Origin: an uncultured Candidatus Saccharibacteria bacterium
Lineage (GTDB): Bacteria; Patescibacteriota; Minisyncoccia; Phycocordibacterales; UBA918
Assembly (NCBI GenBank): GCA_964353135.1
Contig: CAYGTV010000006.1
Location: forward strand, 1 to 40,708
DNA length: 40,708 nucleotides
Reading direction: 5' to 3'
Part shown: positions 1 to 40,708 of the stretch, one piece after another
How positions within the stretch are numbered: position 1 is the stretch's first letter
Layout: each line of letters starts with the position of its first letter
The notes under the pieces: model-generated
The model's database searches: none
Seen by the model: the letters and a program-made list of their open reading frames with translations, nothing else
Told to the model about the DNA's origin: nothing
Program-made: the position numbers and the translations under genes

Positions 1-111
1 CCAGAGATCAACAATCTTCAGGAAATTAGTACACTCCATTTCAATCAAAGAGGTTTTAACTTGTAGCAAACTGCTCCATATAAAAATATGTAAGACGAGG
101 TAAAATTTTCT

Positions 112-555
112 TTATGAGCTTTGTACTGGATATTTCTTGTTCAAGTCTTTCAAACCAGCTTTGATTAGCTTTTGCAGAACCTTTAAATCAATTTCTTCTA
201 GATTCTTCACGTACAAGCAGGATTTGCCAAATTTATGAGGTCCAATATTCTTTAGCAATGAGCTGTAGTCACCGTAGCCTGGCATAATGTAAATTGTTGG
301 ACCGCTTTTCCTTATCGCAAACCCAGTAGCAAGAAAATCCCCTTCTCTGCCTGATTCATATTTGTAATGATACGAACCAAAGCCAAATATGTTTCCCCAC
401 ATTACTGGCTTCATACCCGTTGCGTCTTTGAAAAAGTTTACCAGTGTCTTCGCTTGCTGCTGTTCAGGGGCAGATAACGTTTTTATATACGCAGCAGGAG
501 TCTGCTTGGTAAGCTGAGTTTTATTTTTTGCAGATGAAGCATTCATGTAAATCAT
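112..555 (-). CDS. DUF1801 (YdhG-like) domain protein
   Basis: 147-aa ORF; KPVMWGNIFGFGSYHYKYESGREGDF...TIYIMPGY pattern typical of YdhG/DUF1801 proteins; alternative ATG at 546. Confidence 0.6.
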   Translation of the reverse strand: MIYMNASSAKNKTQLTKQTPAAYIKTLSAPEQQQAKTLVNFFKDATGMKPVMWGNIFGFGSYHYKYESGREGDFLATGFAIRKSGPTIYIMPGYGDYSSLLKNIGPHKFGKSCLYVKNLEEIDLKVLQKLIKAGLKDLNKKYPVQSS

Positions 556-597
556 TTTATCAGATCGCAGACTTTTTAATTTTGCTATAATTTAGGC

Positions 598-936
598 GTG
601 AAACCTATTGCCCGGAGAGAAGTGGTTATTGTCGACCGAAACTCTCATCAAACACAAAATATCGCATTTGAAATCATGCCCCCATACGCTATAGACGATG
701 GGGACAATTACATGTGCAACGCCAACATTACTGGTGACATCGAGGAATCGTTCCAGGTAGGAGGGGTGGATTCTTTGCAGGCACTCATGCTGGCAATTCA
801 ACACCTAGAGATTAAGTTTGATGAAATGAAGAAGAATCAGTACGACTTTTTCTGGCCAGACAAAACAAATCCCATGAAATCATTCGATCTCATACGAGAA
901 GATATGAAAAAATTTACGAGATATAAGAAAAATTAA
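598..936 (+). CDS. hypothetical small protein (112 aa, GTG start)
   Basis: Clean ORF divergent from 112..555; GGVDSLQALMLAIQHLE motif looks conserved but no family recognised. Confidence 0.4.
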   Translation: MKPIARREVVIVDRNSHQTQNIAFEIMPPYAIDDGDNYMCNANITGDIEESFQVGGVDSLQALMLAIQHLEIKFDEMKKNQYDFFWPDKTNPMKSFDLIREDMKKFTRYKKN

Positions 937-1025
937 TTTCTTACCTGAAATCAGCTACCTTAAGTAAATTCGCACATTCTATTCCACGCAAATAGGTTCT
1001 ATTCTCTGTTACACTGCTCTGTAAC

Positions 1026-1214
1026 ATGAAAGACAAAGAAAAAAATGCAGCCGGTGAAGCTTGGCGTGACCGGTTACATAAAACTAAATCAGCTGCAACA
1101 GGATCAAAATCAAAGAACTCAAAGAACGCGGCTACAGTAGCACGCAATAAATTTACCCAAACCGCCTCTGGGTCTACGGACCGCAAATCGCGCAAAGGCT
1201 TGCGCCCTGGATAA
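1026..1214 (+). CDS. hypothetical Lys/Ser-rich basic microprotein (62 aa)
   Basis: ATG ORF ending 8 nt before a 15-bp terminator shared with the convergent DUF1059 gene; no SD; low-complexity composition keeps confidence low. Confidence 0.3.
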   Translation: MKDKEKNAAGEAWRDRLHKTKSAATGSKSKNSKNAATVARNKFTQTASGSTDRKSRKGLRPG

Positions 1215-1222
1215 ACTCCGCT

Positions 1223-1256
1223 AAACAAAAGACCAGCTCTGGCTGGTCTTTTGTTT
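1223..1256. terminator. bidirectional rho-independent terminator
   Basis: Perfect 15-bp stem aaacaaaagaccagc / gctggtcttttgttt (1223-1237 / 1242-1256), 4-nt loop, A/T runs within both arms; lies between convergent ORFs. Confidence 0.7.
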
Positions 1257-1494
1257 AGTCTCGTTTGAAGGCGTCGGTGCAAATTTGCATGTATTCGGCG
1301 TATTTTTCTTGTTGTTCCTCGGGAGATAATCCCTGCATATTTTCTACTGCGTCCTGGTGGTCGCTATCCCCCGCCTCCACCTCTGCCATAACGTGTTCCT
1401 GACAGTTTTTTACAATTGCTGCCGGATCGTCACCCCGAAACTCTACTTCACATGACTCGGGTCCTCCTAGATCGCTGCAGGTTATTTTTTTCAT
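1255..1494 (-). CDS. DUF1059 domain protein
   Basis: MKKITCSDLGGPESCEVEFRGDD... matches the DUF1059 N-terminal pattern; ATG at 1494 preferred over the tracked GTG at 1512. Confidence 0.7.
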   Translation of the reverse strand: MKKITCSDLGGPESCEVEFRGDDPAAIVKNCQEHVMAEVEAGDSDHQDAVENMQGLSPEEQQEKYAEYMQICTDAFKRD

Positions 1495-1556
1495 ATAGTT
1501 TGATGGTAGCACGAACGTCTGTACAGGGATAATCTACTTGGTACACTAGAAGTAAT

Positions 1557-2123
1557 ATGCATGAACGATTTAATGACTCCAAACTTGAGCAAACTGGCAA
1601 AGAGACAATAATTTTTTCTAAGGAAAAACTTCGTACTACCTTTAAAGAAATTCGTGGACGAATGACACGTCTGGAAACTAATAACGGTATTCCTGCTGAT
1701 AAACAATCAGAATACGATGAGCTCGATACTTTTTTCAAAGTAATGACAGGACTTCAAGAGTATGTTGGAGGAAGTGTTCCCGAAACCTGGGAAGAGGCCG
1801 GCCTTCCCGACTTAAGTACCGCTGGAAACATGCCAATTTTTCGAGCTGATAGCTATTCGGACGACGGGTGGTCCAAAGACTACGAAGTTGTATATTCCCC
1901 AGCTGACTTTATAGAAAAAGCTGGGTTAGATGAAAATGCTGTTAGCGATACACTGCGAATGATACGAGCCCGGATGCCACAAGCAACCCCAGCAAAATAC
2001 GATTCCACTCCAAAAACTCAAAGCGAAGAACCAAAACCAAAATACGATCCAGAAACAGACCCATTTAAAAACCTGGGTAAAAGTACAGCAAAACCAAGAA
2101 GGAAGTGGACGTTTGGTCGCTAA
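1557..2123 (+). CDS. hypothetical protein (188 aa, hydrophilic)
   Basis: Long ORF; no family recognised; 3' end overlaps the convergent 2120..2740 gene by 4 nt. Confidence 0.5.
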   Translation: MHERFNDSKLEQTGKETIIFSKEKLRTTFKEIRGRMTRLETNNGIPADKQSEYDELDTFFKVMTGLQEYVGGSVPETWEEAGLPDLSTAGNMPIFRADSYSDDGWSKDYEVVYSPADFIEKAGLDENAVSDTLRMIRARMPQATPAKYDSTPKTQSEEPKPKYDPETDPFKNLGKSTAKPRRKWTFGR

Positions 2124-2740
2124 TTCAAAATCACTGACGCTAGGATGTCGTTAAACATTACCTGCATCTCGTCCCCTTCGGTTTCATACTGACCAGTGAA
2201 TATATAGAGGTCATCGGCATACAGTGCTAGGTATACATTTTGTTTGTACACTGATTCAGTCTGGTATCTAATCGCTTGCACGCCATCTACCTCGACCCTC
2301 TCTGGCTCGGTAGTGGCTGCGACCCACGATGAAAATTGTGGATTAGCAATTGCCCAGGCTTGTAGTTTTTCTGCTCGCTTCATTTCTTCTGCACCGAGAG
2401 CCTCTACGTACGGCACAATAAAAATACTAATAGATGCTGGAGGTGTACCACCTTCATTTTTACTAAATTCGTTGTAGTCATTGTTATCCATCATCAAGTA
2501 CACTTCCTTGATCCCGGTTGAGGCGACATTACCGGTTGGCGGCTCGATCAGAGCAAGAGCGTCTTGCCCACTAGGAAATTTGAACATCAGCGGTGCAACT
2601 GGTGAAGTGATGGTCATTTGTGACGTTTCCACCACAGTGCGGTTATCTAATTCTGGTTTAATGAATTGGGTATAGACAAGACCGACAACAAACACGATGG
2701 TTACAGCGACGGCGATATATAAAATAGTATTTTTGGACAT
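2120..2740 (-). CDS. N-terminally membrane-anchored hypothetical protein
   Basis: 206-aa ORF with one N-terminal TM helix (ILYIAVAVTIVFVVGLVYTQF) followed by a soluble domain. Confidence 0.55.
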   Translation of the reverse strand: MSKNTILYIAVAVTIVFVVGLVYTQFIKPELDNRTVVETSQMTITSPVAPLMFKFPSGQDALALIEPPTGNVASTGIKEVYLMMDNNDYNEFSKNEGGTPPASISIFIVPYVEALGAEEMKRAEKLQAWAIANPQFSSWVAATTEPERVEVDGVQAIRYQTESVYKQNVYLALYADDLYIFTGQYETEGDEMQVMFNDILASVILN

Positions 2741-2865
2741 GTGTGTTATGACGATTGAAAGAATGAGCTCTTACAATTAGTTATAGCGTACCAGCTTTAT
2801 TGCTTCTGCGATAGATGATCGCTAGGTGGTCGGTTATGTCAGCCAAACGGGCACTGTCGATACTA

Positions 2866-3384
2866 TCATTGGCACGCAGTCCACAGACCACGGCCAGCTG
2901 ACCTGGCATCTACCTGAGCGGCTGCGAACCGAGTTTGAAACTGAGTGTTTGGTTTGATAGTCATGGTCGTTGCATATCCCTCACTCACCAACTGTTCATT
3001 TACCAGCATATCATCGACATACACATAGCGCAGCAGGCGGTCGTATTTGTCTTTATTTTCGATATCAGGAACAAGGCGCACCTCGCGGTCAGCGACCAGT
3101 TCACGATTGCGAGCGGAAGCTTCGCTGCTATAGCAGGCCGGCGCCGCATCACGGTATGGCTCAGGAGTATCGATACCAATGTACCGAACAGTTGTGACCT
3201 CACCGTCTAGTCGCACTCGAATAGTGTCACCATCTACCACCGACACCACTTGTACAATCTCTTCTACTTCGAGATTTTCATTACTAGGCGCCTGAACCCC
3301 GCCCAAATCAAGCCCAAAGAATTGAGACATAAACAACATAGCTAACGCAAACCAGACTTCCATATAAATAACAGTATACTCCAA
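2866..3384 (-). CDS. thermonuclease (micrococcal nuclease / SNase-like) family protein
   Basis: N-terminal hydrophobic anchor; VVDGDTIRVRLDGEVTTVRYIGIDTPE ... DKYDRLLRYVY ... GLW motifs typical of SNase fold. Confidence 0.8.
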   Translation of the reverse strand: MEYTVIYMEVWFALAMLFMSQFFGLDLGGVQAPSNENLEVEEIVQVVSVVDGDTIRVRLDGEVTTVRYIGIDTPEPYRDAAPACYSSEASARNRELVADREVRLVPDIENKDKYDRLLRYVYVDDMLVNEQLVSEGYATTMTIKPNTQFQTRFAAAQVDARSAGRGLWTACQ

Positions 3385-3403
3385 GATGCTACACTAGTAG
3401 GGT

Positions 3404-3814
3404 ATGGAAAAACCAATAGTTTTAGTGATCGAGGATTCATCATATCTAGCTGACTCACTGATCGACATGCTCGATATGCATAACTACCAACCAATCCACT
3501 GTCCAACTGGGAGTGAGGGTGTAGCGGCTGCTTTGGAATACCACCCTGATCTGATCCTGTTAGATATCCGTCTACCGGACATCAGCGGCTACGAAGTCTA
3601 CGGACAAATCCGTGCAACCGAGTGGGGCCAGACTGCACGAATCATGGTGCTCACTGCATCTGAATCAATTGAAAACATTGCAAAAAACATCGACCTCCCA
3701 CGAAGCGATGTTCTATTTAAACCTGACTGGAGCATGCAGCAGCTTGCAGCAATCATCGCCAAAAAACTTGCGACCCCTTCTACTCCACCGCCTCTAGTGG
3801 GATCTGGACAGTAA
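3404..3814 (+). CDS. stand-alone response-regulator receiver domain protein
   Basis: VLVIEDS...DLILLDIRLPDISGYEV...VLTAS...KP receiver signature; 136 aa, no output domain. Confidence 0.85.
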   Translation: MEKPIVLVIEDSSYLADSLIDMLDMHNYQPIHCPTGSEGVAAALEYHPDLILLDIRLPDISGYEVYGQIRATEWGQTARIMVLTASESIENIAKNIDLPRSDVLFKPDWSMQQLAAIIAKKLATPSTPPPLVGSGQ

Positions 3815-5099
3815 ACACAGTTCCACTACCTTCGGTAGAAGTAAAGGTGACCTTGCCTCGCAACACTGATACTGCCTCACGGACGATATACAGTCCCAAA
3901 CCAGTTCCATCAGGAACGTCACGCACAGCGTTACTGGCACGGAATAGTTTTGAAAAGATTTGTTCCTGATCTTTTGCTGGGATTCCCATCCCAGAGTCAG
4001 CGACTTCTAGTTTTAGCAGCCCGTGTTCCTGTTTATACACCACTTGAACCTTGCCACCGTCAGGACTGTATTTGACTGCGTTACTGCAAAGGTTGGTGAT
4101 GATCATCCGTAACAAGTTAGGGTCACTCACAATGTTTATGATTTCTGGATCATACTCAGTGTGTAACTGTAGGTTTTTGTATTTTACTTTCTCTGCCAAC
4201 TCACCCATCACATCGGCAATTAGTTGCGGCAAATTGACAGTCTGGTATTCAGCCTGAAAGTTACCCAGTTCAAATCGCGATACCCGCAAAAAATCATCAA
4301 CCAGGACCGACATACGGGCGATACTCTCGAGCAACCGATCCATGTATTTGTGCTGTCGTTCGGTCAGGGTGTTTGGACTGTCCATTTCGAGCAACTCCGC
4401 ACTCCATTTCATACCCGCGATTGGCGTACGCAGTTGGTGTGAAGCCAACGATACAAACTCTGATTTTGCGTCCTCAGCCTTTTTTTGTTTCGTGATGTCT
4501 ACCAGTGTTAGCAGGCCTTGTTTTTGCTGACTCGCGTTGGTGAACTGGAACAACGACAATAGCCCCCACACCTCTTTGTGATCAGATCGTTTGAGGCGCA
4601 CCAGTTCGTCACTCACTCCGATCCCGTTGGCAAATTTGGTGATCAGTGTGTCTTTGTGCTGGTCGCTGGCTGTATCAAGCATGTTAAACACCTCTATACC
4701 GACCATTCGTTTTTGCTGTATGCCGAGCAGTCTAGCTGCTGCCGTGTTGGCAGAGGTCACCACACCAAACTCATCGATTACAAAATACGGGATCGGGCTT
4801 TTTTGGTATAGCTGCAAATACATCGACTGGTTGGAGTCAGGGACAATCAGTCGTGCAGTGCGTTCATCTAGGTGAGCTGTGAGTGTGACATCATAGACAT
4901 TTTTAGTGATCAGCACACAACACAAAAAAGCCACCAGAAACAACAGCCCACTCAGGTTCAGTGTCGAGAAATCATACAAAAGGCCCAGTAGGACAACGCC
5001 GCCAAACGTTATAGCAAACACGCCAAGTGCCAACAAAAAAGCGTGTTCTTTTACGTCATCCATGTTTTCCTGCATACTATAATATATGTAGTGTAACAC
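3780..5099 (-). CDS. sensor histidine kinase (2 TM + PAS-like + HisKA + HATPase_c)
   Basis: H-box SEFVSLASHQLRTPI, N-box ITNLCSNAVKYSP, G-boxes DSGMGIP and GTGLGLYIV. Confidence 0.85.
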   Translation of the reverse strand: MLHYIYYSMQENMDDVKEHAFLLALGVFAITFGGVVLLGLLYDFSTLNLSGLLFLVAFLCCVLITKNVYDVTLTAHLDERTARLIVPDSNQSMYLQLYQKSPIPYFVIDEFGVVTSANTAAARLLGIQQKRMVGIEVFNMLDTASDQHKDTLITKFANGIGVSDELVRLKRSDHKEVWGLLSLFQFTNASQQKQGLLTLVDITKQKKAEDAKSEFVSLASHQLRTPIAGMKWSAELLEMDSPNTLTERQHKYMDRLLESIARMSVLVDDFLRVSRFELGNFQAEYQTVNLPQLIADVMGELAEKVKYKNLQLHTEYDPEIINIVSDPNLLRMIITNLCSNAVKYSPDGGKVQVVYKQEHGLLKLEVADSGMGIPAKDQEQIFSKLFRASNAVRDVPDGTGLGLYIVREAVSVLRGKVTFTSTEGSGTVFTVQIPLEAVE

Positions 5100-5162
5100 T
5101 CACCTACTGCTGCAGGCAGGTAATTATTCAGTTTCTGTTGCTAGTGAATGATCTGACCAAAA

Positions 5163-5939
5163 CTACTGAACTGCCACTGGTCCGGTCAATGTAGCCTGAT
5201 CAATCTGGTTCGTTGCAGTCACGGTTGTTGTTGCGGTATCTACCGCAGACCCCCCACCAATGTTAGTTGGTGGCGATTCTGCGTCTAGTTGCTCTTGTGC
5301 TTCGACCCCATCATCTGAACTAGTTGCTGTTTGTTCAGATGAAGTTGCACTACTAGAAGCGCTTGGCACCAGACCAGCGGCAGGAGCTCGTTTTGTTTGG
5401 TCAGCCGATGGGATCAAACCACCATCAGGAACAGTCGCACGATTTGGAGAAGGTGCAACAATCGTTGGACCATCAACATCAACCATGTTTGCCATCTTGG
5501 CATTTTGCACTCTGATAGTCTCCTCTACGTTGATTTGTCCAGCCGAAGAATCGTTAAACCCAACAGCCGCCGATGCTCCTACCCCCATAATTAGTAAAAC
5601 ACTCACCACTATAATTTGGGTTTTTACGGCGCGCTTTTTTGCGGTCTCGTTAGCAAACACTGTTGGAGCCTTTCGTTTTTTTGTTGCCGCTGCCATGGCC
5701 ATGTCTGTTACCTCCACAACGTCAGTTGCTGAGTCTTCTAGATGTTCCTCGGTCACCACAGCTTTTTTGGGGGCAGTTTTTTTCTTTGGACTGGCTGTTT
5801 TCTTGGTTACGGGTTTTTTTGGGGCAGTTTTTTTCACGTCTGTTTTAGTCACAGTCGCTTTTTTCTTGGGCGCGGCACGACGACGCGTGGTTTTTTTGAC
5901 CACTGTTTCGTCTTCGGTTGTAGCGCTGACTCGAGGCAT
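5163..5939 (-). CDS. membrane protein with histone-H1-like Lys/Ala/Pro-rich N-terminal tail
   Basis: 258-aa ORF; KKTAPKK-type repeats, one central TM (IIVVSVLLIMGVGASAAVGF), Ser/Thr/Ala-rich C-terminal part. Confidence 0.55.
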   Translation of the reverse strand: MPRVSATTEDETVVKKTTRRRAAPKKKATVTKTDVKKTAPKKPVTKKTASPKKKTAPKKAVVTEEHLEDSATDVVEVTDMAMAAATKKRKAPTVFANETAKKRAVKTQIIVVSVLLIMGVGASAAVGFNDSSAGQINVEETIRVQNAKMANMVDVDGPTIVAPSPNRATVPDGGLIPSADQTKRAPAAGLVPSASSSATSSEQTATSSDDGVEAQEQLDAESPPTNIGGGSAVDTATTTVTATNQIDQATLTGPVAVQ

Positions 5940-5981
5940 AGATCAAATCTTAGTATAGCACCTGTTATAATAAAACTGATT

Positions 5982-6785
5982 ATGGAAAACTTGTTAACAA
6001 CCAGTGGATTGCTTGTGGGTATCCTGTTGATTTACTCGGTAGTGATTTTCTTTATCTCCAGGATCGCTCATGACAACAGTGTCATGGATATCGCGTATGG
6101 CCCAGCCTTTCTAGTCGCATCGGCTGGGGCACTGTATCTCAGCGACACAATAGAACTATTACCTACAGTTGTCATTGGATGTATCGCTGCGTGGGCAGTG
6201 CGGCTTGGCAGTCGCGTCTTTCGTAAGAACTTTGGTAAACCGGAGGACCCCCGCTATGCCAAATGGCGAAATCAGTGGATGGAAAAAGGCCGAACGTATT
6301 TTATCATCCGCAGCTACCTACAGGTAAACTTGCTGCAGGTTGGTCTGATTTTTATTATTTTGGCACCAGCGCTCTGGGCGCTAGCATTCCCGACTGACTA
6401 CAACCAATGGTTCGTACTGACCGGATTCATTGTGTTTGTGTTTGGATTAACCTACGAAACAATCGCTGACCTCCAGCTCGATCGCTTCATCGCCGGAAAG
6501 AAAACCGGCACTGAACAAGCCACCTTGATGACGCGCGGACTGTTTGCACTTTCCCGTCGTCCGAACTATTTTGGAGAAACACTCATCTGGTGGGGACTAA
6601 CCATCATGGTACTTCCTCTCCCCTACGGCTGGCTTGCGATCATCAGTCCACTGACCATCACCTACATTGTGACGCGCATCACTGGTCCGATGCTCGAAGA
6701 CTCATTCCTAGAACGCTACCCAGAGGAATACCGACACTACATGCAAACTACCAGCTACTTCATCCCGTGGTTCAAGAAATCATAG
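5982..6785 (+). CDS. DUF1295 family membrane protein (steroid 5-alpha-reductase-like fold)
   Basis: Polytopic; RRPNYFGETLIWWG motif; start moved to ATG 5982 (MENLL) because the tracked 5742 extension is antisense to the previous gene. Confidence 0.75.
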   Translation: MENLLTTSGLLVGILLIYSVVIFFISRIAHDNSVMDIAYGPAFLVASAGALYLSDTIELLPTVVIGCIAAWAVRLGSRVFRKNFGKPEDPRYAKWRNQWMEKGRTYFIIRSYLQVNLLQVGLIFIILAPALWALAFPTDYNQWFVLTGFIVFVFGLTYETIADLQLDRFIAGKKTGTEQATLMTRGLFALSRRPNYFGETLIWWGLTIMVLPLPYGWLAIISPLTITYIVTRITGPMLEDSFLERYPEEYRHYMQTTSYFIPWFKKS

Positions 6786-6793
6786 ATAGAACT

Positions 6794-6820
6794 AAAAAAG
6801 CCCGGCGCATGCGCCGGGCT
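6794..6820. terminator. GC-rich hairpin terminator between convergent genes
   Basis: agcccggc / gccgggct stem preceded by A6 on the plus strand (U-run for the minus-strand transcript). Confidence 0.55.
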
Positions 6821-6860
6821 AGTTGTATCTGCCCGAGTTACCTCGGATAGATCAAAGAAC

Positions 6861-7466
6861 TTATTGGGTGACAGTTGGCGGCACCGGAGCGCCGTTTCCT
6901 GGTGACGCGGTCAGGTTGACTGTTGCGTCGCCGCGCCGGACAACTAGGTTTTGTGCGTAGTCCACATCCACCGGACCAGGGTACACCGTCACCTTTGCTT
7001 CAACGTACATCGGTTCGAGTGCTCCAGAAATACCGAGGCAGAACACCCAGGTCGCCGATGTATTTGTACTTGCAAACACACCGTTTGGTTCCGGCTGACC
7101 GACAGCAACAGCTGCGATCGAACCGCTGGTACCGCGACGGATCCAGTCACCCACCCAAGGATTGGTGAGCGACGTGTCATACGGCAAGCCGTACCCCATG
7201 CTGGGACAGTCACCTTCGACGATGCCGTAGTCAGAGCGCCACACCGAGTGCGTGGTCACTTCCTGGTTACGGACATTGTACAGCTGAATCAGCAAGTCGC
7301 GCTCCAGCGACCAGTCATAAGCCGGGATTGGCTGTCCGATCTGGTACTGCGCCTGCTGCCGTTCAACTGCTTCGGTATCGCGGGCATTTGAGTCTTCTTC
7401 CGGGATACACGCGATCAAAAGTGCAATCGCAGATACCGCTGTCACAGTTTTCAACGAAAGTTTCAT
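6861..7466 (-). CDS. putative lipoprotein, unknown family
   Basis: Signal peptide with lipobox-like LLIAC; 201 aa; start lies 1 nt after the stop of the upstream gene. Confidence 0.6.
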   Translation of the reverse strand: MKLSLKTVTAVSAIALLIACIPEEDSNARDTEAVERQQAQYQIGQPIPAYDWSLERDLLIQLYNVRNQEVTTHSVWRSDYGIVEGDCPSMGYGLPYDTSLTNPWVGDWIRRGTSGSIAAVAVGQPEPNGVFASTNTSATWVFCLGISGALEPMYVEAKVTVYPGPVDVDYAQNLVVRRGDATVNLTASPGNGAPVPPTVTQ

Positions 7467-7467
7467 G

Positions 7468-7830
7468 TTACTTCTCCATCTGGTTGATTTGGATAGTCAG
7501 AGCAGCGGCCTGTGCTTGCAGGTCCGCTCGCTGCACGTCTGTCAGCGAACCCGCTGCCAAGCGTGCCTGGACAGCTGTCAGTTCAGCGTTCATCGTGTTG
7601 AATCGTGCCTCTTGCGCAGCCGAGCGTTGGTAGCTTTGCTCGAACACTTCGCGCTCTACAGCTGTCCGGCCGATGAGCCCGACCGAGTTCAAGCCAAAAC
7701 CAAGCACACTCAGGAAAATCACGAGACCTGCAAATGGCCAAGCAAAGCGCCGCAGTGTCCAGCCTGTCTCACGAGCGATTTCGTCCATATCCTGGCGATA
7801 AGTATCAGTGTCAGATTTACTCTTAGTCAT
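7468..7830 (-). CDS. single-pass membrane protein with C-terminal coiled coil, unknown family
   Basis: 120-aa ORF; AGGAGG SD 5 nt upstream of ATG; TM FAWPFAGLVIFLSVLGFGL. Confidence 0.6.
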   Translation of the reverse strand: MTKSKSDTDTYRQDMDEIARETGWTLRRFAWPFAGLVIFLSVLGFGLNSVGLIGRTAVEREVFEQSYQRSAAQEARFNTMNAELTAVQARLAAGSLTDVQRADLQAQAAALTIQINQMEK

Positions 7831-7903
7831 GTCTGCCTCCTGGCATTGTGAAGTTCATACTGGTGTCATCGAGAACTCTCGACCAGCAGGGGCGTTTGTG
7901 TGT

Positions 7904-7943
7904 GCCCCACACAGGACTATTTGCAACCAGTCCTGTGTGGGGC
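7904..7943. repeat. perfect 15-bp inverted repeat (hairpin or palindromic operator)
   Basis: gccccacacaggact (7904-7918) / agtcctgtgtggggc (7929-7943), 10-nt loop; no U-run on either strand. Confidence 0.8.
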
Positions 7944-7965
7944 GCGTCAGATTTATGTATGAAAA

Positions 7966-7993
7966 GGTTGTGGCCGGCGTACCGCCCACAACC
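7966..7993 (-). terminator. rho-independent terminator after the 28-aa ORF
   Basis: ggttgtgg / ccacaacc stem with inner cgg/ccg pairs; followed on the minus strand by TTTTC. Confidence 0.55.
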
Positions 7994-8000
7994 AAAGGCA

Positions 8001-8087
8001 TTAGTCGGCTTCACGCCAAACATGCCAAACGCAGACACCGATGAACACCAGCACCTTGCTGACAAACATCCAATCAAGAATTGTCAT
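8001..8087 (-). CDS. unannotated 28-aa hydrophobic microprotein
   Basis: ATG preceded by AGGAGGG with a 7-nt spacer, directly after the stop of 8102..8347; translates to MTILDWMFVSKVLVFIGVCVWHVWREAD; terminator follows. Confidence 0.5.
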   Translation of the reverse strand: MTILDWMFVSKVLVFIGVCVWHVWREAD

Positions 8088-8101
8088 TCTTCTACCCTCC
8101 T

Positions 8102-8347
8102 TTAACTCAGGACCATCAGTCCAAAGACAAGCAACCAGGCGTACCAGCGGCGCAACTCACCGCCTGATATAGCAACTGCCTCACGAAAATCGTGAATGAC
8201 CATCGCGTCTTCGATCTGCCCCACCGGAACCGGTTTAGGGTCAGGTGGGTTTGTCAGATACAGCAAGCGCTGTGAGACCTTGTAGGTTTCGATCAGCACA
8301 AGTGTGAGAAAAAACCAGTCAAATCCGTTGAACGATGGAATATCCAT
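8102..8347 (-). CDS. 2-TM small membrane protein, unknown family
   Basis: 81-aa ORF; GGAG 7 nt upstream of ATG; hydrophobic N- and C-terminal segments. Confidence 0.6.
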   Translation of the reverse strand: MDIPSFNGFDWFFLTLVLIETYKVSQRLLYLTNPPDPKPVPVGQIEDAMVIHDFREAVAISGGELRRWYAWLLVFGLMVLS

Positions 8348-8405
8348 GTGTATCTCCGTTCATTGTGAAAGAATTCGCGTCGTCATCTGGACGAACCAGG
8401 ACGCA

Positions 8406-8435
8406 AAAGAGCGTTTCCCAAGGGAAACGCTCTTT
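8406..8435 (-). terminator. 13-bp hairpin (attenuator/terminator) in the leader of the 8347 operon
   Basis: aaagagcgtttcc / ggaaacgctcttt with 4-nt loop; on the minus strand the 3' arm runs into TTTTG; ~60 nt upstream of the 8347 ATG. Confidence 0.5.
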
Positions 8436-8690
8436 GCAAAGCTCTTCTATTACCACACTAAATCTGACTAAAATGTGGCAAAGAAAAGCCTTGCAAGGAA
8501 CCCTTCCTTTGCATGTCAGATTTAGTTGGTTGTAAAAGTGCTTTTTGATGGCTCTTCGCTTCTCTTCCATCACAAGTACTATACTGGCTTTTCTATTTCT
8601 TGTGTAAATATATAGTTCAAAATGTACTGTTTATAACTATTCTTTCTAAATCGATATTGTAAAATAAGTTTGATTTATGTATCAAAAGTT

Positions 8691-8705
8691 GTACTATTGT
8701 AGTAC
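8691..8705. promoter_or_regulatory. palindrome GTACTAttgTAGTAC abutting the TrmB-like gene start (candidate operator)
   Basis: 6+6 inverted repeat 2 nt before ATG 8708; further GTACT copies at about 8576 and 8624. Confidence 0.35.
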
Positions 8706-8707
8706 AT

Positions 8708-9436
8708 ATGAAACTAAAAACCCGCCTAGAGGCACTAGGGCTCACCAAAGCCGAAGCAGCAGTATATGTGGACTTGCTCATCCATGGTATCCAGACCGTT
8801 TCAAGCATCGCCCGCACCAGCCAGCTACATCGCCCGGCGATTTATCGCGCCCTTCCCTCTCTCAAGCAAAAGGGACTGGTGACCGCACGCCAAGTTGGCA
8901 AGCTGGTCCACTACGCCGCCGAGCCACCCGAGCGGTTAAACAGTCTCGTACACACCTTTCAAAATGAACTTGACGAGTTGGTACCGACCCTCAACCAGAT
9001 CCAGCACAAAAGTACCCCCATCGTCCGCCGATTAAATGGTAAAGCTGGCGTGTATGCCGTGTATGAGGACATCGTAAACACTCTCAAAAAAGGTGAAGAG
9101 TTCTATCGCTATAACGCCGCCAGTCACGAGGACCTACTTAAAACCGGCTTACCTAAAAAATACGAACAACTCCGTGACGAAAAACAGCTCGAGCGACTGG
9201 TGATCTCGAACCCTGACTACATCAAATCACGTGAACCACGGCTCGAGGATTCGCTCGTGGTCGTGCCAGAAAATTTCTGGCCGTTTGACTACAATGTGTC
9301 CCAGATCATCTACGGCGACAAAATCGCCTTTATCGACTACACCCTCCCGATCGCTACCATCATCACCAACCCAACCTTGGCCAAATTCCAAAAAGATATT
9401 TTTATGATGCTGTATCGGCAGTTGAGGAATAAGTAG
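8708..9436 (+). CDS. TrmB-family HTH transcriptional regulator
   Basis: N-terminus LGLTKAEAAVYVDLLIHGIQTVSSIARTSQLHRPAIYRALPSLKQKGLV matches the TrmB winged-helix pattern. Confidence 0.75.
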   Translation: MKLKTRLEALGLTKAEAAVYVDLLIHGIQTVSSIARTSQLHRPAIYRALPSLKQKGLVTARQVGKLVHYAAEPPERLNSLVHTFQNELDELVPTLNQIQHKSTPIVRRLNGKAGVYAVYEDIVNTLKKGEEFYRYNAASHEDLLKTGLPKKYEQLRDEKQLERLVISNPDYIKSREPRLEDSLVVVPENFWPFDYNVSQIIYGDKIAFIDYTLPIATIITNPTLAKFQKDIFMMLYRQLRNK

Positions 9437-9499
9437 TAATTGACTTTTATTTAAATAAATGACTTAATAGCCAAAGAAAGCAGGACGAAAGGACACCCC

Positions 9500-9895
9500 A
9501 TGCTTCCACCACCCGGACCAGAACGTATCGAAGCTATTGCAGCTGAAATCGACAAGATGAGCGGCCGTTGGAAAACCATCAGCGAGTCACAATTTGAAGA
9601 CTACACTTCTTTGATGGCTACGCAGGCAGATGATCTTGCTATACAGCCAGTCTCATGTGCGATATCGATCTTAACCGCAACCAATCCTCCAGCAACTGTC
9701 GGCGAAACTGTCGAGATGCTCGAGGTGACTGTAATGTACTGTGGCTGTGGCATGGTTTTTGACAAAGAGGCCATTCTCAAAGGGATAATTTGGGCATGGT
9801 CTGGAGAATGCAACGGGCCGTCCATGGAGGCACCGCATATTGCCCAGAAGGTTCGTAGCCTCATTCCACTTTTGCGTGACCCAGCTTCCTACTGA
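9500..9895 (+). CDS. hypothetical protein (131 aa)
   Basis: ORF downstream of the TrmB-like gene on the same strand; no family recognised. Confidence 0.5.
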   Translation: MLPPPGPERIEAIAAEIDKMSGRWKTISESQFEDYTSLMATQADDLAIQPVSCAISILTATNPPATVGETVEMLEVTVMYCGCGMVFDKEAILKGIIWAWSGECNGPSMEAPHIAQKVRSLIPLLRDPASY

Positions 9896-9920
9896 TCATC
9901 AGACGAACGCCGCACCAACA

Positions 9921-9954
9921 AGAAACGCCACATCGTTTCAGGTGTGGCGTTTCT
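9921..9954 (+). terminator. rho-independent terminator
   Basis: agaaacgccac / gtggcgtttct 11-bp stem, 12-nt loop, then TATTAT. Confidence 0.6.
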
Positions 9955-10013
9955 TATTATCTAACTTTTATATACAGCTTCCTGCAGTAAATCAAAGCTA
10001 CTGCGCACCTTCT

Positions 10014-10310
10014 CTACCCCCCCATCTCTGTCGCTACTGCATTACTTCCATACTTAGTAGCAATGAGAGCCGCCAAGTCATTAAAGGCTTCAAAACCATT
10101 TTGCTCATACTGTAGCAACACAAAGTTAATAAACTCATTGAGCTGTTCATTCTCTGAATCTACAAAAGACATGTCAGCCACAGTAGCTCGCTGTCCTCGA
10201 CTAATTATTTCTTTATCAAACGCAATGAATCGAAGTAAGTCGTACACGTCAGAATCTTCAGCTTTGAAGGCTTCCCGGAGCGTCAGCAGTTTTTCCAACT
10301 GCAGCATCAC
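10014..10310 (-). CDS. stand-alone type I restriction HsdR C-terminal (EcoEI_R_C-like) domain protein; possible remnant
   Basis: AEDSDVYDLLRFIAFDKEIISRGQRA ... FINFVLLQYEQNGFEAF ... KYGS follows the EcoEI_R_C pattern; only 98 aa, no helicase or nuclease part. Confidence 0.6.
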   Translation of the reverse strand: MMLQLEKLLTLREAFKAEDSDVYDLLRFIAFDKEIISRGQRATVADMSFVDSENEQLNEFINFVLLQYEQNGFEAFNDLAALIATKYGSNAVATEMGG

Positions 10311-10401
10311 GTTTATTGGCGACTACGCCTGATACACTACACATTCGTGCTCTCCCGATAGTTTATGTTTCAAAATCCAGGGTACCTGCCCCAGACTTAT
10401 G

Positions 10402-10430
10402 AATATATGCTGACACGTATGAGCTGTCAA
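10402..10430 (-). promoter_or_regulatory. near-consensus sigma70-type promoter for 10310 gene
   Basis: Minus strand TTGACA-N17-TATATT (plus 10425-10430 / 10402-10407). Confidence 0.55.
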
Positions 10431-10436
10431 CTTTCG

Positions 10437-10694
10437 TTACCTAAAATGTACAAATACTCGGCCGTGGTTTTTGGCGTCTACTTCTACTCTTTTGTATAGC
10501 GGTTTGATGTCTTTTCGGACTAGAAACTTTTTCACCCGCTTCATCAGTTGACCAGTCCCCTTGCCAGGGATGATCTCGGCCGTTTTAATTCGCTTCTGCA
10601 CAGCAGTGGCAAATAATTCTTCCAACGCTTCGTCGATCGCGCTGCCATTTTTAGCAACCGCATGCAGATCAAGATGTGCAACTGACTTTGACAT
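10437..10694 (-). CDS. Smr (small MutS-related) domain protein
   Basis: LDLHAV...AEIIPGKGTGQLMKRVKKFL layout of the Smr domain (LDLHG / GKG motifs, G to A in the first). Confidence 0.7.
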   Translation of the reverse strand: MSKSVAHLDLHAVAKNGSAIDEALEELFATAVQKRIKTAEIIPGKGTGQLMKRVKKFLVRKDIKPLYKRVEVDAKNHGRVFVHFR

Positions 10695-10723
10695 ACATGT
10701 ACTATACCGTGCCGGGCAGACTC

Positions 10724-10993
10724 TTACTTCCCCCAGCCAAACGCGCCTGGTTTACTCCCATACTGGTCCCACCATTTCACGCCCGCATATAGTCCCAGCA
10801 GCAAACCAGCCAGCCACAATGCAGATCCTGCAACCGCGTGGATCAATTTCCACTGCGTCCACCAGACACTTTCGGCATGTGCCGGGTTACCAAAAATCAC
10901 ATCAAGCGCCACCAACTCAACCACAGCGTGGATGACAGTAGCCACAATCAACCCCAGAAATCCAAATAGAATTATGTATACAAGTTTTTTCAT
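10724..10993 (-). CDS. 2-TM small membrane protein
   Basis: 89-aa ORF with two hydrophobic helices; starts 22 nt after the DUF262-HNH stop. Confidence 0.6.
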   Translation of the reverse strand: MKKLVYIILFGFLGLIVATVIHAVVELVALDVIFGNPAHAESVWWTQWKLIHAVAGSALWLAGLLLGLYAGVKWWDQYGSKPGAFGWGK

Positions 10994-11015
10994 TTATTCA
11001 ACCAGTTCTTCAATA

Positions 11016-12179
11016 CTAGTGATTCCCCTTAGCGCGATTATGAGTCTTACATAGTAGCTGACAGTTACTTGCATCAGTAGTGCCACCCTTACTCCAAGCA
11101 GTAACATGATCGGCATCCATCTCTTTTAATAACCACACTTTACCTTTACTAGAATCATGACCAATTGCACACAGTGGACAATTTGACACACCATTAGACT
11201 TTGCCAGCTTTGTTTGAACTGAGTATATACTTTTTTTTGTGGCTTCATCAAAAACACGTACATTTAGCAACTTAGACTCCTTCATTCCACCCAAAACGTA
11301 CTCAAAAATACCTTTTCTATTTTTAACATACGGGTCTGAATATAATTTATGGACTTGCTCTGATACTTTTTTAGGGTTATAAGAATTTTTGTAATACTTA
11401 CTATATAACCGACCCCACTCGAGACCACACATTTCACTTTCAACATCAATAAACACACCAGATACCCAATCAATCACACTGTTAAAATAATTTTTAAGCT
11501 CAGTTATATTCGAATCATTACGATGAAAACTCATATAGCCATCAATATCTCCTTCACTAACCCAATCTATTGCACGCTCCAAAAAGTCTTGACGATTAAC
11601 ACTACCAGAAACATATGCACTCCATTTTTGAACATTTGCGTTTTGAGTATTACTAAATTCCTCTTTGGCTAAAGTTACAAATTGACCTGAATAAATGGCA
11701 TTTAGCAACTCTTGTGGTTTCAGTGGAACACCAGCAATATTTATAGTTTTAAACCAATCTTTTATTTCACTCTCAGTTCCTTCACATTCATATACAAGGA
11801 GTTTAGTCTTAAGGATGAGATCCTGCTTATCTTTAGGCAGTCCACTAAAATATTGCTGCATACCATCTGCATCTTTAATGGGAAGTTTTCCTGTAACAAA
11901 ACGCCCTATACTGGTAATGCGCTGCTGCCCGTCTAGAATTTCAAGATTGCCGTCTGTATTTTTATTAAAATATAGGAGGCCGATAGGATAGCCTTTCAAA
12001 ATTGACTCAATCACAGCAACGTCTCTTTTTCCGTCGGCGTAGATATAGTTCCTCTGATACTCTGGTTGAATCATCAATTTACCAGAAAGCCCAAATAGAC
12101 CTCTTGCCTCAAGTTCGTTATACACAAATCCGTCGCAAACATCTTCAATCGAAACCTCTGTTTGTAGTTCTGTTTTCAT
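11016..12179 (-). CDS. DUF262 (ParB/GmrSD-N-like) + C-terminal HNH endonuclease
   Basis: [10 protein letters not shown] and [10 protein letters not shown] (DGQQR) motifs at the N-terminus; CPLC...[12 protein letters not shown]...[17 protein letters not shown] finger at the C-terminus. Confidence 0.8.
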
Positions 12180-12186
12180 AAAAAAT

Positions 12187-13383
12187 CTATCTTTTATGCT
12201 TTATAAAAATTCTCATGTAAAGTGATGTGACTATCCTTTTTTTATTGTTCATATAATAGGTCTTTCCATCATTTTTTCCAAGTAGAATTGGAGCCTCATC
12301 AATCTTTCGTCCATTTGAACCCTCGACTGTATCGTCGCTTGTCATCTGCACATAGCTGTCGTATTTTTTTGTATCTGGCAAATCATCATGACAACCCCTT
12401 TGAGCCATACCAACTATTTCAAATTGATTAGGTGAGTGTTTACTGAGAAAACTTATTGGAACACCCATCACTCCATCATAGTCACTAGGAATATACTTCA
12501 CTTGAGGGACTTCAATTGCATCATAGTTATCATATTTTTGAAAAGGTTTTTTAAGACCAAATTTTACAACCTCGTCTTGTGTCATCAGCGGTATTGATTG
12601 ATATCTTTTACCATGATCTAGGTTAGTGAACCAAATTGTACCTGCAACAAAAGCATATTTTTTACCATCTTCTTGTTTGTGAAACTTTTCATAATGATCT
12701 GGCACTTGATACCAAACGTTCCGTCCGTCGTTTTTTCCTGCGCCCAACCACATCTTGTTATCCTTCAAAAGTGGAAAAATTTCTTTGTATGTAATGGCAT
12801 TCATATTGCCAATTATCAAGAACTTTTTATTGTGAGTAATGAGCTGTTTAACATAATCCCTAAATAAACTAAAAGGCGGATTGGTAACAACAATATCCGA
12901 TTCCTTGAGAAGCTCTATACACTCATCACTACGAAAATCACCATCTCCTTCAAGGGGGGTCCATTCATTATTCTTATTGGTTTTTAACTGTAGTGCTACA
13001 TCTTTTAAATTAAATTGACCATCACCATCAATATCTCCAACTTCATTAATCACAAATTTGTTCGCGTTGACTTTTGGTCGACCTTTTAGCTTCACCAAAC
13101 TTTTATCATCGCCAAACAAACCTATTTGGGTATTCGCTACAGGCGACGGTTTATAACTAGTTGTAATAAGTCGTTTTAACCCCAGTCTGTTGAAGTTCAA
13201 AACAAAATAACGAAAAAAATTACTTTCGTAGGGATCGTCTGCGTTGCAGTAAACGACTTTATTACTAAAGGATTTAGGGTCGTATTCCAAGTAAGATTCT
13301 ATTTCTTTTTGAATATCACCATACTGAGTATAGAATTCATCATTTTTCCCGCGTTTTGCCTCGGTGAGATGATTTTTGGCCAT
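12187..13383 (-). CDS. EcoRI-family N6-adenine DNA methyltransferase
   Basis: N-terminal NDEFYTQ, catalytic [13 protein letters not shown] (NPPF), [16 protein letters not shown]; stop lies 7 nt before the nuclease start. Confidence 0.8.
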
Positions 13384-13537
13384 TTGATATATAGACTACC
13401 ACCTCCCCCCTCTTTCCTCAATCGGCCTTGGCTGTAGATGACTAGGTCACCCAAAACAATTTGCAGGATTGGGTTTTAGATGTAGAGTGTTTATAGACGA
13501 TAAAATAGCACGCAACCCCTAGGCGCAGGAGGGCCTC

Positions 13538-14158
13538 ATGAAACTTACACTATGTATCGCGTCTTTCTGCACACTGTTGTTGCAGACTGTACCAGCACAC
13601 GCACAAGACAGGAGTAGTGCACACATAATCATTGCCGCCGACCATAGCGTCAGCATGTATTTGAGCGGACATATGAGAATGCAAACCCGTAGCTTGATTA
13701 CAGCTATGGATAATTACATGGAAACCTGTAGGGATGTCAGGATGACATACCTCCCATGGGGTACAACCGTTGGTGATATGCATACCTTTATGCTTAATGA
13801 TCAGCAGGAACGGGCTGAATTCCAACTCCTGCTCGACAGCGACCAGAACACGCAAGCGTTTGGAGGTACAAAGCATTTGTATGGCCTACATGGTGCTTTG
13901 CACCTATTTGAGCTGTACGACTCTGATTTCAAACTGCTGGTATTTATCACCGATCAGAGCGGGCGCGGTGTGAATGAAATAATGCCAGCACAGGTTCAAC
14001 TTTACAAAATTGCTCTGGGCGACGGCCAGGTCAGAAGTTACATGAAAAACAGCTTTATGCCGGAGGCTGGGTATCCCTTCCATGCCCGTACGGATATAGA
14101 GCTGACCGAACTGCTCGATCACGCCCTGAAGATAACAGATGTGGGTTGTTTGGGTTGA
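13538..14158 (+). CDS. secreted vWA-like (DUF1194-like) protein
   Basis: Signal peptide ending AHA-QD; IIIAADHSVSM resembles a DxSxS MIDAS; overall order resembles DUF1194; by-eye call only. Confidence 0.45.
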   Translation: MKLTLCIASFCTLLLQTVPAHAQDRSSAHIIIAADHSVSMYLSGHMRMQTRSLITAMDNYMETCRDVRMTYLPWGTTVGDMHTFMLNDQQERAEFQLLLDSDQNTQAFGGTKHLYGLHGALHLFELYDSDFKLLVFITDQSGRGVNEIMPAQVQLYKIALGDGQVRSYMKNSFMPEAGYPFHARTDIELTELLDHALKITDVGCLG

Positions 14159-14163
14159 ACTCG

Positions 14164-14194
14164 GGGCCTCCAGCTTTTGCTGGGGGCTCTTTTT
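14164..14194 (+). terminator. rho-independent terminator
   Basis: ~10-bp stem around loop TTTT (ggcctccagc / gctgggggct with G-U pairs), followed by TTTTT. Confidence 0.55.
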
Positions 14195-14224
14195 CGTAAT
14201 ACAAGGTATACTCAAATTATAACT

Positions 14225-14869
14225 ATGAAAACTATGTTCTATGTAATTGGAGGAATCGTTGGACTACTAGTTGTATGGGCGTTGGGTTCATATCTAGCTG
14301 TACGAAATCTAGAAGAGCCAAGCTACACCGTAACTGAGAAAAAAGACGGGTACGAGCTGCGACAGTATGATCCATATATAGTAGCGGAAACAGTGGTGAG
14401 CGCTAGTGAATACAACCGCGACATCAGCAACGGCTTTCGAGCGGTGGCGGGATACATTTTTGGTGACAATACTACAAAAGAAAAAATTTCGATGACGACA
14501 CCAGTACTAGAGCAGCCTGGCGACCGAAGTGAGAAAATCGCGATGACCGTACCAGTGCTCGAGGGATCGTCCGACAGCGCTACCCGAACCGTGGCGTTTG
14601 TCCTACCGAGCAACTACACCCTCGATACCCTTCCCACCCCAAACAACGAGGCGGTGAAGCTACGCGCTGTGGACGGACGAAAAGTGGCTGCGCTACGATT
14701 TACCTGGTACGGGACACCAGCACGAGTGGCGAGCAAGAAAGCCTGGCTACTGGAGCAGCTGGAGCAAGATGGGTTCACCGTCGTAGGTGAACCCCAGGCC
14801 GCGTTTTACAACCCGCCACTGTCGATGCCGCTGGTGCTGCGAAATGAGATCTTGATCGAGGTGGAGTAA
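14225..14869 (+). CDS. SOUL heme-binding family protein with N-terminal TM anchor
   Basis: EEPSYTV...YELRQY...GFRAVAGYIFGDN...ISMTTPV...IAMTVPV...FYNPP motifs; ATG 14225 chosen because the tracked TTG 14177 lies inside the upstream terminator. Confidence 0.8.
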   Translation: MKTMFYVIGGIVGLLVVWALGSYLAVRNLEEPSYTVTEKKDGYELRQYDPYIVAETVVSASEYNRDISNGFRAVAGYIFGDNTTKEKISMTTPVLEQPGDRSEKIAMTVPVLEGSSDSATRTVAFVLPSNYTLDTLPTPNNEAVKLRAVDGRKVAALRFTWYGTPARVASKKAWLLEQLEQDGFTVVGEPQAAFYNPPLSMPLVLRNEILIEVE

Positions 14870-14884
14870 ATGGTGTTATTCACC

Positions 14885-14913
14885 TTGCAAAACAACGCTT
14901 CTCCTAGTATATT
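14885..14913 (+). promoter_or_regulatory. sigma70-type promoter candidate upstream of infC
   Basis: TTGCAA-N17-TATATT. Confidence 0.45.
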
Positions 14914-14992
14914 TTGAAACAGCAATACGCCGCTGCGGACTTTGGTCACTGACCTCGCAGACGCGTAACGTTATAAAATAAACCCCATTCAC

Positions 14993-15685
14993 TTGCCAGC
15001 ACCACAACGACGATTCAGCGGACCAGATACCCGAACCAAGATTAACAAGGCTATTCGTGCGCCGGAGCTGCGTGTGGTTGGACCTGATAACGAAAACCTG
15101 GGAACTCTTTCCCTGGCTGACGCGCTAAAAAAAGCTGACGAAATGAAGCTCGACCTGATCGAGATTTCACCAAAGGCAAAACCACCGGTAGCCAAAATCA
15201 CTGATTTTGGACAGTACCGGTACGATACCAAGCGAAAAGCTAGCGCCGCCAAAGCCAAAGCACACGTGACTGAAACCAAGAGTGTCCAGGTAAAAATCGG
15301 AACTGGTGAACACGACCAACTCCTCAAAGCCAAACGTGCCGCTGAGTGGCTCCAGGAGGGTCACCGAGTAAAAGTCGACTTGTTCCTGTGGGGGCGATAT
15401 AAATACATGGAGTCTGACTTCCTCAAGGAACGACTGGACCGGTTCCTCAAGATCATCCCAGCAGAATACAAACTGGCTGATCCGATGAAAAAGAGTCCAA
15501 AAGGCTGGACAGCGACCCTCGAACGACTCGGGAAAGCACCAAAAGCTGGCGATCGACCAAAAATCATCGAGGAAGTCGATGTGAAGAAGGCTGCTAAAAA
15601 AGCCGAGAAGCCAGCCAAAGATGCAAACAAATCAAAGAAAAAGTCACTGGATGACTTGCTCGATATCGAAGGAGGGTTGATATAA
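14993..15685 (+). CDS. infC: translation initiation factor IF-3 with Lys-rich C-terminal tail
   Basis: INKAIRAPELRVVGPDNENLG...DLIEISPKAKPPVAKITDFGQYRY...; no in-frame ATG; TTG 14993 or ATT 14987 possible. Confidence 0.85.
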   Translation: MPAPQRRFSGPDTRTKINKAIRAPELRVVGPDNENLGTLSLADALKKADEMKLDLIEISPKAKPPVAKITDFGQYRYDTKRKASAAKAKAHVTETKSVQVKIGTGEHDQLLKAKRAAEWLQEGHRVKVDLFLWGRYKYMESDFLKERLDRFLKIIPAEYKLADPMKKSPKGWTATLERLGKAPKAGDRPKIIEEVDVKKAAKKAEKPAKDANKSKKKSLDDLLDIEGGLI

Positions 15686-15692
15686 AGGATAA

Positions 15693-15725
15693 AGGGCTGC
15701 TTGATTAGGCAGCCCTTCCCTTTTT
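15693..15725. terminator. bidirectional terminator between infC and the antisense gene
   Basis: agggctgc / gcagccct stem, 8-nt loop, A-run before and T-run after. Confidence 0.6.
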
Positions 15726-15740
15726 ATGCACACATACCAA

Positions 15741-16112
15741 TTAAGATGTATACAGGATCCACTCTTGCAAGATAGCGAGAGCGCCATTTCTGATAGCTAG
15801 CATCATACGCACAGAACCAGTTGATCCGTCATTAGCGGTAAAAGATTCATCTACAAACGCCGTCTCGCCTGTCTTATCGATCTCGATTCGAAGGGTTTCA
15901 ACCTTTGGTGCGACATAATCTACTGCCGCATACTCAGCTTTTAGTCTTTCCTGAATTTTGTCTCGGCTAGATGCCCAGAGTTGTCCAGAAACCGATATTT
16001 TGGCACTGCGAGCATACAGATTTGCGACTGACGCCGCATCACACTGCCCCGCAGATTTGGTGTACTGTGCAAGCAAAGCTTGTATAGTTTCTTTCGTAAT
16101 TTGTGTAGACAC
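15741..16112 (-). CDS. NTF2-like (SnoaL/DUF4440-type) protein
   Basis: Length and pattern (QALLAQYTKSAGQCDAASVANLYA...) fit a SnoaL-like fold; GTG 16112 with AAGGAG 6 nt upstream preferred over ATG 16160. Confidence 0.5.
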   Translation of the reverse strand: MSTQITKETIQALLAQYTKSAGQCDAASVANLYARSAKISVSGQLWASSRDKIQERLKAEYAAVDYVAPKVETLRIEIDKTGETAFVDESFTANDGSTGSVRMMLAIRNGALAILQEWILYTS

Positions 16113-16185
16113 TTCCCACTCCTTTGTTGAACATTTGTCTCGAGTCAAAGAGTATAACATTGATGATAAAAGTCAAAGAAAATCC

Positions 16186-16214
16186 TTTACTTCTACAGCC
16201 AAATACGGTATATT
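16186..16214 (+). promoter_or_regulatory. promoter candidate for rpmI-rplT
   Basis: TTTACT-N17-TATATT, ~60 nt upstream of the rpmI ATG. Confidence 0.45.
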
Positions 16215-16275
16215 TTGCCCACTTTGTCGTCTCCCTCTCTTGACGCACGGAGCCGGAAGAAAAACCAAAACTATT

Positions 16276-16530
16276 ATGAAAACAAACAAATCATTCAGTA
16301 AACGAATCAAGGTTACCAAAAACGGTAAGCTAGTTACGCGTAAGCCTGGACAAAACCACTTTAACGCGCGACAAACTGGTCGACAGCGACTTGCTCGGAA
16401 ACGAAGCAACACTATTAGTATGTCAGAACGACTAGTTCGACGGTTCCTACCTGGAAACGCCGGACGAGCGAAAAAAATCGCAGCTGCTGCAGCCGCAGAA
16501 GCCGTTACGACTAACACCACTAACTCTTAA
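16276..16530 (+). CDS. rpmI: 50S ribosomal protein L35 (with Ala-rich C-terminal extension)
   Basis: MKTNKSFSKRIKVTKNGKLVTRKPGQNHF...; tracked 15958 start rejected as an antisense run-on. Confidence 0.85.
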   Translation: MKTNKSFSKRIKVTKNGKLVTRKPGQNHFNARQTGRQRLARKRSNTISMSERLVRRFLPGNAGRAKKIAAAAAAEAVTTNTTNS

Positions 16531-16533
16531 TCT

Positions 16534-16881
16534 ATGGCACGTGTAAAAGGAGGGCTAATGGCCCAGAAGCGAAAACGAAATATCCTAGACGAAGTGAAAG
16601 GATACCGGTTTGGACGCTCAACTAAAAAAGCGCAAGCTCGAGAAGCAATCTACCACGCACAAACCTACGCGTTTGCTCACCGAAAAGACAAGAAGAACGA
16701 CTTCCGTCGACTGTGGACAGTCCGAATCAATGCCGCACTGATGGAACACGGAATCAAGTACAGCCGATTCATCGATATGTTGAAAAAAGCTGACATCCAA
16801 CTCGACCGAAAGATCATGGCTCAACTAGCAGTTGAACAACCAGAATCATTTGCCCGAGTCGTAGCAGAAGTAAGTAAATAA
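16534..16881 (+). CDS. rplT: 50S ribosomal protein L20
   Basis: MARVKGG...KGYRFGRS...YAFAHRKDKKNDFRRLWTVRINAA. Confidence 0.95.
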   Translation: MARVKGGLMAQKRKRNILDEVKGYRFGRSTKKAQAREAIYHAQTYAFAHRKDKKNDFRRLWTVRINAALMEHGIKYSRFIDMLKKADIQLDRKIMAQLAVEQPESFARVVAEVSK

Positions 16882-16894
16882 ACGTTACAAGCAG

Positions 16895-16926
16895 AAAGGC
16901 CCGCGGAATCATCCGAGGGCCTTTTT
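16895..16926 (+). terminator. rho-independent terminator after rplT
   Basis: aaaggccc...gggccttt stem with an inner cgga/tccg helix, followed by TTTTT; overlaps the 3' end of the convergent gene. Confidence 0.6.
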
Positions 16927-17592
16927 GTGTGGGACTGTGTAGTACCTGATCAAGTAGCTGTACCACAGAATATACACAGCAACGTGGATCATCAGCATGT
17001 ACGTGAAACTGTATGAGGTATACACCATAAGTGTAGGATAGACAGTGGCCAGACCTGTGGAAGACCAGATAAAAAATCCACCAAACAACCGACCAAACAA
17101 CCACCAGCTAGGAATATGGATCACAAATACAATGACCGTAAACAGGACTGTCATCGCCAACAATCCAAGACCTAATGCCAATAGCCCAGACAGTATCATC
17201 AGCGCGCACAACTGCTGAAAACAAATTTCGGTAATCTTGACCGTTTGTCCTGCTGCCGTCGGACACAACTCTATCTGTGCCGTTGGTGGAATTCCGAACA
17301 TTTGGCAATGATCGAGTCCGGACATACGTTCATGTTGCATCACACCAAATACACAGTAACCAGCCACGAGCACGCAGATCGCGACCGCGGTCTCGTAACC
17401 TGCTATAAACAGCTGTTGATTGGCAAGCATCAGCAGCAGCGCTATAGAGCTTGTAGCGTACAAGACCACATAACTCACAGGCGCTGTAGTGTACGACATC
17501 GCGTACTGTCTTTTCAAAATAGAGTTAACAAACCCCAAAACGATTCCAAATGACAGACAGCCAATCAGAATCAACTGTATACCGTAAGTCAT
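16909..17592 (-). CDS. polytopic Cys-rich membrane protein, unknown family (paralog A)
   Basis: 227 aa, about 6-7 TM; shares VIHIP...GRLFG...STGLA...HVAVYIL blocks with 18134..18796. Confidence 0.65.
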   Translation of the reverse strand: MTYGIQLILIGCLSFGIVLGFVNSILKRQYAMSYTTAPVSYVVLYATSSIALLLMLANQQLFIAGYETAVAICVLVAGYCVFGVMQHERMSGLDHCQMFGIPPTAQIELCPTAAGQTVKITEICFQQLCALMILSGLLALGLGLLAMTVLFTVIVFVIHIPSWWLFGRLFGGFFIWSSTGLATVYPTLMVYTSYSFTYMLMIHVAVYILWYSYLIRYYTVPHKKALG

Positions 17593-17615
17593 TTTGCACC
17601 CCTCTTCCCACGTTT

Positions 17616-17684
17616 CTACGTTGAACTTTCTATATCCAGATTACAGAAAATACCCAGACTGCGCAAGCCGACAGAACACATCAT
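17616..17684 (-). CDS. possible 22-aa upstream ORF / leader peptide
   Basis: GGGGAGAG SD, 6-nt spacer, ATGATG...; MMCSVGLRSLGIFCNLDIESST; stops 23 nt before the paralog-A ATG. Confidence 0.25.
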   Translation of the reverse strand: MMCSVGLRSLGIFCNLDIESST

Positions 17685-17760
17685 CGCTCTCTCCCCACTC
17701 AATTGCATAAGCAAGCAATTCGCTATGTATAATAAAGCTGTAACACGTACAACGTATGAC

Positions 17761-17790
17761 TAACAAAGCCACCTCGCGGTGGCTTTGTTA
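17761..17790. terminator. perfect 13-bp hairpin within the paralog-A leader
   Basis: taacaaagccacc / ggtggctttgtta, loop tcgc; only a weak U-run (TTGTTA). Confidence 0.45.
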
Positions 17791-17885
17791 GTTTCAGTAT
17801 TACTTTGTATCTGATAGAGCACTTTGTAGTAGATCGTTTACTTGCGTGTCTACTATATTCTATCTGACTTGCTTCAATGCTGATG

Positions 17886-18030
17886 TTCCCTCGTTGCCTG
17901 AAACGAGTTCCGGCAGGTTGGGTTGTTTCCCTAGCTCGCGTACCAAGCAGTACGCTTCAAGTGGGTGTAACACGATAGGTTCACCCGGAGGCTTCCCTAC
18001 CAACGTATGAGAGATAAATCCCTCGTACGT
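17886..18030 (-). promoter_or_regulatory. candidate structured cis-regulatory leader (riboswitch-like; weak resemblance to cobalamin riboswitch core)
   Basis: Downstream of a TTGCCA-N16-TATAAT promoter; four AGGGA(A/T) motifs; hairpins GGGTG/CACCC, GCGTAC/GTACGC, CTCGTT/AACGAG; GGTAGGGAAGnnnnnGGGTGAA and ACCTGCCGG strings. Confidence 0.35.
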
Positions 18031-18036
18031 ATCTGC

Positions 18037-18064
18037 ATTATATTCTTCTCACCCAACTTGGCAA
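18037..18064 (-). promoter_or_regulatory. sigma70-type promoter candidate
   Basis: Minus strand TTGCCA-N16-TATAAT (plus 18059-18064 / 18037-18042). Confidence 0.5.
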
Positions 18065-18133
18065 GCAAAACGCTACTTACAGATTACTTTATGAAAAAGT
18101 AAACAGTAGATTTGTTGTCGGGTATAGCTTGTA

Positions 18134-18796
18134 TCAGATTCTACCTTTATACATTTGCATCGACCGCGATACGATAAGTAATAATACGTACACTGACAAA
18201 TGGAACGTAAAGACATAATAAAATCCGTACACAAATGTATCTATCACCCACGGTATAAAAAGGGCAAAACCAGTGGAAAGTATCGTTAAAGCAACACCGT
18301 ATATCCTTCCAATGATTAGCGGAGCCGGAATATGCACCACAAGTACAACCAGCGCAAATAGTAAACCTGCCGTCAAATGACTGACGTTCATCAGCAAAAG
18401 CTGAGTCACTACCAGTAGCATAACGACATCCTGTACAAGCACCTCTCCCGCTTTTGAAAAAGCTGAGCTTAGGTTGGGTTTGAGTAATTGGTAGTATGAC
18501 TCAGACAAAGTGTCTACCCCATACATATCATCGAGACTGTACCGCCTACCCCACCAACTACAAAAGAGAGCGTACGAGGTAAAAGCTGCAATACCAATGA
18601 GTATGCCAGTAGGATTTGTAAACGACTGATTTTGGCTGAGTGAAGTTGTCAGCCACATTCCAGCAACACCTGAGAGAAACAAACTCACAAAAACAACGAC
18701 GTTTTTTTGATACGTAATACCAAAGAATGTCTGGAGTATGTTTGCAGCCCCAGCCAGAACGGCGAACCACAGAATTGCTACTAAGATTTCAAACAT
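18134..18796 (-). CDS. polytopic membrane protein, unknown family (paralog B)
   Basis: 220 aa; VVHIPAPLIIGRIYG...STGFALF...FHLSVYVLL blocks shared with paralog A. Confidence 0.65.
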   Translation of the reverse strand: MFEILVAILWFAVLAGAANILQTFFGITYQKNVVVFVSLFLSGVAGMWLTTSLSQNQSFTNPTGILIGIAAFTSYALFCSWWGRRYSLDDMYGVDTLSESYYQLLKPNLSSAFSKAGEVLVQDVVMLLVVTQLLLMNVSHLTAGLLFALVVLVVHIPAPLIIGRIYGVALTILSTGFALFIPWVIDTFVYGFYYVFTFHLSVYVLLLIVSRSMQMYKGRI

Positions 18797-18841
18797 GGAA
18801 GAATATAAATTAAGCCAAAAAGATTATTGCAACTTCTGTGG

Positions 18842-19231
18842 TTATACAATTAAACATTTAGTGTAACCCTGTTCGACCAGATAATTGTACGCTGACCATA
18901 CTTCGCCAGGAATGTCCTGTTCAATTTGGAAGCCTTTTGCTGGATACTCCCTGATACGTTGCAAGTCTCCAACCATTGCATGTAGCCAATGATCATTATC
19001 AGGTGCAAAACCTGCCTCGTACTCTTCTAAAGTCAACTGCGGAGAGGTTGCGAGGATTTCTTTATCAGGCCACCACAGTTTTCCGGTCGCGTAGGTTCGA
19101 CGTTCCATATACGGTTTTTGCACCGCAATCACGGTATGAATTTTTATCCCGTTTTCTTCAAGAAGTCTGGTTGTGAATTCATAGTTCTGGCCAGTATTTT
19201 GAGATTTATTTTCAATAAACAATGTTCTCAT
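18842..19231 (-). CDS. N-terminally truncated DUF218 (YdcF/ElyC-like) domain protein
   Basis: Begins at the ENKSQNTGQN (E.S.NT.EN) mid-domain motif; in-frame stop 5 codons upstream; start lies 1 nt after the DedA-like gene stop. Confidence 0.6.
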   Translation of the reverse strand: MRTLFIENKSQNTGQNYEFTTRLLEENGIKIHTVIAVQKPYMERRTYATGKLWWPDKEILATSPQLTLEEYEAGFAPDNDHWLHAMVGDLQRIREYPAKGFQIEQDIPGEVWSAYNYLVEQGYTKCLIV

Positions 19232-19232
19232 G

Positions 19233-19910
19233 TTACTTGTTTCTTAATGATTTTCTTAACTGCCAGATTCCAACCACAATCATTATTGAAGCTGAATAAT
19301 AGAGTGTTTCAAAACCCTCCTCATTACTCAAATCATTTAAATCAATTGTATAAGCGAGGATTATTGTCACTACTCCCATAAAAAAACTAGCTAGAAATTT
19401 TACTTTTACTGATGATAGGAAAATGGATCGGGGATTGCCACCTGACACAGCTTGAGCCACTTCGTAATTAGCGCGAAACGCTGGAAACCAAGTCGTTAAT
19501 ATTCTGTCTTTAATTTCATAATCAGTGTTTTCTATAGTGCCATATCGCTTTCCAAACCAAATATTGATTAATCCAGACAATACCCACCCAACAAAAATCG
19601 TTGCGACCGTTGCACCAAACATACCCCATCCATTTGTTTGCGAAAGCACTGCCAGCACAACCACTACCGATGAACCCGGAATGAAACTACCTAAAAAATA
19701 CAAACCTTCTATAAAAATAGCGACAAAAGCAGCCAGCAATATCCACCACCCAGACAGACTTTCTAGCCAACTTATGAGCTGTTCAAGTCCGGGAATATCA
19801 TGAATTAAGATACCGACTGTTGCATATACTGTTAGCCCTAAGCCTGCAGCTAACCAGACTAATCCTGATCTAAATAGTGATGTATCCGTCATACTAAAAA
19901 TCAATTTCAA
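19233..19910 (-). CDS. DedA/VTT-family membrane protein
   Basis: FIEGLYFLGSFIPGSSVV (VTT motif) and GKRYG; TTG 19910 overlaps the upstream gene by 17 nt; alternative ATG 19892. Confidence 0.7.
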   Translation of the reverse strand: MKLIFSMTDTSLFRSGLVWLAAGLGLTVYATVGILIHDIPGLEQLISWLESLSGWWILLAAFVAIFIEGLYFLGSFIPGSSVVVVLAVLSQTNGWGMFGATVATIFVGWVLSGLINIWFGKRYGTIENTDYEIKDRILTTWFPAFRANYEVAQAVSGGNPRSIFLSSVKVKFLASFFMGVVTIILAYTIDLNDLSNEEGFETLYYSASIMIVVGIWQLRKSLRNK

Positions 19911-21279
19911 TCTCGGCGTTGGGTTCAGGGGCGATGGCGTTGACTCCTAGGTAGTCGCGTAGGCGTTGGGTGAGGAACAATGACGCCCGTTCTTCACCCA
20001 TGGTGACAAACACCTGTTTTGGCTGATAATCCTTGGTTCCGTTGTAAACCAAGTCAATCAGCTGGTTACGGTCAGCATGACCAGAAAAACCTCTGATAGT
20101 GGCAATTTGAGCCTTTACACGCACGTCTGCACCATCAATCCAGACTTGTTTCGCTCCATCTTGGAGTAAGCGTCCCATACTCCCTACCCCTTGGTATCCA
20201 ACCAGCAACAGAGTTGTGGCAGGGTCACGCAAGAACCGTTTTTCGTGTTCACGAATTCGCCCACCATGACTCATACCTGATCCAGCGATGATAATTTTCG
20301 CACCGCCATAGCCGGCGATTTGTTTTGACTCTTTCATGGTTTCGGTAAACGACAGGCCCTCAAACGAAAAGATGTCATCACCACCCTCGATCTGTAGCTG
20401 CACATCGCCTTTGAGGTACTCGATCGAGTCGCGGTACACATCAGTCACCCGGATGGCGAGTGGTGAGTCGAGGTAGGTTTTGATTGGCGGCACATCACCT
20501 GACTCGATCAGATTGTTGATCTCGTATAAAATCCCCTGGGTTCGTTCAAGCGAGAAGGCTGGGATAATGAGGGTCCCATGCTTTTTGATTGTTTCCTCGA
20601 TGTGGTATTTCAGTAGAGCTGTTCGCTCTTCGACTTCTTCGTGTACTCGATCACCGTAGACACTTTCCATTACCATGTAGTCAAAATCGGTTGGGACGGT
20701 TGGGGGTGACAATAGTGGCTGAGGGATGTTCCCGACGTCGCCGGTAAAGACGATTTTCTTGCCGTACCGCTCCATCTGCACCATCGCAGACCCAAGGATA
20801 TGACCAGCGTCGGTAAAGTGAATTTTGGTGTCACCCTCGGTGATCACTTCGTCATACTTTACGCCCTTCCACAGGTTCATGGCATTGTCGATGTCTTTGC
20901 CACTATAGAGCGGTTGCCGGTCATCACGTTCCGCTTCGTACTGCATGATATGCAAGGCGTCTTCAAACATAATGTGAGCCAGGTCGCGGGTGGCGTGGGT
21001 AGAATAAATTTTTCCTCTAAACCCATCACGAACCAGTTTTGGGATCCGACCGATATGGTCAGCGTGGGCGTGGGTCACAAACAATACATCGACTTTGGAC
21101 GGGTCATAGGCAAAATCTTTGGCGTTGATTTGTTGGGCAAATTTGTCCCCCTGGACCAAACCACAATCGACTAAAAACGCCTGCTCGCCGGTATCGAGCA
21201 TAAAGTTAGCACCGGTAACTGAACCAACACCGCCGTAGAACCCTAATGTAGAAGACATAATCAATATTGTACCAGACAC
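19894..21279 (-). CDS. MBL-fold beta-CASP ribonuclease (CPSF/RNase J-related)
   Basis: FVTHAHADHIGRIP (HxHxDH), beta-CASP and C-terminal RNA-specificity-like region; GTG 21279 abuts a terminator; ATG 21258 (MSSTLGFYGG) is a likely true start. Confidence 0.85.
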   Translation of the reverse strand: MSGTILIMSSTLGFYGGVGSVTGANFMLDTGEQAFLVDCGLVQGDKFAQQINAKDFAYDPSKVDVLFVTHAHADHIGRIPKLVRDGFRGKIYSTHATRDLAHIMFEDALHIMQYEAERDDRQPLYSGKDIDNAMNLWKGVKYDEVITEGDTKIHFTDAGHILGSAMVQMERYGKKIVFTGDVGNIPQPLLSPPTVPTDFDYMVMESVYGDRVHEEVEERTALLKYHIEETIKKHGTLIIPAFSLERTQGILYEINNLIESGDVPPIKTYLDSPLAIRVTDVYRDSIEYLKGDVQLQIEGGDDIFSFEGLSFTETMKESKQIAGYGGAKIIIAGSGMSHGGRIREHEKRFLRDPATTLLLVGYQGVGSMGRLLQDGAKQVWIDGADVRVKAQIATIRGFSGHADRNQLIDLVYNGTKDYQPKQVFVTMGEERASLFLTQRLRDYLGVNAIAPEPNAEIEIDF

Positions 21280-21280
21280 G

Positions 21281-21310
21281 AAAAAGGCCGCGCTTACGCG
21301 CGGCCTTTTT
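21281..21310 (-). terminator. strong rho-independent terminator
   Basis: A5-ggccgcgc-ttac-gcgcggcc-T5; palindromic, so formally bidirectional. Confidence 0.7.
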
Positions 21311-21313
21311 CTA

Positions 21314-21463
21314 TGGAACTACAGACGCATGCCCTGAACTAAGTTTCAGGTGGGCACCATATCTGTTCCGAATATTTGATCGCTCAAAATGGCATTCAGC
21401 ACGAAACATTGAGACCAGGCAGCCCTGCAAAAGTGTATTGAGAACATACGTAATGTAGTTCCA
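21314..21463 (-). ncRNA. candidate ~150-nt structured small RNA, family not recognised
   Basis: 10-bp closing helix (21314-21323 / 21454-21463) extended by a 7-bp helix that has a G-U only on the minus strand; internal hairpins; lies between two terminators; no credible ORF. Confidence 0.4.
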
Positions 21464-21469
21464 GTGATA

Positions 21470-21497
21470 ATGGTAACACAAAGGGTGAGACTGTCTA
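21470..21497 (-). promoter_or_regulatory. weak promoter candidate for the sRNA
   Basis: Minus strand TAGACA-N16-TACCAT, with -10 ending 6 nt before the closing helix. Confidence 0.3.
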
Positions 21498-21509
21498 AGT
21501 CTCACCCTT
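21481..21509 (-). terminator. terminator after ndk
   Basis: aagggtgagac / gtctcaccctt 11-bp stem, 7-nt loop; TTTGTGTT follows on the minus strand. Confidence 0.6.
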
Positions 21510-21546
21510 CATATTATCTCAACTTCGCTTATTTCAAGATTTCTGA

Positions 21547-22161
21547 CTAATCAGGGGTGCCGTCTAGATTCACATCATACATAATCGCTTCTTGGGCAGT
21601 TGTGTACGACATGATTTCTGATTCGTCGAACCAGAGGGCGATTTCTCGTTCTGCTTCTTCTGGTCCGTCTTCTGGATCTGTACAGTGAATTAGGTTTCGC
21701 ACCGCACGGTCTTCGTAGGCTGCGTGTGAGTATGAATCGACAGTGTAGTCCCCTCGGATTGTACCTACGTCTGAAGTAGATGGTTCAGTTGAACCAACTA
21801 GCTTTTTGATAACTGCCCCAGCCTTGTTCCCTTCCCACACCATTGCAACTAGTGGTGACTGCATCATAAATACGGCGTTTTGTCGGATGATGTCCTTTCC
21901 GTATTCCATCGCTTCTTTTTCAACTGGTTTACCTTGTTCTTTGAGGTTTTCAACGATACCAGTTCCCTTTTTCATGAACCAGGCTTCGTCTTTGTTGTAG
22001 TGAGCGAACAGGGTTTCTTCGTCAGCCATGAACATTTTGAGGGCTGAGCATTTCAGGCCTGTGGCTTCAAATCGTTTGATGATTTCACCGATCAAACCGC
22101 GCTGTACAGCATCAGGCTTGAGCATGACAAACGTTCGTTCTTTGTGGGGGGCTTTTGACAT
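21547..22161 (-). CDS. ndk: nucleoside-diphosphate kinase with internal insertion and C-terminal extension
   Basis: ERTFVMLKPDAVQRGLIGEII, VAMVWEG, TIRGDY, NLIHCTD (active-site His); 204 aa, longer than the usual ~140-150 aa. Confidence 0.85.
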   Translation of the reverse strand: MSKAPHKERTFVMLKPDAVQRGLIGEIIKRFEATGLKCSALKMFMADEETLFAHYNKDEAWFMKKGTGIVENLKEQGKPVEKEAMEYGKDIIRQNAVFMMQSPLVAMVWEGNKAGAVIKKLVGSTEPSTSDVGTIRGDYTVDSYSHAAYEDRAVRNLIHCTDPEDGPEEAEREIALWFDESEIMSYTTAQEAIMYDVNLDGTPD

Positions 22162-22372
22162 AATGTGGAGATTATATAGCTAAATAATATGCGCGAAGTA
22201 TAGCAAACTCTATCGGAAATCCAAGTAAAAAAAACGCCAGCACGGGGGCTGGCGTAGGTCAGTTTCTCATCAAAACACGGACAGGTGTGAAAAGTCAAAA
22301 CTGGCACAACTCTGCGGCAGGTCGCAAGAAGCGGCGGTAAACAGAGAAGTACAAAAATACTATATATAAAAC

Positions 22373-23146
22373 CTAGACTTTCGTCAATATCACCGGGCCA
22401 TCGGGGGTAATGGCTACAGTATGTTCAAAATGAGCACTCCAACTATCGTCAGCTGTATATACACTATATCCGTCACCATCATCGTCAAAGACAACATCAG
22501 GCTTCCCTACGTTTACAATCGGCTCGATTGCGTATACGTGACCAACCTCAATTTTTGGACCATCGCCCTTGCGCCCAAAGTTTGGAATGTTTGGCTCCTC
22601 GTGTACAGCGTACCCCACCCCGTGGCCACACAGCACTTCTACCACTGAAAATCCTCGTGATTCAACCAGTTGCTGAATAGCTGCCCCGATGTCACCTACA
22701 TGACCACCTGGCTGCGCAGCTTTAACACCGAGCGCCAAGGCTTCACGAGTCACCTCGATCAGCTTTCGAGCCTCGGTGTCAATCTCGCCGACACCAACTG
22801 TGATTCCACTGTCTACAATCATCCCGCCGTGAGCGATCGACATGTCGATGTTTACCACATCGCCTTCCTCAAGCACGATATCTTCGGACGGGATCCCGTG
22901 CTGGACACAGTTGTTGACCGACACACAGACGGCCGCCGGGTATGGAGTTGGAGCAAATTCAGGATGATACCCAAGCAGGACTGGCTCAACCCCAGCCTCG
23001 GCCGCTAGCTCCATCGCGATGTCGTCCAGCGTCAGTGTGCTCACCCCAGCCACGGCTTCTTGTCCAAGTTTTTTCAAAATGTTTGCCAAAATAGCACCCC
23101 CTTCTGCGAGGATGGCAATTTCTTCGGGTGTTTTTTTGGTAATCAT
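22373..23146 (-). CDS. map: type I methionine aminopeptidase
   Basis: GDVVNIDM, GHGVGYAVHEEP, EHTVAIT metal-ligand motifs. Confidence 0.95.
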   Translation of the reverse strand: MITKKTPEEIAILAEGGAILANILKKLGQEAVAGVSTLTLDDIAMELAAEAGVEPVLLGYHPEFAPTPYPAAVCVSVNNCVQHGIPSEDIVLEEGDVVNIDMSIAHGGMIVDSGITVGVGEIDTEARKLIEVTREALALGVKAAQPGGHVGDIGAAIQQLVESRGFSVVEVLCGHGVGYAVHEEPNIPNFGRKGDGPKIEVGHVYAIEPIVNVGKPDVVFDDDGDGYSVYTADDSWSAHFEHTVAITPDGPVILTKV

Positions 23147-23167
23147 TGTTACTGGGTTAGCTTAAAC

Positions 23168-23764
23168 CTATGCTAGGTTGAGTGCGCCACAAATTGCATT
23201 ATGTACGCCGTCAATATCCATCGTACCATCGATATCGTGAACTGTCGTGTTGTTTCGTTCGCGGTAGAAGTCCAGCACTGGCAGGGTGTCTTCGCGATAC
23301 CAGCGCAACCGGGTTTCGATTGAATCAGGCGTGTCGTCCGCCCGAGCGCGGCTTACCATACGTTCGCGCACTATGTCTTCTGGTGTTTCGAGATTAACAA
23401 CGGTCACCTTGTCTCGTTCAAAAAATGACAAGGCGTTGTCGAGTACGCGTGCCTGATGCGCGGTTCTGGGAAACCCATCGATGAGCAGGTGTGACTTTGG
23501 GTCTAACTGATCAAGCATGGCTTGCCCCCATAGCAAGTGGGTGATGAAGTCTGGTTGCAATTCACCACTATCAAGCGTCTCGGCAATTTTTTTATCGGCA
23601 AAGGTTTCACTTTTAGCGGCTAGTGCACGAAAGCGACGCCCAGTCTGAATATCGACAATCCGACGTGATGGATCGTGAGCCGCAATAACGTCGTACAGTT
23701 TTGCAATCTGGGTTCCCTTTCCACTTCCTTGTGGACCGATAAAGATAATGGTTTTTGGTGTCAT
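23168..23764 (-). CDS. adk: adenylate kinase
   Basis: IIFIGPQGSGKGTQ P-loop, LIDGFPRT, short lid. Confidence 0.9.
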   Translation of the reverse strand: MTPKTIIFIGPQGSGKGTQIAKLYDVIAAHDPSRRIVDIQTGRRFRALAAKSETFADKKIAETLDSGELQPDFITHLLWGQAMLDQLDPKSHLLIDGFPRTAHQARVLDNALSFFERDKVTVVNLETPEDIVRERMVSRARADDTPDSIETRLRWYREDTLPVLDFYRERNNTTVHDIDGTMDIDGVHNAICGALNLA

Positions 23765-23766
23765 GA

Positions 23767-24357
23767 TTATTTGTTTAGTGAATCAACGATTCCTGATATA
23801 ACGTTTCTAAAATTATTTTGTGCTGACTCAGCCATACCATTTTGGTTAGCAATAATAATCTCAGCTTCTGGTTTAAATTTTACCTCTTCTTCGTACCGTT
23901 CTTTTCTCAGTGCTAGCTCTACAGGATCAATGGCAGCTCGAGCAACAATTCTTTTTTCTAATTCTGACCATTCACCAGCATCGATGTAAATTACTGTCAG
24001 CTTATCATCTGGAACAATATTTTTTATTTGTTGGACACCCTGCAATTCCATTTCTTTGAACACAATTTGAGGTTTTTTAAGAGCGTTTAAAATTTCTGAT
24101 TTTGCTGTTCCATACAAGTTTCCACTAAAGTTAGCCCATTCCACAAACTCATCTGCAGCAATTAGTTTTTCAAATTCGGATAAAGATATAAATTCATATT
24201 TTGGATTCTCTTCAGCATTCTCTCGTCTCGCACGACTAGTATACGTCTTTGCAAAATACATTGAATTTTGAAGTTCTCCCAATCCATCTACCAACGTTTT
24301 TTTACCACTTCCTGACGGAGCCATTAGTAGCACAAGATGTCCTTTCAGTTCTTCCAT
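23767..24357 (-). CDS. gmk: guanylate kinase
   Basis: LMAPSGSGKKT P-loop, TSRARRENAEENPKYEFIS, NLYGT; stop lies 2 nt before the adk start; visibly A+T-rich. Confidence 0.85.
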   Translation of the reverse strand: MEELKGHLVLLMAPSGSGKKTLVDGLGELQNSMYFAKTYTSRARRENAEENPKYEFISLSEFEKLIAADEFVEWANFSGNLYGTAKSEILNALKKPQIVFKEMELQGVQQIKNIVPDDKLTVIYIDAGEWSELEKRIVARAAIDPVELALRKERYEEEVKFKPEAEIIIANQNGMAESAQNNFRNVISGIVDSLNK

Positions 24358-24419
24358 AGAGCCCTAGATTACCAGCTTGTAGCTCATCTGCAAGCTGGTA
24401 ATTATGGTATTCTTGGCAC

Positions 24420-25052
24420 ATGCAAAAGAAACACATCATCACCATTTCGGGAAAACCAGGCAGCGGGAAATCATCGACCGCTGACAAAGTGGCTGAACTA
24501 CTGGGGTACACCCGCCACTCCAGCGGCGACATGGTGCGACGGGTTTTGAAGCGAAATGGTTTAACCCTCGAGGAATATAACCAAAAAGCTGCCGATGATC
24601 ACGACCTCGATGACCAGATTGACGAGGAGCTACGGGCACTACGAGAGTTGGACGACATTGTAGTTGATTCACGCCTGGGTTTCTACTGGCTACCTGAATC
24701 ATTCAAGGTATATCTAGACCTAGACCTGGACGTTGCCACCGCCCGGATTTTCAAAGACCTGACAGCAAACAGCACTCGGTCTGGAGTAGAGGGTGGCGAT
24801 CACTCTCTCCCTACTATCGCCAGTAGTGTTGCTCACCGAATGCGTGATGAGCAAGAGCGTTTTAAAAAACTATACAGTGTCGATCCGTATGACGATTCAC
24901 ACTTTGATCTAATTATTGATACCTCGCGACACAACCCTCACTCAGTGGCAGTGACAGTATTTGACCACTACAAAGAGTGGCTCGAAACCGAGTACTGGAA
25001 ACAAAAGAAAAGTTCGATTCCATTGGGGTTTTCCTACAAAAACCAATACTAA
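24420..25052 (+). CDS. cmk: cytidylate kinase-like NMP kinase
   Basis: IITISGKPGSGKSSTADKVAELLGY P-loop context and VVDSRLGFYW resemble the (d)CMP kinase family. Confidence 0.65.
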   Translation: MQKKHIITISGKPGSGKSSTADKVAELLGYTRHSSGDMVRRVLKRNGLTLEEYNQKAADDHDLDDQIDEELRALRELDDIVVDSRLGFYWLPESFKVYLDLDLDVATARIFKDLTANSTRSGVEGGDHSLPTIASSVAHRMRDEQERFKKLYSVDPYDDSHFDLIIDTSRHNPHSVAVTVFDHYKEWLETEYWKQKKSSIPLGFSYKNQY

Positions 25053-25054
25053 AG

Positions 25055-25082
25055 AAAACGACCCGAAAGGGTCGTTTTCTGA
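25055..25082 (+). terminator. rho-independent terminator
   Basis: aaaacgaccc-gaaa-gggtcgtttt, GNRA-type loop, then TCT. Confidence 0.7.
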
Positions 25083-25140
25083 TCATGTATTACCTACTTT
25101 CACAATTTCAAAATGATTATGGATACGAAGTGGACAAGCA

Positions 25141-25180
25141 AAAAGCCGCGAGTGGGGCGAATGCCCAGTGAGCGGCTTTT
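25141..25180. terminator. hairpin downstream of secY
   Basis: aaaagccgc ... gcggctttt outer stem with an inner gggc/gccc helix. Confidence 0.45.
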
Positions 25181-25223
25181 TGCACAGTCTAATGAAGTAG
25201 ACGTGATTAGTTTGAGATTGTGG

Positions 25224-26489
25224 TTATTCTCGCATCGATACTTGGGCGTCTAGCCGTCGGATGAGATCTAGTACCACCTGCACCGCAATCAACACGGCTG
25301 TTCCTCCGATTGCGAGCTGGGTCACACCAGTGGCAATTTGCATACCAACCGGCAGTACTGCCACAAATCCAAGGAAGAGTGCACCCACTAGTGTCAGACG
25401 CGTTACCAAGTTTCCAAGGTATTCACTTGTCTGTGCACCAGGACGGATACCTGGGATGAATCCACCTGAACGTTGCAGGTTTTTCGCTACGTTGTCTGGG
25501 TCAAATGTCACCGCTGTGTAGAAGAAGGTGAATAGAATTACTAGGATGAAGTAGGTGATTCCATACGCCCACTGGTTGTTGATGAACTCAGTCACAACAT
25601 TGTTGGCATCTGTCACCCACGGTAGACTGAACGCCGAAAGGATGTTCAGGATCATTTGTGGGAAGAGGATGATCGACAAAGCAAAGATGATTGGAATCAC
25701 ACCAGCCTGGTTCAATCGCATTGGTAGGTATGACGCGCTTTTACCGTACGTACTACCGCCTCGACTTTCCTTTGAGTACGTTACTGGAACTGGACGTTCA
25801 GCTTCGGTCATTACAACCACTGCGTACACGATTGCCAAGGCAATAAATCCAAATCCAAGGTACAACGGTAGCTGTGACGCATCGTAGCTAAAGTATAGCT
25901 GTGAAGCAGTCGACGGCAACGTCGCAACAATACCGGCAAAGATGATGATTGATACACCGTTTCCGATACCGTATTCAGTAATCAACTCACCGATCCACAT
26001 CAATAGGATAGAACCAGTTGTGATGAGAACGATGTTGAGTATAAAGTCGAACGTTGATAGTCCAACTAGTACCCCCTGACTTTGCAACAGAGTAAGGAAT
26101 CCAAATCCTTGTAGTACGGCTAACGGAAGAGTTAGCATACGACTGTATTGTGTGAATTTTGCCTTCCCAGCTTCTCCCTCTTCTGTATTCAAGCTCTTCA
26201 CCGCTGGTGACATCACTGTCATCAACTGCATGATGATGGCCGCCGTAATAAACGGACCAACTCCAAGCATTACAATCGAAAGGTTAGCCAAACCTCCTCC
26301 AGAGAAGATGTTCAACAGACCGAGAAATTGGTTGTTGGTGAAGAATTGCTCAAGCACTGTCTGGTCGATTCCAGGAATTGGAATCGCTGCCAACATTCGA
26401 AAGATAATCAAAGCTCCAAAGATGAAGAGGATTCGATTACGGATCGTTTTGTCAGTAAATGCGGTTTTCAGTTTCTGGAAAAATGTCAT
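25224..26489 (-). CDS. secY: preprotein translocase subunit SecY
   Basis: 421 aa, 10-TM pattern; IPGIDQ, GVGPFITAAIIMQL, GIRPG motifs. Confidence 0.95.
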   Translation of the reverse strand: MTFFQKLKTAFTDKTIRNRILFIFGALIIFRMLAAIPIPGIDQTVLEQFFTNNQFLGLLNIFSGGGLANLSIVMLGVGPFITAAIIMQLMTVMSPAVKSLNTEEGEAGKAKFTQYSRMLTLPLAVLQGFGFLTLLQSQGVLVGLSTFDFILNIVLITTGSILLMWIGELITEYGIGNGVSIIIFAGIVATLPSTASQLYFSYDASQLPLYLGFGFIALAIVYAVVVMTEAERPVPVTYSKESRGGSTYGKSASYLPMRLNQAGVIPIIFALSIILFPQMILNILSAFSLPWVTDANNVVTEFINNQWAYGITYFILVILFTFFYTAVTFDPDNVAKNLQRSGGFIPGIRPGAQTSEYLGNLVTRLTLVGALFLGFVAVLPVGMQIATGVTQLAIGGTAVLIAVQVVLDLIRRLDAQVSMRE

Positions 26490-26507
26490 ATCGCTTGAGT
26501 TTACCGC

Positions 26508-26957
26508 TTATTTCACACTTCCGCCAGCCGCTTCGATCTTGGCTTTAGCTGAGGCAGATACCTGACAATCTTCGATTACTAGTTTCTTGGTCAGATCCCC
26601 GTTTCCAAGAATCTTTACCACTGGTGCTTTTCGTCGTACCGTTTCAAGGATACCGGCCGCTACCATAGTTTTTCGGTTCACAATTGCACCGGCTGCAAAA
26701 CCAGCTTCTAGCGCACTCACGTTTACCACCACTGGTAGCACTCGCTCTGCGTTGACTGTGCGACTTCGGTTAACACCGTGTCCTCGAAGTTTAGGTAGCT
26801 TCTTGATGTGCTCACGCATTTCTGGGCGAGTACTGTTACCAGCCCGGGCTTTCTGTCCCTTGTGACCTCGTCCTGAAGTCTTACCTCGCTTTCCACCACG
26901 TCCGATCCGCTTGGCGGTCTTCTTTGGAGATGTAGGCTTTAGTTCATGAAGTTGCAT
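26508..26957 (-). CDS. rplO: 50S ribosomal protein L15
   Basis: RIGRGGKRGKTSGRGHKGQKAR. Confidence 0.95.
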   Translation of the reverse strand: MQLHELKPTSPKKTAKRIGRGGKRGKTSGRGHKGQKARAGNSTRPEMREHIKKLPKLRGHGVNRSRTVNAERVLPVVVNVSALEAGFAAGAIVNRKTMVAAGILETVRRKAPVVKILGNGDLTKKLVIEDCQVSASAKAKIEAAGGSVK

Positions 26958-26958
26958 A

Positions 26959-27642
26959 TTACGCTTTCTTCTTTAGCTGCTTGAGCGCTTCGACAGCAGC
27001 GCGTGCGTTGTTAAGTTTGTTCTTACTTCGTGAGAAGATTTTCGCTGTAACGTCTTTTACTCCAGCGAGCTCTAGAACAGTACGAACTGATGATCCAGCT
27101 ACAAGCCCTCGCCCTGGTGCTGGCATAATCATAACTTCACTTGAAGCGTATTTCACATGTACGTCATGTGGGATTCGTCCTTCGGCATCCATTGGTACGA
27201 CAAGCATGTTTTTCTTGGCGTCTCGGACCGCTTTTTCGATCGCTAGTTGGGTGTCACCGGCTTTACCGATTCCTACTCCAACCTTTCCTTTCTTGTCTCC
27301 GATCACCATTGATACAGAGAATGAAAAACGACGACCACCGGCCATAACTCGAGTCACTCGACGGATACTAACGATCTTTTGGTCAAATTCTGGCTTGACT
27401 CGTTCTGGACGTCCACCTCGACGACCTCCTCGACGACCTCCTTGAGCACCTCCTCGGCCCGCTCGACCACCTTGCTGAGCTTCACGACGTGCGTCAGCTC
27501 CTGATCGTCCCCTTCGTGGTGCCGCAGCGGGTGCATCGCTTGCTGCCGCCGCTTCCGGTGCAGCTGCTGGAGCAGAAGTTGTTTCTACTGCAGCGTCTGG
27601 CTTTGTGCCAGTTGTAGCTTCCTGCTGTTCTTTTTCAGACAT
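26959..27642 (-). CDS. rpsE: 30S ribosomal protein S5 with ~70-aa Ala/Arg/Gly-rich N-terminal extension
   Basis: VSIRRVTRVMAGGRRFSFSVSMVIGDKKGKVGVGIGKA core; stop lies 1 nt before the rplO start. Confidence 0.95.
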   Translation of the reverse strand: MSEKEQQEATTGTKPDAAVETTSAPAAAPEAAAASDAPAAAPRRGRSGADARREAQQGGRAGRGGAQGGRRGGRRGGRPERVKPEFDQKIVSIRRVTRVMAGGRRFSFSVSMVIGDKKGKVGVGIGKAGDTQLAIEKAVRDAKKNMLVVPMDAEGRIPHDVHVKYASSEVMIMPAPGRGLVAGSSVRTVLELAGVKDVTAKIFSRSKNKLNNARAAVEALKQLKKKA

Positions 27643-27662
27643 AATAATTTTCTATTTTCTAA

Positions 27663-28010
27663 CTAGAGTTTCAATCCTCCTTCTCGAGCACCGTCTGCTA
27701 CTGCAGCGATGATTCCCATGTATTGGAAACCTCCTCGGTCAAATACCACTTCTGTAATTTTTGCTGCTAACGCTTGTTTTGCGATCGCTGCTCCAACTGC
27801 TTTAGCTGACTCGAGTCGAGTTCCTTTTTCTTTTCGTGAGTCACACGCCGCTAGCGTAGTTCCTGTCTCATCATTGATGAGTTGGGCGTACACGGCTGTG
27901 TTACTTTTGAACACCGCAAGTCGAGGCCGTACAGCCGTCCCGACGATTTTGTGTCGGAGACGATTGTGCCGCTTTGCTCGTGATTGCGCTTTGCTGATTG
28001 TTGTTTTCAT
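27663..28010 (-). CDS. rplR: 50S ribosomal protein L18
   Basis: RHNRLRHKI...RPRLAVFKSN...YAQLIND...FDRGGFQY. Confidence 0.95.
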   Translation of the reverse strand: MKTTISKAQSRAKRHNRLRHKIVGTAVRPRLAVFKSNTAVYAQLINDETGTTLAACDSRKEKGTRLESAKAVGAAIAKQALAAKITEVVFDRGGFQYMGIIAAVADGAREGGLKL

Positions 28011-28031
28011 ACAAATTTAATTACGGGCAGA

Positions 28032-28565
28032 CTAAACAGCCTTCTTACCTTGCTTACGGATAATGTGTTCTCCTTGGTATCGAATACCTTTACCTTTGTA
28101 TGGTTCTGGCTTCTTGACCTTTCGCACGTTGGCAGCGAACTGTCCTAGCGCGTCTTTGTCAGACCCGGTCAGAGTAATGGCGTTTTTTACCACCTCAGCA
28201 CTGATACCTTCTGGAATGTCTAGGTTAACTGGGTGTGAAAATCCTACGTTAAGTACGATTTTGTTTCCTTCAACCGCAGCCCGATATCCAACTCCTTCGA
28301 TTTCTAGAACCCGAGTGAACCCTTCAGTTACACCGGTGATCATGTTTCGAGCGTGCGCAGCATAGGTTCCCCATAGTGCTTTAGCAGCTTTTGTTTCGTT
28401 GGCTGGAGCCATTGTCATTTCGTTTCCTTCGATTGTGATTGATACATCAGGAAGCACCGCTCGTTCAAGAGTTGCTTTTGGCCCTTTTGTCTTCAGTACG
28501 CCATCAGTTAGAGTTACTTCAACTCCGGCTGGGATGACTACTGGAATTTTTCCTAATCGACTCAT
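28032..28565 (-). CDS. rplF: 50S ribosomal protein L6
   Basis: MSRLGKIPVVIPAGVEV...; ATG 28565 preferred over TTG 28574. Confidence 0.95.
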   Translation of the reverse strand: MSRLGKIPVVIPAGVEVTLTDGVLKTKGPKATLERAVLPDVSITIEGNEMTMAPANETKAAKALWGTYAAHARNMITGVTEGFTRVLEIEGVGYRAAVEGNKIVLNVGFSHPVNLDIPEGISAEVVKNAITLTGSDKDALGQFAANVRKVKKPEPYKGKGIRYQGEHIIRKQGKKAV

Positions 28566-28567
28566 AT

Positions 28568-28963
28568 TTACCAAATGATGAACAATTGCTCACCGCCCAC
28601 TTTCTTTTCTCGCGCTTCTTCGCCAGTGACGATTCCTGCTGGAGTAGAAAGGATTAGGTGCCCTTGTCCAAATTTAACCGGATGAATATCCGCAACCTTC
28701 GTGTAGAGACGTCGACCTGGCTTACTGATTCGCTTCACACCACGGATGTTGTGTGCGCCATCTGTATACCCGAGTGTCACTTCGAGAGTTTTTTCTTGTA
28801 CCTTTTTCCCGGCAGTCTCTACTGATGCGAGGTATCCCGCTTCCACTAGTTTATCTGCTACCGCGTGTCGAAGTTTTGAATAAGGAACTGAAATAGTTTC
28901 CTTGTTCACTGCTCCGGCGTTCTTTAGTCGGATGATAAAATCCCCTACAACGTCGCCTACCAT
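28568..28963 (-). CDS. rpsH: 30S ribosomal protein S8
   Basis: VGDFIIRLKNA...; ATG 28963 overlaps the rpsN stop (ATGGTAG); tracked 29026 extension rejected. Confidence 0.95.
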   Translation of the reverse strand: MVGDVVGDFIIRLKNAGAVNKETISVPYSKLRHAVADKLVEAGYLASVETAGKKVQEKTLEVTLGYTDGAHNIRGVKRISKPGRRLYTKVADIHPVKFGQGHLILSTPAGIVTGEEAREKKVGGEQLFIIW

Positions 28964-29142
28964 GATGATTTCGTTACGCCTGGAATATGACCTTCGTGTG
29001 CCTGTTCTCTGAAACAGATACGACACATATCGAAGTCACGCATGTAACCCTTCCCTCGTCCACATAGTGAACAACGTCGGACAACACGCGATTTGAACTT
29101 TGGTGTCCGCGAAGCGCGGATCAAAAGTGCTTTTCGTGCCAT
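28957..29142 (-). CDS. rpsN: 30S ribosomal protein S14, type Z (zinc-binding)
   Basis: 61 aa; CSLCGR...CRIC Cys pairs. Confidence 0.95.
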   Translation of the reverse strand: MARKALLIRASRTPKFKSRVVRRCSLCGRGKGYMRDFDMCRICFREQAHEGHIPGVTKSSW

Positions 29143-29284
29143 TTTGTATTCTTAGCTGTGGAGTAGTTTCATCTAGAATTGATGACTTGCTCCTTAATAA
29201 ATTCGGCAAAACCTGATTCAGATCAAGCCTACAACGATTACTAGCAACCAATGGAGTTAGGACTAGCAACACGTCTTGGGCAGT

Positions 29285-29312
29285 ACTATACGCTATTTAT
29301 ATGGGATTGCAA
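29285..29312 (-). promoter_or_regulatory. promoter candidate restarting rpsN-to-secY transcription
   Basis: Minus strand TTGCAA-N16-TATAGT immediately after the insertion terminator. Confidence 0.5.
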
Positions 29313-29315
29313 TAG

Positions 29316-29347
29316 AAAAAGGCCCCGTACGCATAACGCACGGGGCC
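29316..29347 (-). terminator. rho-independent terminator of the 750-aa gene
   Basis: ggccccgt / acggggcc stem followed by TTTTT on the minus strand. Confidence 0.7.
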
Positions 29348-29396
29348 AAAGTTGATCTCACCGGTTTTCACCGGAAATATCAATTATAAAGAACCA

Positions 29397-31649
29397 TCAC
29401 CAACCAGAAGAACCGCCACCGAAGCCTCCACCTCCTCCAAAACCGGAAGATCCGCCGCCGAAGCCAGAAGAGCTGCCAAAAGAAGATGAGCCTCCGCCAA
29501 AAGACGAGCTTGGGGGAGGCTGTTGTCTCCGGCGCCGAGCGGCAGCACGAGAGCTTTCCGCGCTGCTATGGTCTGACTTAGCGCGCTTCAGCGATGTCTC
29601 AGCGCGCTGGCTTGCAGCTTGTGCCAAACCAATAATGACATCAACGTCATTAGCCCGCTCCATATCTTTCAGCAGCCTCTCTGCCTCTGAAAGTTTTGCT
29701 CGCGCTGCTGACTTGACGTCACCATGGTGATTTTGGTGATAACGCTTAGCTGTCGTCAGAGCAGCGACAGCTTCTTTCCGAAGACGCTCAGCCATTTCAC
29801 GTTTACGCTTTGCTTGGTCTTGGTCCTGCACAGCAAGCGCATACGCTTCGTCAGCAATCTGATCGGCCGCCGAAGCTGCTTTTAGAGCAGCGATCACGTT
29901 AGGCTTTTTTACAGCCATCAGTTCTCGTGCCTGCTTGAGACGCACAGCTGCATTGCTCAGGTTACTCCGATGCCTCGCGACGTCGGTATCGTGTGGATTG
30001 TCGCGCAAGTAGGCGCGCGCCACGTTGATACTTCTGTCAGCTTCATCGATTTCAGCTTGAGCCTCGACTCTGTCTGTTTCCAGACGTTGTCGCAACTGAG
30101 AAACTGATTCGAGTAAACCAGAAACTCCAGCCAGGAACGCCATGGTCTCAGTCAGCATTGAATCCGCCTCATCCCAGTCCTGAGAATCAAGCAGTTGCTG
30201 TACACTCTCGAGCATTGCCGGAACTTCCTTCAGCCTAATTTCGGCTTCAGATCCATTACCAACAACACTCTCGTAGCACACTTGCGCAAATTGACGGAAC
30301 ATCGCATCGTAGTCCTCGTGTGCTTGTTGCACAAAAGTACCAGATGCTTTATACCGATCAATTAGCTGTGTGTGTACCAAAAGCAGACCTGCCTTGCGAG
30401 CAGGTAACCCATCAGACGTTTTTTGGACCAGGGCGGTTTGGTCTTCCGCCTCAGTCAGCTTTTCGCGGGCTTTATCGTACTCTTTATCATCGAAATGACG
30501 TTGAGCTTGAACCACCGAGATCTTTGCAGCTGCAAGCTGCTCTGACAACGACGCAACGATAAACCCTTCTGCTTCACGGAACAGAAGGCTTGCGCCCGTC
30601 TTACTGTGTGAAGCCAAAGCTTCTGCTTTGTCAGTAACAAAGCTGGCATGCAAGTCTTTTTGACTGAATATTTCAGTCTCCAAGCGTAGCAAGTTCTCTG
30701 TATGCTTCGTGAAACGCTCCAGCAAAGCTGTGAGCATATTACGAACTTCAGCAAACTCTTCGACTGTGCCAACTTCGCGAAATTGCTCTTCTTCAGACAT
30801 CTGGAACGATGTGCTGTCAGAAGCGTAGTCGCTCAAGAGAAGTTCGAACTGACGACGCCAAGTACTGAGGAGCCGGGGATGTACCCAGGACACATCAGCA
30901 TCTTCACCAATAGCAGCTTTGAGCCGCCTCATGATGTCTTCAAGCTTCGTAAACTGACCGTACGCACCTGTCCAAGCAGTATGAGCTTGCTGCTTTGCTT
31001 GACGCATACGCCCAAGGTAATTGAGAACATACTGCAAAGCAAAGAACAGCATTGCTGCTGCAGCCAAGCCCCCCAGCACGTAGATCAGTGGCCTTGGATC
31101 AATCGGTTCACGATCAACACGTGGTTCAGAAACGATAGTGACCGGAGCGCTTGGTGTCCGAGCACGCTCGATCACCAGCTGGGTTTCTTCAATCCCGCGA
31201 ATAAACGCGCGATCAAAGTTGCCGTCACGCAATGACGGCTTCATTTTGCTATCCATCACGCCACGCCAAGTGCGATCCAGTTCGTTTGCCCAGCTGTCGC
31301 CATAGTAGATACCAATCTGCCGGTTCATGGTGACCCAGTAGATAATCAGATTGGAATAGCGGTCACCAGAAGCAACGTCATTCGACCATTGGTCGGCACA
31401 GACTGTATCGGCGATATTCTCAACATGTCCGTCAATAGACCGATACGATCCGTGATCCGGTTCGACACGAACACGAATGTCCGCACCAGTCAGCTCAGCA
31501 AGTTCTACTGCAGCAGCCTCAATGCCAGGAATATTTTTAAGCACTCCTGCCGTATCAACCACCACCTGATCACATGGATTAAGCGCAGCCGCAGAAATCG
31601 GAAAAAACGACGCTAAAAGCGTCATTGTCGTCATATTTGGAATACGCAT
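29397..31649 (-). CDS. TPM-domain (YgcG-like) membrane protein with ~470-aa helical insert and Gly-rich tail
   Basis: Signal peptide; VVVDTAGVLKN...ELTGADIRVRV TPM pattern; TM LIYVLGGLAAAAMLFFALQYVL; long predicted-helical region; C-terminal GGGSSGFGGGGGFGGGSSGW. Confidence 0.75.
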   Translation of the reverse strand: MRIPNMTTMTLLASFFPISAAALNPCDQVVVDTAGVLKNIPGIEAAAVELAELTGADIRVRVEPDHGSYRSIDGHVENIADTVCADQWSNDVASGDRYSNLIIYWVTMNRQIGIYYGDSWANELDRTWRGVMDSKMKPSLRDGNFDRAFIRGIEETQLVIERARTPSAPVTIVSEPRVDREPIDPRPLIYVLGGLAAAAMLFFALQYVLNYLGRMRQAKQQAHTAWTGAYGQFTKLEDIMRRLKAAIGEDADVSWVHPRLLSTWRRQFELLLSDYASDSTSFQMSEEEQFREVGTVEEFAEVRNMLTALLERFTKHTENLLRLETEIFSQKDLHASFVTDKAEALASHSKTGASLLFREAEGFIVASLSEQLAAAKISVVQAQRHFDDKEYDKAREKLTEAEDQTALVQKTSDGLPARKAGLLLVHTQLIDRYKASGTFVQQAHEDYDAMFRQFAQVCYESVVGNGSEAEIRLKEVPAMLESVQQLLDSQDWDEADSMLTETMAFLAGVSGLLESVSQLRQRLETDRVEAQAEIDEADRSINVARAYLRDNPHDTDVARHRSNLSNAAVRLKQARELMAVKKPNVIAALKAASAADQIADEAYALAVQDQDQAKRKREMAERLRKEAVAALTTAKRYHQNHHGDVKSAARAKLSEAERLLKDMERANDVDVIIGLAQAASQRAETSLKRAKSDHSSAESSRAAARRRRQQPPPSSSFGGGSSSFGSSSGFGGGSSGFGGGGGFGGGSSGW

Positions 31650-31753
31650 GTGCGTTTCTCCCTGTTAGTAATATATGAAGCCGGTATAGGAGTCAGATTG
31701 AACCGGCGGATTTTCAAGTATGCGGACTAGAAGTCCAGCCCACTCCGGGTATG

Positions 31754-31781
31754 ATTATGCTTGTTTTTTATGAAAAGTCAA
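31754..31781 (-). promoter_or_regulatory. promoter candidate for the 750-aa gene
   Basis: Minus strand TTGACT-N16-CATAAT; GGGAG SD 8 nt before ATG 31649. Confidence 0.45.
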
Positions 31782-31784
31782 TAG

Positions 31785-31819
31785 AAAAAGGCGCCCTCGC
31801 TGTTGCGGGGCGCCTTTTT
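31785..31819. terminator. terminator (A5-stem-T5) after the 121-aa gene
   Basis: ggcgccc / gggcgcc stem flanked by A5 and T5. Confidence 0.65.
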
Positions 31820-31822
31820 GTT

Positions 31823-32188
31823 TTACCCGAACAGTGCGCCGGGCCAAGCGATGACGACGTAGAGACAGATGCCAATAAGGACCAGCGGCAATTCCTTTTG
31901 CAGGCGGTCACTCCGAAAAGAATCCTTGAGGTACCGCCATTTCACATAGAGCAGAATTCCATCATTTTGAAAGTCTGTTGGGATAAAATTACCCAAAACT
32001 GCCAGACCAATGATTGCAGCCAAACTTGAGCCGCTCACGCCATCTTGGAATCTGTCTTTGACGTAGTACAGATAGGCCGTGACGGCCATCCAGACAAGCA
32101 TGATGAATACTTGTGTCCACTGCCACCATGTTTCAGGTGTCGTCCAAAAATGTTCCATACAATGTTCCTCTTCAAGAGCAAACTGCAA
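31823..32188 (-). CDS. small Trp-rich multi-TM membrane protein, unknown family
   Basis: 121-aa ORF with about 3 hydrophobic segments; alternative ATG at 32158; terminator immediately follows the stop. Confidence 0.5.
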   Translation of the reverse strand: MQFALEEEHCMEHFWTTPETWWQWTQVFIMLVWMAVTAYLYYVKDRFQDGVSGSSLAAIIGLAVLGNFIPTDFQNDGILLYVKWRYLKDSFRSDRLQKELPLVLIGICLYVVIAWPGALFG

Positions 32189-32304
32189 CAGCGCAGCTTT
32201 TCGATAAACTTATACCACAGTTTTTTTAAAACAGGAATACCGATTGTTTTACAGACGTGTAAAGTTGTGGTTAGAAGAAACGCATCACAGCAGAGGTACA
32301 CATC

Positions 32305-32955
32305 GTGACAAAACCAGTTGAACCACACCAAATCAATCTCAATCACCAGAAACAAATCGAGGCGGCGCTCATCAAAAGCGCGATCATCGAGAGGTGGGCA
32401 ATTGCCCGGAGAAACATTGGTATTGGAGCAACGGTCTGTGGCATGTTGCTATTTACCATTTGGGCATTTATGTATGCCTCTGTGTTGCCGAGTCCTATAT
32501 TCGTTGCTATCGTTGGGCTAACGTTTTTTGTCTTTACAATCGCCATTGGTGTTGTGCTGATACTGCACCAACAATCATACCTGGCCAGGCGCGCAACTCT
32601 GGAGGACTCGCTTCGTTCTGACACTATCGGAGCCGTGAACGACGCTCTTGGACAATTGCTGCGGGACACTGTCGGCGATTTGTCAGAACATGAAGAAACA
32701 ATCACTTACGGTGAAAGGATTGTGGCAGGGGTTGAAGTACTCACCGATCGGCGAGCGGGGCTACAGAGACGTATTACTTCACTCTACAGTGAAATGGGTC
32801 TCCAGGAGGCTATTCGCGCCATGGTCACCGAGGCCATGGAACTTAAGCCTGTGAGGCAAAACATCGAGCCAGTCACAAGGTTCATGGAGGTACATTCAGC
32901 ACCCTTGGAACCAATTGATCAGAAACGATCAGAAGCTGTTCACGCAGCAGAATAA
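32305..32955 (+). CDS. 2-TM membrane protein with cytoplasmic helical domain, unknown family
   Basis: 216-aa ORF, GTG start with AGAGG 9 nt upstream. Confidence 0.55.
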   Translation: MTKPVEPHQINLNHQKQIEAALIKSAIIERWAIARRNIGIGATVCGMLLFTIWAFMYASVLPSPIFVAIVGLTFFVFTIAIGVVLILHQQSYLARRATLEDSLRSDTIGAVNDALGQLLRDTVGDLSEHEETITYGERIVAGVEVLTDRRAGLQRRITSLYSEMGLQEAIRAMVTEAMELKPVRQNIEPVTRFMEVHSAPLEPIDQKRSEAVHAAE

Positions 32956-32962
32956 ATGCAGA

Positions 32963-32993
32963 GGGCGGGTCCATACACTAGGATCCGCCCTTT
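32963..32993. terminator. terminator between convergent genes
   Basis: gggcgggtcc / ggatccgccc (one G-U), followed by TTT. Confidence 0.55.
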
Positions 32994-33004
32994 CTCACGT
33001 CAAA

Positions 33005-33481
33005 TTATATGTTCCTTTCTGCTCGTAACTCCATCCAGATCTTTCCTAGGTTATTTTCTCCCTTCCAATCTGCTCCCCTACCCCAAAATTCGTCCTTTGG
33101 TGAATCTTCTACCAACTCGGCGTCACCAGACTCGATGAGCACTTTTTGGATATACGGATGCTGCTCTAGTTTTGCTCGGCAGATTTCTTTCATAATTGGT
33201 AGCTGGTCCTCTTTCCAGGTTGGCCGCGCTTGATTTAAGTATTTTATGGCAAGTTTCAAGGCATCGTGAGCGGAGGAGGCATTATAAATTTCTTCCACAA
33301 TCTGCTTATCGTCAAAGCAAGCTGCCTGAAATGCATGTTCAGAAGTCTGCCAAACTCGATCACGCCACACAACGTTAAATGCAGCAAAGTTCGAAAAACA
33401 ATAGCCAAATTCACCGCCATAAAATAAAACCTGTCCACCGGTTTCTTCTTGGGAATCATTTACACCTTTAGTAATAAACAT
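33005..33481 (-). CDS. NADAR (YbiA/DUF1768) family protein
   Basis: FYGGEFGYCFSNFAAF...WQTSEHAFQA...EDSPKDEFWGRG...GENNLGKIWMELR motifs. Confidence 0.8.
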   Translation of the reverse strand: MFITKGVNDSQEETGGQVLFYGGEFGYCFSNFAAFNVVWRDRVWQTSEHAFQAACFDDKQIVEEIYNASSAHDALKLAIKYLNQARPTWKEDQLPIMKEICRAKLEQHPYIQKVLIESGDAELVEDSPKDEFWGRGADWKGENNLGKIWMELRAERNI

Positions 33482-33497
33482 ATGACTACCAGTATAA

Positions 33498-33527
33498 CAA
33501 AAAGACCGCCGGCATAACCGACGGTCT
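33498..33527 (-). terminator. terminator after rplE
   Basis: agaccgccgg / ccgacggtct (one mismatch), followed by TTTTTG on the minus strand. Confidence 0.55.
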
Positions 33528-33549
33528 TTCTGTTTGTTTCAATGTGAAA

Positions 33550-34104
33550 CTATTTTGCTTCAGCAACTTCTGGCTTCTTCAACGGCATTCCCACATGACG
33601 TAGTAATGCTTCGGCTTCAGCTTTTGTTTTGGCTGTGGTCACGATTGTGATCGACATTCCAAACACGTCACGGATATCTTCATCTGCAGTTTCAGGGAAG
33701 ATTGTGTGTTCCTTGATCCCGAGAGTGTAGTTACCCATTTCGTCGATTGACGTAGCCTTGAGCCCACGGAAGTCACGCGTTTGTGGTAGAGCAACGTGAA
33801 CTAGTTTGTTCATGAAGTCCATCATTCGCTGACCTCGCAGGGTTACCTGGTACCCAACGATGTCCCCTTCTCGAAGCTTGAACGCTGCGATTGATAGACG
33901 CGCTGGTCGTGGTGATGCTTTTTGTCCTGTAATAAGCGCCAATCGATCTTGGATAAGAGCAATCTTTGCTTTGTCTTCTACTCGGCCGGTTCCGACTGAG
34001 ATCACTACCTTTTCGATAGTTGCCGCTTCGTTCACATTCTTGTATCCAAAGTCTCCTTTATGAGTCTCATAGACCGATGCGAGGCGAGTCTGTACTGTTT
34101 CCAT
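33550..34104 (-). CDS. rplE: 50S ribosomal protein L5
   Basis: FGYKNVNEAATIEKVVISVGTG...RDFRGL...GNYTLGIKE. Confidence 0.95.
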   Translation of the reverse strand: METVQTRLASVYETHKGDFGYKNVNEAATIEKVVISVGTGRVEDKAKIALIQDRLALITGQKASPRPARLSIAAFKLREGDIVGYQVTLRGQRMMDFMNKLVHVALPQTRDFRGLKATSIDEMGNYTLGIKEHTIFPETADEDIRDVFGMSITIVTTAKTKAEAEALLRHVGMPLKKPEVAEAK

Positions 34105-34234
34105 ACTCCTTACGATTTATTTTAGTAATTTATCTGGCAAGCCGCAGCACCTATATTCTCCCTTGATAGGTCGAATATAGCTAAGCGGTTGCATAAGAAA
34201 TCTATAGTCGCTTCCGCTCTTTAGATCTTCTTAA

Positions 34235-34534
34235 TTAAATAGTTTTTCCAGACTGACGTGAGATCCGCACTTTTTTGCCGTCTTCCATCTTGTACCCGAC
34301 ACGGATTGCTTTGTCGCCTTCCATAAGAGCTACGTTTGATGCGTCAATTGGCATACTTTTCTCGATAATCTGTCCTGCACTTCCTCGTCGTTTTGCTTTT
34401 TGGTGTCGTTTTGACACGTTAAGCCCTTCGACAGTTACTTGGTTAGTTGCCGTATGAATTGTCAGCACTGAACCAGTTTTTCCTTTGTCTTTACCAGCGA
34501 TCACTTTCACTGTATCTCCTTTTCGAATTTTCAT
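34235..34534 (-). CDS. rplX: 50S ribosomal protein L24
   Basis: MKIRKGDTVKVIAGKDKGKTG; tracked 34636 extension overlaps rplN and is rejected. Confidence 0.95.
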   Translation of the reverse strand: MKIRKGDTVKVIAGKDKGKTGSVLTIHTATNQVTVEGLNVSKRHQKAKRRGSAGQIIEKSMPIDASNVALMEGDKAIRVGYKMEDGKKVRISRQSGKTI

Positions 34535-34556
34535 ATGATAGTTCTTATAGGACCGC

Positions 34557-34928
34557 TTACACCACCTCGGGCGCAAGAGATACAATTTTCTGATAACCAG
34601 CTTCGGCAAGTTCACGTGGGATTGGACCAAACACACGGTTTGCTCGAGGTTCTTTCTTTTCCTTGTCGACTAGCACTACTGCGTTGTCGTCAAACGAAAC
34701 GTATGAACCATCTTTACGTCGGTACGCTTTTCGTTGTCGAACTACTACTCCGTATACTACGTCTTTTTTCTTTACTTGTTTTCGTGGTTCTGCAGTTTGT
34801 ACTGCTAGTACTACCATTTCTCCAAGTTCAGCGTAACGCTTTTTTGATCCGCCAAGTACTTTGAATACTCGTCCCATTTTTGCTCCTGAGTTGTCGGTGA
34901 TTTTCACCATTGTTTGTGGTTGAATCAT
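34557..34928 (-). CDS. rplN: 50S ribosomal protein L14
   Basis: MIQPQTMVKITDNSGAK... Confidence 0.95.
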   Translation of the reverse strand: MIQPQTMVKITDNSGAKMGRVFKVLGGSKKRYAELGEMVVLAVQTAEPRKQVKKKDVVYGVVVRQRKAYRRKDGSYVSFDDNAVVLVDKEKKEPRANRVFGPIPRELAEAGYQKIVSLAPEVV

Positions 34929-34929
34929 A

Positions 34930-35184
34930 TTATTTGTTGGTTACGAGCGTAAAGCTTTTACGTTTCGAGATTGGACGAACTGAAGTAATCTCTACTTTGT
35001 CGCCAACTTTGGCTGTGTTTCCTGCATCGTGCACGAGGAATTTACTCGTTCGCTTGAGGAATTTTTTGTACTTTGGGTGTTTAACGTATCGCTCGACAGC
35101 AACTGTACAAGTATCAACCATTTTGGCTGCTACTACAGTCCCTTTCAGTGTACGACCCTTTGTTGTATTTGTTTCTGTTGTCAT
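34930..35184 (-). CDS. rpsQ: 30S ribosomal protein S17
   Basis: KGTVVAAKMVDTCTVAVERYVKHPKYKK. Confidence 0.95.
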   Translation of the reverse strand: MTTETNTTKGRTLKGTVVAAKMVDTCTVAVERYVKHPKYKKFLKRTSKFLVHDAGNTAKVGDKVEITSVRPISKRKSFTLVTNK

Positions 35185-35187
35185 AAG

Positions 35188-35388
35188 CTATTTTGCTTGT
35201 GGCTTATTTCGACGAGCGTTTAGTTCTGTAAGTGCTCGTGCAACTTCTTTCTTGTTAGAACGAATTACATTAGCATTCTTACTGAACTTGTCTTTGAAAC
35301 GTTCTGTACGAACTGCTTCTCGACTGGCTGTAGTAAGCTCAACGAGTTCTTTGTCAGTTTTCTTCTGGATGTCTTGCATGTTTGTCAT
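35188..35388 (-). CDS. rpmC: 50S ribosomal protein L29
   Basis: 66 aa; position between rplP and rpsQ; LVELTTASREAVRTERF pattern. Confidence 0.9.
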   Translation of the reverse strand: MTNMQDIQKKTDKELVELTTASREAVRTERFKDKFSKNANVIRSNKKEVARALTELNARRNKPQAK

Positions 35389-35399
35389 AATAAATACGA

Positions 35400-35840
35400 T
35401 TACACGCGTGTGTCCTCACGACGCACGAACTTTGTGTTGACTGGTAATTTTGCGGTTGCCTTTCGAAGTGCCTCTCGGGCAATTTCTTCAGACACCCCAT
35501 CGATTTCAAATAGGATTCGACCTGGACGTACTTCAAATACGAAGTGATCTGGATCTCCTTTACCTTTACCCATCGGTACTTCTGCAGCCTTTTTGGTTAC
35601 AGGCCGATCAGGAAAGATTCGGATCCAAGACTTTCCAGCCTTACCCATTGTTCGCGAGATAACTCGACGAGCAGCTTCAATCTGGTTTGATTTGATTCGT
35701 GATCCGTCTAGTGACTTGAGTCCGTATGAACCATACGAAATAGTGATGCCACGAGTATCTGGACGATTTCGTTTAGCTTCACTTTTTCGTTGTGTCTGCC
35801 ACTTTCGGTGTTTTACTTTTTTTGGAAACAACATAAGCAA
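35400..35840 (-). CDS. rplP: 50S ribosomal protein L16
   Basis: KKVKHRKWQ...SNQIEAARR...IRIFPDRPVTKK...MGKGKG. Confidence 0.95.
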   Translation of the reverse strand: MLMLFPKKVKHRKWQTQRKSEAKRNRPDTRGITISYGSYGLKSLDGSRIKSNQIEAARRVISRTMGKAGKSWIRIFPDRPVTKKAAEVPMGKGKGDPDHFVFEVRPGRILFEIDGVSEEIAREALRKATAKLPVNTKFVRREDTRV

Positions 35841-36551
35841 CTAGTTACGTGGGCTGTTAGGTCGGGCAGTTTGGTCTGTTTGACCGACTTTTCGATCTGC
35901 AAACACTTCACCTCGGTAGATCCACACTTTGATACCCAACACACCGTACGGCAAGTTGGCTTCCACTCGAGCAAAATCAATATCTGCTCGAAGTGTTTGT
36001 AGTGGTACTCGACCTTTTTTAATTTCTTCTTTTCGGGCCATATCAGTTCCGCCTAGACGACCTGAAAGGATGATTCGAACTCCTTCAACATCACGGTTTG
36101 CCATGACTTTTTCGGCTGTTTGTTTCATTACCCGACGGAATGTCATCCGCTTTTCAAGACCCTCAGCGATCATTTGTCCCACAATTTGGGCAGATGATTC
36201 TGGTGACCGGACTTCTTCGATATCGATTTTGAGTTCAAGCGCTTCACTCATTTTTTGCTTTCGCAAAAATAGGTCAACGTCTTTCTTGAGCTTTGTGATC
36301 CCCTCTCCACTTCGTCCAATGACGATACCTGGTCGGGCGGTTTTGATAACTAGTCGGATACCCTCGGCACTTCGCTCGATTTCAAGTGCGTCTACTGACA
36401 TACCCTTGAGGCGAGTTTTAAGCATTTTTCGCAAAGCTGCGTCTACCCGTAGGTATTCTCGGAACTTTGCCGGAGAAGTAGTGAACCATCGGCTTTTCCA
36501 GCCTCGGTTGATACCAATCCGTTGAATGTATGGATGAGCTACGTGTGTCAT
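35841..36551 (-). CDS. rpsC: 30S ribosomal protein S3
   Basis: HPYIQRIGINRGWKSRWF...KH domain...GRLGG. Confidence 0.95.
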   Translation of the reverse strand: MTHVAHPYIQRIGINRGWKSRWFTTSPAKFREYLRVDAALRKMLKTRLKGMSVDALEIERSAEGIRLVIKTARPGIVIGRSGEGITKLKKDVDLFLRKQKMSEALELKIDIEEVRSPESSAQIVGQMIAEGLEKRMTFRRVMKQTAEKVMANRDVEGVRIILSGRLGGTDMARKEEIKKGRVPLQTLRADIDFARVEANLPYGVLGIKVWIYRGEVFADRKVGQTDQTARPNSPRN

Positions 36552-36556
36552 ACCAA

Positions 36557-36883
36557 TTATTTTTTAGTGCCAAGCTCCACAAGGATATGGCTATTACGTT
36601 TGTTAATTCGAGACGCAGAACCTCGAGCTCGAGGCATCATTCGTTTATACGTTACCCCCTTGTTTACTGAAACAGTTTTAACAATCAGGTTTTCAGTATC
36701 TTGTCCTTGGTCTTTTGCGTTAGCAACAGCAGACTTGATAACTTTTGCAAATGGTTCAGATGCTCGTTTATCTACAAATTGTAGAGTTGTCAGTGCTTCA
36801 GATACTTTTTTACCTCGCACTAGGTCAGCCACAAGGCGAACCTTACGTGGTGACTGGCGATAGTTTTTTAGAAATGCTTTCAT
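36557..36883 (-). CDS. rplV: 50S ribosomal protein L22
   Basis: RQSPRKVRLVADLVRGKKVSEAL. Confidence 0.95.
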   Translation of the reverse strand: MKAFLKNYRQSPRKVRLVADLVRGKKVSEALTTLQFVDKRASEPFAKVIKSAVANAKDQGQDTENLIVKTVSVNKGVTYKRMMPRARGSASRINKRNSHILVELGTKK

Positions 36884-36897
36884 AATATGTAAGTACC

Positions 36898-37227
36898 TTA
36901 GCCGTTAGACTTAGCAGCTTTTGCAGCTGCAATTTCAGCTTCTTTCTTCTTCTGCTCAAGTTCTTTCTGCATCTTACCTCCGTGTCGATGGAACTTCTTA
37001 GTTGGTGAAAATTCTCCAAACTTGTGTCCCACCATTTCTTCGGCGATAAGTACTTCGATGTGCTCTCGTCCGTTGTGAATACCGAACGTGAATCCTACCA
37101 TTTCTGGAGAGATAACAGATCCTCGCTTCCAGATCTTGATTACTCCAGTTTCACCTGGTTTTTTCCCAGCGACCTTTTTTAGGATACGTTCATCCACATT
37201 AGGCCCTTTATATAGGGATCGTGACAT
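36898..37227 (-). CDS. rpsS: 30S ribosomal protein S19 with Lys/Ala-rich C-terminal tail
   Basis: MSRSLYKGP...IKIWKRGS...GHKFGEFSPTKKF. Confidence 0.95.
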   Translation of the reverse strand: MSRSLYKGPNVDERILKKVAGKKPGETGVIKIWKRGSVISPEMVGFTFGIHNGREHIEVLIAEEMVGHKFGEFSPTKKFHRHGGKMQKELEQKKKEAEIAAAKAAKSNG

Positions 37228-37481
37228 ATTTATTTTTTATTGTTGGGTAAATACCGCGTGTAGTTAGTGTATGCATGCTAGATATGGCATGTATCACCGT
37301 CAGTGGCGGCTTGCAAGTGTGTCTATATAGCAAGAAAGTAACGGCTTTCTCTACCAACACAACTTACGACTTCGTTCTTTGCTGGTGCCAAGTACCGGTA
37401 GGTAGTTGGACGTGAGGTTGGAACTGCATAAACATACCAAATAAAGACATAAAGTCAATTGATTGTGCTACTCTTGGAGCA

Positions 37482-38060
37482 ATGATCACTCCTTCTCACA
37501 TGATTTATAGCTGGGCGATTGCCAAAGCTATCAAAGCTGCGCCTGATAAGCGGCGGACTCTGGCATTTGTAGCGGGTGGACTAGCGCCAGATCTACCGAC
37601 CTATGCCTTTTTCTTTGTAAACACCTTCCTACTTGGTACATCACAACAGCTGATGTGGGACACACTGTATTTTGATTCTGCCTGGACACCGGTTATTACC
37701 CTCTCTCATTCACTGTTGATTTGGCCAGTAGTGCTACTGTTTGCAACAATGACCAAGTGCACACTGCTGCGTTTTTTCTCTATCTCAGTTTTGTTGCATA
37801 TCAGCCTCGATTTTATGACACACCATGACGATGCGTACCGGCATTTTTGGCCACTGAGTGATTGGAAATTCTTGAGCCCTCTCTCCTACTACGATCCGCA
37901 GTACTACGGAAACTGGGTCAGTGCAATCGATACCATCGTAGTAATCGGGCTACTGATGTGGCTAACTACGGTGTATCCAAGCAAAAAAGCAAGAATTGGA
38001 ATTGTTGCAGTAATTACTTTGTACGTTGCGACTGTAATTGCATCTTATTTAATCTGGTAA
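37482..38060 (+). CDS. polytopic membrane protein, possibly metal-dependent hydrolase-like (DUF457/YdjM-like)
   Basis: 192 aa; His-rich motifs HSLL and HISLDFMTHHDDAYRHFWP; by-eye family guess. Confidence 0.4.
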   Translation: MITPSHMIYSWAIAKAIKAAPDKRRTLAFVAGGLAPDLPTYAFFFVNTFLLGTSQQLMWDTLYFDSAWTPVITLSHSLLIWPVVLLFATMTKCTLLRFFSISVLLHISLDFMTHHDDAYRHFWPLSDWKFLSPLSYYDPQYYGNWVSAIDTIVVIGLLMWLTTVYPSKKARIGIVAVITLYVATVIASYLIW

Positions 38061-38066
38061 TCCTGT

Positions 38067-38381
38067 ATGGCAAAACCACGCGGAAGAGAGCACACAACCC
38101 TCACTGAAACTGCCTCACAGGTGGTAAAAGAGTTATACAAAATCCCCGGCATCAAAATGATCGCCCCAGGTGAAATCAGTACAGGGTCAAAGCGCGGAGG
38201 AAAACGATTTGTCACTGTCGTGAAAACAACCAGTGGTTGCGAGCTGATCATTACCGGACAAAGCGTGCAAAAGGTCGCCGTACATACAGACAATGTAGAT
38301 GCCATTATTCCAGCACTGAAACAAACGAAAACACTGCAAGAATTCTCATTCAAGCAGCGTGATCGTAAACCTGGAGTCTGA
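38067..38381 (+). CDS. hypothetical protein (104 aa)
   Basis: ORF 6 nt downstream of the previous gene; no family recognised. Confidence 0.5.
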   Translation: MAKPRGREHTTLTETASQVVKELYKIPGIKMIAPGEISTGSKRGGKRFVTVVKTTSGCELIITGQSVQKVAVHTDNVDAIIPALKQTKTLQEFSFKQRDRKPGV

Positions 38382-38384
38382 ATC

Positions 38385-38645
38385 CTAATCTAATTGTCTT
38401 TCAATTTCGTAAGCTTTTTCTTGAACCGTTCTTGAGTCCAAGTCCTCTAATCCTAATTCACTCAATTCAGCGGCCAATTCCTTGATCGCAGAATCAAGTT
38501 GCGGGTTGGGTCCCGGTACTGGATCTCTTGATAAAAGTACAACTTTTTTTGCCAACTCAACGGCCTGAACAGAAACCTCTACTGTTTCATTTGAATTTGG
38601 TACTGCTTCTGCCTTTCCCCACTTCTCCCGAATATTTTGAAACAT
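38385..38645 (-). CDS. hypothetical acidic helical protein (86 aa)
   Basis: ORF starting 9 nt after the stop of the 478-aa gene, same strand. Confidence 0.45.
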   Translation of the reverse strand: MFQNIREKWGKAEAVPNSNETVEVSVQAVELAKKVVLLSRDPVPGPNPQLDSAIKELAAELSELGLEDLDSRTVQEKAYEIERQLD

Positions 38646-38654
38646 ATCTGTAAA

Positions 38655-40091
38655 TTATAGTTCATCTAGAGCCTCCTCAATTAGATCTTCTGCTTCTTTC
38701 GCTAGATCTTCTGCCTCTTCCCAGTCTTCGTCATCTAGTGCATCTTCGGCATCATTGAGTAGGTCCTTAGCTTCATCAAGCAAATCTCGAGCATCTTCTG
38801 CTCCACGATCATCATCGTCTTCGGCGTCGTCTACTTCGTCGTCAGCATCCTTGTACTCTTCCCAGGCATCATCAACCGCGTCACGCGCGTCGTCTTCGTC
38901 TTCGTCTGATCCGCCGATTGAATCAATTGCTTGGTCAATTAGTTTTTCGGCTTTACTTGCAAGCGATGAGGCATCTTCCCAGTCTTGGTCATCGAGAGCT
39001 GCTTCTGCTCGCTTGATTTCGCGCTCTGCGTCATTGAGAAAGTCCTCAGCCTCATCAACGTCTTTCCCATCTTCGTCTGCTTCATCGATCTCTTCTTCAG
39101 CTTTTTTATACTCATCTTTGGCGTCTTCTACATCTCGGTCAGCGTCCTTTTCAGTCACAACATCGATTTCGTCTTTAGCGTCCTCGAGTATTTCTTCGGC
39201 ATCTAGAGCATCACTTTTAGCCTGGCGGTATATACCGGCATCAAATGCATCCTCGGCATCATTTAGTAGATCTTTGGCGTCATCGAGCATGTCTTCTGCA
39301 TCACCAATGTCAGCATTTTGATCATCTGCCTCGTCGATAAGCTCTTGTACATCTTCGTATAGATCCCACACATCATCTAAAACGTCCTCGGTTTCACTTT
39401 TTTCTGATTCTCCGCCGGCGTCCTCTAGCACATCTGTCGCATCATCAAGCGCTTCTTCTCCAATTTCAATTGCTTCATCAAAATCACCATTAAAGAATGC
39501 TAGCAGTGCCTCAAATAGATCAGCCCGCACGTCACTCAAATCATCTTCCAGTTCTGCCCGGTCTTCCTCATCATTTTCATCTTCAACTTGTTCTTCAGCA
39601 TCAATTACCATGGAAACTGCATCTTCTAGGATGCGAGCTGCTTGATCTGACTCTTCGCTACCAGCTTCCACTGACACACCTGCCACAACTGGAGCTGGCA
39701 TAGCTACTGGCTCTACCACCTCTGCAGCCAGTGTTTGCTGTTGTGCTTCTAGTTTTGCGACCACATCTAGCAGGTAGGCGGCTTGTGAGCCGGGCCCAAA
39801 CACTCCGTTTGCTCCTGGCACGTTACGAGCTTCTTGCCATCGCAGCACGGCCGCCTCAGTCAACCCACCGTACATAGTAGTTTCGTTTCCAGCCGAACCT
39901 ACCCCACTCTCTGCAACGGCAAACCCAGCTGTGTTTAGGAACATTTGCAGACAACGAACGTCTTCCCCATTATCACCTATACTTAGCGTGCGGCTAAATG
40001 CACATTCATTATTTGCTGAGGCTATAACCGGAGTTATTACTAGTACTACTGCTGCAAAAATAAATGTTCGAAATGAAATTGATTGAGTCAT
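38655..40091 (-). CDS. secreted peptidoglycan-binding-domain protein with hyper-acidic helical repeats
   Basis: Signal peptide; PG_binding_1-like LSIGDNGEDVRCLQMFLN...GGLTEAAVLRWQ; C-terminal ~330 aa dominated by Asp/Glu with repeated (D/E)AKDLLNDAEDA(L/F)D..DWE(E/D)A units. Confidence 0.7.
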   Translation of the reverse strand: MTQSISFRTFIFAAVVLVITPVIASANNECAFSRTLSIGDNGEDVRCLQMFLNTAGFAVAESGVGSAGNETTMYGGLTEAAVLRWQEARNVPGANGVFGPGSQAAYLLDVVAKLEAQQQTLAAEVVEPVAMPAPVVAGVSVEAGSEESDQAARILEDAVSMVIDAEEQVEDENDEEDRAELEDDLSDVRADLFEALLAFFNGDFDEAIEIGEEALDDATDVLEDAGGESEKSETEDVLDDVWDLYEDVQELIDEADDQNADIGDAEDMLDDAKDLLNDAEDAFDAGIYRQAKSDALDAEEILEDAKDEIDVVTEKDADRDVEDAKDEYKKAEEEIDEADEDGKDVDEAEDFLNDAEREIKRAEAALDDQDWEDASSLASKAEKLIDQAIDSIGGSDEDEDDARDAVDDAWEEYKDADDEVDDAEDDDDRGAEDARDLLDEAKDLLNDAEDALDDEDWEEAEDLAKEAEDLIEEALDEL

Positions 40092-40131
40092 GATTAAAAT
40101 ACCTAATATCTAATATGGATACAGTATAACA

Positions 40132-40169
40132 GACAAAACAAAACCACCCGAGTGGTGGTTTGTTTTGTT
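40132..40169 (-). terminator. rho-independent terminator after the SH3 gene
   Basis: Long A/C-rich vs G/T-rich stem around ccacc-cgagt-ggtgg, followed by a T-rich tract on the minus strand. Confidence 0.6.
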
Positions 40170-40184
40170 AGTAGTTGTTATTAG

Positions 40185-40708
40185 CTACTGCTGCTTGGCC
40201 AGCATTTCTGCCAGGAGCGTCATGAGCACAATAATCTGTTTCTGTAGTTCCTCAATTTGAACAAGGATCAAAGCATCATTTGTACTACTAACTGCTAGGC
40301 TGACTGGTTGTGTAAACTCACTCGCCACATACCCTTCTACACCGTTGTCAAAGCGCACTTTGTGCCAGAAATATCCATCTTTCGCAATTGCATCCGATGT
40401 TAGTTGTACTCCAGTACTTCCAAGCGCCACCTGCTTAACCAACGCTCCACCAGGCGTCAACCGTACATTTAGATTGCTGGTTGAACGCACTCGTGTTTCT
40501 TTTGCTACGGGTGCAGGATTTGTACCTGGTTTTTTATCTGATCCTACTGTACTAGGCGTATTAGAACTAGTTTCTTTGACAGTGTCTTCTACACCATTAT
40601 TGTCCGAGCCACCAGAAGAACTTGATCCACCGCCGCCTGCACTGCCTGAATTTTGACCTCCTGAGCTACCCCCGGTCGAACCTGTAGTACTTGGTGTTGG
40701 TGTTGGGG
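40185..40708 (-). CDS. bacterial SH3-domain protein, 5'-partial (runs off window)
   Basis: NLNVRLTPGG...DGYFWHKVRFDNGVEGYVASEF SH3_3 pattern; the frame stays open for 72 codons upstream of the tracked GTG 40490 to the window edge (PTPTPSTTGSTGGSSGGQNSGSAGGGGSS... linker). Confidence 0.7.
   Translation of the reverse strand, partial: PTPTPSTTGSTGGSSGGQNSGSAGGGGSSSSGGSDNNGVEDTVKETSSNTPSTVGSDKKPGTNPAPVAKETRVRSTSNLNVRLTPGGALVKQVALGSTGVQLTSDAIAKDGYFWHKVRFDNGVEGYVASEFTQPVSLAVSSTNDALILVQIEELQKQIIVLMTLLAEMLAKQQ

Follow-up and report, generated by a model that had tools for sequence, protein, structure and literature searches.

A probable restriction-modification cassette pairing an EcoRI-family methyltransferase with a DUF262-HNH nuclease in a Saccharibacteria variable island

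Genes and domains of the locus

The window analysed here is a 40,708-nucleotide contig of an uncultured Candidatus Saccharibacteria bacterium. Two open reading frames of 398 and 387 aa lie on its minus strand, 7 nt apart, and their coordinates are exactly those given in a first-pass annotation made from the sequence alone. The features of the locus are listed below (M, methyltransferase; R, nuclease).

6821..14204, no strand: lineage-specific variable island holding the cassette, delimited by blastn synteny breakpoints, with mosaic GC
11016-12179, minus strand: nuclease gene, 387 aa, DUF262(ParB/Srx-like)-helical-HNH, predicted restriction subunit
11019..11180, minus strand: Zn-ribbon HNH domain, residues 334-387, PF01844
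11181..11690, minus strand: all-alpha middle region, residues ~164-333
11691..12074, minus strand: ParB/Srx-like DUF262 domain, residues 36-163, PF03235
12180..12186, minus strand: M-R spacer from the MTase stop to the nuclease ATG, 7 nt, ATTTTTT, A/T-only
12187-13383, minus strand: methyltransferase (MTase) gene, 398 aa, EcoRI-family N6-adenine DNA methyltransferase, predicted to be the protective M subunit, leads the operon
13384..13537, no strand: intergenic region 5′ of the MTase, 154 nt, divergent, presumed promoter region

No Shine-Dalgarno (SD) sequence for the nuclease could be read in the spacer, and the short distance together with its lack of an SD implies that translation of the nuclease is coupled to that of the MTase. 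The junction in relatives is typically a few nt (e.g. 7-11 nt) or an overlap, except where a passenger gene is inserted. At the start of the MTase the sequence agrees with the earlier description of a TAGTCT box 9 nt before the ATG and no SD; there is a GGAGGT 17 nt upstream, farther from the ATG than a normal SD. A promoter scan of 13384..13537 gave nothing above chance.

The MTase matches EcoRI_methylase PF13651 over its full length (E 1.5e-120, residues 6-397; Pfam), which bears out the EcoRI-like N6A methyltransferase call for which an HMM check had been proposed. It also matches the PADLOC model MTase_II PDLC03297 over the full length (1.9e-103), and the NPPF motif IV is found at residues 167-170. 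The protein thus has the SAM-dependent catalytic motifs of a DNA MTase, and every motif quoted for it in the first-pass annotation is present. It consists of a conserved core and a hypervariable, indel-rich internal loop (~residues 321-380) that falls into discrete types. The idea that this C-terminal variable region is an extension on which the nuclease docks was rejected, since orphan and paired MTases share loop types and are of similar lengths.

In the nuclease, Pfam identified GmrSD_N PF03235 (E 2.5e-22, residues 36-163) and HNH PF01844 (E 2.1e-7, residues 344-386), with no match to DUF1524 (PF07510) at E <= 0.1. This is the arrangement read earlier from the letters, DUF262/GmrSD-N with a Cys-flanked HNH instead of DUF1524, and the motifs then cited are all present. 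The PADLOC model REase_II PDLC03418 matched at 5.8e-84 (residues 10-386 against 9-371 of 372), a label that records how the authors of the model filed the family and not a measured activity. In Pfam, NCBIfam and PADLOC the nuclease matched neither a helicase nor a ResIII domain, and NCBIfam holds no model for either protein.

The organization of the nuclease was followed in an alignment of 58 sequences (40-80% identity) and in an AF2 model (pLDDT 79). The nucleotide-binding motifs Q42-R43 and D83-G-Q-Q-R87 are invariant in the alignment. In related ParB-fold proteins the DGxQR motif touches the beta/gamma phosphates (PMC12065111); the DUF262 domain has the ParB/Srx fold with a phosphate-binding motif of this type and is predicted to bind NTP. 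The middle region comprises 11 helices at pLDDT 80-95 (DSSP of the AF2 model), and PHROG families 2598 and 1583 reach residues 244-256. A 'ParBDB' DNA-binding domain follows DUF262 in SspE, GmrSD, DndB and NsnA (PMC12065111), and the all-alpha middle region is, by analogy, probably its counterpart. In the HNH domain C334-x2-C337, D357-H358, N372, C373-x3-C377 and H380-N381 are invariant in the 58 sequences, and the model places strands at 354-356 and 375-377 followed by a helix at 378-385. The domain therefore has the catalytic residues, the beta-beta-alpha fold and the Cys4 Zn site of an HNH/His-Me finger.

Comparison with solved structures gave matches at the level of the fold. Foldseek ranked BrxU at the top, followed by ParB/Noc, Srx and Gme HNH; the whole-chain matches were all weak (best E 1.2e-3, TM 0.22; ParB-CDP/CTPgS, Noc and sulfiredoxin-ATP at E 1e-2 to 0.8) and are taken as fold-level support only. 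Sequence matches in the PDB, whether sought with the single proteins or with a profile of the family, were marginal as well (BrxU E 0.079, McrA 0.42), as were the sequence matches of the HNH domain to McrA 6ghc and Gme HNH 4h9d.

An A+T-rich islet within a variable island

The cassette forms a 36% GC islet in a contig of ~46-48% GC. Sliding windows gave 0.35-0.37 over 11001-13500 against 0.43-0.55 in the flanks, and the cassette as a whole has a GC of 0.361 versus 0.482 in the +/-4 kb flanks, in agreement with the A+T-rich islet that had been noticed by eye. The GC of cassettes is narrow (0.384 +/- 0.042), while that of the hosts varies.

The islet lies in a variable island of ~8 kb that is missing from close relatives. 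In one relative (L173) 0.9 kb stands in place of 6821..14204 by blastn synteny, and in another (L171) the whole 6780-14883 stretch is missing, with the DUF1295 gene 10 bp from infC. The empty site was found through an IF-3 scan of the relatives; a scan with the 206-aa neighbour found nothing. Promoter and terminator scans for the boundaries of the islet remained at chance level, and no direct or inverted repeats flank and define it. Among the neighbouring ORFs scanned there was no integrase, as the first-pass annotation had stated, and no tRNA or other defence gene. The cassette of this genome is probably a recently acquired R-M unit in a variable island.

Linkage and spread of the gene pair

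The nuclease family is large, with at least 8,000 close homologs and 442 clusters at 50% identity (E <= 1e-30), and it ranges from Patescibacteria to Actinobacteria, an archaeon, antibiotic-resistance plasmids of Enterococcus faecium and phages. The pair itself is spread over hundreds of species, and its M→R order is kept in >15 phyla as well as on plasmids and in phages; RefSeq plasmids carry adjacent annotations of 'EcoRI family methyltransferase' and 'DUF262 domain-containing protein'. Cultured carriers include Tenacibaculum sp. A30, Olleya sp. R77988, Maribacter algarum RZ26, E. faecium (pBN83-1) and Moraxella osloensis (pSKB0120-6). Horizontal spread is extreme, as identities of 71-80% are seen across phyla and extend onto plasmids and phages. 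Neither a conserved insertion target nor flanking repeats were found.

A survey of co-occurrence, which had been suggested at the outset, was carried out in both directions. With the nuclease as the start, an EcoRI-family MTase was found upstream on the same strand in 72 of 80 genome loci; in the remaining 8 the contig ends at the locus, either directly or after passenger genes. The MTase is thus present at 72/72 informative nuclease loci, and none lacks it. With the MTase as the start, the nuclease was present in 55 of 76 informative viral contigs and absent in 21, and these 21 orphan MTases sit among other MTases in phage genomes. A nuclease that never occurs without the MTase, and an MTase that often occurs without the nuclease, match the prediction for a toxic REase and its protective MTase. 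On this comparative evidence a host of the nuclease appears to need the MTase to stay viable, whereas the MTase may be an orphan. The linkage persists at 37-45% nuclease identity, on plasmids of Actinobacteria, Firmicutes and Proteobacteria and in a Flavobacterium phage.

In about 10% of the loci (~11/111), genes for XRE-type HTH proteins of 65-87 aa end 3-15 nt before the MTase. They are of five unrelated types and resemble R-M controller (C) proteins. A C-like HTH query had no match in the window, and the operon here differs from C-protein-controlled R-M operons in having no small HTH gene at its head. Judged from these sequence comparisons, the linkage pattern together with the C-protein-like HTH genes marks the pair as a classical R-M system blocked by methylation and not as a Type IV enzyme.

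M and R co-diverge (r = 0.58), mostly as a unit, but in a few loci nucleases that are 85% identical accompany MTases that are only 51-54% identical. The nuclease is conserved evenly and without indels; its mean pairwise identity is 77.7% versus 57.9% for the MTase, a contrast inflated by the selection of the nuclease sample for similarity to the query. One 688-aa protein combines MTase, DUF262 and HNH in a single chain, possibly an indel artefact.

Nature of the cassette and its relation to known systems

The most probable reading (about 0.78) takes the pair for a classical R-M module that is blocked by methylation and belongs with those filed under Type II. In it, the EcoRI-family MTase would methylate adenine (N6) in a short target on the host DNA, and the DUF262-helical-HNH protein would cut DNA without that mark through its Zn-ribbon HNH active site. 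The MTase would be translated first and the nuclease coupled to it, so that protection is in place before restriction. DUF262 would not act here as a reader of foreign modifications; with the helical domain it most likely serves in DNA binding or dimerisation and as a nucleotide-dependent switch that licenses the HNH domain. The cassette behaves as a promiscuous mobile unit, complete in itself, and has inserted into a variable island of this genome.

Type II R-M systems with HNH (beta-beta-alpha-Me) restriction enzymes include KpnI, Hpy99I, PacI and NlaIII/SphI. The present pair resembles such systems in having a separate MTase and a single-polypeptide HNH nuclease in one operon, a Zn-ribbon Cys4, an optional C-protein-like HTH upstream, phage orphan MTases of the same family and high mobility. 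The nuclease gene is separate, co-oriented with the MTase and adjoining it, and its product matches a Type II REase model. It differs from them in the N-terminal ParB/Srx-like DUF262 with an intact nucleotide-binding motif, and the invariant DGQQR hints at a dependence on NTP that Type II enzymes do not have. The nuclease is also more conserved than the MTase, the reverse of the usual Type IIP pattern. The resemblance to the EcoRI system is confined to the MTase, which belongs to the same PF13651 and carries the NPPF motif; R.EcoRI, a PD-(D/E)XK enzyme, bears no relation to the DUF262-HNH nuclease. No target site was indicated by an analysis of palindrome avoidance in the 40.7-kb contig, in which the EcoRI site GAATTC and also CAATTG and AATT are not depleted, a comparison of low power. 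No characterised member of the family was found in the searchable literature, REBASE being outside the search.

The first-pass annotation had regarded a DUF262 nuclease next to a dedicated MTase as paradoxical, and the pair as atypical or of a new architecture. That description does not hold, as PADLOC Type II models match both proteins over their full length and the pair is present in hundreds of species; it is already covered by existing defence-gene models. Of the two explanations offered, a methylation-blocked restriction enzyme is favoured by the linkage evidence and the PADLOC models, and the strict co-occurrence in one direction speaks against a self-marking MTase combined with a sensor of a different, foreign modification.

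The latter idea, a Type IV nuclease like GmrSD, BrxU or SspE directed against a foreign modification with the MTase as a separate self-marking or hitchhiking gene, is very unlikely here. It draws on real similarity: the nuclease shares with these enzymes an N-terminal DUF262 (QR, DGQQR), then a helical region and, at the C terminus, a His-Me finger, BrxU (7p9k) is its best structural match, and the characterised DUF262 nucleases are all modification-dependent or modification-sensing (PMC12707154, PMC12065111). The finger, however, is a PF01844 HNH with four Zn-binding Cys where the others have DUF1524, and the chain is of 387 aa versus 587 aa in BrxU. Type IV enzymes need no MTase and typically stand alone, whereas the nuclease here has an obligatory cognate MTase upstream. 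Order and coupling are fixed over >15 phyla and hold at identities as low as 37%, and some loci have C-protein-like regulators. The PADLOC scores point the same way, the GmrSD-like HEC models reaching only ~1e-5 on the nuclease against the far stronger Type II REase match. The closest PADLOC DUF262 sub-type is Menshen NsnA (1.6e-29), which has the same layout of DUF262 followed by an all-alpha region; unlike Menshen, the locus lacks genes for the NsnB ATPase and the NsnC effector, has its nuclease fused in cis to DUF262 and pairs it with a DNA MTase.

An NTP-gated R-M system resembling Type III is also unlikely, although several features recall Mod and Res. In such a system the variable loop of the MTase would give the specificity and the DUF262-HNH protein, with little or none of its own, would be recruited or loaded at unmethylated sites; through its ParB-like nucleotide switch it would close as a clamp or slide in one dimension, in the manner of ParB-CTP, and the HNH domain would then cut. 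The M then R order is that of mod-res, the R protein joins an NTP-binding module to a nuclease domain, is evenly conserved and is more conserved than M, and variability is concentrated in one hypervariable, indel-rich region of M. The invariance of Q42, R43 and DGQQR, the CTP-switch proteins ParB and Noc among the structural neighbours, the natural M-R fusion and the few loci with nucleases 85% identical but more divergent MTases are in keeping with it. Against this, no SF2 helicase/ATPase domain was detected in the nuclease and the MTase is of the EcoRI family and not a Mod; an M-R complex would be hypothetical. The loop types are common to orphan phage MTases, hence not a docking site for R, and may be neutral variation. 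M and R have for the most part diverged together, the nuclease's own ~170-residue helical domain could read sequence, the fusion may be artefactual and the similarity-selected sample exaggerates the conservation of the nuclease. The possibility of a selfish addiction or homing module, an HNH homing endonuclease with a protective methylase and no real role in defence, is the most improbable. The extreme horizontal spread and the frequent location in variable islands would suit it, but it is compatible with an R-M mechanism, Type II R-M systems being known as addiction modules; no flanking repeats or conserved insertion target accompany the pair, and the orphan MTases of the family carried by phages indicate that the restriction pressure is real.

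With the pair read as a methylation-blocked R-M module, the window would hold an ordinary R-M cassette and the apparent paradox dissolves. The family would offer the clearest natural example of a DUF262 nuclease predicted to act on unmodified DNA, and that predicted activity makes it well suited to studies of how the ParB-like domain functions in GmrSD, SspE, BrxU and Menshen. A new restriction specificity may also be found in it. A speculative and rather doubtful extension is that DUF262-HNH proteins form a large class of nucleotide-gated restriction enzymes, in which a ParB-like NTP (possibly CTP) switch loads the enzyme on DNA at unmethylated sites or lets it slide from them, the MTase perhaps providing the specificity. 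If true, this would be functionally a counterpart of Type III restriction with a ParB clamp in place of the helicase, and DUF262 would be a general DNA-licensing switch and not a reader of modified bases. The fusion of DUF262/COG1479 ParB-like domains to HNH, and its linkage to R-M, was noted already in 2013 (PMC3632139).

Domain composition of the methylase-nuclease pair

The cassette consists of an EcoRI-family MTase and a nuclease, encoded in the window as follows:

12187-13383, minus strand: MTase gene, 398 aa
7-nt spacer, ATTTTTT, between the MTase and nuclease genes
11016-12179, minus strand: nuclease gene, 387 aa

Both ORFs and the gap were found in the sequence where the first-pass annotation had placed them, and all motifs quoted there are present in the two proteins. 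Its domain calls were borne out by Pfam. The MTase matches EcoRI_methylase over its full length (PF13651, E 1.5e-120), and the nuclease carries GmrSD_N/DUF262 in its N-terminal part (PF03235, E 2.5e-22, residues 36-163) and HNH at its C-terminus (PF01844, E 2.1e-7, residues 344-386), with no match to DUF1524. In PADLOC-DB, the nuclease matches PDLC03418 "Type II restriction enzyme" (E 5.8e-84, residues 10-386 on model positions 9-371 of 372) and the MTase matches PDLC03297 "Type II methyltransferase" over the full-length model (E 1.9e-103). The pair is a predicted Type II R-M family, already recognised by existing tools. A GAATTC site at 13333-13338 coincides exactly with the codons of NDEFYTQ, a conserved MTase motif; the contig holds 8 GAATTC sites, with no depletion under a Markov model. 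Palindrome counts over the contig gave no hint of a target sequence.

Nuclease sequences (58, 40-80% identical to the window protein) were aligned. The ParB/Srx-type nucleotide-binding motifs Q42-R43 and D83-G-Q-Q-R87, the Zn ligands C334/C337 and C373/C377, and the HNH catalytic residues D357-H358, N372 and H380-N381 are invariant. The AlphaFold2 model (pLDDT 79, pTM 0.61) consists of an N-terminal α/β domain, an all-α middle region (~165-330, pLDDT 80-95) and a C-terminal ββα unit. Whole-chain Foldseek matches in the PDB were all weak but form a coherent set: BrxU of the GmrSD family ranks first, followed by the CTP-switch proteins ParB and Noc, by sulfiredoxin and by the HNH nickase Gme. 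Profile-sequence search of the PDB gave marginal matches. Compared with PADLOC models, the DUF262 domain scores far better against Menshen NsnA (1.6e-29) than against the GmrSD-like HEC models (~1e-5). An α-helical "ParBDB" DNA-binding domain follows DUF262 in NsnA, SspE, GmrSD and DndB (PMC12065111), and by analogy the all-α middle region is probably its counterpart.

Co-occurrence and co-divergence of the two genes

When one genome of each species was scanned for the nuclease, 525 relatives were confirmed, and the best 80 of these loci were examined. These 80 span more than 15 phyla and include one Woesearchaeota MAG. An EcoRI-family MTase lies upstream of the nuclease on the same strand in 72 of them; in the other eight, the contig end is too near or, at two loci (L010, L072), passenger genes are followed by the contig end. 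Among the informative loci of this set, no nuclease without an MTase was found. In the other direction, viral contigs were scanned from the MTase, and absence of the nuclease was scored only where the contig ran on for 1.3 kb or more downstream. Complete nucleases followed in 48 cases and truncated ones in 7, and 21 loci lacked the nuclease. These orphan MTases are embedded in phage genomes and often adjoin other MTases, as is usual for phage anti-restriction methylases. Co-occurrence is one-way: at the informative loci the nuclease never occurs without the MTase, and the MTase often occurs without the nuclease.

In 11 loci the MTase and nuclease genes are separated by one or two inserted genes, encoding RhuM, Bro-N, an AAA_15/OLD-like ATPase or DUF2130, all frequent passengers of R-M operons. 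The junction is a recurrent insertion point in other genomes. In Maribacter algarum RZ26 (L078, 1693-3866), a tandem pair of EcoRI-family MTases, with 47% and 45% identity to that of the window, precedes a single nuclease.

At 80% identity, the closest relatives carry an XRE-type HTH gene of 65 aa whose end lies a few nt upstream of the MTase start. Genes of this kind, 65-87 aa long and with 3-15 nt between their end and the MTase, occur in ~11 of 111 informative loci and fall into five unrelated sequence types, all with an HTH_3 match. Their position and size are those of R-M controller (C) proteins; no such gene is present in the window.

Related loci with additional genes within or beside the cassette
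Passenger genes between MTase and nuclease, some of unknown type: L011, L012, L020, L023, L049, L055, L065, L070, L075, L084, L010, L072
HTH gene before the MTase: L248 (4600-4797); L249, L005, L054, L071, L092, L096/L099/L101/L131, L126

MTase and nuclease identities co-vary (r = 0.58 over 6,786 locus pairs), and only two pairs are clearly discordant (nuclease ≥85%, MTase ≤60% identity). One 688-aa protein of the representative library (P0319) carries EcoRI_methylase, GmrSD_N and HNH on one polypeptide; natural fusion and an indel/frameshift artefact joining coupled genes are the two explanations, and the protein is given little weight.

Proposed protective methylation and alternative modes of action

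The best-supported reading, with a confidence of about 0.78, takes the cassette for a methylation-blocked R-M module, in which the MTase would shield host DNA through N6-adenine methylation and the DUF262-helical-HNH enzyme would cleave DNA without it. The one-way co-occurrence is expected if the nuclease is lethal without a protective methylase; a stand-alone Type IV enzyme predicts the opposite. The first-pass annotation had called an MTase beside DUF262 paradoxical, DUF262 enzymes being known as modification-dependent nucleases or sensors. That paradox presupposes a DUF262 that reads modified bases. The comparative data show instead that DUF262 in this cassette has to tolerate unmodified DNA, or require it. 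The same idea was offered as a possibility by the Menshen authors (PMC12065111), and Makarova et al. had noted a linkage of HNH-fused COG1479/DUF262 proteins to R-M systems (PMC3632139). A modification-dependent, Type IV nuclease is at odds with the co-occurrence data and very improbable.

The main rival, a Type III-like R-M system in which the MTase gives specificity and a conserved, NTP-gated nuclease has little of its own, is unlikely, though less so than the Type IV reading. Column identity in the MTase is 0.6-0.8 in the catalytic core and 0.2-0.4, with gaps up to 50%, at residues ~321-380 (window 12244-12423). These residues form an internal loop, 10-70 aa long, flanked by the conserved "QFEIxG" and the terminal "Y.RIxIK"; its discrete types are shared by orphan phage and nuclease-paired MTases. 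The hypervariable, indel-rich loop could be a specificity determinant. Over 68 paired loci, mean pairwise identity is 77.7% for the nuclease, with almost no indels, and 57.9% for the MTase, a contrast exaggerated by picking the loci by nuclease similarity. Since methylases usually diverge more slowly than their restriction enzymes, the better conservation of the nuclease is unusual. Highly diverged pairs show similar values for both proteins: where nuclease identity is 35-50%, MTase identity averages 46%. The family is the clearest natural test case for the role of a ParB-like DUF262 when it is not sensing modified DNA.

Spread of the family and the island in the window

As a locus the cassette is ordinary; the family is large and mobile. 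The nuclease has at least 8,000 homologs. Among the matches listed, identity is 74-80%, length is nearly always 387 aa, names include "DUF262 domain-containing protein" and "McrA", and hosts are Patescibacteria, Bacteroidetes and Ignavibacteriae. A second, equally abundant subfamily (369 aa, ~41% identical to the window nuclease) occurs in gut Clostridia. Exhaustive search of 50%-identity representatives gave 442 clusters at E ≤ 1e-30, mostly of 360-420 aa with alignments over the whole length. In the literature searched, no member was found to have been characterised biochemically. An annotated "adenine-specific methyltransferase EcoRI family protein" precedes the nuclease on a 9-kb Moraxella osloensis plasmid, Enterococcus faecium resistance plasmids, actinobacterial plasmids, an Aeromonas IncP plasmid and Flavobacterium phage laban6-1. 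On large E. faecium plasmids (pBN83-1, L002; relatives H2-H10) the nuclease is 64% identical, and within a few kb lie the resistance genes erm(A) and optrA and a Type ISP R-M gene that is truncated. Cassette GC is narrow (0.384 ± 0.042, 61 loci) against host flanks of 0.28 to 0.57, and below the flanks in 38 of the 61, consistent with frequent recent transfer.

In the window, GC is 0.35-0.37 over 11-13.5 kb and 0.43-0.55 on either side. The A+T-rich islet described in the first-pass annotation was confirmed (cassette 0.361, ±4 kb flanks 0.482), as was the lack of a nearby integrase among the neighbourhood ORFs scanned; no tRNA, flanking repeats or further PADLOC matches were found around the cassette. 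The window makes up one entire contig (40,708 bp), and a second, 25-kb assembly carries the locus as well. Surrounding features are:

6821-14204 (up to 6780-14883): variable island, ~8 kb, flanked by a gene for a DUF1295 membrane protein and by infC
10437-10694, minus strand: stand-alone Smr-domain protein, 85 aa (PF01713, E 2.6e-11)
10014-10310, minus strand: EcoEI_R_C ORF, 98 aa (PF08463, E 7.4e-8), with only the Type I R-subunit C-terminal domain

The island region is missing in relatives with IF-3 87-94% identical. In one (L173), the counterparts of 5890-6820 and 14205-15675 are 0.9 kb apart, compared with 7.4 kb here; in another (L171), only 10 bp separate the DUF1295 gene and infC. The cassette therefore lies within a variable island. 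GC within the island is a mosaic, with 0.53-0.56 over 6.5-8 kb and 0.36 over the R-M genes, and other island genes encode a TrmB regulator and a SOUL protein. The EcoEI_R_C ORF, which lies ~700 nt away from the cassette, is probably what is left of a Type I R-M system (HsdR) that has decayed, and suggests that the island hosted defence genes earlier. In a further relative (L231), an Smr homolog lies between the DUF1295 gene and infC. A second segment of ~3 kb (~16880-19895) is likewise missing or replaced in L173 and L171; its ORFs (16909-17592, 18134-18796, 18842-19231 and 19233-19910) are mostly without a Pfam match.

Follow-up and report, generated by a model that had tools for sequence, protein, structure and literature searches.

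A clade-wide break in the spc ribosomal-protein operon of a Paceibacteria family: a probable recombination hotspot with a putative S8 operator in the rpsN leader

Ribosomal-protein operons are usually among the loci of strongest synteny. Accessory genes can cluster in chromosomal hotspots bounded by core genes, reportedly described in many bacterial species by Oliveira et al. in 2017, among others. In the spc cluster of E. coli, an S8 operator overlies the rplE start, where an mRNA hairpin mimics the site that S8 binds in 16S helix 21. In that site, G597 pairs with C643, position 641 and the invariant A642 are bulged on the 3' strand, and U598 and A640 are conserved, with regular helices on both sides (PMC4176348). 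A base triple, 595-(596-644), involves an unpaired purine 5' of a Watson-Crick pair, and the 596-644 pair may covary, being A-U in E. coli and C-G in Thermus (PMC4176348). The E. coli operator structure has been reported only in Gammaproteobacteria (PMC3616713), and reviews describe spc regulation beyond this group as not known.

The window, which is the whole 40,708-nt stretch of DNA analysed here, comes from a genome (G000) of the Patescibacteria, class Paceibacteria, a lineage in which MAGs are labelled Nomurabacteria, Kaiserbacteria or Paceibacterota. In G000, rplE closes an upstream transcription unit, rpsS...rplE, and is separated from rpsN by a spacer of 4,407 bp (29143-33549), referred to below as the gap. 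A first-pass annotation of the window had placed four genes and at least three transcription units in the gap, and this was borne out by ORFs, Pfam matches and terminator- and promoter-like signals (Table 1).

Table 1. Features in and around the rplE-rpsN gap of G000 (window coordinates; transcription signals are predictions)
Feature	Coordinates	Strand	Details
rplE (L5)	33550-34104	-	Pfam Ribosomal_L5 and L5_C (N- and C-terminal domains)
rplE terminator-like hairpin and T-run	~33498-33530	-	AAAGACCGTCGG-TTAT-GCCGGCGGTCTTTTTGTT, directly 3' of rplE
NADAR / YbiA-type N-glycosidase gene (158 aa)	33005-33481	-	PF08719 1.5e-29; TIGR02464
GC-rich hairpin between convergent NADAR and p216	32962-32990	.	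GGGCGGATCC-TAGTGTAT-GGACCCGCCC
p216, 2-TM membrane protein (216 aa)	32305-32955	+	antisense to operon; no family match
p121, small polytopic membrane protein (121 aa)	31823-32188	-	ORF; no family match
p121 terminator-like hairpin	~31790-31815	-	inverted repeat I5
TPM750 promoter-like TTGACT-N16-CATAAT	31754-31781	-	10/12 matches; followed by ~100-nt 5' UTR
TPM750, YgcG-like (750 aa)	29397-31649	-	PF04536 3.2e-9, residues 30-156
Strong TPM750 terminator	29321-29347	-	12-bp stem, 9 GC pairs, T-run
31-nt imperfect direct repeat, copy 1	29296-29326	.	family D3; copy 2 at 31765-31795
Restart promoter TTGCAA-N16-TATAGT for rpsN...secY	29285-29312	-	boxes align with relatives
rpsN leader, ~135 nt	29143-29278	-	conserved; by-eye alignment of 69 upstream regions
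S8-binding-site mimic (16S helix 21-like hairpin)	29160-29193	-	covariance-model match 29154-29211
rpsN (S14, zinc type, 61 aa)	28957-29142	-	PF00253 8.5e-24; first gene of downstream unit
rpsH (S8)	28568-28963	-	ATG overlaps rpsN end (read from coordinates); presumed repressor

The points at which transcription would start and stop at the gap are predicted from these signals. The terminator that had been proposed after rplE is present as a hairpin, and in our own scan a terminator was found within the first 110 nt past rplE in 41 of 57 species versus 45 of 275 control windows (16%). The proposed restart promoter before rpsN also stands, as relatives have conserved boxes, TTGnnn ... T(A/G)TA(T/G)(T/A)GT, at the same place. 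Promoter-like matches in the region were not enriched (14 versus 16.8 in shuffled sequence), so that support for any single promoter comes from conservation in relatives and not from the scan; the TPM750 promoter showed no DNA-level conservation in relatives. The hairpin at the point where NADAR and p216 converge is, judging from its sequence, probably a bidirectional terminator.

The separation of rplE from rpsN is a trait of the family as a clade, in which the spc cluster is permanently divided. In the Paceibacteria genus to which G000 belongs (90 species measured), the spacer ranges from 185 bp to 16 kb with a median of ~1.3 kb (~1,275 bp), and it measures 218-1,810 bp in the sister genus g19 and 113-486 bp in the family's remaining genera. 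In genera g21, g24 and g26, the break is accompanied by the promoter. A class-wide sample of 66 genomes gave a median spacer of ~58 bp, with 61 of the 66 at 300 bp or less. Over 100 independent assemblies show the same split architecture, among them the single-contig G106, G107 and G108 (CP060229). The first-pass annotation had described the 4.4 kb as a single insertion, a view that the synteny comparison contradicts, as no spacer below 185 bp was measured in the 90 genus members or below 113 bp in the family's other genera. It had also named an ancestral clade trait as the alternative, and this applies to the split but not to the cargo, which differs between nearly all pairs of species.

The rpsN leader of G000 shares 80% DNA identity with that of the closest relative, G125, and consists, in order, of GCCCAAGACG..., two variable hairpins, a hairpin resembling the S8 site and an A-rich stretch. 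This conserved S8-site mimic is not mentioned in the first-pass annotation. Its helix of 12 pairs is 92.9% paired, versus 33-42% when the partner is slid, and compensatory changes were found in 10 of the 12 pairs. The core is identical to that of helix 21, with the equivalents of G597-C643, U598, A640 and A642 invariant in 60 of 60 sequences. Columns 28-49, equivalent to G597-C643, are G-C throughout the 60, and the U598-A640 equivalent is always U-A and is flanked by regular helices. Position 641 is U, A or G, with A in G000 as in the 16S rRNA of the genus itself. At the place of the base triple, column 26 is unpaired and mostly A, and pair 27-50 is A-U in 24 sequences, C-G in 20 and G-C in 6. 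A covariance model of the hairpin (R1) found one match in the window (61.2 bits, E 2.4e-11) and one per genome in 119 genus members, and gave no match in the rplX-rplE spacer of the window. No recognisable S8-like hairpin was found in g21, g24 and g26. The leader hairpin had no match in Rfam 15. Membership of the E. coli operator's RNA family was considered and rejected, the sole match in the window lying before rpsN and not at the rplE start.

It is likely that the mimic works like the E. coli S8 operator. The two have in common the G-C pair, two bases bulged on the 3' side, one of them an invariant A, the U-A pair, and a bulged purine beside a covarying pair, and in both the S8 gene is downstream and translationally coupled. 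However, the mimic is located in the 5' leader before rpsN, 3' of an internal promoter, and is a sequence-based prediction in a patescibacterial host. As it does not lie over the rplE start, L14, L24 and L5 would be outside its reach. In G000, 17 nt separate the end of the helix from the rpsN AUG. Roughly one species in three has the S8-like hairpin farther away, 70-230 nt 5' of rpsN with extra sequence intervening, and simple occlusion of the ribosome-binding site cannot account for the whole mechanism in these species.

The genes in the gap are diverse and turn over rapidly. In 57 gaps, 162 ORFs were found, of which 121 are singletons, and the Pfam families represented include ROK, GGDEF, Band_7, DsbA, ParE, type IV pilus parts, LemA, GSP synthase and Schlafen helicase, among others. 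Identity within the cargo families common to several species is 10-40%, a divergence that long residence with repeated loss would also explain. One IS200 transposase was present among 138 cargo ORFs of relatives, and no integrase was found among the best 25 of 43 cargo families, by frequency. The gap of G125 holds a different cargo of 7.7 kb and has only the rpsN leader in common with that of G000. The ribosomal proteins of G018 and G136 are 95.8% identical, yet the cargo between p216 and the leader differs, and the difference is a replacement of similar length and not a simple deletion. With the same two core genes at its edges and contents that vary from genome to genome, the gap has the form of an accessory-gene hotspot.

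All four cargo genes of G000 have homologues in the same gap of other species. The NADAR protein is a full-length match above curated cut-offs (PF08719, 103.8 bits versus 35.1; TIGR02464, 100.3 versus 73.7), the same single-domain match as in known NADAR / YbiA N-glycosidases. However, its gene has no riboflavin-pathway or DarT-like neighbour, and the protein scores 71 bits against the anti-phage NADAR model, far short of its 240-bit cut-off. NADAR genes occur in the gap of three species, the orthologues in G021 and G121 having 65-66% identity, while those in G018 and G001 adjoin the secY end and those in others lie elsewhere. No match to p216 was found in Pfam, NCBIfam and PADLOC searches. 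It has the form of a helical hairpin (2-TM) with a helical C-terminal domain, and its AF2 model is all-helical (pLDDT 65). The p216 family is present in 9 of 165 genomes of the taxonomic family, as a single copy that is always in the rplE-rpsN gap and always antisense, with identities of 10-22%. A homologue of p121, which had no match in Pfam and NCBIfam searches, is in the corresponding gap of G111.

The TPM domain of TPM750 (PF04536, 37.3 bits versus a Pfam cut-off of 22.1) follows a signal peptide and precedes a TM helix, a helical region of ~500 aa and a Gly-rich tail, the TM helix and tail being read from the sequence. YgcG-type TPM proteins have the same signal peptide, TPM domain, TM helix and Gly-rich C-terminal tail but not the ~500-aa helical insert between TM helix and tail. 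They are often paired with LemA, whereas TPM750 has no adjacent LemA, a homologue being encoded on another contig. Full-length homologues of TPM750 (28-40% identity) occupy the gap of ENA L050, Logan L053, G124, G164 and G136 and lie outside it in G111 and L054, so that 6 of 8 overall are located in the gap.

It is considered likely that a clade-wide, insulated break in the operon has turned into a recombination hotspot and also carries a relocated S8 operator. The cluster would be transcribed as two units, rpsS...rplE ending at an intrinsic terminator and rpsN-rpsH...secY starting from its own conserved promoter and leader. S8 in excess over rRNA would most likely bind the leader hairpin, and this would repress rpsN translation together with that of the downstream genes coupled to it. 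The stretch from terminator to promoter would be transcriptionally insulated and is bordered on both sides by DNA that ranks among the genome's most conserved, and genes could be gained, swapped or lost there without harm to ribosomal gene expression. Homologous recombination in the conserved flanks may be the mechanism by which whole cargoes are exchanged between species, and would need no integrase. The 4.4 kb of G000 would then be one state of the hotspot, a mosaic in which four autonomous genes, each of a family met at this locus in other species too, are combined without forming a functional module. A more specific proposal, put forward tentatively, is that control of the spc cluster was rebuilt in this family, with the S8 operator moving from rplE to a new rpsN leader behind an internal promoter, and that the insulated gap so created became a locus-specific exchange site at which gap-bound families (p216, giant TPM proteins and NADAR) pass between species via recombination in the flanking ribosomal genes. 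If true, this would be a route by which ultra-small, integrase-poor genomes maintain a flexible gene pool.

Exchange would not be needed if p216, TPM750, NADAR and p121 were ancient, vertically inherited residents of the gap that have mostly been lost or replaced, though this appears rather unlikely. No recent transfer is visible at the identities found within the p216 and TPM families, and the location of the copies is constant, as is the antisense orientation of p216, as long residence would predict. However, TPM similarity is out of step with that of the ribosomal proteins (28% and 84%, respectively, between G000 and G124; 40% and 71% between G000 and L053), and dozens of independent losses would be required to leave each family in 6-9 of ~128 species. 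The near-identical G018 and G136 also differ by replacement rather than deletion. It is improbable that the four genes form a functional envelope module coupled by its location to growth rate or ribosome function, as the first-pass annotation had suggested. Membrane proteins account for three of the four products, p216 is confined to the gap and TPM750 mostly located there, but every unit is equipped with a terminator and promoter of its own, and the terminators are predicted to insulate the units. The genes do not travel together, as all four co-occur only in G000 and p216 and TPM750 are both present in 2 of ~13 gaps having either, and unrelated genes (such as GGDEF, ROK and pilus genes) make up cargo in other species.

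The recent arrival of a single mobile element bringing all four genes into an intact operon is very improbable, as the gap is present in every relative and the four genes are never together elsewhere. As had been noted earlier, the gap of G000 contains no recombinase, and Pfam, NCBIfam and PADLOC profile searches of the cargo found no transposase either. The earlier claim that flanking repeats are absent holds for the outer ends, where a repeat search of the gap found no terminal repeats or target-site duplication at 29143 or 33549, but not for TPM750. This unit is bracketed by the D3 repeat, the sole flanking repeat (77% identity between copies, spacing 2,469 bp), which contains the terminator 3' arm, T-run and -35 box (core GGsGCCTTTTTCTATTG) and could be an insertion remnant for that gene alone. 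An assembly chimera, with the rplE and rpsN halves or foreign DNA wrongly joined, had also been suggested and is very unlikely. In about 20 MAGs of the genus the contig is interrupted somewhere between rplE and rpsH, indicating that the region is hard to assemble, but the architecture is the same across the assemblies described above, closed genomes included, and TPM750 homologues occupy the same gap in five other, independent assemblies. Both flanks are equally related to G125 (rplE 90%, rpsH 89% identity), the gap opens with the usual rplE terminator and closes with the usual promoter and leader, and its GC content of 0.49 is unremarkable.

With known core-flanked hotspots the gap has in common that its flanking core genes are the same in all genomes, that its content is highly variable and mostly unique, and that turnover between close relatives is fast. 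However, the gap differs from known hotspots in being inside a ribosomal-protein operon and in having no tRNA or integrase association. It is also found in genomes of only 0.6-1.2 Mb, and some of its cargo families appear to be bound to the locus.

The window is the entire 40.7-kb contig C6 of genome G000 (0.99 Mb in 11 contigs, estimated to be 99.9% complete), from a member of the Patescibacteria (CPR), class Paceibacteria. The genome carries a ribosomal-protein cluster on the minus strand of the window, with rpsS, rplV, rpsC, rplP, rpmC, rpsQ, rplN, rplX and rplE upstream of a gap, and rpsN, rpsH, rplF, rplR, rpsE, rplO and secY downstream of it. The gene for L30 was absent from the cluster in the window. 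The gap, a 4,407 bp spacer between rplE and rpsN, includes four genes (see table). The spc cluster is treated as being among the most stable bacterial gene orders and serves as an anchor for synteny and phylogeny, CPR genomes included.

Features of the rplE–rpsN gap and the genes bordering it (window coordinates)
Feature	Coordinates	Strand	Remarks
rplE	33550-34104	-	last gene before gap
NADAR gene	33005-33481	-	PF08719, 1.5e-29; TIGR02464, 100 bits (cut-off 73.7)
p216 (216 aa)	32305-32955	+	no family match
p121 (121 aa)	31823-32188	-	no family match
31-nt repeat, one copy	31765-31795
TPM750 (750 aa)	29397-31649	-	TPM domain, 3.2e-9, residues 30-156
31-nt repeat, other copy	29296-29326
Predicted promoter upstream of rpsN	29312-29285
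S8-like hairpin, helix	29160-29193
rpsN	28957-29142	-	first gene after gap

To measure the spacer, rplE and rpsH were located in each of the 165 species genomes of the family, and the length of rpsN was subtracted from the interval between them. Across an even sample of 66 genomes from the class, the median spacer was ~58 bp (a slight overestimate) and 61 genomes had 300 bp or less, leaving five outliers. Within the family, the spacer was 113–486 bp in 8 genomes measured from other genera, 218–1,810 bp in 15 genomes of the sister genus g19, and 185 bp to 16 kb (median ~1,275 bp) in 90 genomes of the genus to which G000 belongs (g1). In ~20 further genomes of this genus, rplE and rpsH are on separate contigs. 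As spacers are long across the family when compared with the class median, the rplE|rpsN split is a derived, stable feature of the family, and growth of the spacer to kilobases is typical of the genus. A whole family with a split spc cluster, in which the split is also the most variable small locus around, was unexpected. Large rplE–rpsN spacers (0.6–5.1 kb) were also found sporadically in other families of the class (G201, G246, G240, G198 and G234), and the same junction may have been opened independently elsewhere in Paceibacteria.

The NADAR product is a protein with a YbiA-type N-glycosidase domain. TPM750 is a YgcG-like membrane protein; its TPM domain is followed by a transmembrane helix, a helical insert of unusual length and a Gly-rich tail. 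The p121 product is a small polytopic membrane protein, and p216 is a helical-hairpin membrane protein, for which an AF2 model was helical throughout, at a confidence (pLDDT 65, pTM 0.34) too low for a fold search. Family and PADLOC searches with the four genes found no link to the ribosome and no known defence system; a defence role was rejected, as PADLOC gave a weak match to NADAR and nothing else.

Full-length homologues of TPM750 numbered just three among 5.8 billion proteins, and five were found in genomes of the family. Six of eight carriers have the gene between rplE and rpsN (G000, ENA locus L050, which was seen in three samples, Logan locus L053, G124, G164 and G136), and the others have it 35 kb away (G111) or in another context (L054). 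The p216 gene was present in 9 of the 165 family genomes, always as a single copy in the gap and antisense to the operon, and an iterative HMM search among gap ORFs found no new members. A homologue of p121 lies inside the G111 gap. NADAR orthologues sharing 58–71% identity were found in ~11 species. Those of G021 and G121 occupy the gap, those of G018 and G001 flank the cluster just past its secY end, and the remainder are at other loci. The G018 and G001 orthologues (G018:C16:5619-6083 and G001:C68:26230-26697; 69–71% identity) are 4–5 kb downstream of rpsH, and 5 of the ~11 border the r-protein cluster. Homologues of p216, p121 and TPM750 had been missed in a first synteny pass using tblastn over 24 relatives, and a wider sample was needed.

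All four genes together were found in no genome other than G000. The identity of the TPM proteins does not track that of the r-proteins in three pairings of G000, being 28% against 84% with G124, 40% against 71% with L053, and 38% against 73% with L050. As the four genes never occur together elsewhere, their families recur at the locus and these identities are discordant, the G000 gap is a mosaic from a pool of locus-associated families, and neither a module nor one insertion. The first-pass annotation had described a single ~4.4-kb four-gene insertion, which was not borne out. A 31-nt imperfect direct repeat (77% identity) brackets the TPM750 unit. Each copy comprises a terminator arm, a T-run and a −35 box, the junction at the rpsN promoter recurring before the TPM750 promoter, and the 17-nt core GGsGCCTTTTTCTATTG is identical between the copies except at position s. 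The repeat is a suggestive hint, no more, that the junction was duplicated when the TPM750 unit was added beside the rpsN promoter.

The cargo of 57 fetched gaps was surveyed for ORFs of at least 70 aa, yielding 162 ORFs, of which 121 were singletons and the rest formed 14 small clusters. Pfam families in 138 of the 162 were heterogeneous (43 families in all) and included ROK, GGDEF, Band_7, DsbA/thioredoxin, ParE, LemA, DUF350, OmpA, the type IV pilus ATPase, platform and pilins, aromatic amino acid lyase, glutathionylspermidine synthase, a Schlafen-type helicase and an ABC ATPase. The closest relative, G125, in which rplE and rpsH are 90% and 89% identical to those of G000, carries 7.7 kb of cargo, and DNA similarity between the two gaps is restricted to the last 165 nt before rpsN. 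G018 and G136, with r-proteins 95.8% identical, both carry p216, and the position of the TPM protein in G136 is occupied in G018 by a solute-binding protein and a 285-aa membrane protein. Turnover of the gap cargo is fast.

A strong hairpin followed by a T-run was found in the 110 nt that follow rplE for 41 of 57 species, compared with 45 of 275 control windows inside gaps. Upstream of rpsN, a −35/−10 pair and the predicted transcript start GCAAGACG are conserved in the genus, and three other genera (g21, g24 and g26) share GACGCGCCGTATGTTTGACATCGG...TAGTATGC in place of this element. The evidence for promoters is conservation, because a general promoter scan was no better than chance. The hairpins and hexamers reported in the first-pass annotation were all found in the G000 gap, and its restart promoter is the G000 copy of the conserved element. 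In g21, g24 and g26 (loci L196-L200), a promoter lies within a near-identical block, GACGCGCCGTATGTTTGACATCGGAATGCGTAGTTGCTAGTATGC, kept across the three genera, and the unusual conservation of its upstream part and spacer suggests that a regulator binds there. Leaders of g19 also contain the GACGCGCCGA core.

A further conserved hairpin is located at the end of the rpsN leaders of the genus, and reads GGAGC-A-AGUCAUC-AAUUCUA-GAUGA-AA-CU-ACUCC in G000; the lengths of two hairpins upstream of it are too variable for reliable alignment. The 11 G000 contigs yielded no 16S rRNA gene despite the 99.9% estimated completeness, so the reference for 16S helix 21, the S8 binding site, was taken from five relatives in the genus (...UUAGUCGGG...UUCGAAACGG...). 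The E. coli helix 21 is ...AAGUCAGAUG...CAUCUGAUACUGG.... In an alignment of 60 sequences with a 12-pair structure, 92.9% of hairpin cells were paired, versus 33–42% with the 3' partner slid. Compensatory changes were found in 10 of the 12 pairs, and both sides had changed in 169 cells versus 43 +/- 10 in shuffles. The equivalents of G597-C643, U598, A640 and A642 are invariant (60/60 sequences), and the 596-644 equivalent, which has an unpaired purine 5' of it, covaries (A-U, C-G, G-C). All of these are published determinants of S8 recognition (PMC4176348).

Of 128 genus members, 119 carry exactly one copy of the hairpin according to a covariance model, as does G074 (genus g25), and the copy always lies just upstream of rpsN; the window gave a single match (61.2 bits, E 2.4e-11). 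In g19 and g22, a variant, GGUCACC...GGUGAGACC, is located farther upstream. Rfam 15 gave no match in the window at gathering thresholds, and an E-value search of the leader returned terminator-like look-alikes and nothing else. It is most likely that this candidate is a relocated S8 operator. The rpsH gene directly follows rpsN, and as the rpsN stop and rpsH start codons overlap, coupling could carry repression beyond rpsN.

Extra sequence places the hairpin 70–230 nt from rpsN in about a third of species. In L078 and L035 (G113 and G012), a ~130-nt element bounded by inverted repeats, AATGTACAATTTG ... CAAATTGTACATT, lies between the hairpin and rpsN and could represent a miniature inverted-repeat insertion in the leader. 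Another conserved element, ~100 nt long (...GTCCAGCAATTTC...GAAATTGGGACGTAAATTCAATATAGTCGCTACGCTC...TTTCATTT) and with a hairpin and a TATAGT box, is inserted between the S8-like hairpin and the rpsN start in L087, L093, L091, L085 and L034 (G123, G178, G157, G159 and G014); it could serve as a second promoter or encode a small structured RNA. L011, L015 and L019 (G005, G004 and G011) have tandem short CCCTAAACCCT(G/T)(G/C)TCCCTAAACCCT repeats and a GC-rich hairpin in this interval.

An internal terminator, together with an internal promoter that has a feedback operator, would uncouple the two halves of the cluster from each other, and DNA between terminator and promoter would be insulated from both. 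Such a site would tolerate insertions, and the sequences flanking the gap, which are 70–90% identical across the genus, could act as long homology arms through which, we infer, cargo is replaced by recombination. An insulated gap with homology arms would explain the absence of integrases, the fast turnover, the families found only at this locus and the many assembly breaks. Vertical inheritance of the shared families with massive loss is a weaker alternative.

Insertion of a mobile element is contradicted by several results; the cargo of relatives included one IS200 transposase (Pfam, 138 ORFs), and no integrase was among the 25 listed of the 43 Pfam families. The same applies to a chimeric contig. 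Single-contig genomes of the genus have spacers of 5.5 kb (G106), 0.34 kb (G107) and 1.3 kb (G108; CP060229). An envelope module coupled to growth is also contradicted by several results. The locus offers a tractable example of accessory-gene gain and loss in reduced genomes without obvious mobile-element machinery.

The split also affects binning and assembly, as ~20 MAGs break at the gap. Contigs often end in or beside it, as in G018 (C20, 21-79, and C16, 1-57, both ends carrying the S8-like hairpin), G135 (C92/C64) and ~20 other MAGs, which may reflect strain-level variation in cargo. The cluster is also broken in its S10 part (window 37228-40708; G000 contig C2, 229794-232402), with rplC-rplD-rplW-rplB on C2, ~1.5 kb from the contig end, and YdjM-like, DUF2103, 86-aa and acidic PG-binding protein genes before rpsS in the window. 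Three small genes part rplB and rpsS in L050, and DUF2103 adjoins rpsS in L053, G124, G164, G136 and G019. The rplB|rpsS junction may be a second hotspot.

Regulation of spc in species outside the Gammaproteobacteria was described as unknown in a 2024 review (PMC10931766), and a screen reporting 20 new r-protein leaders included none for S8 or rpsN among those listed (PMC7247131). The hairpin, with its strong covariation, is a concrete candidate S8 operator for this regulation, and is amenable to in vitro work with recombinant protein despite the lack of cultures. No second S8 site was found in the window at the position used by E. coli, here the rplX-rplE spacer. The E. coli S8 operator, the distribution of which is reported to be narrow, lies over the start of rplE (PMC3616713), whereas the hairpin in the genus of G000 lies before rpsN.
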